Source: Schmidtea polychroa
Lineage: Eukaryota
Length of the DNA stretch: 64,000 nucleotides
Direction of reading: 5' to 3'
NCBI GenBank assembly: GCA_044892525.1
Contig: CM097885.1
Location: 6,078,001 to 6,142,000 of the forward strand
Shown in pieces: positions 1-64,000 of this stretch (position 1 is the stretch's first letter; every line of letters begins with the position of its first letter). Under the pieces are notes generated by a model. It did not search any database, had not been told where the DNA came from, and saw nothing but the letters and a program-made list of their open reading frames with translations. A program made the position numbers and the translations under genes.

Positions 1-2208
1 ATTTTCTTGTCTAAAGTCCTAAATAAATTGAAATAAAATCCAAAATACCACGCAAAATAAATAGATTGCTGGGGGACACCAGGACCCCCCTTTTTGGGTT
101 ACACAAGTAGAATGGAATGGATTTTAAGATTTTTTTTAATATTTTAAACAGTTTCTTGTCTAAAGTCCTAAATAAATTGAAATAAAATCCAAAATACCAC
201 GCAAGATACAGAGATTGCTATGGGACACCAGGACCCCCCTTTTTGGGTTACACAAGTAGAATGGAATGGATTTTAAGATTTTTTTCAAATATTTTAAATA
301 TTTTCTTGTCTAAATTGCTAAATAAATTGAAATAAAATCCAAAATACCACGCAAGATAAATAGATTGCTGGGGGACACCAGGACCCCCTTTTCGGTTACA
401 CAAGTAGAATGAAATGGATTTTAAGATTTTTTTTAGTATTTTAAACATTTTCTTGTCTAAAGTCCTAAATAAATTGAAATAAAATCCAAAATACCACGCA
501 AGATACAGAGATTGCTGGGGGACACCAGGACCCCCTTTTTGGTTACACAAGTAGAATGGAATGAATTTTAAGATTTTTTTTAATATTTTAAACAGTTTCT
601 TGTCTAAAGTCCTAAATAAATTGAAATAAAATCCAAAATACCACGCAAGATACAGAGATTGCTATGGGACACCAGGACCCCCCTTTTTGGGTTACACAAG
701 TAGAATGGAATGGATTTTAAGATTTTTTTCAAATATTTTAAATATTTTCTTGTCTAAATTGCTAAATAAATTGAAATAAAATCCAAAATACCACGCAAGA
801 TAAATAGATTGCTGGGGGACACCAGGACCCCCTTTTCGGTTACACAAGTAGAATGAAATGGATTTTAAGATTTTTTTTAGTATTTTAAACATTTTCTTGT
901 CTAAAGTCCTAAATAAATTGAAATAAAATCCAAAATACCACGCAAGATAAATAGATTGATGGGGGACACCAGGACCCCCCTTTTTGGGTTACACAAGTAG
1001 AATGGAATGGATTTTAAGATTTTTTTTAATATTTTAAACAGTTTCTTGTCTAAAGTCCTAAATAAATTGAAATAAAATCCAAAATACCACGCAAGATACA
1101 GAGATTGCTATGGGACACCAGGACCCCCCTTTTTGGGTTACACAAGTAGAATGGAATGGATTTTAAGATTTTTTTCAAATATTTTAAATATTTTCTTGTC
1201 TAAATTGCTAAATAAATTGAAATAAAATCCAAAATACCACGCAAGATAAATAGATTGCTGGGGGACACCAGGACCCCCTTTTCGGTTACACAAGTAGAAT
1301 GAAATGGATTTTAAGATTTTTTTTAGTATTTTAAACATTTTCTTGTCTAAAGTCCTAAATAAATTGAAATAAAATCCAAAATACCACGCAAGATAAATAG
1401 ATTGATGGGGGACACCAGGACCCCTTTTTGGTTACACAAGTAGAATGGAATGGATTTTAAGATTTTTTTTAATATTTTAAACAGTTTCTTGTCTAAAGTC
1501 CTAAATAAATTGAAATAAAATCCAAAATACCACGCAAGATACAGAGATTGCTATGGGACACCAGGACCCCCCTTTTTGGGTTACACAAGTAGAATGGAAT
1601 GGATTTTAAGATTTTTTTTAGTATTTTAAACATTTTCTTGTCTAAAGTCCTAAATAAATTGAAATAAAATCCAAAATACCACGCAAGATAAATAGATTGC
1701 TGGGGGACACCAGGACCCCCTTTTTGGTTACACAAGTAGAATGGAATGAATTTTAAGATTTTTTTTAATATTTTAAACAGTTTCTTGTCTAAAGTCCTAA
1801 ATAAATTGAAATAAAATCCAAAATACCACGCAAGATACAGAGATTGCTATGGGACACCAGGACCCCCCTTTTTGGGTTACACAAGTAGAATGGAATGGAT
1901 TTTAAGATTTTTTTCAAATATTTTAAATATTTTCTTGTCTAAATTGCTAAATAAATTGAAATGAAATCCAAAATACCACGCAAGATAAATAGATTGCTGG
2001 GGGACACCAGGACCCCCCTTTTTGGTTACACAAGTAGAATGGAATGGATTTTAAGATTTTTTTTAGTATTTTAAACATTTTCTTGTCTAAATTGCTAAAT
2101 AAATTGAAATAAAATCCAAAATACCACGCAAGATAAATAGATTGCTGGGGGACACCAGGACCCCATTTTTGGGTTACACAAGTAGAATGGAATGGATTTT
2201 AAGATTTT
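1..2208. repeat. Tandem satellite, ~149-bp monomer, about 15 copies, running off the left edge
   Basis: The unit TTTCTTGTCTAAA...GAAATAAAATCCAAAATACCACGCAAGATA...GGGACACCAGGACCCCC...GGTTACACAAGTAGAATGGAATGGATTTTAAG recurs about every 149 bp. The ORF-track ORFs at 248/692/1138/1493 are repeat artefacts. Confidence 0.97.
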
Positions 2209-4414
2209 CTTCCGATTTATATACAATTTCTCACTAAACTTTCTTATTAAAATTAAAATACAGAAAAATGAAACCGAAATGTACCGAACAACTTGTAAAA
2301 ATTATCGAGGAGTCAATGAGCATTTTGTTTACAAAAATAAATAAAAATTGAATTTTTTAAAAGATTTTTAAGATTTTTTTTTCATATTTTCAAATCAAAA
2401 CTATCCAAAAACATTATAAAAATAAAAAAAAATAACAACAGCGATAGCGCTCGCCTTCAGATAGAAATTTATCGATTTTTAATAAAGAAAAATGTCAGAC
2501 GCATTCAATATGAAGATAAATGCATAATTATCACGTAATAAATTATTGGAATTGTCTGAGAGTAATTTAATCCAAATGAAATCCGGATTATGAAGACAAT
2601 TCCAAACGCGCGTCAATTGTGTGCAACAGATCAATTTTCACACTCACTCAGATTTTCCTTCAAATATTTACATAAATATTACGATTACGTTATTTTAATT
2701 CAATAATTTCTCATCTTACAAATATTTTTCAGTTTATAAGCTTCATTTACAAAATATACATGACTATTAATAATTCAATTAAAATAGTTAAATTACTTAA
2801 AAAATAAATTATATTACAAAATTTAAAAAAAAATCCGAATAAGAAATTATTATGCTCTTTAAATTATATTTTATTTATAAAATTACAAATACTTACTTGA
2901 GTTAAATCACTGAGAGACCCGGAGTGAGGTTTCCTACTTTCTGAGTCATTTTGACTTTTTAAATAATCACTTGACTCTACCATTACAGATAATCTGTTCA
3001 TGATTAAAATTTATCTAAAATAGAAAAATTAAATTTAAATAGTTTACATGGATTTTTAATCTCAAAAAATTTGAAGTGTGCTGAACTAATCAAATTTAAT
3101 TATTTGCACACTTTAATGATTCAACTAAATTTACTACTGTATGCTAAAATTATAATTATGAAATGAAAAATTACAGTGAACTAATAATTTAAATCCTACA
3201 GTATTAACTTAAAAATAACTCTGTGTGGTAAGTTTTAACACCAAAAAAACATATATCATTGTTAGAAAGAAATTAATGATTAAAATAAAATAATTTTTAG
3301 AATTGTAGTAAAATTATAATACATTTAGAAAGCTAACTATTATTTTCAAAATAAGTATTTATTTAAACACATTTAAAATTACAGATAAAGAATGAAGTAA
3401 TTTAATAATCCTACAAAACAAAGGTTGATAAAGAATTAAAACAATAGTTTATTAAATATAACCTCAAATCAAAGTTAACAAGATTGGTTTATATCTATCT
3501 ATTGTAAAAATATACCCTTTTCATTTTAGAATGTTTTCGTTAAAAAAAATTATCAAAGCAAATTTTTAGTAAAAATTTAGCTCACAAAAAATTTGCCAAA
3601 TTTATTTATTCACAATTAAATATAGAAAGCCTTTAATATTGCAAAAGATAAGATTGTATTTTCGTATAAATTATACTAATTCATAACAATCTTAGAAATT
3701 GCAGTGTGAGTGAACTCTTATGTTTGGAGAAGCACACATTTACAGACTCCTTACAGATATCAGAAGAGAGTAATGGGTTATAATCTTTTGTGTCTTAATT
3801 TAATTTTTAATAAGTTAACGCGTTCGTATAGCAACATTCTTACCTAAATGACGACTTTTGTTTGAAGACCCCATCTCAGTAAAATGTTAGTTCTGTGCTA
3901 CACATATCTTGGGTATTTAAGTAAAAGTTATCTCCGTAACCAAGAATGTAAAATTTAACTTAAGTACGAGCTCATAACGAACTATAAAAGTGTTGGTACT
4001 TAGAAAGGTGTTGTTTAAATCTTCTAGGATTGCTGATAGATTTGCTATTAACTCTTTTCTAAACATCTTCATGACTATTTTACTTTATACCTGCCGTGCA
4101 CACATGGCAACAATAATGTCGGTAATGTACATAGTGGCTGAAAATCATTGAGCAGCTGAATCTCATTACTAGAACTACTCTTCTTATTGCATTTTCACTT
4201 TCGAGTTTGTGACTGCCGAAAGAAAGTCTCTTTATCATTATGGTAAAGAACTCCAGTCGAAAATTCTTAGCAATTAGCAATAGTAGAAACTCTATTTTTT
4301 GACAATTAATATTTATAGTAATTTAAATTTAATAATATGAGATAATAGTATTTATAGTGATTTAAAATTATTATTTTTAAATATGAAGGAGAACGTAGTA
4401 GTATAAATATTGAT

Positions 4415-4417
<3 letters not shown>

Positions 4418-4469
<52 letters not shown>
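4418..4469. repeat. (GA)n microsatellite
   Basis: Directly visible. Confidence 0.95.
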
Positions 4470-4470
<1 letters not shown>

Positions 4471-6476
4471 CAAGGGAACAAAAGGGCAGTTCTGTTATTA
4501 GAATATATTCTGTTTAGCGGAGAAAGTTTATATTACATTCAATTTGTTTGGTAATTTTATATAGCTCGTGTTCTAAATCGATTTTTGTTGTCATATCCTA
4601 ATGTTTCAACATAATCATTTCATTGTTTGCTACATATTGGAACTATTTATTTGTCCTCTTGTTGGAATTTAATCAGAAAGGTTTTCAGTTGCAAACGGTA
4701 AGCAAAGATATTGCTTTCTTTCATAATTACTCGATCTCAGAGTATCAGTAATTTTTGTTCTATTAATTTAAATAAATCATTAAGAGAAAGTTAGGTAAAG
4801 ATTAATAACCGACCTGGTTTCTATCATCGATAAAATCTTTGGGAATCACCCTTTTGTATTTCATTTTACCTATATCGAGTTGTTGAACCAAATTAGGACC
4901 AGCCTTGATACTTTGAAATACTCTGAAGGACTTTTTAAAATAACCGAAAGCTTTTCTTTAGAGACACATAATCATTGTATATCTTTTTACTATTTGTAAA
5001 TTTAATATAATAATAAAATTTTAAACCCTATTTAGTCATTTATTTCGAAATATTTTTATGCTCATATATTTGGAGTGGGATCTGTAGCCTGAGTAAATCT
5101 GGGGTGCTAAGAGCTTTTGCAGAGCTTCGGTTTGTGAAGGGGTGAATTTGGAAATAATAAAGGTCTATTGTTTATAGATTTTCTGCGTCTAGGGAAACAG
5201 CGATTTTTAGGGTAAGTTCGGATATCAATTCGACAGGTAAGCTGTGAAGGAGATGATCTGCATGTTGGGGTAGAACCGAGAATTGAAAGTTTGTTTTAAA
5301 GATTCGAAAATACATAACATAAAAACCGCACCAAGTTGAATTAACATCTATGACCATACACCAAATAATGCAAAGTAAAGTACACGATACATGGGGAACA
5401 AATGAAACATGCATAATAAAATCAAGAACCGTAAGAAGTTGCAATCTCCAACACAGTGAAAAGAAATATCGCATTTGAAAAATCTACCAACTAGAAAATA
5501 AAATAATGATAAATAAAATAATCGGTAATAAATTAATTAATAATATGAAAATGTTCTAAATAAATAAACTTAAAATTGAAACGAAAATATCCAGAAAACT
5601 GATAAAATAATAAAAATTAAAGTAAAATTAGTTGAAAATATGTAAATTATAAAATTTATTAAATCGTTAAAAATAATAAAAATTAAAATAAAATTAGTTA
5701 ACATTATGTAAATTATAAAATTATAGAATTAAATGGTTAAAATTAAGAAAAAATTAAAATAAAATTACCTAAAATTATTTAAATTATAAAATATGCGAAA
5801 TTAAATTGTTGAAATTAATAAAAATTTAATTAATTAATTAATTAAATCAATTAAATTAAAAATAAATAATTACGCACACTCATGTGTGCTTGCAAAAGTA
5901 ATTCAAATTTTACTGCATTCTGATTGGATTTAGTGGCAGAGAATGCATGGATGCACAGTTAAAATCAGTATAAATATTGATTGCAAATTCCGTTGGATCT
6001 GCTCGGAGACCTCCCGACGGGTTCGTCGCTGTTATTTTTATGAATTTTATTGAATTATGAACGGTGATAAAGTAAGTGGGATCGGTTGGAAGTCGATAAG
6101 GCTTATGTTTGGTTAATAGTATTGAATTTACGAGTGGTTATGAAATCAAATAAGTTAAAGTTGGAAATATAGGCAGTAGTGTGGTTATATACCCAACCAA
6201 AACAGCCCCCCAACAAAAAAATGCCTCCAAATCACTTAAGCTATTAGAAAAACAACCTAAAACTTATACTTTTATAGTATTTTAACCCTATATTTTGAAA
6301 ACAACCACCCTTAATGACTCTAACTGTTTTAATCTTTAAAGCCTCAAACTCAAAAGCTTCAAACTAAAAAGAGAATAGAAAAGAAAATGGCATTATGAAA
6401 AAGTTAGAGGGCTATTTGATCTTTATCAGATTATTGATTTTAAATTATATAAATTAAAAAATAAATGAAAAATAGT

Positions 6477-6538
6477 AAAACTGCTCTGAGGGGACAGTGG
6501 TATTTTTTTTTTTTTTTCACTGTCCCCTCAACAGTTTT
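6477..6538. other. Inverted repeat/hairpin with perfect 13-bp stem and T-rich loop
   Basis: TGAGGGGACAGTG (6487-6499) / CACTGTCCCCTCA (6518-6530), extended by AAAACTG/CAGTTTT. Confidence 0.85.
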
Positions 6539-7012
6539 TTTTGATCCGGATCATTTTTTTTATTTATCAACCTCTTTCGTTTATCGAATCTCTTCCAATA
6601 TACAAGCTGGCCAGACTCATACATCAGAATCAATCCGATAATAGCAGCACACCTTATTATTCGCTTCTCGCTCACGAAGTCGATTTCATCGGCGTTTTAA
6701 GTGTGCTGCTCGAAAGTACAAATAAATTCGAAAGCGAATTCGAAAGAGGTCCGAAAACAACTGAGAAATAAATGTGCACATTACCGGGATCGATCCGGGG
6801 GTGTTCGAAAGACAGGTGGCGATAATTACCGGTTCGCCACCATCACCCGTTTCAATATTTTTTTTTCATATTTATGTTTAAAAAATAATTAATTAATAAA
6901 AAAATAAAATAAAATAAAATAAATAAAATAAAATATACAAGTACTTTATAAATATAAGATACCCACACTATTTTCAATATTATTTTCAAATTTTTAATAT
7001 TATTTTATGTTG

Positions 7013-7095
7013 AAAAAAAAACTAACCTCAGATGTGATTTGAACCGCTATCCATTTGAACCACTGTGCCGGTCTAGCCCACTGCGCTATCTAGGA
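7013..7095 (-). ncRNA. tRNA-like Pol III unit 1
   Basis: Minus strand: A box TAGCGCAGTGG (7078-7088), B box GGTTCAAATC (7036-7045), terminal stem CCTAGAT/ATCTGAGG, T-run at 7013-7021. Confidence 0.6.
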
Positions 7096-7341
7096 TTGGA
7101 TTTTTGTCATTTTTAGACTATAAATAATCGATTGAAGTTCTTTAACTCTTTCCTGTAATTGTTTCATTTTCTTCAATCTTATATCAGCAACATCTACAGC
7201 CTTCATATAAAAATGTCGATACTTTTCATTATCTACCATCAACTCTTTGATGTATTCTAATGGTTCTTCTTCTCTTCTTTTCATTCTCTTATGTTTAACT
7301 TCATTCAATTCATTTCTCATTCTTTCTTTTAACTCATCCAT
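7090..7341 (-). CDS. Small charged coiled-coil protein (83 aa), Polinton accessory ORF
   Basis: Intact ORF with AAAAATG start context, E/K/R/L-rich helical pattern, located inside the viral arm. Confidence 0.55.
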   Translation of the reverse strand: MDELKERMRNELNEVKHKRMKRREEEPLEYIKELMVDNEKYRHFYMKAVDVADIRLKKMKQLQERVKELQSIIYSLKMTKIQS

Positions 7342-7503
7342 TTTTATAAATATTTTTTTATTGGATATATTAATTTTTGGTAGCTTAAGTTAAAACGTTT
7401 TTGATCTTAAATTTCAAAGAGTTGCCGTTGACCAATCTCATTAAAAATTTGTACAAGTACTAAATCGAGTATGCTGATCAATATTACGTTAAAAAAAATT
7501 TTG

Positions 7504-7584
7504 AAAAAAAATGACCGAAATGGGATTTGAACCCATTGATATTGGCAATGCAGTCGAGTGCTATTACCACTAAGCTATTAGAGC
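7504..7584 (-). ncRNA. tRNA-like Pol III unit 2 (tRNA-Cys-like 5' half)
   Basis: Minus strand TAGCTTAGTGGTAATAGCACTCGACTGCA..., perfect T-arm AATGGG-TTCAAAT-CCCATT, T-run at 7504-7511. The anticodon stem does not pair. Confidence 0.65.
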
Positions 7585-7745
7585 TATACTCAATATAAAA
7601 TAAGTTGTTAATGTGTGACTATTTATTGATGAAATTGATAATTAATTATTCATTTTCTCGACAACTACCACTCAGATCCATCTGAAAATTTAAATATATA
7701 CTAAAATCAGTACGCTGAATCAGATTCCGTTGAAAAAAAATATCG

Positions 7746-7827
7746 AAAAAAATTGACCAAAATCGAAAATTGAACCCGGTACTCCCGGTGATAAAATTGA
7801 AGCCTATTCCCACTCCGCTATAATGGC
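7746..7827 (-). ncRNA. tRNA-like Pol III unit 3
   Basis: Minus strand A box TAGCGGAGTGG (7810-7820), B-box-like GGGTTCAATT (~7768-7777), T-run at 7746-7752. Downstream flank resembles that of unit 2. Confidence 0.55.
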
Positions 7828-7883
7828 TTACAAAATATATTTAATTAATCCTATTGTGTGTGTGTAAATTTAAATATATAAAA

Positions 7884-9176
7884 ATGAATAATATAAATCT
7901 TAAAATTCAAGAAAAAAATAAATTAAATCTTGATTATAATAAAGAATTTACTCATGAAATCAAGAAAAACGATGTACTTAAAATCTCCCCAACTTCAGGA
8001 TCTATTGCAAACTTAAATCGTAGGGGTGATATAGTTTTTCAATCTCTTCAAACATCAAACCCTATAGATATTTGTAATGCCAAATTATATTATAAAATCG
8101 AATTAGAAATTGAAGCAAACAAAGATATAACCCTAGAAAATAATTTCTTTCCAAATTTATTCTCCAACATGAGATTAAAACTAGGATCATCAGAAATTGA
8201 AACTGTTTTGCATCCGGGAGTATATTCTACAATGTTAAATTTTATTTTGACTGGTTGTGATTATAAAAACGAATATGGTGAATTAACAGGTTGGATTCCT
8301 GATGTTAATAAAGGGGATTTAGATAAAGATGGTTTAGATGTAAACAATGGTTACCATAAAAGAGCTGAACTTTATAAATCTAAAAAATTTGAAGGTTATT
8401 TTGAATTAAAACACTTGTTTGGATTCCTTCAAAACTATAATCGTATACTTCATAATGTTTTTATAGAATTCATCTGTAATAGAGTAGAAGGTGATAAAAG
8501 ATTGTTCTATGGAGCTGTAGATACAAAAGCTAAATTAAAATTATCAACACTTGAATTACATATACCTGAATGGACATTAAACCCACATTCTGAGATTAAA
8601 CTCCTTGAAAGATTAAATTCCAACAAGTCTATAAATGTAAATTATTTAAATAGAATCTGTAGTGAATTTAGTATGACAGAGGGTTCAACATATTCTATAA
8701 AGGTAGCAAATTTAGCATACCGACCAAGATATATCTTGATTGGATTCAAAGAAGTAGATTCATCTTTCCAAAAAAATAACAATCTATTTATTCAAAAGAT
8801 TGGAGTTGATAATTTAAAAACAATCCAAATTCAATTAAATAGTTCTTATTATCCAATAAATAGAATGGAATTTAATATTGAAAATAATGAAAACATATTC
8901 CCATATCTAAATTATATTGAAACATGTTATGATTTCAAAGTTGAACCGCAATTAAGTTTAGAAGATTTCAAAAATTTATATTCTATATTTTGTATAAATG
9001 TTTCAGACCAAGATGATCGCCTAGCCATAAATAATGTTGATGTTACACTTCATGTAACAAAGGATTCTAATTTTAAAGCTAAAGTATATACATTAATATT
9101 AGAAGAAAAGAAAATAGAAATGAAATTATATGGTGGAAAGATTTCAATAATCGAAAATGTTAGGGGAGATTCTTGA
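7884..9176 (+). CDS. Double jelly-roll major capsid protein (Polinton/adintovirus hexon-like)
   Basis: ~430 aa, beta-rich; motifs NNFFPNLFS...IE, LKHLFGF, RPRYILIGF, I.LNSSYYP, LYSIFCINVS typical of Polinton MCPs; adjacent to ATPase, protease and penton. Likely ATG at 7884. Confidence 0.8.
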   Translation: MNNINLKIQEKNKLNLDYNKEFTHEIKKNDVLKISPTSGSIANLNRRGDIVFQSLQTSNPIDICNAKLYYKIELEIEANKDITLENNFFPNLFSNMRLKLGSSEIETVLHPGVYSTMLNFILTGCDYKNEYGELTGWIPDVNKGDLDKDGLDVNNGYHKRAELYKSKKFEGYFELKHLFGFLQNYNRILHNVFIEFICNRVEGDKRLFYGAVDTKAKLKLSTLELHIPEWTLNPHSEIKLLERLNSNKSINVNYLNRICSEFSMTEGSTYSIKVANLAYRPRYILIGFKEVDSSFQKNNNLFIQKIGVDNLKTIQIQLNSSYYPINRMEFNIENNENIFPYLNYIETCYDFKVEPQLSLEDFKNLYSIFCINVSDQDDRLAINNVDVTLHVTKDSNFKAKVYTLILEEKKIEMKLYGGKISIIENVRGDS

Positions 9177-9205
9177 TATAATCCCTGATATTTTAACATT
9201 TTAAA

Positions 9206-10612
9206 ATGTCTCTCTATTGGAGATGTGAAAGTTGTAATTGTCAAGTTACAAGACATCATAAAGCAAGTCATTTAAAAACTAAAAAACATACAGGAGGTGA
9301 TCTAATTCCACGAGCTGGAGGCGATTTGCAATCTTCAAAAACAACATCTTCAATATTAAAACCTTTTACTACAGAAAAATATCCAGGTGAAAGACATTTA
9401 TTTAAACACAACTATACTGGACCAGGAACACGTCTAGATATTAGATTAGATGAAAATAATAATCCCAAACAAGGAGAAGAACCAATAAATAGAATTGATC
9501 AAGCAGCTTTAAAACATGACATTGCATACAATTCAACAAATCTTAGAGATAGACATGTTGCAGATGTGAATTTAATACATGATTTAAATAGTATCCAAAA
9601 TCCATCAACCCAAGAAAAGATTCAAAGAGCTCTAGTTAAATTAGCAATGAAAGGTAAGATTTTCATTGGCTTAGGACACAGTCCGATCACCATGGGTGCA
9701 AGACTTCCTAGGAAAGCAAAAGATGTTGCTTATAAAAAGATTATCGAACAAGCAGAGATTGAAAGATCCCTCGAGAGTACAGCCAAGACTAGTTTACAAA
9801 CCCCAACAGAATCAGAAATAAAATATGCAAAGGAATTACACCATGAATTTAGAAAAAATAAAAAATATTTAAAAGTTCAAGTACATGAAAAAGATCAAAG
9901 ATGGTCTGCAGATTTAGTCTTTATGCCAACCAAATCATCAGACCCTGAAAAATATAAAATAATTTTAACTGTAATAGATTTATATACAAGATTTGCTTTT
10001 GCAAGATGTTTAGAAAATAAAACAGGATATTCTATTACAGAAGCATTTGAAAATATATTTGAAGAAAATCAAAGAATCCCAAAATATTTATGGTGTGATA
10101 AAGGAACAGAATTTTATAACAAAGTTTTTACAAAGTTTTTAAATGAAAATGATATTAAATTATATTCAACAGAAAACGAAGGAAAAGCAGTCGTAGTTGA
10201 AAGATTAAATAGAACATTAAAAAATAAAATGTGGAAATATTTTACTGCTATTGGAAAACAAAAATGGAACAATGAGTTGTTACAAAAGATTGTAAATGAA
10301 TATAATAATGATGTACATAGTTCTATAAAATCAACACCTTTAAATGCTTCCATGAATCCTGAAACCATTAAAGTGGTAAATATTGAAAATGATGTTATTG
10401 AAAAACCAAAGTTTAAAATTGGTGACCGAGTAAGAATATTTAAATATAAAAATAAATTTGAAAAAGGATTCACAGCAAAATGGACAAATGAAATTTTTAT
10501 TATAAATAAAATACATTATGCAACTCCAATAACATTTAGCATCATTGATTTAAATAATGAAAAAATATTAGGTAGATTTTATAATAATGAGTTACAGAAA
10601 ACAGATTTTTAA
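9206..10612 (+). CDS. Fusion protein: C2H2-like Zn finger + parvovirus-type PLA2 + rve (DDE) integrase + C-terminal beta domain
   Basis: CESC-x-H-x5-H; YTGPGT...PINRIDQAALKHDIAY (PLA2 Ca loop and HD); WSADL, IDLYTRF, WCDKGTEF, VERLNRTLK (DDE); KFKIGDRVRI...FEKG...WT.EIF (Polinton integrase C-terminus). Confidence 0.9.
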   Translation: MSLYWRCESCNCQVTRHHKASHLKTKKHTGGDLIPRAGGDLQSSKTTSSILKPFTTEKYPGERHLFKHNYTGPGTRLDIRLDENNNPKQGEEPINRIDQAALKHDIAYNSTNLRDRHVADVNLIHDLNSIQNPSTQEKIQRALVKLAMKGKIFIGLGHSPITMGARLPRKAKDVAYKKIIEQAEIERSLESTAKTSLQTPTESEIKYAKELHHEFRKNKKYLKVQVHEKDQRWSADLVFMPTKSSDPEKYKIILTVIDLYTRFAFARCLENKTGYSITEAFENIFEENQRIPKYLWCDKGTEFYNKVFTKFLNENDIKLYSTENEGKAVVVERLNRTLKNKMWKYFTAIGKQKWNNELLQKIVNEYNNDVHSSIKSTPLNASMNPETIKVVNIENDVIEKPKFKIGDRVRIFKYKNKFEKGFTAKWTNEIFIINKIHYATPITFSIIDLNNEKILGRFYNNELQKTDF

Positions 10613-10623
10613 GTCGACAAGCC

Positions 10624-11415
10624 CTAAAATAAACTTTTCCATATTTCAGCTTCTTCTCTATCCAAATAAATATAATTATATTTTTCTCTCCAATGATTAT
10701 CAACAAACATATCAAACATATTCTTATCAGGTTCAACATTTGAAAATAAATCATTATAAATCATATTCTTATCACGGCGATCTAATTTAAAAAATATAAA
10801 ACAATTAGAATTATTTCTTATAGAGTTTTTATCTAAAGCATAATAAGTTTGAGATATATAAATAACATTACAATTATTATGTCGACCTCGTGTAAAGTAA
10901 CTCTTTTGAATCTCTTGATTTTTCATATTAACAACATCATCAAATATAACTGGATTCTTTTTATCTTTAGGAAGTAAATCACAATGTAAAACATCTTCAG
11001 GTTTATTAGAGAATAAAACTTGAATTGCCTCCTGCCCTTCTTCACAAATATAATCATTTTTATTACTAATATCTGATTCTAAAATCTTTTCCTTATACCA
11101 ATCAACCATATCACAAGGTTGAAAAACTTCTTCAGGACACCTATGTTGATTTTTAAAAATATCAATTATTGCTTTTTTAGTTAATTTATTTTCAAACCCA
11201 CATTTCAAAAGTTGTAATTCTGGTTGATTTATGGTTGTAGAATAAAAGATTAAATTATTATAATCTAAAAAATCATCTTCAAGTAACATTCTCAAAACAA
11301 GTACATTCTTTCCACATCCAGAAGAACCAACAATTAATAATCTAAAATTATCAGGAAATACTTTATTATTAAATTTACTCTTATGTCTATTTAAAATTGG
11401 TTTCCAAATATCCAT
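10624..11415 (-). CDS. A32/FtsK-like DNA packaging ATPase
   Basis: Walker A GSSGCGK, Walker B VIFDD, RGRHNNCNVIYISQ, IRNN. Likely start at Met19 of the track ORF (11415). Confidence 0.92.
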   Translation of the reverse strand: MDIWKPILNRHKSKFNNKVFPDNFRLLIVGSSGCGKNVLVLRMLLEDDFLDYNNLIFYSTTINQPELQLLKCGFENKLTKKAIIDIFKNQHRCPEEVFQPCDMVDWYKEKILESDISNKNDYICEEGQEAIQVLFSNKPEDVLHCDLLPKDKKNPVIFDDVVNMKNQEIQKSYFTRGRHNNCNVIYISQTYYALDKNSIRNNSNCFIFFKLDRRDKNMIYNDLFSNVEPDKNMFDMFVDNHWREKYNYIYLDREEAEIWKSLF

Positions 11416-11430
11416 TTTGTTTATTATAAA

Positions 11431-12039
11431 ATGACCTCGAAGAGTTCCTCTACTGAAGAATCTTTGCAAGAATTAATAAATTCAAATAAAAATAAATCAG
11501 TAGTAATTGATGGTAAAAAATATTTTATTGGAAAACATGTAAAAGAACAAGTTAGAGCGAAGCTCCACGAAGCTAAAGAAGGTGGCATTCTTCCATTAGC
11601 TGCTTTAATACCTGCAATGATTGCTGGTTTATCAGGTGCTGCTGGAATAGCTGGAGGAATTGCAACTACAGTTCAAAAAGCTAAAGAATCTCAAAAGACA
11701 GACCTAGAAAAAGAAAAACTACAAACTGAAATCGATTCAATGAAGAAGGTAGGGCAAGCTAAAGGGGGAGTGTCCGTTGGAAAGGGTCTCTATCTTAATC
11801 CATATGAGGGGAGTCGGCAAAAGTCTCAGGGGACTCTGTCCAAGGGAAAGGGTCTCTATCTTGATCCTTATAAAGGTAGAGGTTTAAATGATTTTTTAAA
11901 AAATCAAATTTCTACATCTGAATCTTTATCTTCAAAAGATAAAGAAGATTTAAAAAAAATATGTAAATCTTTAAAGAATGGATGCCTTTGTAAAACTAAA
12001 AATGGTATAGGATTATACTTGAAGCCATTCGAACTATGA
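11431..12039 (+). CDS. pX-like/membrane-active virion core protein
   Basis: KEGG|ILPLAALIPAMIAGLSGAAGIAGGIA resembles the adenovirus pX C-terminal hydrophobic segment; repeated GxGLYLxP(Y/F) motifs. Confidence 0.65.
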   Translation: MTSKSSSTEESLQELINSNKNKSVVIDGKKYFIGKHVKEQVRAKLHEAKEGGILPLAALIPAMIAGLSGAAGIAGGIATTVQKAKESQKTDLEKEKLQTEIDSMKKVGQAKGGVSVGKGLYLNPYEGSRQKSQGTLSKGKGLYLDPYKGRGLNDFLKNQISTSESLSSKDKEDLKKICKSLKNGCLCKTKNGIGLYLKPFEL

Positions 12040-12061
12040 TACCATTTTTGATACCATTAAA

Positions 12062-12943
12062 ATGGTATATGAAGAAAGATTAGCACTTTTAAAAAAATTA
12101 CAATCAGAACAAGATAAATATAATAAAAAAGATACAACTCAACATGCTGAATCTATAATATTAAATGAGGTAATAACACAACAACAGGGGCCAACAATTA
12201 AAGCTATAAAAGAGTTGGAAGATTTCAATGAGCAAGCAAAATTTAAAGAGTTAGAAGATAAAAAACAAAAAATAAAAGAACTAGAGTGGCAGGATAAAGA
12301 AAATGAATCCAGTGAAAACCATCCTGAAAGAAATCAAAGAAAACGCAGAAGAATTTCTAATGTGGAAGAAGAAGAAATGTTTTTAAAAACAAAACCTCTT
12401 AAAGTTGATCCTAAAATTAGAGATGATTTACCTCCTTCAATTAGACCCACATTTAATACTAATACTGAAGGATATCAAATAATAACAATTAATAAACAAA
12501 ACTTTACTTTATATTCAAATTTAGAAAATAAATCACGTATTCATTCACAAAATGTTTATAATAATGAATATTTAGACTTTGAATTTACAGATGATTTTTA
12601 TAGATTACTTTGTGGATATTCTACAGATGATGTTGAAGAAATTAAAAAATATTTAAATTTAATAAAATTAATAAGAGCTAGTTCTAAAGCAAAATATATT
12701 CAAGATTTAAAGAATTATTTAAATAAAAATGAAAAGGGTTATGTTGTTACAGAGGGAGAGGGATTAATTAGTGAAGGTGGTAAACCAAACCCCATCAATC
12801 TTTTTATTGAATTAAGAAAACTATTAGCTGCAAGGAAAGCAGGACATAATAATTTAGATTCTGTTATTTTAAAGATTTCTAAAGATTTGTTAAAACAAGG
12901 AATAATTTCAAAAGATAAATTTAATAAGTATACGAAGTTATAA
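12062..12943 (+). CDS. Conserved uncharacterised Polinton protein
   Basis: C-terminus GEGL...NPINLFIELRKLLAARKAGHNN...LLKQGII resembles a recurrent Polinton motif (P.EL..RL.LL.A...AGN....L...GII); basic NLS-like RKRRR. Confidence 0.65.
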   Translation: MVYEERLALLKKLQSEQDKYNKKDTTQHAESIILNEVITQQQGPTIKAIKELEDFNEQAKFKELEDKKQKIKELEWQDKENESSENHPERNQRKRRRISNVEEEEMFLKTKPLKVDPKIRDDLPPSIRPTFNTNTEGYQIITINKQNFTLYSNLENKSRIHSQNVYNNEYLDFEFTDDFYRLLCGYSTDDVEEIKKYLNLIKLIRASSKAKYIQDLKNYLNKNEKGYVVTEGEGLISEGGKPNPINLFIELRKLLAARKAGHNNLDSVILKISKDLLKQGIISKDKFNKYTKL

Positions 12944-12965
12944 ATACGAAATTTTAAAATACAAA

Positions 12966-13430
12966 ATGACTCCTTCAATATTAGATTTTTTAAAAACATT
13001 TGGAATAAATGCAAAAACAAATTTTGATTTAAAAGATTATGCAAATTATTTAAATTTAAAAATTAAAATATTAATGAATGATGAATTATCAAGTCTGGAG
13101 AGTCCCTTGAATATAATAATCAATTATCAAAATTCAAATGAAAAAGGATCTCATTGGGTTTGTATATATAAGAAATCTATCTACTTTGATTCTTTTGGGA
13201 TTAAACCTACTAAAGAAGTTGAAGATTATCTCTTGAGGGGTTCTCCGATTGATTCCCCAAATGGTTATACTTTTAACTCTTTACAAGTTCAACCTTTGAA
13301 TACTAAAATATGTGGTATTTTAAGTTTATATGTTTTGTATAGATTGAATAAGGGAGAGGGAAAGGGGCATACGCAGGATTTTGAATCTATAATTCAAGAA
13401 ATTTATAATGATCTAGAATCTCTACTATAA
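12966..13430 (+). CDS. Adenain-like cysteine (maturation) protease
   Basis: GSHWV (His), YFDSFG (Asp), Q-x6-CG (oxyanion Gln and Cys). Confidence 0.9.
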   Translation: MTPSILDFLKTFGINAKTNFDLKDYANYLNLKIKILMNDELSSLESPLNIIINYQNSNEKGSHWVCIYKKSIYFDSFGIKPTKEVEDYLLRGSPIDSPNGYTFNSLQVQPLNTKICGILSLYVLYRLNKGEGKGHTQDFESIIQEIYNDLESLL

Positions 13431-13478
13431 GGATTTTTACTATAAGGATTTTTACTATATGAATTTACTACTAAAGAA

Positions 13479-14243
13479 ATGGAGCTTCACAACCCTCCGG
13501 AAGATAATTTAAAAAAAATGGTAAACATAATGTCAGATAAATATTCAAGAACTTTATCTATAAATTCAAAAGAATCAGACTTTACTATAAACTTTCAAGA
13601 TTCAATTAAATTAGATCAAAATTTAAATTATGAATTGGGGCTATTATGGTTTTGTGCTTATAATACTATTTTTAATATAACTAAAGATAATAATAAATTT
13701 ACTATTCAAACTCGTGATGGGTATAAACCAGAAATTATAACAATAGAACCTGGGGCATATGAGATAAAAGATTTAAATGATATACTTTCTAAAAAAACAA
13801 ATGAAGGTATTAAAATTAAAATGGATATACCAACTTCAAAATGTGTAATGACTTTGAAGAATATAAAAATTAGTTTTTTAGATAATTGTTTCTTTCACAC
13901 AGTTTTAGGATTTAAACCTATGGATATAACAATAAAAGAAGATAAAATAATAACATCAGAACATATTATAAAAATAATAAATACAAACACAATAAATATT
14001 CATTGCGATTGTATAACAGGTTCTTCTAATAATGGTAAACAAACAAATGTTTTATATTCCTTTCCCTCAAACACAGTTCCTATGGGATATAAAATAAAGG
14101 AAAGAATGAATCCTCCAAATTATTTACCTTTATGTAGAAAATATATAATGGATATTAATTTTAAAATTCTTAATCAAGAAGGAGAATTGATTGATTTTAA
14201 TGGAGAAGAGATAGGTCAATTATTCAGGTATTGCATAGAATAA
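13479..14243 (+). CDS. Minor capsid protein (penton-like), C-terminus probably clipped
   Basis: YELGL, YNTIFNI...NNKF, I.PGAYEI.DLN, INIHCDCI.GS..NG...VLYSF, P.YLP, I.NQ.G..IDFNGE.I. The last residues (GQLFRYCIE) look non-homologous. Confidence 0.8.
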   Translation: MELHNPPEDNLKKMVNIMSDKYSRTLSINSKESDFTINFQDSIKLDQNLNYELGLLWFCAYNTIFNITKDNNKFTIQTRDGYKPEIITIEPGAYEIKDLNDILSKKTNEGIKIKMDIPTSKCVMTLKNIKISFLDNCFFHTVLGFKPMDITIKEDKIITSEHIIKIINTNTINIHCDCITGSSNNGKQTNVLYSFPSNTVPMGYKIKERMNPPNYLPLCRKYIMDINFKILNQEGELIDFNGEEIGQLFRYCIE

Positions 14244-14499
14244 TAGAATGATATTTTTAATCAGGAAATAAGGGCGAATCCCTGGTAAAAAATTTAGAAA
14301 AAGACAATAGAAAATATCCTTAATTGATGATAACAGGTAATCTAACAACAGAATAGATATTGAATAATGACGTAAGACATTCTATCGGCAGTTCAGAACC
14401 CGAAAATGAAAATAACTTGAAAAAGAAGTTTTAGCAATAGAGCTCACCTGCTAATGAATTTTAAACCATTGTATACAGCACCAACATGGCGATCACCAT

Positions 14500-15364
14500 G
14501 AATATACAGATGGTCTAAACTTTATAAAAATTCAATCCCCTCCAAAAATTAACACTAATAAAACACCAACTGTGCAAACTCCGACACATTTTGACCATTC
14601 AAGTTTATTCTCTGAAAAGAACTCATCTACTTTTACAAAAATATCAATACTTCTTGTTGCAGCTTAAAGCTCTCGACAAAAATGTAAATCTTCATGAACT
14701 TCGTTGTTATACTGATATCTTACAAAAACCATTAATTGTGGGTAATTTGTTATATCAGTCGATTTATCAAGTTGTATTGCCAAGAAATTACTCTGTCTAA
14801 TACCAGATATCAATTGAGCTTTAATATTATCTCCCGTGCTATCAATTCTTCTTTTCATGGTATCGTTTGAGATAGGAATATATATCAAATGATTAGGAAT
14901 ATTTTCGTTGTGTATAATTTCACAAATTTTAATTGCCGCTGGTAATATAAGATCTTCTCCAATGGCATAAGGTTTTTTGGTCTTTGCAATTAATAGGCAA
15001 CTTCATATGATGCTTTTAGCAGGTCGTCTGTTAGTTTGGTGTATTTTGAAAAAGAACTTGTTTATCCCTTTTGAGCGACTACCTTTCTTTGAAAAAAATC
15101 TAGCGGCTTATTTTTATATTCAGGATGGAAAGTAGCTAAATGACGAATTAATTTTCCTGGCATCATGCTGTCGTTTAAAAATTGGGTGAAACAAATTACA
15201 CACATAGGTCTTTCTTGATTATTGATTGTAGACGAAGTAAATTCATATTTCAAATAATCAGAATCATATTTCCGATTTTTTATATGACGTGCATTATTAT
15301 TATCTGGTTGGACTTTTCTTTTATTGCTAGTAGTTAATGTTGTAAATGTCGATGACATCATCAA
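14500..15364 (-). mobile_element. Degenerate hAT (Buster/ZBED5-like) transposase fragment
   Basis: RKYDSDYLKY...PMCVIC...MMPGKLIRHL...HP..K.KPLDFF; ISNDTMKRRI...AIQLDKSTDI...QLMVFVRY; broken by stops and frameshifts. Confidence 0.85.
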
Positions 15365-17329
15365 TACTTGGAGTCAGTTAGTATCCCGTGACCACTATGT
15401 ATGACGACACATTAACCACGGTCAGTATGTTGAGTCATCAGTACGTGGGGCAGTTAACTAATGATGTGTGTATTACCTCTCCTGTTTTCCAGTTTCAATT
15501 TCGATAACATTTCACTTTATTCCACTTCCTCAGATTTACACATTTTTCGTTTTCGTTATTTTTCTTTTTTTGTCATATTTTTCTTTGCTATTACTTCTCG
15601 TCTTGACCACCATTCTCTTTCGTTCAATTTATGTTTTCTTTTTACTCGAAACTTTTCAATTTACCATAATTTAATAATTTACTTTTACAACCTCAACACA
15701 ATCTACAATTTACAAATGCCGAATATCACAATATAAGTCCTATTCTGACTATTCAATAAGTATCACTGTAACCACTTTGGTTCTGCACATTCTGCAACAA
15801 TAACCACCTCTTTGTTTACATAACTTGATTCTTTTATTTTCCTTTCCGCTAAATCTATCTTCTGACTTTAATTTTACATTTAATTCTACTGTTTAATTAT
15901 TCATTCTTAACTAAGGCAAAATGCACAAAAAATTATATAATTTTTCAATAATATTAAATTGTTATTAATTTCTTTGATTATCAGCTAATAATTCTTTCAA
16001 GCAAATGTGATTTTTAATTTTAGTTCCTTTTTCTGTGCTTCCAATTACCCTCAAAATTAAAATTTCGTGTACCTGAAATCCTGTATTGAAAATTTCCCAG
16101 AATCCCGAATTTTTTCATTTTTTACTTCTGGAACCAGTAATATATTAAGTCTAGGAATTCAAAAGCTCTAGAAACAACTCAACTCATCACTTTTCAAAAT
16201 AAAATCCTTTGTTGAGCAAATCAAAAACAGTGTCGAAATTAACCAGAACTTAATTGAAAAATATATTTTAAGAATAGTTTATTCTATTTCATAAATAGAT
16301 AACAGACTATAAAATTAAATAAAAATTTTTAATACAAAAATTAGTTCTAAACTTTTATAGTTTTACTAATAAAAATACAAACTTGTTTAAATGAATTAGA
16401 ATTATTTATAATGATTTGATCCAAATTAAAATGTAAATTTTTTCTATTTTTTCCAAATTTTTATGAAAAGAAAATTATGATCAATCGGGTGATATTAATT
16501 TTAATTTTTAAATTTGAAATTATATTGCAATGTTTATCGAAAAGATGTTAGATTTATTATTTTTGTTCGAATTTAGATGTTAGCCATTGATTAGTAGTTC
16601 TTTTACCATACAATTCTGATTTATGTAACTCGTCAATCAATGGGATCAATAAGTACCAAGAATTTAACATAAATCAACATATGAATTTTGAAACTTTATC
16701 TAACATTAGTGATGTGCTGAGGAATATTAATAATAATATCAATGCAACCGATATGTCTACTCACCTACCTTGGAAGCAATTCGAAAATGAAATGACTCAG
16801 TATTATTTTTGTCGTGTACTTGTCAAACCAATGGGTCGGCAGTTGATATTTCACACTGAACAAGGTGAATATAATTTTTGGAATATTAGGGCGAGAATAA
16901 ATCGGTTGCAACCTCCTGTTAAATGCTCTGATAGATTACTGTTGCAATTTAGACACAATCATAATTTTATCTCAGATTTGGACAGTCATTCAGCGCGAGT
17001 AAAATATTGAATTGTATATTATATTTATACATTGATTGTTCATAATACATTATTATGATTATACTATAATTAATTTATTACTGGCATTAGTTAGTTGAGG
17101 AGTGATTTATTGTAATTTTGTGCGCAACTGACTTGTTACTAATGATAAATTAATGACATCCTCCCCTCCTCATTATTCACTGGTTACCTAAATAAATCCA
17201 ATCCCTACAATGCCTTTGTACATTTTGACGCCTAAATACATGTAAAATATTCCAATAATTAATCAATAAAAATTATTTAATTCTTGAAATATTTGATTCA
17301 TGAAAATGATAAGTGAAATCATTAAATCC

Positions 17330-17921
17330 TTTTCATTATTATTTTTTTTAATATTTATTTATTCTTATTTATTATTTTAATTATTATTTTTATTTATTAT
17401 TAGTTATTGTTATTTATTTAATATTTCTTTATTTATTGTTATTCATTATTTTTAGTTATTATTATTTATTATTATTTATTATTTTAATTATTATTATTAT
17501 TATTATTATTATTAATCTTTAATATTTATTTATTTATTCTTATTTATTATCATTTATCATTTATTATTAATATTTATTTTTATTTATTATTTTGTTTATT
17601 AACATTTATTATATATTTTTATTATTAATTATTATTATTATTATTTATTATTATTATTATTATTAATCTTTAATATTTATTTATTATTCTTATTTATTAT
17701 CATTTATTATTTATTATTAATATTATTAATATTTATTTTTATTTATTATTTTATTTATTAATATTTATTTATATATTTTTATTATTAATTTTTATTAATA
17801 TTATTATTATTATTTATTATTACTATTATTATTATTATTATTTAATATTTATTTATTTATTGTTATTTATTATTTTATTTATTAACATTTATTATAGATT
17901 TTTATTATTAATTTTTATTAA

Positions 17922-17985
<64 letters not shown>

Positions 17986-18268
17986 ATTATTTTTATTTAA
18001 TTTTTATTTATTTATTGTTATTTATTATTTTATTTATTATTATTATTATTATTATTAATCTTTAATATTTATTTATTATTCTTATTTATTATCATTTATT
18101 ATTTATTATTAATATTATTAATATTTATTTTTATTTATTATTTTATTTATTAATATTTATTTATATATTTTTATTATTAATTTTTATTAATATTAATATT
18201 ATTATTATTATTATTATTATTATTTAATATTTATTTATTTATTGTTATTTATTATTTTATTTATTATC

Positions 18269-18326
<58 letters not shown>

Positions 18327-18449
18327 CATTTATTATTTATTATTAATATTATTAATATTTATTTTTATTTATTTATTTTATTTATTTTTATTTATTATTT
18401 TATTTATTAATATTTATTTATATATATTTTTATTATTAATTTTTATTAA

Positions 18450-18516
<67 letters not shown>

Positions 18517-18560
18517 TAATATTTATTTATTTATTGTTATTTATTATTTTATTTATTATC

Positions 18561-18594
<34 letters not shown>

Positions 18595-18684
18595 CTTTAA
18601 TATTTATTTATTATTTTTATTTATTATTTTATTTATTAATATTTATTTATATATTTTTATTATTAATTTTTATTAATATTATTA

Positions 18685-18735
<51 letters not shown>

Positions 18736-18879
18736 CATTTATTATTTATTATTAATATTATTAATATTTATTTTTATTTATTTATTTTATTTATTAATAT
18801 TTATTTTTATTTATTATTTTATTTATTAATATTTATTTATATATATTTTTATTATTAATTTTTATTAATATTATTATTA

Positions 18880-18930
<51 letters not shown>

Positions 18931-18968
18931 TAATATTTATTTATTAATAATTATTATTATTTATTATA
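17330..18968. repeat. AT-only low-complexity/(TTA)n-derived array
   Basis: Almost entirely TTA/TTTA repeats with internal duplicated blocks. Confidence 0.95.
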
Positions 18969-19235
18969 AGAACTTTTATTTCTTCCAATTTCACCACTGA
19001 TTATTTTATCCATTGAATTAAAAAGAGACATTTAAGACTATAAATCAGTAATATATCAATGTTTCTTGATACTCACGAATTTCTTTTTTTTTCTTTTGTT
19101 TTCATTCTTTCAGAAATGTTTATTAATTTAAACCGGTGCTTAATCCTTTGGTGTTTATCGGTACATATGTTTCCATCCATTATTGGGTTTTATGTCCCAC
19201 CTAAAATGTTTAATGGAACACATACACTGGTGAAA

Positions 19236-19480
19236 TGAGTAGAACCCCATACCAAATTGTCCTATCATTGAAATATCAGCTCCAGCATTAAGTGTTTTCA
19301 CAATGCCTTAGTTCCAGATCTTGGAATTGTTCTCAAATTGTTAATCAAATCTGCCTTTGTCATTCCAATTCCAGTGTCGATAATAGTTAAAGTACCAGGA
19401 TCTTTATCGGGAATCATTTGAATCATTAAATCCTTTGCAATGTCGAGAACTGATGGATCTGTTAAACTTTTGTATCTAAT
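19236..19480 (-). pseudogene. HSP90: Hsp90 N-terminal domain fragment, frameshifted
   Basis: [13 protein letters not shown]...[28 protein letters not shown], then a 1-bp frameshift, then AGADISMIGQFGMGFYS. Confidence 0.9.
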
Positions 19481-19483
19481 GTT

Positions 19484-19579
19484 GCCAGCAAGACACACAG
19501 CTTTCATTGCATATTCACCTTGACATAAACTACCATCCTGAGAAAAAGTAGTTGTTCGAACATCATATCTTCGACCCAA
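19484..19579 (-). pseudogene. PSMA4: Proteasome alpha-3 (PSMA4/Pre9) N-terminal fragment fused in frame to the Hsp90 fragment
   Basis: [31 protein letters not shown] vs consensus [28 protein letters not shown].HAG; start codon is TTG. Confidence 0.8.
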
Positions 19580-20241
19580 AACTTCAAAAAAATCTTTATT
19601 TTCAAAAATACGAGAGAAACTCCTTTTTCAAACAAACTATGAAACTTCCAGAAAAAATTCAATAATTAAATTAAAAACACAGAATCGATTTTATCAAATC
19701 GAAAAACAATTCAAAACACATTGTCCGCGTCTGTGTGTGTACACAGATACATTCAATTTCAAACAGACGCAATAATTAACCTCAAGATTGACCATGGTAT
19801 GCTCCAGTCCTTAGCATGAAAAGAGCGTACACTACATTTATAAAAATATCATTTCTTGATATTAGTATCCACATTTACATAAAGTCTGACCTCGGATATA
19901 GCACAACTAACTGGAAAATAAATCAGACTCCAAAGAGTTAAGTCTGTTTAGAATTTTACTATTTAGAAATAAAAATATTGCATAAAACAGACAAGTTATT
20001 AGCCCTTAATATCATTTACAATTCATTGTTGTGTTTTATTCCACATTAACTCATTTCAAGCCAAAATTTCATTACTGGAAACGCTGTGTTTTTTGCATGG
20101 AATACAGCAAAGACAAATATTATTATGGCAAATGGTAAGTTAATAGTTATATTTTTATTAAAATTTACATGTTTCTAAAGTTTTTTATATAATTTTAATA
20201 TTTTTATGTTAATAATGTTTTTATAAATTTCATTTCATTTA

Positions 20242-23187
20242 CAGTGAAACCTCTCTAATAGGACCACCCTTGGTTCCGGACCAAAAGTGGTCTTTACTAG
20301 AGGTGGTCCTATTAGAGAGGGTTTTATTTTTATAAAGAAAACTAGACTTACCGTAATTTCCGGTCTATAAGTCGCGGTTTTTTTCAGACGCTGACGGTGC
20401 TGCGACTTAAATAAAGGAGCGACTTATATAATAAGTTTAATCACGTTCCGTTTCTATAATAAATCTAAATGTAATCAACAATTTGTGACTGTTCTGTCTT
20501 TGATGAACTGATAATTGATGCCGTGGTTATCAAAGGCCCTTTTTGTAATATGATACAATCTTAAACCATCACCATCATTATAATATATCTAAGACGCCAT
20601 TTAGCCTATTTCGTAAACCAAGCTTACAGGATGTCTAGGCTAGGCGAACTGCCGCCATGTTGGCGTGTCAGTTTAACTGCCGATCTGATTGGTCATTTCG
20701 GACCCTGGATCCGAAATTTGAGAGCCCATCAAACAAATGTCAGCTTTAATCACCAGATGGCAGTGTATATAAGACCGCTGTAATAGATTTCCTGTCAAAA
20801 CAATTTAATTTTTCAAATTAAAATATACCGAAAGTTTAGTGCAAAATGAGTTCCAACAAAACAAGGAAATCGTACACTGCCGAGTTTAAGCTGCAAACTA
20901 TCAAATTTGCTGAGGAAAACGGCAATCGAGCGACTGAGCGGCGATTTAATATTAGTGAAAAACTAGTTCGAGACTGGCGAAAATCAAAAGATGCGCTGTT
21001 GCTGACAAAAGAACCAAGCGGGCGAATCGAGGTCATAAAGCAAGATGGCCAGGACTGGAAAATCAGCTTTCTAAGTTTATTGTGGAGCAGCGAGCTCAAA
21101 GTCGCGGAATATCAACCGTCCAAGTTCGTCTTAAGGCCAAAGAAATAGCGAATGATCTGGGAATCGATGAATTCATTGGTGGACCATCTTGGTGTTTTCG
21201 TTTCATGAAGCGCCAGCAGCTCTGCATCAGATCAAGAACGACCATGTGTCAACAACTGCCTGCTGACTACATCGAAAAAATCCGGAATTTTCGTGAATTC
21301 ATTTATTCAAAAGTCGCGAAATATGAAATCATTCCAGATCATATTATCAACATGGATGAAGTTCCACTCACCTTCGATATTCCTCTGGGCCGAACTCTCA
21401 ATAACAAAGGTGAGAAAACGATCAACATAAGAACAACTGGCCACGAGAAATCGCACTTTACGGTCGTGCTGTCATGCTGTGGTGATGGAAGGAAGCTTCC
21501 TCCAATGATAATCGTCAAAAGGAAAACCATGCCAAAAGAGGCATTTCCCAACAACGTGATCATTCAAACCAACGCAAAGGGATGGATGGATGAAGAAATG
21601 ATGAACATATGGTTGGAGAGATGTTTCAAAAAGAGGCCTGACGGATTCTTCAAAACTAAAAAGGCATTGCTCGTAATGGACAGTATGCGAGCTCACATCA
21701 CAGAGAACATAGAAACGAAAGTTAAAGGCAACAACTCGATTCCTGTCATTATACCAGGTGGTCTGACGAAGGTGCTATAGCCTCTGGATATTTCTGTCAA
21801 CCGAAGTTTCAAGGTCCATCTGCGTCGTTTGTGGGAAAGATGGATGACCAGCGGTGAACATAGCTTTACGGCAACAGGTCGCATACGTCATGCCACCTTT
21901 GCGGAAGTGGCCAAATGGGTGGTCGAGGCATGGGATAAATTGAATCCGGCGATTATCACCAGTGGATTCAAGAAAGCGGAAATCTTACTGGCAGACAATG
22001 ATGACAACGACGACTCTGATAGCGATGATGATGATGACAACTATGAACTGACTGTACCAGATGAAATTGCTCAATTATTTGAAAGCGATACTGAAGATGA
22101 AGGCTTTAATGGATTTAATGGATTTACAGACTCTGATTTTTATTGATAAATTTAACTTCATTAATCGACATTTATAACTTAGGCATTTCGTTTTCGCTTC
22201 TCATTGAACTTGGTACACCATTCCTTGAAAATTGTACTGGTCATCCAAGCCTTTCTATTTGCATGCCATTCAACACCCATTTTAGACATATCGATGTTTT
22301 TGAAGCACCTTGGCCTTAAAGATTTATTTATTATGACCGGTGGCTCTTTTTCTCCCAACATATTAACACAAAGCATGATTGTTATTCTTTGTTTGGATTT
22401 ATTACTTCCATATGTTTTTCTCCAGCACGACCCAAAGATTTCCCTGGCAACATTTTATAGAATAAAGCAGTCTCATCTATGTTGTAGATATCTTTCTTTT
22501 CATAGTTTGTAATAACATCTGGGATTTTCGAAAACCAATCTGATAGCACAGATGGTTCTACGGAAGCAGATTCACCTGATAAAACCCTCAAAGTAATATT
22601 GTTTCTCTTGAGGAATTTCTCCAACCAGCCATTACTAGCTTTAAACACATTGTTGTTTAGACTAATAGCTATCTTCTTAGCTGATGCTTTCAACAATTCT
22701 CCGTTAATAGGAAAGCCTCGCAGCACTTTGTTTTCATACCACTCTAGAACATACTCATTGATAAGTTTAAACTGCTGATTTGTTAGTCGTTTTAGTTTTT
22801 TATTTGCATTATTGTTCCAAAGCTCCTTTATTTCTTCTTTGTTAACAATGATATTGTGGACTTGCGTTTTACTACAAGAAAATCGTCTTGCAATAGGTCT
22901 TTGTCCTTCTCCTCGCTCAGAAGATTTAATAACATCCATCTTCTCGCTCAATGTAAGCTCCTTTCTCGTTTTTTTTACTCCCATTTTAATTTTAAAAAAA
23001 TATTTAAACAAAAAATATTTAAACTAAAAATATTTTTTACGAAAAGTGGTCTTAACGAGAGGGGTGGTCCTATTATGGAGGGTTATTTGTCCCAGTAAAC
23101 TACTGTGTAAATTTGGTTCCGAAGAAATAGAGGTCTTAACTAGAGTTGGTCTCTTTAGGGAGGTGGTCTTAAGTAGAGGTTTTACTG
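20242..23187 (-). mobile_element. Tigger/pogo-family DNA transposon with TIRs and TA TSD, internally deleted
   Basis: TA|CAGTGAAACCTCTCTAATAGGACCACC ... GGTGGTCTTAAGTAGAGGTTTTACTG|TA. Minus-strand transposase 22179-23011 (HTH psq, CENP-B HTH FKASNGWLEKF, YNIDETALFY) is frameshifted and truncated. Confidence 0.88.
20351..22178 (+). mobile_element. Nested pogo (POGK-like, Brinker-DBD) element with decayed transposase
   Basis: Left TIR TA|CCGTAATTTCCGGTCTATAAGTCGC; transposase 20846-22146 (RKSYTAEFKL, NMDEVP, LVMDS, [Q->stop]PLDISVN) with a frameshift near 21010 and a stop at 21778; right TIR not found. Confidence 0.88.
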
Positions 23188-23779
23188 TATAATATTTTTG
23201 AAAACAGTAATATGAATTGAATTGTCATTTAAATACATTTTTGAAGCTATTATACAATATTTTCGACTGTGATTTCGATCAATTTTTCTATCAATTTCTA
23301 AATATGTGAAAATAATTCACTTTAAATTTAATATTGTAATTATAAATTACGTTTTTCGATGCTTTTTTCCGATATTTCGGATAATTTTTGGTAATCTATC
23401 ATGAGTTTCCAAATTTCTAAAAAATTTATAAGTTCGAACGCTAAAAGTTGCTCCTCTGTGATTTCGTACTACTCATGGAAATGCGGTATATGATAAAACG
23501 CTAGAAAAACCCTAAAATTACCATTTTTCTAATTAAAAAATCTTATAGTAAATTATTGCTGACTGTCATTTTAGTCCGCCTGTGTATTGTATCTTATTAG
23601 GTTATTAGGTATAGGGCATCTGTATTTGTATTTTTCTCACTGAAATTACTTTTCTGTCTTTTTAGTATATGGCCGTCATTTATGACTGTGCCCTTAATAT
23701 TGGTCCTTATTTCAAGGGTTTATTTTTCTATATATAAATTAATTGTCTTATACTTTACCTTAATTCATGGTTAAGCGTA

Positions 23780-24154
23780 TAGTGATTATTGTCAATGGAG
23801 AACGCTACAGAAACATGATTACTGATTTTGTGAGGGATGATTTTGATTTTAAGGACACGCAATTTCAACAAGATGGATACATCACCATACATTTGGTGAG
23901 ACAATCAATCCGTGACCCAATGATTAAGATCATATGACACAGCGCTATTGGACTATTAAAACAGGGGTTTCGTGAAAGCATTGGTTTACTTTAATAAACC
24001 ACAAACACCCAATGATCTTAAAATCAACATTATTTGTGTCATTGGTAATATAAGTCTTTCTTTATGTAGAAGATTGACCAAAAAATGGTGTTCAAGAATC
24101 GAATTTTTAAAAGAACCCAGAGGCAGGCATTTTCATATAATTATTTTAAAATAA
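23780..24154 (+). mobile_element. Degenerate Tc1/mariner transposase fragment
   Basis: VNGERYRNMITDF...FQQDG...GFVKALVYFNKPQT..DLK.NI...GRHF. Confidence 0.65.
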
Positions 24155-24397
24155 AATGTCAGAAACCAATTACCAAAATTTTTAAAAAATATCCCATTGA
24201 TATCTTATTATATACCGTGTTGTTTCTATATCAAACTAACAATATATAGCTCTTATTTGATAACCCTTTTTAAGTCCATAATGCTATGGAAACAATAAGA
24301 ATTAAAGAAAAAATCTTTTCAATTATTTATAGCATTAAATGGATGGATTACTAATGAAACTTTCCTTGGAAATTAAGATCAGTATATTGTAACCGCA

Positions 24398-25060
24398 ATG
24401 ACATCCCTTTCATTTCAGGCTGTAAATATATCCTGCAAAGACTCGTTGCCAATTATCATTCCATCCAGCATCCGAAAACTCTATATCACTTATTTTTCTA
24501 CAAACCCTGACAGTGAAGGATTCACAATTAATGTTACAACTTTCATTTATTTCCAAGGTGATTTTTCAAGTACCTTTCAAAGTGAAACCTGCCGCCGCCA
24601 GGATGGATTCTGGTGCGGCAACAAAACTAAAGCCTGTATATATCGGGATATGATATGTGATGGATCGGATTCGTGTTTCGACGGGGGTTCCGATGAGTTT
24701 AATTGCCTATTTCCAAGTAATAATACCATTACAGTCAGAAATGCCACTCAGCTTACAAGACCCAAAGGAGCATTTATCGATTATCTACCTTGGCTTGCCT
24801 TAGCGATTTTGCCGTTGATTCTTCTAATGGCACTTGTATGCATTTGTAATCAGCATCGAAGCGAAGTTTTCTTTGATGATGAAGAAGACAATTTAGACGT
24901 GGAGAAGAGTCAAGAAGAAAATGCAGATCATTTGTGGTCGAGTTTAGACGCTCTCGATCAGTTGGAGAAACAAGAAAACGACAAAGAAGACAATGGAAAC
25001 AACTGCGAAGAATTTGACCGTTGTTTAATGCATTTAAATGGGAAAGGTTGTCAGTTGTAA
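24398..25060 (+). CDS. 3' exon of a single-pass membrane protein with LDL-receptor class A module (possibly preceded by a CUB-like domain)
   Basis: CRRQDGFWCGNKTKACIYRDMICDGSDSCFDGGSDEFNC (LDLa); TM YLPWLALAILPLILLMALVCIC; acidic tail; 5' exons not resolved. Confidence 0.75.
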   Translation: MTSLSFQAVNISCKDSLPIIIPSSIRKLYITYFSTNPDSEGFTINVTTFIYFQGDFSSTFQSETCRRQDGFWCGNKTKACIYRDMICDGSDSCFDGGSDEFNCLFPSNNTITVRNATQLTRPKGAFIDYLPWLALAILPLILLMALVCICNQHRSEVFFDDEEDNLDVEKSQEENADHLWSSLDALDQLEKQENDKEDNGNNCEEFDRCLMHLNGKGCQL

Positions 25061-25346
25061 TAAAAGGCTAACGAATTGATGATTTCCCTCTAGAACCGTT
25101 GATCGGTTTGCAGACTATTAATTGTCCCACTACAGTCAAAGCAGAAATAACAACAAGCTACACTGGGAATTCCCTAAACAAAGGTAACAGTTGTTTGCTA
25201 CAATTAATTTGTTGACTAATCTTGTCCCCCACTGGTGTCTCTTTCGTATTCCCAGAATTCTAATTGACTTCCGCAATATTGTCTATTTTCATAATTGTTC
25301 GGATAATTTTCATTCACTTATTTAAGGTCTGCTTTCAAATGCCGCA

Positions 25347-25414
25347 ATTATTATTATTATTATTATTATTTTTATAATTATTTTTATTATTATTTTTATT
25401 ATTATTTTTATTTA

Positions 25415-25474
<60 letters not shown>

Positions 25475-25488
25475 TATTATTATTATTA

Positions 25489-25557
<69 letters not shown>

Positions 25558-25568
25558 TATTATTATTA

Positions 25569-25613
<45 letters not shown>

Positions 25614-25642
25614 TATTATTATTATTATTATCATTATTATTA

Positions 25643-25675
<33 letters not shown>

Positions 25676-25735
25676 TATTATTATTATTATTATTATTTAT
25701 TATTATTATTATTATCATTATTATTATTATTATTA

Positions 25736-25804
<69 letters not shown>

Positions 25805-25842
25805 TATTATTATTATTATTATCATTATTATTATTATTATTA

Positions 25843-25896
<54 letters not shown>

Positions 25897-25908
25897 TATT
25901 ATTTATTA
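25347..25908. repeat. (TTA)n microsatellite
   Basis: Directly visible. Confidence 0.97.
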
Positions 25909-27336
25909 TAAAATCTTGAATTTTCAGTCTCTACTTACTTTTATTTCTGCGTTTCTATCATTATAATCTTTACTTTGTGTTTCACCTTTTGATATATGCT
26001 GTTTTTTGAAGAGTCTATTATTGTTTGAAAGTGATGTTAAATTTGATCGTCAACTAAATAATAATAATGACTTAAATAACATATCTCATTGTTAGAATCT
26101 TTTGATATATTTTGAAACATTTCCCTTTTAACATGCTTGTTAATATTTCAAGACACGTTGGAATCAGATCAATAATTGTTAATATAAAATTTCACCGACT
26201 AACTCAACAATATTAATACACAAGCACATTCGTGATACAAATTTTATATTATAAGAATTTCGATAAAATAGAACGGTTTCTAAATGTACTAAAATGATTT
26301 ATATTTTGGACATAACTCTGCAGCTATCTGATTATGTTAAAAATGGTTTACAGGATTTTATTTGGGAAATTGTGTTCTTAAGTATCGTAAAAATTTGGAA
26401 GATTAATTTAACTTCAAACAAGTGATCTACAATACCCGCTCGGCAATAAATACGAGATTCGATAGAACTGGATTATTACATTATATATTTCTATTTGGGA
26501 AAATATTTGCTAAAAAATGATAAAAATTTCAAAACTCTTCAATTTAGCCTTCTTGATATAAAAATCATGTTACACTTGTTTTTCTCTTCAAACATGCACA
26601 ACTTTTATGACCTCAGGTTTGACTTGGATTGGATTGTTATATCTTGATAAAATGCAGACCTTTTCATAACATTATACGCTTATTGCTCTGACATTCTAAC
26701 TATAATTTAATAATGAGATAAAAATGAAGGACTCGATTTATGCCTTATTCAACACTCAAATTGTGGCTTTATATTTAAAGTTTGTATTTACTTCATTATT
26801 CCCAATGTAATTTCTGTAAACTAATGGTTATTACATCTCCTCGCTACTAATAGAGTAATCAGAAATATGTATGCAATACATAAAGAAAGATCTCTGATAA
26901 AAAAACAAATATAGAACCATATAAAGGAAATCAGAAGAATTGCAATATTATTGTATCCGTGCTGCCACTGAAAGTTTGCCTTCACGACGTCCTGGATAGT
27001 GGAATGACACGAAACGTTTCAAGGCTAATTGTGATTCAATTGGCACAGAAAACAAATTTACACTAAATGATTTTTTCAACCACTTGGATATTAGGAAGAT
27101 TTAATTATGTCTTGAAAAGTCAATATTGATAAAACATGGTTTGACTAGGCAAAATTATTTCTATTTCTCTGTTGGTTGAACGTATGTCAATTCTTGTGAA
27201 AACAACAAATGGATTGCAAACATTAAATGTAGCACTTTTCATTTCGATTAATAGAACACAATTTTATCCATTGATTTTTGTCATTTTTTATTGTTCAATA
27301 TCATAAATGGGAAATATGGACTTTATTTTATAGGAT

Positions 27337-27762
27337 ACTAGTGAAATCCCGGTATGCGTTGCAATGTCCCTCAAGAAAAGTATTTATTTTATATTACATT
27401 GCTATACATACATTGTCTGAAACATAAATAAATACTCTAAATTTCATGGTTACATCAACTCAATAGCATTAATAATAATACAACTATGATAGAAAATGTA
27501 TGAAAAATTAAACTTCAGCTCACTTAAAAATTTGAAACCATCTACCGATGCACTAAAAAAGCAATAGGGTTCCTCGTCTAAGGTCTATCTACCGTATAGC
27601 AAAATTTCAGCACAATAGTACAAGTATAAATTGAGTAATCTAGGAAAATGTATGAAAAAATAGCTATAAAAAATAGTCGATAGCTCTAACCACTCCCTAG
27701 TCTAGAGTGGACATACATACATTATCTGAAACATTTTTCCTATTTTATATAGATATATAGAT
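27337..27762. mobile_element. Possible non-autonomous Helitron-like element
   Basis: ACTAG terminus next to a GC-rich CCCGG...CGTTGCAA segment; (CATA)n and TTTTATATAGATATATAGAT at the other end. Confidence 0.35.
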
Positions 27763-29389
27763 TGATAGATTGATTGAAATTTTAATAATAGTAGTTATTA
27801 GAAGCTGCTATCACATCATCTAAATTATTTTTTAAATCCGATTCAAAAGTTAACGTCATAATTCAAAGTATTTATTAAATGAAATATTGTATAATTTCCA
27901 AACAATTTTTCAGCGTTAAATAAAATATTTTAAAAACACTTTATTAAAATTTTGATATTTAAAATATATTTATTTAAAAATGATTTACTAATAAAAGCTT
28001 GTTTAATTTTTTAATTAAAAAATTAAAAAATTTCAATTTAAAAATCCAATTTAAAAATGTTTTTAAAAGTTATTTTAAATAGTCAATTATTTATCATTTA
28101 AAATTATCTTAATAAATTATTGAAATATTTAATTCTCAGCTGAAAACACCTCACAGTAGTAAAATCCTTTAACCCTTCAATGATTGATCGGTTTTTATTT
28201 TCATTTCTACACAAATCAATATTTTTAATTTATTTAACACAAATATTTGGAACTGTCTTTTTCAAAAGTTTATAATAATAATGTTAATAAATGAAACAAT
28301 AAATAAAGTGGATTAATGGAAAACATCATAAACCTTTGCTCATCTATTGATTTTTTTTTACTACAGTTTTGTATATCTAAAAGAAATTTTCTTCAAAAAT
28401 TCTTGGATTAAATAGATTACAAATTGTTTTTGTTTCAATTTAGTAAGTTCCCCTTGCGAAAAGTCGAATAGGGCATTGAAAATATATCTAAATATTAAAG
28501 GAGAACAAATAATTACACTTGAAATGCACTTGAGAATCAATTTGTGAAAAGAGAGATTGAATAAATTCATTGACTGATGAAAATTGAATTAGTATAGGGA
28601 AAGATCTTATATGTAAGAGGATTGCCGAAAAGTTGGAAGTCATGGAGAATGAATTTATTAATCAGTTGCAATTTTTGGTGAATTTTTCCAAAAAGTTTGC
28701 CAATAACATTTTGATTGTGAAAATATTTCATCTAATAGCGATGGTAATTTTTAAATTAAATAAAAAACATACTTTTGCACCTGAAATAATTAATTAATTA
28801 GTAAAATTAAGAACAAATTTTCAAATAAAGCTTGTGGAATTTATATATGTGGTTTTATATTCTGTGATAATAGGAATCATAAACTATTTAATATATAAAG
28901 TTATAAATTATTTAATATACATTTTTATATTGAAGATAAATTTATTGCTTAATTCATCACACGACCTCAATTTGAATCATTCAGCATTTCTTGTGATATT
29001 ATTTTTATTATATCCATTTTGATTATGCAGCTTCAGGCAGTTATCCGTCATATCTCTTGTCTATAATGTATGTTTTTTTTTACCAGAACTTTATCTCTAA
29101 TTGCAAACTCTCGATTCGCTCATGTTGATTTTTTAAATAATCTCTTATTTTCTGACATCTCAAACTTTCGATTCATTTGTGGTAGTTCTAGAGTTGAACG
29201 ATTTTTGCCTTGAATTCCATTAACCAATATATAATACGGATAGTAATGAAGAAATCGTTTTATACTTCATTCATAAAATTGACGTAATGACCGGGAGACC
29301 ACGCGCACCCAAGGAAATCATACCATTAGGACAGTTACTGACTGCACAGCGGTAGCAGATAAAGTGTGATTTACTCATGTTTATATTTA

Positions 29390-29849
29390 CCGTGTTTCTC
29401 CGAAATTAAGCCCTAGCAGTTTTGTTTTTTATATGTATTAAATAAAATTTCAGATCGTTATATATTATTAAAAATTGTAAACATAGTTATATTAATATTA
29501 ATAACTATTTGATAAAATTGAATAAATTTTTTTTAAAAATTAATCCATACAAAATATCACAATATCAACCATCATATATAATTGCTATGGACGAAACATC
29601 GGTATTTTTTGGCCAGGCTGTACAAACAACAATTGATCGAAAAGGGGATACGTCGATCAGTATTCCATCAACCGGGTATGAAAGTACAAGAGTTACATGT
29701 ATTCTTACCATTGATTGTAATGGCAATAAATTTACTCCTGTGAATATTTGTATAATTTTTAAAAGTTTATTTTTATTCCAAAAAATAGAAAACCTCCCAA
29801 ATTTTTTTAAAAAAATAATTTAATAACGTTTAATTTCGGAGAAACACGG
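29390..29849 (+). mobile_element. pogo-family internally deleted element (MITE-like) with TIRs
   Basis: TA|CCGTGTTTCTCCGAAATTAA ... TTAATTTCGGAGAAACACGG|TA; internal DDE fragment IIAMDETSVFF...STGYESTRVTCIL. Confidence 0.88.
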
Positions 29850-30699
29850 TACTTTATTTATTTTTTTTGTCCATTTTTGATGTTTATATTTCCATTTATA
29901 AGCCCACTTATTTTTATTACGAATGTTGATCAATTATTTCCACTATAGTTAACAAAAACTTTCAGTGCTGCCTTTTGCAAATGTTATTACTTTATATATT
30001 CATTTATATTACTATTGTGAGATGAATTTAACAATAAATTTATATTCAATATAAAAGAGCTTTCGGAAATGGGAACAATTAAAAATAATTGTATGTCTTA
30101 CAGCATTTTTTCTAATGGCTTCCAAAAATGTACATAAATTGATATATAAAGGCGAAAATGTATAAATATTACATTGTCATATTTGGATAAAGCAAAAATA
30201 TATTGAAAATATTTTCCTTTCATATTCCTTTGGATGGCAAACGAAGGAAAGGGGTGTGTAGATTCAAAATATTAATAATTTGATTTATTTTTACTAAAAA
30301 GATTTGACTGCAATAAAAAATTCTTCGAATATATTTTTAAGCTACCCCACAAAATATTTAGAACATTGAACTTTATTGTACATTCATCAAGATAGTAATA
30401 TTTGTCCTGATAAATGCTTAAATAATTAATAAAAAGCGAAAATGTATAAATATACACTCTAATAAGAAATATCTCAAGTCTTGTAAATGTGTCGGCATTT
30501 TGTTTCTATTTTGTCTTATTGGGTATCATCCCAATTGCACTAGCTTTGCTTTTTGTCTCGAAATTTCAGGTATTTGGTCATCTATATTATCTATCTTTTT
30601 CTTTTTAGTTCTTACACTTGTCCTCTAACTATCCCTTACCGTCAGAATGTCATCAGATCTACTCGGAATTATTTGTATTTGATTATAATTTCGCTGAAT

Positions 30700-31720
30700 T
30701 ATTCTTCCATCTGTTTTATTCTTGAAGCTTCATCGTCCAATCGTTTATAATTTCTATAATTTCATATGGTCCAATATATTTTGCTTTCAAACCATTCCTA
30801 TTTTCAGCTTTAACAAGAGCCCAATCTCCAACCTCTACTTTTGTGTTCCATTTATTTTTGTTGTAAATCTTTTTCATTTACTTTTTTCTCTGTTTGACTT
30901 TATTTAGACTTCCTTTTCAATTCGAATAATATCATCTACGTTAGATGTTTCAATTCTTCTTATTTCCTTTTCCATTATTCTCGGTTTCCTTCCAAACATT
31001 ATTTCAAAAAACCCTAACCCAGTAGTTTTATTTACTGTATTTCTTAATCCATACTCTATCGTCGGTATAACTTTGTCCCATTCATTTGTTTTCCATTCGT
31101 CCATAATTGCTCATATCATACTATTACCTGTTCGGTAAACTTTCTATTATCCAATCAGATTAAGGATAGTATAGAGATATTACTGTTGTTTTAGTTTCCA
31201 TTATTCTGCAGAGTTCTTAAAACATCTTTGCTTCAAAATTCGTTCTTTGATCAGAATGTATTCTTTCTGGGATTCCGAACTTTGTTATCGATTGTTACTA
31301 TATCGCTCTTTCTACATTCTCAGTTGTTATTACAATGAAAGGCATAAGCAGTGAAGTATTAAAAGTAATCAATAATTCCGAGTATATATCGGTTTCCATT
31401 TTGTATCATAAGAAAAGGACCTGTGATATGTATCCCTATAATCTCCAACGGTCTACTACAATTAAAACTATGCAAGGGTGCTTGTATTCTTCCGTTAAGA
31501 TCTCTGTTTCGTTGATACGGATGACATATCTCAATTAGCTTTTTATGATTTTCTCCATCTTTACCCATTAATACCTTTCTTTCACTGCTCTCAATGTTCA
31601 TCCGATATCAACATGTCCCAGTTCTCGATGTAATTCTTCAATAATGTTATTTCTTTGGCTTTCTAGAATTATTGTTACGGTTTCTTTCTTTATAGGCAGC
31701 TGTTCTTCTCTAACTTCCAT
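30700..31720 (-). mobile_element. Degenerate Ty3/Gypsy integrase region
   Basis: RPLEIIGIHITGP...NGNRYILGIIDYF; IHSDQRTNFEA; WDKVIPTIEYGLRNTVNKTTGL..FEIMFGRKPR. Confidence 0.8.
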
Positions 31721-33321
31721 TTGCTTACTTGTTTCCATTGGTCCGAATAATAGGTTGATATCTTAAGGACTAAAAAAATTTTTTACCAAATTGGTTAATA
31801 ATTTTATATATTAAATATTATGTACATGATTTCAGTATATCGCTCAAAATGTGAAATCTTAGTTATTAATATATGGTTTTAATAATACATATTCAAATTA
31901 TTAAAATCGTCGTATTGTTTATTAGGAAAAATTCATAATGAATGTAAAAATCTCAGCGACAAACAAAACTAATAATAAAGGTAATGTTTAGCAGTTCTGA
32001 AGCAAATATAAGTACTATATCGTATCCCTGATCCCTTATTATATAATCATCAATTTTATCTTGATACTCTTTTCACTCTGTCACCTAAACTTTCCCATGA
32101 ATCCATATGCATTATGCTATTCTTTCTTGTAAACAATTCGTGTGAAAAACGAAACAAAGTTAATTAAATAAAACAAACTTAATTGCAGTTATATAATTCG
32201 GTGAATTCCCATAAATAGTAATTGCAAATGCGACAAGAAAACAATCATGAGAATTTTGGGATCATGTTAAGTCAAAACATCTCGTCTAAAAAGAGAATGA
32301 TTTCTTTTTAATTCCTATTTCAAAATTGGGTAAAAACAGATCTTTTCTTATTTTATCTTTTAATTATTGTAGCATTTTTGTTTTACAATGAGCATTCGAT
32401 ATATATTAATTCAACAGAAAGTTTGCACAGATATTTAATAAGTTTTATAAGGTAAAATAAAGTTAAATGATAATGGAAATGTTAGAGAATCGTAAATTTG
32501 TTTCAATGAAATCTTGAATTAATAAAAGAGAATATAAACGGAGGAAATTCATTGAAAACATTGAAAATAATATTGAAATCTAGAAATTATAATTTCCTGC
32601 CGCTAGCGACAGCTGCATTTAAGTCGCAATAATAAACTTAGGTTCCCGTTGCAATTGTGAATTGTTCTCTGAGAATATCAACATTCGATCCCATTAGGAT
32701 TTCCTATTATTCAATTCATTTTCACAAAGCAATGTAAATGAATAAATAATGGATTTTTAAAAAAATATTTTTTCAATTATTCTATTTGATAGTTAAAAAA
32801 TTCTTCACATTCTGTATGTTTTTAATTCAAAAATCAGTTAAAAGTCCGCCTCTTTAAAAATCAGGATATACACAGACAAAATGACTCAACATTCATTTAA
32901 ACAGGAATCAATTTTCAGGCGTAAAGCGTAAACTTTTAAGTATAAAGCCATAAATGTTATTATGATTTCTAAGTTTGCATTTCCACCCAAAACAGCAGTA
33001 TTGGAACGCATTTTCTCTGCTTACTCAAATGTTAAAACGTTTACTGGGTGTGAGAAATGACAGGGAAAGTTATTCTTGCTTTTGGTCGATTGTATACATG
33101 GTAATAAGAAAGGAAATTTTTAATAACAAATAAGACAGGGGAAAAACTTCATCTTTACTTAAGAATATATTGAGAGTCCCAGGTTAAGGTATTACAAAAA
33201 ATAAAAATCAATAACTAGTTCAGCAGTTCTCAAACTTTTTGAGCTGCGGAGCCTTCCTAAGCCATAAATTTTTTTACGGAACCCAAGTGGTTCACTAATG
33301 ACTAATCTTGTGTATGTGCTA

Positions 33322-33326
<5 letters not shown>

Positions 33327-33416
<90 letters not shown>
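33327..33416. repeat. (TA)n microsatellite
   Basis: Directly visible. Confidence 0.95.
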
Positions 33417-33418
<2 letters not shown>

Positions 33419-33854
33419 AGTTCATAAATATAAAGAATGAATGAAATTATTTTTAATTCAAGAAATGACAAATTTTATATTACCCAAGAAATATTATTTT
33501 CTGCTTCAACTTTAAACTATAATTAGAGATGCATTTATTTTCGCCCCCCCCCTTCGTTGAATCTCTGATAGTGTATCTGATTTTCACTAATCAATATTTA
33601 AAGTATATTGGAATTTCAACAAAATAAAAATCAAGAAAATCTTAATTTAATTAAATTTATATTTAATTGTGAAATGAAATTTTTATTTCAGACTATGAAG
33701 ATATAGATAAACCAATAATTAATGCCAAAGGAGATGGCGAGTGAGTCAATTATTTTTATTTTTATATATATATTATTTATTCGACATTATGTCAGCGACA
33801 TTTTTTTAAATCATATATTTGTTTTAGACTAATTAAAATTTTTCATTGGATATC

Positions 33855-33973
<119 letters not shown>

Positions 33974-36049
33974 CACCAATCTCATATTAAGTATGTGAAG
34001 GCCATCAAATTACGCTGATCAAAGACATTTTATAAAATTGCTTTTAATTTATTTTACTAATAATTAATAATAATGATTGTAAGAAATAAATTAAACAATA
34101 TTGTATATTAATTTAGAATTTAATAAGTATGGTATGTAAATAATAATCATTGTAAATAATATATTATCAATTTCAATGAATATATAATATGCTTATAAAA
34201 TTTAAATTAATAGAATGATTGTAGAATGAAGTGTCGGATGTTTCTTGCTCAATATATTGTTAGCATCAAATGATCCTCTTGTTTCAATGTTGTGAATAAT
34301 AATAAGTTTTGAAATGTGAAATTTTAGTTAATTTAAATGAATACAATCAATACTCGGTCCACACACATAATCTGACATGTGGACCACGCTCCTGCTAATT
34401 TTGTGAAACCTTCAGATACTTTTGACATTGGAGATGACGTTATGAAGTTCATTGAGGGAAAAGATCGAGTGATTTTTCTAGCTGTTGAATATCGAATTAC
34501 GATTTTATGAAATCTTTGTCAAATCGTTTATGACAATAAATGCACTCAAGAAATATGAAGAACTTCAACGAAAGACTTTTATGAAAGCTTTTATGGAATT
34601 TCAGTCAATTATTTAAGACTTATAGGAAGTCTTGTAATAAAAAAGCGGAAAAAATTCGATCAATGAATTTTGCCAGAAAATCGAAAAATATACTGATAAA
34701 ACTTTGGAAGCATAAATTCGATAAAGAAACTTTAACGCAGTTTTTCTATTATTGAAAATGAAGAAGTAATTAGAAATTTAAAGATGCAGAAGCTAAATAC
34801 ATTCGAAGAAATGAAAAATGCAACAATCGAAATAATCAGTTGGAATAAAATTTCTAATAATAATAATAATAATAATAATAATAAGTGTTCGTTGTTACGG
34901 TTGAATAATAAATTTTCATATTTTCTCTGTAATCTTATCCGATAATTGTACGAAGTCAGGTTGAAAAGGAACTATGTTATAAATATAACTGCACGCAGTG
35001 ATTAATATTTTCAATATATTTCTGTGGACGGAAAGAAAATATTTTATAATTATATTTTCTACTTTCACGTGTAATAATTATCCGCTGAAAAATATTGTTT
35101 ATGCATGTGCATAATACGAATTCTGCATTTTACTAATTAGCTGTTAATTTATTTCGGTGGTTTCATTCTCCTTGTCACTTGTGTTGCATCCATGAAGTTG
35201 GTAACCCGATTTTCTGATAGTTTTCTTGTTCACAGCAAGTTTACTGCTTACTGATGTGCGGTGCACTTTCCAGTGATTTATAATCCAGTCAAATCATTTT
35301 CTTTAATACAAGTTTAATATTACACTCAGGTGCCCGTTGATTTTTATTTTACATTTTGTCAATTCCAGGGACTGGTTTAAACTTAAGAAATTGTGCAACT
35401 CCAAGCTTATATCTTGATAACATTGGAGAAAAATACTTGACTTTTGTTTTAAAATTATTAATAAAACGAAAAAATAAATAAAACATTTCAATATTTTTTA
35501 GAGGCCCTTGTAACTATTTTTACTGATCCTGAGTTTTATATATTAATAATTTAATAAAGTTTTTATAAAGAATTTCATTATGATTTATATATTTCGATAG
35601 TTCTAGTAGAGAGCTGTAAAAGATATAAGGCATTTTTAATTCATAAACTATTCAAATGGGGCCCGATCATGATTTTTTAATATCACTTAAGCATTCATTA
35701 ATTGTTAGAAGTTTGTTTTTATTTAAAAACTCAACATATGAAAAATAAAATACTCCAAATTATGCAAATAGACATTGAAAACATAGATGTGATTTACTTT
35801 CTCTTCTTTGTTATATGAATTTACGCGAATCTGGTTGTGAACGGTTTCGAAATCACCTTCATAACTTGTATATTGATTATAAGATCTTTGTGGTACTCAG
35901 TGCTTCTTCATTAATTTCAATCACTGTTGATGTCATGGTCCACAGCTTTCTCTTATGTTTTAAATTTAAATCTGATAAAGACATAGTAAATGATTAGGCT
36001 ATTTCAAAGACAAAGTTGCTATTTAATACTGCGAATTGGGAATACTTTT

Positions 36050-36660
36050 GTACCATCTGTTTTATGTCAGGAGTGAGATGTGAGCGATGAGAACCATAAA
36101 TTAAGAGATTTTGTCCTAAAAAATGAACCTTTTCAAGCCATTGGCCTACAATTTCTTCATTCATCCATCATTTTGATGATACTGTGATCACAATACTTTT
36201 TGGCATAGTTTTCCGTTTGAGTATTGCCATTGGCTCACATTTGGCTCCATCCGCAGTACAACATAAAACTACGGTATAATTGGATTTTTCTGATCCAGTT
36301 GTAGTTAATATGATGTCCTCTTTTCCTTCAACATCAACTGTTCTCATGCCAGGCATGTCAAAACTAACTGGTACTTCATCCATATTCCCAAATTGAGATA
36401 AGTCAACATTCTCTTTAAGTTTAGAGACATAGTCTCGAAATAAAGCGACTTCCTCTTCCCAGACAGTGTATGGACAGTTGATTTCTTTTCATAAAACGAT
36501 AGCACCAATTGATTCCACCTCAATTGCTATTTTGTGTGCCTTTAATCGAATATCAACTGTTGAAACTTTCCTTTTCTCTTCATGTGTGGTTATAACCCAT
36601 TGTTTTAATTCTGACTCTAATTCTGGAAATTATATGGAAGACTTCCTCTAAGGACACGTT
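36050..36660 (-). mobile_element. Degenerate pogo transposase fragment
   Basis: MDEVPVSFDMP...TTGSEKSNYTVVLCCTADG.K..PM.I.KRKTMPK, then WMNEE...W. Confidence 0.8.
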
Positions 36661-39189
36661 TTCCTGGCGGAAATATAAAAGTACATTCATAGTTAGAAAT
36701 TATATTGACTCTTTTAAGTGCGTGTTATTAGAAATTAGGGTTATTTGGATTCAATTATTATAACTTTCCAGTACAACTAAAATGCATTGCTTTTAAATAT
36801 CTTTTCACTTTGGAAAATAATTTTTTTTTCAAAAAGCTTATATATATATATAACTCTGGATAAAATTGCAGAAAATCAGAAAAGATTGGGTCACTGTTTA
36901 TCGATATCTTTAAGTGATGAGTAAATTAAAATAGGTCTAGTTAAGAGGTCCATCCTAACATGTCAAAACATTACTAAACTAATCCTTAGCACAAAAGATG
37001 ACAGTCATACAATTTAGAACACCAATTATTTCCACTCCCGTCACATTACAGTTAGCATTACCGTTACAGTCATCTGCGTTAGCAAACAAAATATATTTAC
37101 ATAAATGCTATAAATTCTCATCTTATGAGAACAAATCCCAGATTACCCTTGAATTGAATCCTTTATTTTAATAGAAAGTCTTCATAATATTGAAGTGTAT
37201 TTGTTAGTTTGATAGTATTCTAGGTGTAGTCAATACTAAAGCAGGAGTTTGTAATGATAAATGTGCCTTTCATCTCTTTACGTTTTATTAAATTTTTAAC
37301 ATTTATTTGTGGGTTTTTTTAATGTTTTCTAGTGCCATCAAGACGATTTTTACACTGGTACACACAGACTTTTATATTTAAATAAGTATATTAAATATAA
37401 AATGGAAACAATTCTGTTTTAACTTGTAGATTATCTCTATAAATTATTCCTCTGGGCAGAAGAAAGGCATTAAAATAATTTTTTCTACTGAGTCATCCCA
37501 ATGAGTCAGTGAATTGTGATGCCAAGTGTTGATAAGGGAGTTCTCTGAAATCCATTATGCCTGTCTACTAGTTTGATGTTTTTAATTTTTATAAGTGAAA
37601 TATGAACAAAAATGATATACTAAAGATAGCCAGTGTAATAGGGTGTAGATATTCAATTTTATTTAATTATTGAAATTAAAATTACATATGCATTATTGAT
37701 GAAATAAAAAAAAATGTATTCAAAACTCTAAAATTGTAACAATTCGTGTTACATGGTACAATTTTACCTCTATATCAGACATAGTCGCATAAATATCAAT
37801 CTTTCTGTTCTTCCTATATTTCTACCGTATCAGTGTCCTAAGTTCACCTAATGGAAATGTCTGATCGCATTTAAAATTTTAAAAAGAAAATAAAATGTAT
37901 TTAGAATTCTTGAATCATAACAATTTGTGGAACAATGAACCGCTTTACCTCTATATCGGATGTATATTACAAATTATAAATTTTGTAAATATGTCTACTC
38001 GTCGTCAGATCACAGAACGTCCAGTCAATGGACATGTTAAGAACAAATCAATAATTACGCTCAGATAATGGAGACTACTCCATCGAAATTGAATATTGAA
38101 ACAACCTGAAAATTGTATCCAATGAAATGCATTGTGATGAAAAGAAAATGTGGAATTCTATTATCCAATAGAAATGGAAACGCCTATGCTGCTCAAATCT
38201 ACTCGATTTTCTTATGAAGAGATTGATTTTATCAAATTATTTAATTTTATCAATTTATTTAATTAAATATTTATTCCTTCAATATATTCAATTATATACA
38301 TACATAAACATAATATTTTTTATTCTTATTTTGTACAGACTTTTTACTGTTAATTCCTCGATAATATCATCAAAATTTATCTGTTTTGTCACCCCCTGCT
38401 CTATTGGCAACATAGCCACCCCTTTAACATATCTTGTTGCATGATTGATCTTAGATAATTTGTAAATAACTTTTATTTGGAAAAACTGCGTTGCATTTGG
38501 TGTTAAAATCTTGCCCTAGCTACTAATGATTGTTAGAAATATGAAAGCGTGGGCCTATGGAAAAATCCCCAAAGTCCTGACCTCTGAGCCGGCCCTGATT
38601 ATATCTCTTATTACATGTAAGTGACATTGCTGGCGTTTGATGAAATTTTGTAGGATATGGATAGGTAAGAATCTGATGAGGAGGATGGTTGAAAATTTAT
38701 TTGATGTAGCATTATTTGAGAAAATGTTTTGAATACAAATTTTTTCGGTGTAGGAAAGACATGAATTAAGAGAAAATGAATGTTGATATTTAAATCTTTT
38801 CGAATATTATGACCATGTTACCTACGGACTACAAAATAGGTCATTGATAGTAAATACTTGTTCTATCACCCTCTCTAACGCTTTTTGCTAAAATCCTAGT
38901 TATATAACTGTTAATGAATGCAAAAAGTTGATTTAGTTAATTTTGACAATGTTTAATTAACCTTATTTCAATGTATATCAAACTATATGATTAATATTGA
39001 AAAAAAAACGTGTTACAATTTTAAAAACTCTTATTCAGACGACATCATGGCATTTCTTGAATTTTTACATTGCTTTCATTAGTATTATACAAAATCAGAT
39101 ATGAGAGAAGTGAGTATTTTTTTTTGATAAAGAGTAAGTAGCAAGTTATTTTGACATAACAAAGGTCAATAAGATGTTAAAACACAAAA

Positions 39190-39290
39190 GGGTTCATTGC
39201 AAAATTACGTCATTCTCGTTTCCTTGAAAACGTGACGTTGGTGGGTCAAAAATGGTCATTTTTGGCGTGATGTAATTATGCAATGACCCC
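39190..39290. mobile_element. ~100-bp MITE with GGG-initiated TIRs
   Basis: GGGTTCATTGCAAAATTACGTCA ... TGATGTAATTATGCAATGACCCC. Confidence 0.6.
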
Positions 39291-40228
39291 AAATTAAAAA
39301 GTTGGTTAAGGTCACAAATTTGAATTCACATTATTTAGTTAATTGAAGAAAACCCAACGCCTTTATTAAAACAGGACTGATTTTATTGCTAATTGGAGCA
39401 GTCCTATGAAATCCGGTTCAAATAAGGATTAGTTTTAAGAGTTTCAAAGAAAAATCTATAACATACTAGAGGTTATTTTTCTCTTTAAAAGTAGTGAATT
39501 CATAGAAACGTCAAGGGATATCCAGAAATTAAGTTGAAATGAATGAGGTATTTTCTTTTAAGATGCCAATGCCTTTATAACATTTTCTGGACAAATGATA
39601 AAAATTTAATTTTTTTCATAAGTAGTGCCTGCACGATACAAAATATTTAATTTATTTATTAATGAATTAAATATTTGAAGAGAGATAAATTGTCAATTTT
39701 CAAAATACAGTGAACTTCAGTAAAAGATTGAACATGTTTCATTCGCTATGCTTTAATCGATTAGCTTCAAATGCAAAAGTTTGTTATTTTAATAATAAAT
39801 TCTTGACAAATGTTACGTTGTGTTATCTTCTTTTCCCTAAATTATAAAACACAATTTTTCATATTTAAAATAATTTTTTTTATTTTCAATGACCATTTAA
39901 GTAAATCAGAAAAATAAAAATGATACATGAAACAGAATGCAAATCTCCAATAGATTACACCGTCAGTATCAAACCTGTTGACATCCCTAACTCAACTGTT
40001 AACATTTTGAAATTGTCCTTCTCAAAATACTTTAGATATTAACATGAAAAATGTGATACTTTGGTTGTTATAGTGACAAATGTCACCTGCAGTTCAGAAA
40101 GGGTTCATCTCATTTTCAATAAAAACCAACAAACATTTAAAAAAATTAAATTTAAATAAAACTGCAGACATTAATTATCAGTGAAATCATTATAATAAAT
40201 TGTCCAATCGGAAATCGATGCAACTAGC

Positions 40229-40654
40229 TTGCTATACCCAATCATTGAACTGCGGCAACTGATTATTATTTCCACAGAATTCATCACCACTGCCTATCTT
40301 TATATAATTTTATCGATTAGTTCAACCAATCTTCCATCATCCAATTCTTTAACAGTTGTTGAGATCAACGAAAAGCAAACGGATTTCCTGACCAATACAA
40401 CATCTAACGCAATGACCATATCTCAGATAACAGATGATGATTATGTTCTGGAAGATGTCGGTAGTCTCCTACGAAAAGTCGATAAGAGCAAAATTCCAGA
40501 AGAGTTGCGTATCAGTAGCATGAGTATGATAGTAATACTCCTTCATTATTAAATAATAAATTCCAGATTCATTACCACAACCGGAAGGTGAAAAATCGAA
40601 ATTTCCCTTGGAAGAAACTGCTATAGATTATCGGTCTGATTACATTCTCGTCTG
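40229..40654 (+). CDS. Possible small multi-exon protein gene (hydrophobic N-terminus)
   Basis: ORF 40229-40552 plus plausible CAG acceptors (~40277, ~40566); no recognised domain. Confidence 0.25.
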
Positions 40655-40847
40655 ATTTTTTTTTTGTTTCATTATTAATTTTTCATTATTTACCAATTGA
40701 TTTCTTTAATTAATTATCTTTTTCAAATTGGCACTGACGAATCAATTTAAGTCCTATTCGAGGGTGCCTGACACTTTTATTCCGTGAATATTTAGGTCAC
40801 ATTGAGCCATTATATGGACTTAACTTTTAACAAATTACATTTTTCCC

Positions 40848-41290
40848 ATGGCATCAAAGGCCTGTTATTGCTCTATTTCATGTAGATAAACGCTATTTAT
40901 TCTTCTAAATGAGAATTTACATTCAATATAAATTCACTATTAACTTGACAAATCGCTACACCAACTAAGAAAGGCCATGCACCACTACTCAACGAATCCT
41001 GAAAGAACTATCAATCTGTCAATCCTCACAGTATCCGGACCTGGTGAAATTTCCCGTGTTGAGTAAAATTAAACCGTAGGTACCACTCATTGTTTTGTCT
41101 TTCCATCAATTCCTTAAAGCTTCAGCTTTGCGACCATACTTCTCTCTAAACCCAAAGATTTTGGTTTCTCGGTGACGTCTAGTAAGAATAATTAAATCAT
41201 ATTTACTAAATGGCATTTGACAGTTTATGGTCAGAACTAGGAAGGCATTTGATCGTCTTGGATTAATAAAAAACATTCTTCGCAAATTAT
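40848..41290 (-). pseudogene. Degenerate 18S rRNA fragment
   Basis: Reverse complements of conserved SSU motifs (GCAATAACAGG..TGATGCC, GTGCATGGCC.TTCTTAGTTGGTG, GATTGACAGATTGA, CTCAACACGGGAAA, GTATGGTCGCAAAGCTGAA) with many substitutions and a deletion. Confidence 0.9.
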
Positions 41291-41741
41291 TTCTGCAGAA
41301 TTTCATCTCTAGCATCAGTAAACATATACATAGACACACTTAATCATTAGTTCGGTTAAAAAATGATTAATTTTCCAAATTTACTTCCGCAACTATATAG
41401 GAATAATTTTTTTTGAGATTGGGTTGGGCACAAAATTTACTCGAACTCATTAAGGACTAACTATATATTAATATAAAATGTCCGCTTTCAGTCTAGTAAT
41501 ACTTATATCGATGATGCGTTACTTTCAATAATTTCACCAAACATTCAAATATAAACAATTATACATGACAAAATTGTAACCAAAAAATTTACCCATTATA
41601 TACCAAGAAATTTTAATGAATTACTAAACTACATTTATTAAAGACATTATAGAAACAAAAGTCCATTCTGATATTTGTATTTAAAAATAATCACAATTCA
41701 AAAAATTAAAGTTATATCCAAAATTTTATTACACTTTCAAA

Positions 41742-42724
41742 TTAATCGAAAAGACCCATTCCAATATCACTTCCTTCTTCTTCACTTTCGCTTGAAGAGG
41801 CAGCTTTATCTGTTTCTTTTACTTCAGCCTTTACTTCAACAGGTGCCGAAACAACAACAGCAGACGCGAATTTAGATGGATCGGCCAAATATTCCTTAAT
41901 ACCTTCTGCTTCCTTCATTTTATATTCAGATTCAACTGACAATGCAATCATAGATTTGATTGCATTGGCAATTAAGTGTGGTACTGATGCCAAAGTTGGT
42001 TTGTTAAGAGCCAATGATACAGCGGCAACCTTTTGGACACCAATCATAAATCCTTTCATGATATCGTCTTGGCTGATGTTCAAAGCTTCAGGACTGTAGC
42101 ATGATCCATTTTCATAGATCTGTTGGATTTTCAAACCATATTGGAAAGGGTATATTTTCAACATCTGAAGAAGTTGAGCTTCTGATTGTTTGACAATATC
42201 TCCTTCTTTGATCAAATCGACATCGTTGATGATTTCAATGGTACCTCTTGTAATTTTAGTTGGAATTTGAAGAGCCTAAAAAAGAATATAGATAGAAAAA
42301 TTAATAAATAATAACATACTTGGAAAAATGAAGTCTTTTCTGGGCCTAAAGTTGTCAATTGTTTTGGAACTTGTACACTAACTGGAGCCAATGCATCGGC
42401 TTTTGCTGGGGCTTGAATTTTTTGAGCCAAGATAATATCTTTTATTTCATTCAAGTCACTATTTGTAAAAACAAAGCCAATGTTTCCCTTAAGGTGAGGA
42501 AATAGTTTCACAAATTCAGGGGCGGTTGATTTGTTTTTGTTAATAACAAATTTCATCAATGTATTTTTTCCTAAAACAATTTCAGCTTGTCCTCTCAACA
42601 ATTTACGGATATTTTGCATCTGTTGACTGGCAACATTATCAGCATTTACAATGAAAATTTTCTGATATTGTTCAAATTTAGTTTTCAATTTTGCTGCATA
42701 ATCGATCTTCTTTTGCAAAACCAT
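41742..42724 (-). CDS. RPLP0: 60S acidic ribosomal protein P0 (uL10); exons 42320-42724 and 41742-42275, 44-nt intron 42276-42319
   Basis: ADNVASQQMQNIR..LRG....GKNTLM, GNIGFVFT, GPEKTSFFQ|ALQIPTKITRGTIEI, C-terminal DIGMGLFD. The GT-AG intron restores the frame (312 aa). Confidence 0.97.
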
Positions 42725-44098
42725 TTTTAAAGTTTTCTTTAATTACGCTTATAATAAATTTAAACAAACTTTTATTCACTGTTAATTATAATTGTTTATT
42801 AATTATTATTATAATTAAAGTTTTAAATATTGTTAATTTTAATAATTACTTGATTAAATTTTAAATTGTATTTATTTAACATTTGTTATTTACTTATTTT
42901 TACTTATGATATTTAATAATTAATTTATAAAAAATTTCATTTATAAATTATTTAAGTCAATCTTGATAATAAAATATTAATAACAAATAATTGTTGTTCA
43001 ATGCATTCTATAGTTAACATTGAGTTTACTTTCATTTGTTTAGATCAATTAAATTATTATTATAAAAGCAATAGTAATTTAAATATCAAAATTAATTTAA
43101 TTTAAGACATGTTAGTTTGAATTTTTGTAGAAAATATGCATGTCACTAATTGTTTTTGTGATTATATACGTTACAAGTTTCAATTTCAATAACAGTTTTG
43201 TGTATATTGACCATAGTCTACATACGTTATATAATAAATACATAAATTAGATATAAATTACCAAAGAAAAGGCCATTAGTTGTGGTGGCATAAGTTCTTG
43301 CCAACTTCCTATAAAAGGTTAAAGAAGTAATAATAATTTTTAGTTTTCTTTCCGTGTGCAAAGGCAATCTATTTACATTTACTTTTATTTTACACTGACT
43401 AATAAATAAATAATTACAATAAATTTAGGCAGCTGTCAAATTATTCTCATTTTCCCTTTAGTCATCTAAATCCTAACTTTTCTTAATTTTCAAAGATACG
43501 AAAAACAATATTTGTTGAAAACTTTACATGAAATCTATTACCAATTCTACTTCCATCATTTCTCCTTTCTATAAATTGTATTCTTCTCGCATAGGAGCTA
43601 TGTCGATTAATTATGGGTTTTTTACACATAAATGTATGTTAGCCAAAAACTAGGACAATAATCTGGTTGTTTAATCAAAAAGAAAATCCCAAAATGTCAT
43701 CTAAAATAGCCGAAAAAGTAGTCAAGGAAAGAGATGAAAGAAAAGAGTATTTGTGGACAAGAAGAAGCGGTGTACATAAAAAGAACCCAGCAAAATCAAT
43801 GTTTAAAAATTCTATTCTATTATAAAAATCTAATATAGAAGTGTAGGTGCTGATTCAACAGTTGAGTGATCGAGTAGCTATAAGCACCCTCAAATAAATA
43901 AAATAGTGACTGCACCGTTTGCACTCAATAAACGCACCTATAATATAAAACAAAAATCAAAATGTGTATATTATATAAACATACAAACTTACCTGCTTGT
44001 TGATTAATAAACGCATTTAATATAAAAAGTGAGAAAGTGGTAGAAAAAATAAACCGACACACACAAACACAACACATAGTAAAAATGCATGCAAATTT

Positions 44099-44102
<4 letters not shown>

Positions 44103-44163
<61 letters not shown>
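44103..44163. repeat. (TA)n microsatellite
   Basis: Directly visible. Confidence 0.95.
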
Positions 44164-44165
<2 letters not shown>

Positions 44166-47100
44166 GTTGCAATGAATAAACTCACTATAATAAATCATTT
44201 ACAGACATTTTTAGAATTTTTTAGAAAAAAATGAATGAAAAAATTTTTAACGAAAAATTCGAAAACTCAACTTTGAGTTCTATAGATAATGAAGACATTA
44301 TTTCGTAAGATTTATCTTAAATTTTTAATAAATTTAATAGTTTTTTAGTATTTCACCTTGCCCTGAAATCTCAACTTTGCCGTCTGATGTTTGGAAAAAA
44401 ACTAGAAAATCGTATATTTTATTAACTTAAATTTAAAAATTAATATTGCTATAGAATTTCAGAACCTGACAAACAGAAAAAAGACGAATATAAAAATTTA
44501 AAAAACTATTTTCAACACATCTACCGTTTTTCCTTAAATGTTGTAAAAAAAATTGATATTTTTGGTGATTAATAAATTGTATTTCTTACTTAATTACTTA
44601 ATAAAATAATAATAAAACTCACATTATATTGAAATAATTCCAAATTATAATGATAACATCTAAAACTCCTGAAAAATTAATTAAAAATAATTTATAATAA
44701 AAAATGTTGATAAAAAGTATTATTTAAGAGCTTGAATAATGATCTCATATCTAAGTTCACTTTAAATTAAAGAGAAATTACTTGAAAGCCATTTCTAAAA
44801 TGGCTAGATACAAATAGTTAAATTAGCTAAATAAAATAGCTAATAAATAAATAAATAGTGGTTAAACTGAATGCATATTAAATTAACCATATAGTTAAAT
44901 TTCATAAAGAATGACGCATCTATAATTGGTTGTACATACCAACCCAAATTATAGGTACGTTTATTCAGTGCAAACGGGTGTACAATGAAAATTCTCGGTT
45001 GGACTCTGCACACAGTAGACTCCTACATAAATAAACAAAACACATACACAAAACCATGACAGCTAAAAACCAAAACTCCTTAAAAATCAAAGAATCTCAG
45101 AACCACTTTAACCAAAACTCTACAAAACTGAAAAACAGCATTACAAAACTAACCAGCGTCTTTATCCAACAACAAACTTTAATTGGTATATAAACGTAAA
45201 TTGGAGATCTAAATATATACAAAATCATAATTTTCACGAAGCAAAAACTCGCGAAAACTTTCGGTAAAAATATAAGAAAAAATAATACCTAGAGAAAAGG
45301 AAAAAAGACATTGTTTACAATACCACAGCAAAACAGTAAGAAAGGAATTATTGTTAAATTATTAACAAAGGACGAAACTGTAGTAGCCATTGGAATTCTG
45401 TAAAGGATAGCCGCGATCGCCAGGAACAACTTGGTTTCTGAGTAGGATGGGACTCGACCCACCCCAGGATCTGTCTGTACTCGTCACGAAGCTCAATAAA
45501 GGTAAGAATTTATTGGCATTGCATGAAATAACTAGAAAAAGAAGTTGGTTTAATAAACGTGACTTATACAAATAAATGGAACCTTATTGTTAATTCTTGG
45601 TTAAATCGTCCTTTTCATTAGCTATAATATTCAGTTACTGTTGCGAATCGTTGAATATTTCTTTCCCTGGTTTCGTATAGCCTTCTTGAGGTTTTGCATA
45701 ATTCGGAGTTTTCTTTTATAAATTGTAGTTTTTATTTGAATTGAGAGATTTCCGTGGAGATTCTTCTATGAAATGGTATATTGTTTCCTTTGCGTTTTTC
45801 TATTTCCTGGTTTTTTGAGTTTTTTATTGAATCGTTTGAAAGTTTTTAGCGTGATTTTCTAGTTAAATAGAGTTAATATTTCTGTTTTTGGCTGTTTGAT
45901 TGTCTGTGAGAGTTTTGAGTTCATTTTAGATAGAATTTCGTCCTTTGAATTTTGAGCTGAGCAGAGTACTGTGTGTTGTGTTTTACATCTTTCTTGCTAG
46001 GGTATTATACTCTTGCTTTTAACACAGGTGTCCATGCTAACTTGGTTTAATGTATATCTCTCTTGGATGTTCAATGTATCAATCTGAGGACCAATTATCG
46101 GTTGAATCATTTCAGGTTGATTCGGCACCTACCCTTTCTTAGCCTTGAAATTTGAAAATTTTATTAAAGTCCAAATTTGGACATGAAATATAATTTTTTA
46201 GGGATTTTTGAACTCTCATTTTTCTTCTTCTTTGATGGTAATTCACTTGCCCTTTTATTATTTCTTCTTTATCTCTTTCTACTTTGGTTATGTCTTTTTC
46301 TTGTATTTTTGATAACTTTTAGAGTTTCAGGTATTCATATGTTCGCCACTGTGTCGATATATGATGAATATTGTATGATATCGTTAATAATATATGAAAA
46401 CTCATCGTATGATAATGGTGGTATACAAACTTTGAAAAGAATCACATGCTTATTGTATATTCATAAACATTGTAAATTATTCCGATCATTGTGTAAATTA
46501 CTGCTACAATCATTTTAAAGGAAAATTAACTATTATATTTAGAAACTTTCAAAATTAAAAATAAAGAAACGAATAAAAAACAAAAATAAATAACAGGAAA
46601 CTCCTTGCATTTTTCATATCGTGCATTATTATTAGTATTTCTACAGTATTAATAAAACCAATAATACAATGTTTTTGAAGCAACCTCCTTTTTATTATTT
46701 CTGTTTTTATTTTTAAATTTATTTTTAATTTTAAAATTTTAAAAACGAGGTTTTGAAATCGAGGAGGGTAGGCTGCAGCCTACTAGGCTACACCCTGGCT
46801 ACGCCTATGTTGCTGTTATTATAAATTCTTTTATCGTTTTACCATCAGTTTGGCGTTTATGCCATTATTATTAGTGGTAGTATCATTACCATGCGACCAC
46901 CGACTAAGCTGCAACACTTATGTCGTTTTGTGAAAATGTGGAAAGAAAAGATGTAAACAAGCATAGGTGTAGATTTTTCCCCAATCTTTACCCATCACTC
47001 CTTAAAAGAAAATATTTTAAGTTAGCATAGTTGTACTAATCATAATAATAATCTATTTTGCTGTCCATCATACCGATCCAAAATTGACTATCATAGTTGA

Positions 47101-48559
47101 AGACACTGTCAATATATTACAGAAGAAACGACTTTCTGGTGACTGCAGTCAATTTCAGAAAACTTGAGTGATGTGGACCTTGTGTTAGATGATTCAGATA
47201 ATATTGTTATAGTCGGTGTTCCACAAACAACTACTGGTAGTATAGAAGATAATGAAATTAATCTCAAAGATCATTACAGATGCCACGTATTTAATCCAGT
47301 TCTTGACTGTGTACTGGAGGAACTATGAAATCACTTTAATCAAGACAACAATCCAATCATGCTGGGCATTTGAGACTGTCATCCACCAGGTTTTTTTACA
47401 GTATTTCATATATTTCTTAAAAACTCTTAATTTTGTAAAAGTTAAATTTCAAATATTCAACCAGGTTCTTCTACCTCTTTTGATTTATAGGGGAAATAAT
47501 TAAAAATCGTAAATTTTATTAACTTAATTTAAAAATAGAACATGACAAAATTTGTGAAAATTGTTGAGAATCACCAAAAAATCAATTAGAACAATAATTT
47601 ACAGATACAAAACTTTGGAGAAATTTCCAAAGGAAAAAGAAATTATTTCAGAAGAACAAGTCAGATAATTTCTGACTCCTCGTGTCCTTATCCAATAAAA
47701 TAAATAAAAAAACCCAACACAGAACAACTTTATTGAATCTTTATCACAATTACAATTAGTCACTCAATTTATACCTTCCTTTCGTCGACAATCGTTATCG
47801 TAAGGTAGGTTGCCCAAGGGGTATTCACCTTTCTGGTACGATAACTTATAATATTCCTTAGATTTACTTGAAATATTTGCTCCTTAATTATCTTTGATTT
47901 CGTAAGTCCGTACTAATTTTGTTTCTTCGATTAACTGGCAACTCGTCTCTTTTGAGCTTTTCCTCTTTTATTTTTTTAAAAGGCATTATCAATATTCCAA
48001 TTAATTCCCTCGGAGATTACTGACATTTCACCACTAATTTACCCAATCGTGAAATTAGTGAAATCAAAATTCAACCCTTAAAATTTACTTAAAATTAAAA
48101 AACTTACTTAAAAGTCATTTCTAAAATTAAATAAATTAACTTACAAACTTAATTTTCTCATAAATAGTGAGTCACCTGCAATTGGTGTACACAGGCCGGA
48201 GAGAGGGGAGACGGGTATTGGAGAGGTGCACTAAAATTTTTAATCGTAACAGAAAAACTTGAAAACTACGCACACAAAAATTACAACTGTTGATTTACTT
48301 CTTTTCGGATGGTAAATCAATCGTTTTTCCGTTGATTCTAATCTTAAAGATTTTTCGATGGATTCAATGGTTTCCACCTTTGATTTATCGTTAAATGACG
48401 ATTTAAAATTTTTTTCAAATTCAAATCAACTGTGAAAATCAACAAAAATGAATTTTAAACATCAAATCAAATATGAAAACTTTCAAATTAATGAAAAATT
48501 CATTGATTTCAGATTTTTGTAAAGATTTTCAGAAAACTTTTGAATCAATGGATTTAGGC

Positions 48560-48682
48560 GCTGATTTTTTCCTGTGTGCAACTATAAAACAAGATAGACT
48601 AAACCATTTAGCAATTCTTTTCATTGAATCGATTAGGGCCAGACAATTGAACTTTGACTATATCATTTCGGAATTCGCAAAT
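48560..48682 (+). mobile_element. hAT C-terminal dimerisation-domain fragment abutting the truncated gag
   Basis: TIKQDRLNHLAILFIES...LNFDYIISEFA. Confidence 0.65.
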
Positions 48683-50176
48683 TTAATGTTTCCATCTTTC
48701 TTGAATTTCTCTGGCTTCCTCGTTTTGTAATCTTTGCCATTCGACTCGTTGCTGATCTTGTTGTTGCTTACTTGGTTGGTTCCGGATTTCCTCGGTGCTC
48801 TGCATCATGTTGATTCGTTGTTGTTGGTTATTAGTCGGTATTCGCTGGATCATATCTTTTAATTGTTCGATTTCCTGCATGAGGTTGATTTGTGTGTTCT
48901 GAACTGGATTGTTTGATCCTGGTTGATTTGGTTTGGTTCTCATCGTGCATTCTCTTGCCATGTGTCCAGGCTGATTACAATTGTAGCAGGTTCTGGTTCC
49001 TCCTCTGCCCATAGACATCATGGGTCCTCTGCAGACATTTTCCGTGTGGCCTCTTCTCCCACACTTTTGACACATCCTTGCTTTATAACATTCATTGCTC
49101 CAATGCCCTGGTCGTTGGCATATGTTGCACGTTCGATTGTTGATGTCGTTGTTCCTGAAATTATTAGTAAAATTTTGAATATTACCTCCATTGTTTTGGT
49201 TTCTTGTTTGTGGAGTTTTGAACAACTGTTGCGATCCTGGGATGAATTGATTCATTACTGGATTTGCATTATTGACTTGGTTGTTTGTGGTTGTTGCTGT
49301 TGTTGCTGGAGCTGCTGGGGCTGCTGTCATTGCTGCTACTTGTATTGGTGTTAGGTAAGTTTCACATTTGTTAGCTATTTTTAGTGCTTCTTCTAGCGTC
49401 TCTGGTGCTCGGCATCCCAAGGTTGCTCGTATATCCTCCCGTTTCATACCATCTATGAATACGGCTATTATCTTGTCTTCCGGAACTGGTTGATTTGAAT
49501 CGAAGGCTTCTCTTGCTAGTCGTCTCAATTCACATGCGTATAGTGCATTGGATTCACTATATTTCTGCTTTCGATGTAGAAAGTCTAACATTTTCCGATT
49601 TCCTTCCTTTTCGGTACCGAATGTTTTTATTAGAAACTCTTTGATCTCTTTCCACGTTCTCAATTTTGTTGCATCGCATTTCGTCTCCAAATATACATCT
49701 TGGGCGCTTCCTTTTAGATATAGGGGTATTCGTTCTCGTACGGTCAGATCTGGCCAGCGGCATATCGTAATATATACTTCGAATTCTTTTATAAACGTTT
49801 CCAACTGGTTTATATTTCCATCGAATGGCTCTCCTCGAAATTTATCTCTAAATACCCCTGGTTCATTTAGGTTTCCGTCCGACATTATCTCTTGGCACAG
49901 TACGGTTATTTCTGTTGTCTCGGATATATTTTCCTCTTCGTCAGTTGATTCGACGTCGCTTATTGGATCTAATTCGGTTCGTTTAGGATCGTCGCTGTTC
50001 TCAAATTCGTTAGTTAAACTTTCTGATTCAAATACTATTTCCACCGATTCCGGTTTCTTGTATAGTTTTCTGTTTTTCTTGGCTCTTTGTATCTCTTCCT
50101 TTTCCAATAAACTAAGGTTTCCTTTACTTTTTCGTCTGGTTCGGCTAGCTATATTATCAATTTTTCCTCTTTTCAA
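48683..50176 (-). CDS. gag: Ty3/Gypsy Gag with three CCHC zinc knuckles, 3'-truncated (pol absent)
   Basis: FDG...FIKEFE, YLKGSA, RKQ...ES...Y..ELRRLA, PETLEEA; CNICQRPGHWSNEC, CQKCGRRGHTENVC, CYNCNQPGHMAREC. Confidence 0.92.
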   Translation of the reverse strand: MKRGKIDNIASRTRRKSKGNLSLLEKEEIQRAKKNRKLYKKPESVEIVFESESLTNEFENSDDPKRTELDPISDVESTDEEENISETTEITVLCQEIMSDGNLNEPGVFRDKFRGEPFDGNINQLETFIKEFEVYITICRWPDLTVRERIPLYLKGSAQDVYLETKCDATKLRTWKEIKEFLIKTFGTEKEGNRKMLDFLHRKQKYSESNALYACELRRLAREAFDSNQPVPEDKIIAVFIDGMKREDIRATLGCRAPETLEEALKIANKCETYLTPIQVAAMTAAPAAPATTATTTNNQVNNANPVMNQFIPGSQQLFKTPQTRNQNNGGNIQNFTNNFRNNDINNRTCNICQRPGHWSNECYKARMCQKCGRRGHTENVCRGPMMSMGRGGTRTCYNCNQPGHMARECTMRTKPNQPGSNNPVQNTQINLMQEIEQLKDMIQRIPTNNQQQRINMMQSTEEIRNQPSKQQQDQQRVEWQRLQNEEAREIQERWKH

Positions 50177-50978
50177 TATCCTTTGATAAATTTTCTACTT
50201 CGTTGATCGAGCTTTGATGTTTCTAATTATTGTTTCACTTTTCTTTAATCTTTACAATTCTCTAATTCCTCTTGGATTTGGTTTTATTGATTTCCTTGAT
50301 TCTTCGCTTTTGATTGCTTTCTCTATCTCGCTTGATTTCTATTGCTTTCTTGATTTCTTTGATTTCTTTCTGAATTGTTTTCTTTATTCTAAAATAATTA
50401 ACACTTCTAGTACATATCATAAATTCTCTTTATTAACCCTTCATTTACTTTCCATTTTCCCTTTATTTTACTGTTCCTTGGCTCCTAATTTTCCAGCTTT
50501 CCTACACTTCTCGTCATTCATCCCATTTGATTTTAAGTCGATTTTAAATTATCTATAACTCGTATCAATTATCTATATAGTCGTATCAATTATCTATCCC
50601 TTTTATAACCATCAAATAAATATAATTTCAATTATATAAGTATCAAAAGAAATATATCATTAATAAATAAAATTCAATAATTCAACTACTATCTATTCGT
50701 TCGCTTTCCCCATCCAAAAACTGGTTTCATTTTCGCTTGCGCCGGCGCTTTATCATAATTCTCCTCTACTCATTACATATTTATCGCACTTAATCTTTTT
50801 CAGTTTAATCAATTTCATAGTTAATCATTGATGCTTTGGTTCGCGCGACCTCTACATCCACCTTTATTTACCATCGGCTCTCTGGCCGGTTTGTTCAACT
50901 CCTTTATTTTCATTTAAATCATTTCACTCAATTACCATCGGCTCCTTGGCCGGTTTAATCAACTCATTTTAATCTCAT

Positions 50979-51300
50979 GAAGTCTTTTACGACTCCTAGA
51001 CGCCTGGGCTTTTACGCCATTACGCCATATAATCTACTATTACCCATCAACGCTTTGGTTTGTTAGACCTCCGCGTCGGCATCGGCTTCCGGCCGGTTTA
51101 ATCAAAATTGAAGTCTTTTACGACTCCTAGACGCCTGGGCTTTTACACCATTACGCCGTATAATCTACTATTACCCATCAACGCTTTGGTTTGTTAGACC
51201 TCCGCGTCGGCATCGGCTTCCGGCCGGTTTAATCAAAATTGAAGTCTTTTACGACTCCTAGACGCCTGGGCTTTTACACCATTACGCCGTATTCGCGGTC
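50979..51300. repeat. 131-bp tandem repeat (~2.4 copies) in the retroelement leader
   Basis: GAAGTCTTTTACGACTCCTAGACGCCTGGG starts at 50979, 51110 and 51241. Confidence 0.9.
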
Positions 51301-52695
51301 TTCGGTCCCTGACCGGTTTCAAATGCCCTAAATAAGGTTTCTTCAACCCCCAGACGCCTTCGGTTTTAACACCTACTATCGTCCCTACCGCGATTAAATT
51401 GAGTTGACAGTTGACTTTCGGGCTAATCAAAAATTCGAGGCTCCTCCTACTCAAACTCTTAATCTGCTGAGGCCTCACAACTGGCTCAATTCTTGGCCGC
51501 TTATTGAAAAGAGTCTAATACCGGTAACTCTAATCTCATCGCCGTTTCACTGGGCCTATCGGTACTCGGTGTGGGCATCCGGGTTTTGTACCGACCCCTG
51601 CTAGCAATAATCACGAAGAAAAAACATCCTATCTATCAGGATTTAAAAAACACGGAAATGCCTAATCGCCTTGATCGTGATTCTCAAAAGTGATGAACCA
51701 GATCTCCCGACTAGTGAAGCTAAAAGGAAATTGGATATGCAGTTGACTCTCGGTCTCCCGCCTCACAACTGGTCCAATCTTGGTTGCCTGTTGAGTACGA
51801 GTCCTTTACCGGTTGACTCGCATCTCACAACCGTTTCACTGGGCTCCTTGATACTCGGTGTAGGTAACTGGGTCTCTTTCGCTCGCTACCCTTCCGGGTT
51901 TTTGTATCAAGTCCCGCTAGCAACTCTAAAAAGTGCGCCCAATACTCGGTGTGGCATCCGGGTTTTTGTATTGGGTGATCCAGCATCATCAGTCCCTTGG
52001 CTGATAATCTCCTGGACACTACAGTCCGGTGGTTAGCCGCTGTACTCGGGTGCCTCATCACTCGCTAGGGAAAAATCATTATTCTCATCTGATTTGAAGT
52101 CCAAAAACGGTTTCTTCAAATCCGCAGCTGCTCTCGGATTAAATTTTTAACATTTAGCGCGCGTTTTTCAATTTTTATTTTATTTTTCTATTTTTATTCG
52201 CCCTTTTAGTTAGTCCCAGTCTCCCAGACAAAAATATAATAATCGCGTTGGTTCGTTTCCCACAAGTGGTGATCAGTCACTGGACAGAAACTCCGCAACA
52301 TTTGCGATGGATCCTACTACATTCTCTCATCAGGGTGATCAGGATTTCCCCATCCGGGCAAGTGTCGTAAGGACGATTCACTTGTCATCCCCTCATTATC
52401 GTATCTCTTTATGCCAAAATAACAAAACAGGAAGAAAAGAAAATTGGAAATAAAATTCGTACTGATCTTATCGACCAGCTCATTCATGCGACTATGATCA
52501 GTCCTGCATTCAATTTTGATTTTAGTTCTAATTGCTGTGTTGCTTGTCTATTTATTTAACGTATTCTGTGTTCTTTATATGTCTATGTTCATCGTATGTT
52601 TTATACCTTTCGGTTGCTATAATGGATTTTTAATATAATTTACTAATTTTATCACTTCATATTCATTCACAAGAAATTTATTTGACAACATCTCC

Positions 52696-53178
52696 TTATG
52701 GGAGGTATATTACAATTTTCTCTCTAACATTCGTATCGCATACGTCGCATCGTTTAATATTCTCTGCGCAATTCTCGCAGTAGCATAAATGACCACATGG
52801 AATCGTCATTACTCGTATTTCATTGGTTCTGCATATGAAGCATTTTCTAAAATCTTTAACTTGATGTTCGATTGCTTCTTTAATTTCTTCCTCGATCGTT
52901 TCCATTTTTATCATTATCTCCTGCCATTTGATGTTAAATTTGGCATTATCTAATCGTAAATTTTGAAGTTGATAAACTCTTTTAGTGGTCAATTCTGCAT
53001 TAGGTGTCGCTATTTTCATCATTACACATATTTCCTCAGCTTGCGGTCTTGGATTCAAACTCATCTCATCTTGGATTTTTATCAACCGGTCCGCTTTGCG
53101 ATTTAGCCGTTGTAACGAATTGTGTGTTAAATCTACGAATTTTTCGAGTCTCTTTGTAATGTAGCCGGTTGATTCCAT
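52696..53178 (-). CDS. Coiled-coil + C-terminal IAP/MDM2-type RING finger protein carried by the retroelement
   Basis: CFIC...IPCGHLCYCENC....RCDVC...V...I.IYLP; intronless, between PBS and gag on the same strand. Confidence 0.85.
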   Translation of the reverse strand: MESTGYITKRLEKFVDLTHNSLQRLNRKADRLIKIQDEMSLNPRPQAEEICVMMKIATPNAELTTKRVYQLQNLRLDNAKFNIKWQEIMIKMETIEEEIKEAIEHQVKDFRKCFICRTNEIRVMTIPCGHLCYCENCAENIKRCDVCDTNVREKIVIYLP

Positions 53179-53870
53179 CTAATTAAGATTTATTAATTAA
53201 AGTTCTCTTTTTATTAATATTCCGCGTCATTTTCCCCCTTTATCGTTTTCCCCCTAATATCCAGAATACTTTATTTTATTAGTGTTTCGATAAACCTTTA
53301 CATTCTACTTATTACCCTTAACAACCCCGTCTCCCTCTTTTTAATGCTCTATTCCGCGCAAATTTCTTTCATGATCTTGTGATTTTATTACAATCGTTTT
53401 AATTATATATAACCCATACCCCATTCCTTATCGCCATATTTTACACGTTTTCTGATTAAGTTTAATTTCATTGTTCATTTGTTCTATCTTTATTAGCGTG
53501 CTATCCCCCCTTTTCCCTATTTTTTAAATTTTTATTATTTCTTTATATTTACATTTTATTCATCGTTAATATTTACAATTTTATTATAATTTGTTTTCGT
53601 TTTAATTTTCGTTTATCATCATTCATTCTATTACTACGTTATTCGTACAGTATTCTCATACCCATTTTCAATACATTCATATGTCGTCATACTTTAAAAC
53701 TTCCATCACTCATTTAGACATTCTACATACATTTTATCATATTCACATATCCATATACTAAGTTTAGGCGCTTGGGAAAACAACCTGCTCGGTCTTGAAT
53801 GCATATCACTTTATATCAGCTTTTACTCTCTCCATTATATCTATTCTCGGGTTCTTTCACCAATTAAATT

Positions 53871-53893
53871 TTCAAATCCCGGCTGAGCCCCCA
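53871..53893 (-). promoter_or_regulatory. Primer binding site, tRNA-Pro
   Basis: Minus strand TGGGGGCTCAGCCGGGATTTGAA (cf. the tRNA-Pro PBS TGGGGGCTCGTCCGGGAT), 4 nt after an LTR-like ...ATACA end. Confidence 0.9.
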
Positions 53894-54275
53894 AATTTGT
53901 ATGGTGGGTTACTGGTGGTTGAATGTTTAAGTGCTGTTACCAGCGTAACCCAGAATACAACATTGTTTTCCTCTTGGTACCCGTTGAGCAATCAACGTTG
54001 GTACTGTACCAAGGGGTTGAGTACTCGCAAAAAGTGAGCGCGTCAAGCACTGTAATTGTCGAGCACTCTATGGGTTCACGGACGCCGATAGAAGGCACGT
54101 GTCCGATTTATTTCGGTCCCTCATCGAGATTGTTTTTCCAAGCGCCTTCCCGCCAACCATCCTGTTTTAGACAACAGCAAAGTTCACTCTCATACTCATT
54201 AAATAACAAGAATCATTTATTAAGCCACCACCATATTACACAGATTGTTCACGCACTCTCGAACGCCTCCCAAGA

Positions 54276-54709
54276 TCATGGATTGACTTCAGGCTCTTTC
54301 ACTTTCTCCTGCTCGGCCAGCCAGGCCCTTTTCAATTTCTCTCGGGTGGTCCGCCCTAACCGTTTGCGTTTCGGCTTGTTCGTCTGGGCCGGTGGGGATA
54401 TCTGGGCCAGTTCTACGGGAAACGGGCGAATTTGTGTTTGGAGGGTGCTCTGGATGACCCCTTCATTCAGCTTGGCTTCGAGCGAGCGTACCTGCAATTT
54501 CAACGCTCGGATTTCGAGTTGGTCCCGCTCCGCCTGGGCCTGGAGCTGCAGAATGTGTGCCGTGCGTTTCTTCATCTCGGCCGGGCAGAACCAAGTACCT
54601 TGGAGTTCCCGGTACTTCGTCTTGAGTTTTTCGACCCGGCCTCGGAGGTCCTCAGCTTGTTGTTGGGCCTGTTCGCGGTCCCTGCGCAGACTCTCGAATA
54701 GTTTGTACA
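54276..54709 (-). CDS. LTR-embedded coiled-coil exon/ORF
   Basis: GC-rich coding-like block after a TTTTAG acceptor at 54710; heptad pattern, basic KPKRKR; AATAAA at 54216-54221 (minus strand). Confidence 0.55.
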
Positions 54710-55055
54710 CTAAAAGGGAACAATAATAAAATTTCGTCGCTCGTAGCCATGTGCATAAAGGCAATTTGATTATAAAATTAGGACTGAAGAGTAAAAAAGG
54801 GGGGGGGGTCATCCCGTCCCTGGAGACACCCCATACGAAATAAGACTTATATGTAGTGTCCAAAAGCTGATCTATAGTACGACAAATGTGCACGCTAAAC
54901 CATCACGTAAATATTTTAATAATAAAACAAATTATTTTAATAATAAAACAAATTTTACAAATTGTCCTAATTACTACAAGAACAAAACAAAGAAAAAATT
55001 CCGGCACAACATAATATCACTAGTTATTTCACTCCGCATTGCCACTCCCGGTGGG

Positions 55056-55421
55056 CTAGACCGGGTTCTTGCGGGGCCTTCCTCGTTTTCGTGGAGGGGC
55101 ATCTGTCTCCTCCAGCTCTTCGGGAGTTACCCCCAGCATTTCGGCTTTGAGTTGGATCTCGAGTCTCCTCAGCCGCTTCTGGGCCTCTACCACCTCGTCG
55201 GCCGCTCGATCGCGGGCTTCCCATAACACGTTGTTGGTGGGTTCTACTTTTACCCACGCCGGGGCATCTACTTCGGGGCCCGTCCGGATTACTTGGTTGG
55301 AACAATCTAAGTCCCGCCCCTGGCTCCACCGATGGATGTGATACCAGACGTACCGGGACCGGAGCCGGGTGATCATTTGCCGATCGGCTTCTCCTTCGCT
55401 AAAATCATCTGATTGAGACAT
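55056..55421 (-). CDS. LTR-embedded ~121-aa protein with C-terminal AT-hook
   Basis: ATG at 55421 just after a TTGCAG acceptor; coiled-coil followed by PPRKRGRPRK. Confidence 0.6.
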   Translation of the reverse strand: MSQSDDFSEGEADRQMITRLRSRYVWYHIHRWSQGRDLDCSNQVIRTGPEVDAPAWVKVEPTNNVLWEARDRAADEVVEAQKRLRRLEIQLKAEMLGVTPEELEETDAPPRKRGRPRKNPV

Positions 55422-58319
55422 GCCTGCAATGTAAAGGTCAAGACCCTTGTACGACCAGTGTGACTTATCAAATAAAGTCATGATACCAATATACGAAAGT
55501 TTCATGCTTAAGATAAGGTGTAACTTAATTGTCTAATTTACTATAATTAATCTAATTAATTATGACTTAAAATTTTTGATTTAGATTTATTAGCGCACCC
55601 TCTTAATTAATAAACTAAAGAAAGATTTCGTCAACATTAAGTATTTACGCAAGAGATTCTATACCCTGTCCGATATTGCACTAAAGGTCATTTTGTTTTA
55701 AATTGCTATTTTTAATTCTTATAATTTGTTTACCACTAGTTGGTAATTTAAAATTTCATATGTTAAATTTTCTTGATATTTTCAGAAAATTGGAATAATT
55801 ATCACTAAATGCGGGTACATCAGGCGGTGGGTATTAGTGACGAGCTCAGTTTCTTGCTCACTTGCTCCTCCCCTGGTTGTGCTCGTTATAAGTGGTACAA
55901 CCATCCTTTATGAATTTGGTAATTTATTTATTTATCGTATACTTTTAATTTAAGGACGTTTGACGACAATTCCTTCTGGCTGGAGATGTAGAAGTTTAGA
56001 TTTTGGAGATCATCATGCGATTCCTAGACAGGACTTATATTTTTGGGTCCGCAGTGGTTGGATACTGTAAGTTGTTGGTCATAATAAAAATCTTTCGTCT
56101 TTTATCAATGATGATTTAATTTGCTAACGAACCAAGTTACATGTTTACCATTCATTCGGAATTTAAAAGGGTTAGCTTACGTATTTGATCATACACTCCC
56201 ACCCATATTCTCCGGTAACTTGGATGCTGGTAACACTCTCTCGGGGGGGGGGGGGGTGTTACTAAAAATAGCTATTAAGGATTTTTCTCATTCCTATTGG
56301 ATCCAGGGGGTTTGCTACTAAATTTAGCTTTGGAGAAAGTTCTAAATCGATATTTCGATTAGAATATCGATTTTGGGAAGTAATAATTACCGATAGTAAT
56401 AATAACATATAACTAATATATACAACTAATGTATGTAACTAATATACATAACTATAATACATATAACTAATAATATTAATGATGATAATAATAATAACTA
56501 TAATAATCTTAACCATATTAATAATAATGATAATAATAAAAATAATAATACTAATGATAACGATAATAATAATAATAATAATCTAATTATTTCAATTGAT
56601 AATTTATGATTTTAGTAAGATGGTTATATTCTTAATTCTAACGTCGTACGCTTCGATGTAAGCTATTGTAGCTATCTGTATTTTATATATTAATTATAAA
56701 TTCTTATAATTCATTTTTACATTTATACCTTATATTTATTATATTTTATAATACAAATTTACCTCGAATTATTTCCATCTCCTATTTTTGTAGCTAAAAG
56801 TTATAATTATGTATAGCTTATATTCAAAAATATTTCATATATAACTCATTATAATTTACAATTTTTTATTTTATAATTTGCAATTTTATAGTCGACGTTA
56901 TATATAACTTTTACAAATTACCTTTTGTAGCCAATATTGTTTCCTAATTGTTTAAGGTAGTGAAGATTTATTTGTAACTATTTTTAAGTTATGTTTTCAG
57001 GATTAATACACATCTATAGTTTACATATAACTAGTTATAGGTTATATTTTCAATCAAAATTTATATACTATTATTTCTGATCTATACTTTATAATTAACT
57101 TTTAATCATACCTATTGATAATTTATAGTTTTAAGATCGACATGATTCATATATATACATCATTTTATAATTATTTGCAATTTATATTGTTATAATTAAA
57201 ATTTTTACATAACTAATTATGATTTAGTTTATCAGGACCCAAAATTCACACGGAAATATTTATAGGATTCATCTTTGTGGTTAAAATCTATCCACTACTA
57301 TTACTAGGTTATCTTTGTAAAGTTGGCATATATATATACAATTTATACATGACTAGATATCGTTTATATTCTCTAACCCAGATACGCTTATTTATGGTTT
57401 AACTTCATGGTCAAGATCTATCCATATTGTTCATGGGTGATGTTTTTTAAGCTGAATAATTATACACAAATAGGGTAGAAATTCTGATCCATTCGCAATT
57501 TATTTTCTGGAGAGTTAAATGTTATAATATTTACATTTAAATTGGACTCATTAGAACTATAAGCAACTTAGAAACCTACTCAGATTACGTTCTGCCTATA
57601 CGTATGCCAAATATCTTTATCATTTCAATTACTTTAATTCCAATAAAATTCTACTTTCGTTATTACAAAACTCTAAGTTCGGCAAACGTATAAGCATAAT
57701 CGAAATTTATTACTATTCAACCGACTACATTGCTGTATTGTAGAATTGTATAAGTTTGGGTCTGAGATCTACTCGATTAGAATTCTAGTGTAATTTAGTG
57801 TATAGAATTTTTAGTGGTGATTTTAATTGTGTAATGCATTCATAGTCGGGAAGAATGCTTGCTTACACGGCCCCACTGTGACCGCTACGACAAGCCCTAC
57901 TGTTGTGTTGAGTCGAAACATCACTGTCGACCGATAAATAAAGTATATGGAGCCATAGCGGAGGGGTTTTATCGACACAACTCCATGGTAGAACCATGAA
58001 GTGGCCGACCTCCGATGACCAAACAAAAAAAATATATAAGGTATATTGCGTGTCTGCATGTGCTATAGATTTTACAAATTGATCGAATGTAGGACTGATT
58101 AGAGACGCATATGTATCAATACGCCGCCGATCCTTCTTACATGAGATAAAAATGATAAGTGTGGTTTGATCTAAGCATAATTAATATTAACAATAACGAT
58201 CAAAGTTAAGTTAAGATAAAAAAAAATAAATAATATCATTATACATCAAAATTCAAATAACAAATACTCACTATCTTCAAGTTTTCGCAAAAAAGAATTT
58301 GGCATAAAAAAGTGATTCT

Positions 58320-58961
58320 TGTGGCTGAAACGTGTCAGTATATATACCTATTTTGTACACGTGTATGTATTGATGCATTAAAACAAACTCGAATTCTTTT
58401 TATTCCAGAATTTTCTATTTCATGATTTTTATATTTTTTGTGGAAATTTTAGTGCTATAATTTTTGTTTTTATTTTTAAATTTTTATGTTTTAATTATTT
58501 TTTCATTAATTTACGTCCATGATGGATTTGGAACGGTTCCAGAACATTCTATTTTACTTTTAATTTAATTTTTATTTTAACTGATGTTTTTATGAATTTC
58601 TTTTTGAGATTTTTTATTTTTAATACTAATTTATTTATTTTCCTTAACTTTTGTTGTTCTAGATGACTTTTGTGATGGTCATCGCCATTTTATAGAATGT
58701 TCTGGGTTTTTCTGGAATGTTTTACTATTTTTATCGTCTTTTAAGTTATTCGAGTTTGCTTTTGGTAATTCTATGTTTGTTTGGTTATTTTTGAGTTAGA
58801 TTTTTGCATCACTTCTTGCTTCTGTATAATTTTATTTAATTTCTTTGTTTATGTTTTTGTTGCTTTCTCCTTTAGTTAATATTGTTTATTTGGTGTAGGT
58901 TTTAATATTTAACTATACTTTTTGCTTTTTACATGTTGTGTACCTGCACGTTTCAGTCACA
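58320..58961. mobile_element. TGT...ACA element with terminal inverted repeats (solo LTR or non-autonomous TIR element)
   Basis: TGTGGCTGAAACGTG ... CACGTTTCAGTCACA (14/15 match); no clear TSD. Confidence 0.5.
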
Positions 58962-60130
58962 ATTAGTAGTTTGGGTCTAGAAATCAGTTCTAGCCCAACA
59001 CAAATATAATTTATAGTTTTATAAGAATTTGAAACTTGAAGCTAAATTTGATAGAATGATAAACTCAACACATTTTTATGAAGTAAATACCTGTGTAATA
59101 TGAACAACTCCAATATAGTATGTTAACGTATTCACAAATGATTCGACAGAAACCACTAATAATAATCTCGCATTTTCGAATTCTCTTAAATTCGTTTTCC
59201 GTAAAGGTTTTAACACAGATGTTCGAAGAAGACGGTACGGACTAGGAGAGTGAAAAAATCATAAAACGATGAAGGGACAAGATAAAATGGGGCACAATGC
59301 ATTATACGGTAGCCTATGAACTCAGCCACTCATCAGATCATTAGCAGTTTTTGAGATAGGGCTCACCTTTTGCTGACAGCCACCCGCTAAATGGCAGAAC
59401 CAACATTTCTGGCGACCTGCGTTTAGTGGACAATAAAAATTATTAAGCGGGGTTGCTAGGGGGAAAGTTTTCCCACACTTAACCAACCGGATAAATCATT
59501 TATATCTTTTTTTTTGTTGAATCGAAGTTTAAGAAAATGAAGTCAAAAAAGAGGCCAGGAGTAGAAAATAGAAAACCATTTCGCGGTTCATAGTATCAAC
59601 ATTATATTTATAGTTTAGTATACGGCAGATGATTTAGGATAAAATTAGGGTAATAAATATAATCCAATAGCTTTCTACTCGAAGCATTTCGTTTTATTTA
59701 CTTTGAATTTGTTAAAATTAATATATTAAAGTTTATGTCCTTACTTTAGTTTTAGTCAGTGTCTCAAGATTTCTTTTAAGTTGGCTTTGTGCAAAATATC
59801 CATCTACTCTTTTGCTTCAGTCAACAGTCTCTTAATTCCGGCACAATTATTTAGAAAATTAAAATTATATTTTAACGAAACTGTAAAACATACCTGACAC
59901 AATACGTGCTAATTCATTTAATTTTAATTTCTTAGTTTTTTCTAAAAATGGTTTAATAATTTTTCAAATTTCATATCTTGTATAAAATTAATATTTTAGT
60001 TTTTTGATTTTGATATTTTTTGAAAATATTTGCTTTGTTTAAATATTGATAATTAGTTTAATTAATTAATGATAGAAAATATTATATATAGAAATTATAA
60101 TTACATCAAATTATTATTTTTTTTAAACCA

Positions 60131-61825
60131 ATGTTAAATATATTTGATCAATTTCCCGTTGTTTCTGAAATTGTATTGTATTTACCTTGGGAAGACTTGA
60201 GTATGTTTAAAAAGTAACATTAAATAAAAATATTTCAATCTCCATTATTACAATTCATCATAGATTGAACACACTGTGTTCTGAAGTGACTGAACGCGAA
60301 GAAATAAGAAGATGTAATGGCATTTGTTTTGGTCATCAAAAGTTAGAAAAAAATAAAAAAATATCACTAAACCGTAAACGAATTATTTATAACAACTCTT
60401 TAGTAGAATTAAAGGTTTATAAAATTTATTATTAAATAATTTTTTATAGTAAAATATTATTTTCTATAAAATTTGATATATTGCAGAAAAATTTTCAATG
60501 TAAAAATCCGAAATTAATTTTAATAATGTCAAATGAAAATGATAAGAAACCGTTTTTAGAGGATTTATTAGTGAATCAATGCCATCCTGAAGCTGTGATT
60601 TGTTATCTTTACTATCATCACGGCAATATCGGAACCATCTACAATTCACTATCGAATAAATTAGAATTGAATTATTCATTCTCTAGACAAATACCGTCAT
60701 TCAGTTGGCTTTGCCTCCCAATTGATATCGATGCTCGCATTTTATCCACCGGTTCCGATATGAGTTCCAATACGAAATTGGTAATCGTGTTCAATGTCAG
60801 TTTAGATGATTGTTTATATTTATATTGGTCATTTACAGCCGGGAAAAAGAGGGGGGGCATTAATTAATGATTATTAATTCCCAGCCGGAACCGATTTAAT
60901 CAAATGATGATGAGTTCTTACTTATTCGATTGAACCAATGAGAACAATGAATAGTTCCACGCGACTAAGACAAACATCTTTCTAAATACACACAATTCAC
61001 ACAGTGCTTCTGATTGGATCGTTTTTTGTGACTTTTGATTTGTCAATTCTATTTTGGGGTTTCCGCTTTTTCATTCGTTGCCTTTCACTTCGATTATCGT
61101 TCAAACATGTTTTAGACATCGACATTAAGTCAATATATTATAAATCACTAATTATTGATTATAAATTTCACATTTCACGTTTTATTATTGATTTATCAGA
61201 CCGAGTACAGTAAAGACATTTATCCTGATAGCATGTTTCCCAATGACACCAGCAATGGTAATCAGATATGTTACAGTGGCGGCCTCGTCAAGAGAATAGA
61301 ATTATTTGATCACTCAAAGCGCCACTTCGTAAAGTTATATTTAGATTATAAATGTTACAGCTTATAACAAATTGTAATCAGATCAAATCATGTTTCCATA
61401 GCAATCGCTGGGGATAATTTCCACGTTTTCCCAATCATCCTCACTGAAGAACATTGTGAAATCGAATCTCTTATAATAGTTGAACTAGCAAATGTTTTAT
61501 GTCAAAGATTTTAATTTAAATTTAGGAATTCAGCTATATCAAAGCAAAATATGAAGAGTTTGTTAAAGATAAAATAATCAGCTATCAATGCGTGTTGGTG
61601 TTTTCTTGTTATTTTAGGAACTCCATTCTATATCAGTCAGAAGGCAAAATTACTGAGTATGAATTGTTTGCAGAGTATTTCCCTGACATTCCTATAAGTG
61701 GCATTATATCCAAGGCGCAGATCTTTCATTTAAATAGCAAATTAATTCGTCTCGTTAAAGGTTTACACAACGATGATTTGGAGGAGCTTTCGTCAGTTTA
61801 TTTAATAATGGCTTGGACTAAATAA
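60131..61825 (+). CDS. Multi-exon F-box + FIST-C domain protein (FBXO22-like)
   Basis: First exon MLNIFDQFPVVSEIVLYLPWEDL (F-box-like); last exon VFSCYFR...EYELFAEYFPDIPISG...SSVYLIM (FIST C-terminus); short AT-rich introns, internal exon boundaries unresolved. Confidence 0.6.
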
Positions 61826-62011
61826 ATATTTTTTACTTTATTGATTTTTTTTTACTTAGAATATAATAATTAATTTTTTCTAAATAATTCATGTTAATTA
61901 TAATTATCTAAATTTACTATTTTCTCCATCTAACATTTAAGTTAGTAAATTTTTTCTAATTATATTTGATGAATTTTGTTTAAATATTACAAATTCATTT
62001 TTGCAATCCTA

Positions 62012-64000
62012 ATGAAAAGCAAGACACAAAAGTTATCAGAAAATTCTCAAGTGAAATTTAAAGTAGTAAATATTTTTATTTAATTATTTTTGTCAAATTA
62101 GAATGAAAATCAGAATAATACCAACGAAAATATTAAAATAGATAAATCTTTTACTCAGAAAAAAGTAAAAAAGGATAAAAATATACTTACAGATGATGAT
62201 ATTAATAAGTATGAAATAACTATCTTAGAGAATAAAATAGAAAATAAAAAATCGCAGGTTATAAAGTCTTCTTTGAAAACTGTGTTAAATTGGAAATTAT
62301 TAGGCCAGTGAAGTATTACCTGAATGGATAAGCAATTGTGTTAATATTGAAAATTCTCTTTCAAATTCCAAACCATTATCAGATGAGGTTTATATTTCCA
62401 ACGAATTGAAAATTTCATTGGAGAAAATTAAAATCGAAAAATTATTTCCTGGTTCATCTTAATACTCTTCGTAAAATCGTATTTAAATTTGTTCCAGTTC
62501 AATATACCGTAATACCTGCCATTCTGAATTCATGGAAGACAATTAATATCTTCAGACCGATAGATATATGCGTTTGTGCTCCAACAGGTAGTGGTAAAAC
62601 CCTTGCTTATGTTATCCCCATATTGCAGGTAAATCTAATTTATTAATTAATTCGATACATTTTTTTTGTATTTTATCATTGATATTTTTATTCGGATAGA
62701 TAATTAATTATTAAATATAAATTATTTGTAATCGATTCATAATTATTGTTGCATTGATAATAATTATTATATGAACTATCGGGGGGTTTGAGATTGATAA
62801 ATATGCTATAAACATGCGCATAACATTGCTGGATTGATAATTAATTTGCTGACAGCTGCTGGTGGAATCATCTGGGCAATCTGACGGCCCTAGGGCAATT
62901 GTCATACTACCTATTAGAGATCTAGCCAAGCAAGTCCATCAAGTGTTCCAGAGCGTATCGAAACAGCTGGGCATTAGAAGCGCACTTATTACTGGCCACA
63001 AGAACTTGATCCAGGAACGGAAGGATCTATTTGATCAGTAATATCCCGATAATATATTCCTGTGATTTGATTGGTTGACAGGAAACCACATGTGATTGTG
63101 TGCACGCCAGGCAGACTAGTAGAGCATATCAAGAATTCCGAGCGTCTCAATCTGTCATTCCTTCAGTTACTGGTGATAGACGAGGCCGACCGAGTGCTAG
63201 CAGACCCAAAACACGATTGGTTCATTACACTCACGAAGCATATCAACATGGGGAAAAGATTCAAGGACATCCAATCGAGTTTTACCCAGCACGGATTCCC
63301 CGTCATTCAGAAAGTTCTCCTATCAGCCACATTGACAAGTCAGCCGCATCTCCTCGAGCACTTCGATCTCCACCTGCCGAAACTGTTTGTCATCGGGAAT
63401 AAAATCGCTCAGAAATCAGCAATCGGAGGAGACCTGGGAGAGAATTTCGCTGCTCCCGAAGGATTGAAGGAATATTTCGTTGTGTACAGCAAAGAGTACT
63501 GCAGGATCATTTTCATTGTGGATCAGATATGCCGGCAGAAAATGTCCCACATCCTTTGCTTCACCAATACGAAGGAGAGCGCAACCAGGCTCAATCAGCT
63601 CCTCAATCAATTCGATAATATTCGATCCGCTCATGTTCATTGCGATCAACCGCCACAGGTCCGGGAGAAATTGCGCCGCAGCCTTGAAACCGGGAAAATC
63701 GATATTCTCGTTACCGTGGACTCGATGGGGCGTGGCATGGACTTGTCGGGTGTTCGATGTGTCATCCAGTACGATGTCAGCTCTGATCCCGCTACATATG
63801 TGCATCGGGTTGGGCGAACCTCTCGGGCAGGACAAACCGGAATCGCCTACTGTCTCGTATTGCCGGGTCAGGTTTACCATTTGAAATCGAATCTGATGAA
63901 ATGCGGTCGGGATATCAAGAATTGCAAGTTCTCACAGGGCAAGACATACAGATACATGAATCAGTACAACGCTGCACTGGCCAAATTGCAAGGAGGAACT
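62012..64000 (+). CDS. DDX51: DEAD-box RNA helicase, DDX51/Dbp6-like, multi-exon, continues past the window end
   Basis: FPVQ..VIP, DICVCAPTGSGKTLAYVIPILQ, VILPIRDLA.QV, TPGRLVEH, VIDEADR, LLSATL, GRGMD, YVHRVGRTSRAG. Confidence 0.85.

Follow-up and report, generated by a model that had tools for sequence, protein, structure and literature searches.

Type-2 Pol III units in the arm of a Polinton-like element of Schmidtea polychroa: host-derived cargo and a candidate structured RNA

A Polinton/adintovirus-like element of ~15 kb, present in thousands of copies, carries in its left arm four minus-strand units with a type-2 Pol III layout: an A box, a B box ~43-44 nt apart from it and an oligo-T terminator. 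Two of them (units 2 and 3) were captured as one block from the host rDNA spacer. Another (U4), overlooked in an earlier note on this DNA, heads a stretch that folds far more strongly on the strand of its boxes than on the opposite one. The reading we favour, with belief and doubt evenly divided, is that the arm is a modular cargo zone in which the RNA of U4 would be under selection for a decoy role while units 1-3 would act mainly at the DNA level. Features of the element in the window (the whole 64-kb stretch of DNA that was analysed) are as follows:

6175..7114: left TIR of the element, starting with AGTAGT and containing U4 and unit 1
6456..6856, minus strand: U4, candidate Pol III RNA gene of ~300-390 nt (A box 6839-6829, B box 6796-6787; internal T4 at 6757; A-runs at 6561 and 6542)
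~6638-6584, minus strand: 25-bp G-U-rich imperfect hairpin of U4
~6534-6481, minus strand: terminal hairpin of U4, followed by T4/T5/T6 runs in 6480-6456
7013..7095, minus strand: unit 1 (A box 7088-7078, degenerate A-like box 7070-7060, B boxes 7061-7054 and 7045-7036, T9)
7090..7341, minus strand: 83-aa ORF, no Pfam match, missing from some subfamilies
7377..7871: captured rDNA intergenic-spacer block of 495 bp with units 2 and 3
7504..7584, minus strand: unit 2, tRNA-Cys-like pseudogene (A box 7577-7567, B box 7533-7524, T8)
7746..7827, minus strand: unit 3, degenerate paralogue of unit 2 (A box 7820-7810, imperfect B box 7776-7767, T7)
7884..9176, plus strand: major capsid protein, double jelly-roll (Pfam PF21738, E 6e-26)
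9206..10612, plus strand: PLA2-like domain fused to rve integrase (PF08398, PF00665)
10624..11415, minus strand: packaging ATPase, A32-type (PF04665 Pox_A32)
11431..14212, plus strand: four more ORFs, none above a Pfam cut-off, presumably including protease-like and penton-like ones

The element, its four units and their distribution

Copies of the element start at 6175 with AGTAGT. Both ends were found in 8 of 10 mapped copies (length 13.4-16.9 kb), and all 8 copies with both ends are flanked by 6-bp target-site duplications. The TIR (6175-7114) and the right end of another copy are 96% identical. A long TIR (~940 bp) starting with AG and a 6-bp target-site duplication are characteristic of Polintons, as is the gene set identified with Pfam (rve integrase, packaging ATPase, double-jelly-roll capsid and a PLA2-like gene). 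The PLA2-like gene assigns the virion module of the element to the Alpha class, of which such genes are described as the mark (PMC8502044). There are ~2,700-3,300 candidate copies among the matches listed for the 781-Mb genome. The window's copy ends abruptly at ~14212 and has neither a polymerase gene nor a right end; other copies have long ORFs at their right end, with motifs presumed to be those of a protein-primed DNA polymerase B.

Several observations concern the surroundings and the variants of the element. The window opens with a tandem satellite (1-2210, ~148-bp period). Its stretches 14213-15400, 20846-22146, 22382-22984 and 19298-19507 hold what we take to be hAT/Buster-type and pogo/Tigger-type transposase-like fragments and a piece of Hsp90, and the fragment at 14213-15400 begins where the Polinton copy breaks off. 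Several subfamilies have a ~200-bp terminal module with its own inverted AGTAGT...ACTACT repeats, which differs among subfamilies (L069:3510-3715, L071:3105-3335, L082, L086, L088, L089, L091, L104). One copy (L031:9677-L032:4096) is split by an inverted segment that carries another polymerase-like gene, only ~70% identical to that of the main family. In L068 and L074 a subfamily with 91% capsid DNA identity has a different arm upstream of the capsid gene, other ORFs and zero Pol III units.

The three minus-strand units that the earlier note described are present at 7013-7095, 7504-7584 and 7746-7827. Their A boxes begin at 7088, 7577 and 7820, the B boxes lie 32-33 nt beyond the 11-nt A box, and T-runs of 9, 8 and 7 nt are found 12-14 nt past the B box. 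Pol III boxes are kept by the units, as judged for all of them against the general A-/B-box consensus; the B box of unit 3 ends in T where the consensus has C. A strict A/B/T pattern, composed after the units had been seen, has exactly 3 matches in the 64-kb window; all 3 lie within the element (6175-14210), for which 300 dinucleotide shuffles average 0.003 matches and never exceed 1. A relaxed box scan of the window yields exactly one further unit with its own A and B box, U4, which the description of only three units had missed; its A-to-B distance of 43 nt is that of unit 1. The units had been placed between the left end and the capsid gene. They do lie in the arm of the element, but unit 1 is inside the ~940-bp TIR and therefore occurs at both element ends.

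None of the units has the pairing of a canonical tRNA: acceptor pairs number 4/7, 5/7, 5/7 and 3/7, and T-stem pairs 2/5, 5/5, 4/5 and 4/5, for unit 1, unit 2, unit 3 and U4, respectively. Low scores had been expected from tRNA models. ARAGORN indeed finds 0 tRNAs, but unit 2, alone among the four, passes the Rfam tRNA model (RF00005; 34.2 bits, cut-off 29). Unit 2 has the perfect T-arm ascribed to it and a tRNA-Cys-like 5′ half (46 of 74 columns match the host tRNA-Cys gene, best in the 5′ half), and its 243-bp period and common flank with unit 3 are also found (74% identity over 94 nt).

Recurrence of the units in other copies was part of the original proposal. They are fixed parts of the element, but close subfamilies lack some or all of them. 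Among 48 capsid-anchored loci, picked for divergence and so biased to rare subfamilies, 26 carry unit 1 and U4 only, 9 all four units, 10 none and 3 a partial set; the 10 loci without any unit mean that no unit is essential for every subfamily. Unit 1 and U4 are gained or lost jointly as a ~690-bp cassette with a direct repeat at both junctions; its empty site is seen in L082, whose capsid is 97-98% identical to that of the carriers L069 and L072. A unit commonly stands head-to-head with the first inward gene. In the window, unit 3 faces the capsid gene across a gap of 63 nt (44-63 nt to the capsid ATG in two subfamilies) and the 83-aa ORF (7341-7090) sits between units 2 and 1, while at right ends a unit adjoins the polymerase gene. 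Where a subfamily has the 83-aa ORF but no units 2 and 3, ~300 nt separate the ATG from the closest unit.

Searches with two diverged capsid queries for a second, more distant family returned only subfamilies at 90-99% among the 48 loci examined, and three scans of viral contigs found no relatives. A metagenome scan retrieved 13 loci with 25-52% capsid identity, in none of which a terminus was identified; in these terminus-less loci no units were found by the strict scan or ARAGORN (13/13 loci), by the relaxed scan (5/13 scanned) or by Rfam (9/13 scanned). No homologue was found outside the genome studied in these viral contigs and metagenome loci. In the intergenic gap of one distant relative (L051:5436-5515) a hairpin scores 48.6 bits against a miRNA model (cut-off 84) and is probably an inverted repeat.

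The host rDNA spacer as source of units 2 and 3

The block 7377-7871 is 93-94% identical to rDNA spacer in L238 and L241, while the rest of 6175-14210 has no match to the rDNA spacer. The rDNA loci were reached via a diverged copy of unit 2; the 12 loci fetched comprise 4 Polinton arms, 6 rDNA loci, a diverged host copy (L230) and L234, which was left out of testing. Rfam identifies LSU rRNA in 4/4 and SSU rRNA in 3/4 of the rDNA loci scanned, and two further loci align with them over kilobases. The units sit antisense in the intergenic spacer between the LSU and SSU rRNA genes, where unit 2 is found in one to three tandem copies. A case of tRNA-like units in a crustacean rDNA spacer has reportedly been described; our literature search found no account of tRNA-like units in an rDNA spacer.

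Host flanks extend beyond both junctions of the block and are common to diverged host copies (L230, 90.6%; satellite L216, 86%), and no Polinton sequence adjoins the block in the rDNA loci. An empty site is found in L064 and L065, with AAAATT common to both junctions, and in a second subfamily (L231, L232, L235, L237) the block lies further out with different breakpoints. The flanks, the bare rDNA copies, the empty site and the second position point from host to element as the direction of transfer. The empty site together with the other breakpoints in the second subfamily makes the block a recent host cargo, and units 2 and 3 are probably optional passengers. This lowers the claim for the three units as first reported, a single virus-evolved family of ~75-80-nt VA-like RNAs, since two of them are host cargo.

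The host spacer and its derivatives have further peculiarities. Upstream of unit 3 the spacer contains an additional tRNA-like A/B-box unit, U5 (L238:4878 region, L233, L236, L239, L240, L241), seen in none of the Polinton loci examined; antisense Pol III-type units thus form a small cluster there. In a ~1,245-bp tandem satellite (G000:C1:145835-168521, L211-L229; C1:31320-32778), rDNA-spacer flanks (86%) and degenerate short subrepeats accompany a decayed unit 2, whose core is more diverged (18/74) than the flanks (~11%). Two rDNA loci (L239:4850-5340, L233:111-1733) hold sequence presumed, from endonuclease and reverse-transcriptase motifs, to be a non-LTR retrotransposon.

Compared with the rDNA copy, unit 2 has 1 difference in 73 nt and unit 3 has 0 in 75 nt. 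Since capture the cores differ at 1/148 positions and the flanks at 10/285, differences too few for selection to be demonstrable. The small contrast fits neutral hitch-hiking, according to which all units would be captured host Pol III pseudogenes without function for the element, as do the host origin of units 2 and 3 and the existence of subfamilies without units. We regard this explanation as distinctly unlikely, given that the unit-1 boxes are near invariant amid highly polymorphic columns and that U4 variants mostly preserve pairing in the long hairpin (see below). Moreover, the rDNA spacer, the 7SL gene and, for one U4 haplotype, the 40 best matches yielded no host source of unit 1 or U4.

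Unit 1 and U4 in the TIR

Unit 1 is present in 1-2 tandem copies per element end, and its B box in one to three tandem copies among element copies. In 112 distinct copies, 1 of 29 box columns is polymorphic at ≥5%, compared with 27 of 64 other unit-1 columns; the Fisher p of 7e-5 for this difference is overstated because columns are linked. The sole box polymorphism is TAGC/TGGC. The fold of unit 1 is no better than that of shuffles (z +0.96; T-stem 2/5) which, with conservation confined to the boxes, suggests a DNA element with the behaviour of a promoter. Its alignment with units 2 and 3 beats those of all 500 shuffles, mostly via the boxes, and an older capture from the same family is plausible. 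By eye, a hairpin of 5 bp can be seen before the T-run at the unit-1 3′ end in L070, L076, L093 and L105, its tetraloop being C(UACG)G or C(UGCG)G.

These data bear on the possibility that each of units 1-3 yields a stable ~75-90-nt tRNA-like RNA acting as a VA/TMER-like decoy or as a miRNA precursor. Complete A and B boxes and T7-T9 terminators are in agreement with it, and so are the preserved T-arm and the fold (z -2.1) of unit 2, whose core is also better kept than its flanks in host copy L230 (1/74 differences versus 28/343). But units 1 and 3 lack a fold above shuffles (z +0.50 for unit 3), which speaks against the VA-like nature proposed for them, the transcribed spacers of unit 1 are highly polymorphic, no hairpin separates B box and terminator in the window's copy, and units 2 and 3 are rDNA-spacer sequence that already has many host copies. 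We consider it the least probable of the readings weighed here.

U4 differs in its folding. The stretch 6856-6470 has a fold z of -8.54 and, for the U4 region, the minus strand reaches z -5.2 versus -2.2 for the plus strand; 14 of 100 confident pairs are G-U. In the long hairpin all five polymorphic pairs (5/5) alternate between Watson-Crick and G-U. Over U4 as a whole the variant classes among 112 copies, mostly >90% identical, are 10 consistent, 2 compensatory and 12 breaking. Most breaks fall next to an A-rich junction or in the stem that encloses the B box, and the B box retains its GATCGA core even where this stem is broken. Polymorphic columns amount to 26/296 in U4 versus 42/156 in spacer. 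At right ends U4 has no upstream ORF on its own strand and is therefore not simply a 3′ UTR. Its internal T4 at 6757 could stop transcription after ~100 nt. Against Rfam, U4 gives 16 weak matches, none near the cut-off.

Three origins were considered, of which 7SL and SINE are rejected. Derivation of U4 from 7SL fails because 88 of 500 shuffles scored as well against the host 7SL gene. Descent of U4 from a host array is not supported by the 40 best matches of one haplotype, which are dispersed, a search that diverged host copies would escape. The third is a dispersed tRNA-derived SINE. Such SINEs consist of an A/B-box head, a body and an A-rich tail, as U4 does, but no solo copies with their own target-site duplications were seen in the 90 loci sampled, of which 90/90 are in arm context. 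This sample, made of 30 position-ordered matches each for unit 1, unit 2 and U4 at partly overlapping loci, is confined to the initial 4-13 Mb of C1 and does not include the rDNA copies. Host Pol III genes themselves form long arrays of tandem repeats: tRNA-Cys with a period of 281 bp and 1,005 pattern matches genome-wide, 7SL with a period of 593 bp, and another tRNA with one of 424 bp (sites at G000:C1:269.25 Mb, C2:31.93 Mb and C4:76.66 Mb).

An expression lead came from three runs, RNA by guess only, and a nearly empty one; the depth of their contigs cannot rank parts of the element. In the guessed RNA runs, summed contig depth is highest over 6528-6848 (3,900-8,500 in X1 and 1,300-17,700 in X3, with the AT-rich 6856-6941 skipped). 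Depth elsewhere, which likewise is not a ranking of parts, is 175-1,140 for unit 1, 1-28 for units 2 and 3 and 0-780 for the capsid gene. An X2 contig spans 6534-6732; X1 and X3 contigs link 7377 to 7873, as expected of the allele that lacks units 2 and 3; and in four X3 contigs loose T-runs precede 6554, where there is an internal A8 run. At 6622 and 6635 both X1 and X2 have T; this haplotype is found in 9/112 copies and in 0/29 of the position-ordered sample, which could come from a strain difference. The coverage of U4 is a hint of transcription, to be taken as a lead only because contigs say nothing of level, strand or ends.

A DNA-only role of all four units was also considered, as TFIIIC/Pol III-bound heterochromatin barriers or as single-strand replication hairpins, any RNA being a by-product. 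tRNA genes and TFIIIC act as insulators, and unit 1 resembles them by the conservation of its boxes only; the multiplication of its B box, the usual head-to-head arrangement of a unit with the first inward gene, the TIR position and the weak U4 covariation point the same way. The thin covariation also counts against U4 as an RNA, and G-T pairs could equally serve a single-stranded DNA structure. Conversely, the U4 fold is far stronger on the box strand and rich in G-U pairs, a barrier needs no folded body of 300 nt, and in subfamilies that have the 83-aa ORF and lack units 2 and 3 the distance between ATG and nearest unit is as much as ~300 nt. We hold this possibility to be unlikely.

The preferred reading, a modular cargo zone with a selected U4 RNA, would operate as follows. 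The arm would gather type-2 Pol III cassettes, all facing outward. Units 2 and 3, as the sequences show, were copied recently from the host rDNA spacer via short microhomologies, at two positions in different subfamilies, and unit 1 with U4 is a second cassette that became part of the TIR. Host TFIIIC would bind the boxes and load TFIIIB and Pol III. U4 would then give a ~300-390-nt structured RNA, the product under selection, with a promoter-bearing 5′ domain, a multi-stem core including the 25-bp imperfect duplex, A-rich linkers, a terminal hairpin and an oligo-U end. Most likely this RNA would engage host defence proteins of the dsRNA/small-RNA pathways, as a VA-RNA-like decoy or as their substrate. 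Units 1-3 would serve mainly as DNA: as additional TFIIIC sites they would hold the end open and strengthen U4 or the divergent capsid/polymerase promoters, and their short U-tailed transcripts would be by-products.

Relation to known Pol III RNAs and cargo

Adenovirus VA RNAs are ~160 nt long, GC-rich and abundant, and block PKR and Dicer (PMC2777419). This analogy had been drawn for units 1-3, which differ from VA RNAs by their ~80-nt length and, in units 1 and 3, by the missing fold. The comparison fits U4 better, the only unit with a VA-like stable and highly paired fold (z -8.5). U4 shares with VA RNA the internal A/B boxes, the oligo-T end, a strong fold with a long duplex and the occurrence in a double-jelly-roll virus lineage that is presumably protein-primed. 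It differs in being a candidate only, of ~300-390 nt, AT-richer, located in a TIR and without Rfam match; the VA model in Rfam gives no match at E up to 10 for units 1-3 or U4. Judged from these predicted features, U4 is the better VA-RNA analogue than units 1-3.

TMERs of MHV68 combine a folded tRNA-like part and miRNA hairpins in one transcript and have triplicated A boxes (PMC8223928). The units resemble them as clustered tRNA-like type-2 promoters near a genome end, with tandem A-like and B boxes in unit 1; unlike TMERs, units 1-3 end straight past the B box. U4 has a 25-bp hairpin, but a cloverleaf is absent (acceptor 3/7).

In Polinton-like viruses and virophages, 558 Rfam tRNA matches in 8300 genomes were read as decoding tRNAs (PMC12220804), and MELD viruses have tRNA genes in Polinton-type genomes (PMC8502044). 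The element likewise holds tRNA-derived sequence within a Polinton-type genome, and differs in that ARAGORN finds 0 tRNAs and that the donor of two units is the rDNA spacer. Nematode Mavericks carry host protein-coding cargo next to the left TIR (bioRxiv 10.1101/2022.07.12.499685); both systems have host cargo by the TIR, which here consists of non-coding Pol III cassettes. In the literature found, neither Pol III cassettes nor a non-coding counter-defence RNA are described for Polintons, the ncRNA tables S11-S12 of PMC12220804 being a place that may bear on the former.

In a planarian, Polintons are reported to be piRNA-silenced (PMC8532177). U4, in both TIRs, may be a VA-RNA analogue, an abundant Pol III RNA of ~300-390 nt that titrates Dicer/Argonaute/PIWI proteins or dsRNA sensors, boosted by tRNA-derived TFIIIC cassettes repeatedly harvested from rDNA spacers, and may so have aided expansion to thousands of copies. 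We view this wider scenario as possible though doubtful. For U4 a start, promoter boxes, a fold and an end can be predicted, which makes it a concrete candidate, carried by thousands of copies at both termini. The rDNA-spacer capture, with empty and filled sites side by side, illustrates how such elements acquire Pol III promoters, and it also reveals that the rDNA spacer of the host has tRNA-like units. Polintons are placed near the ancestry of adenoviruses. If the scenario were true, viral Pol III counter-defence RNAs would go back to the Polinton relatives of adenoviruses.
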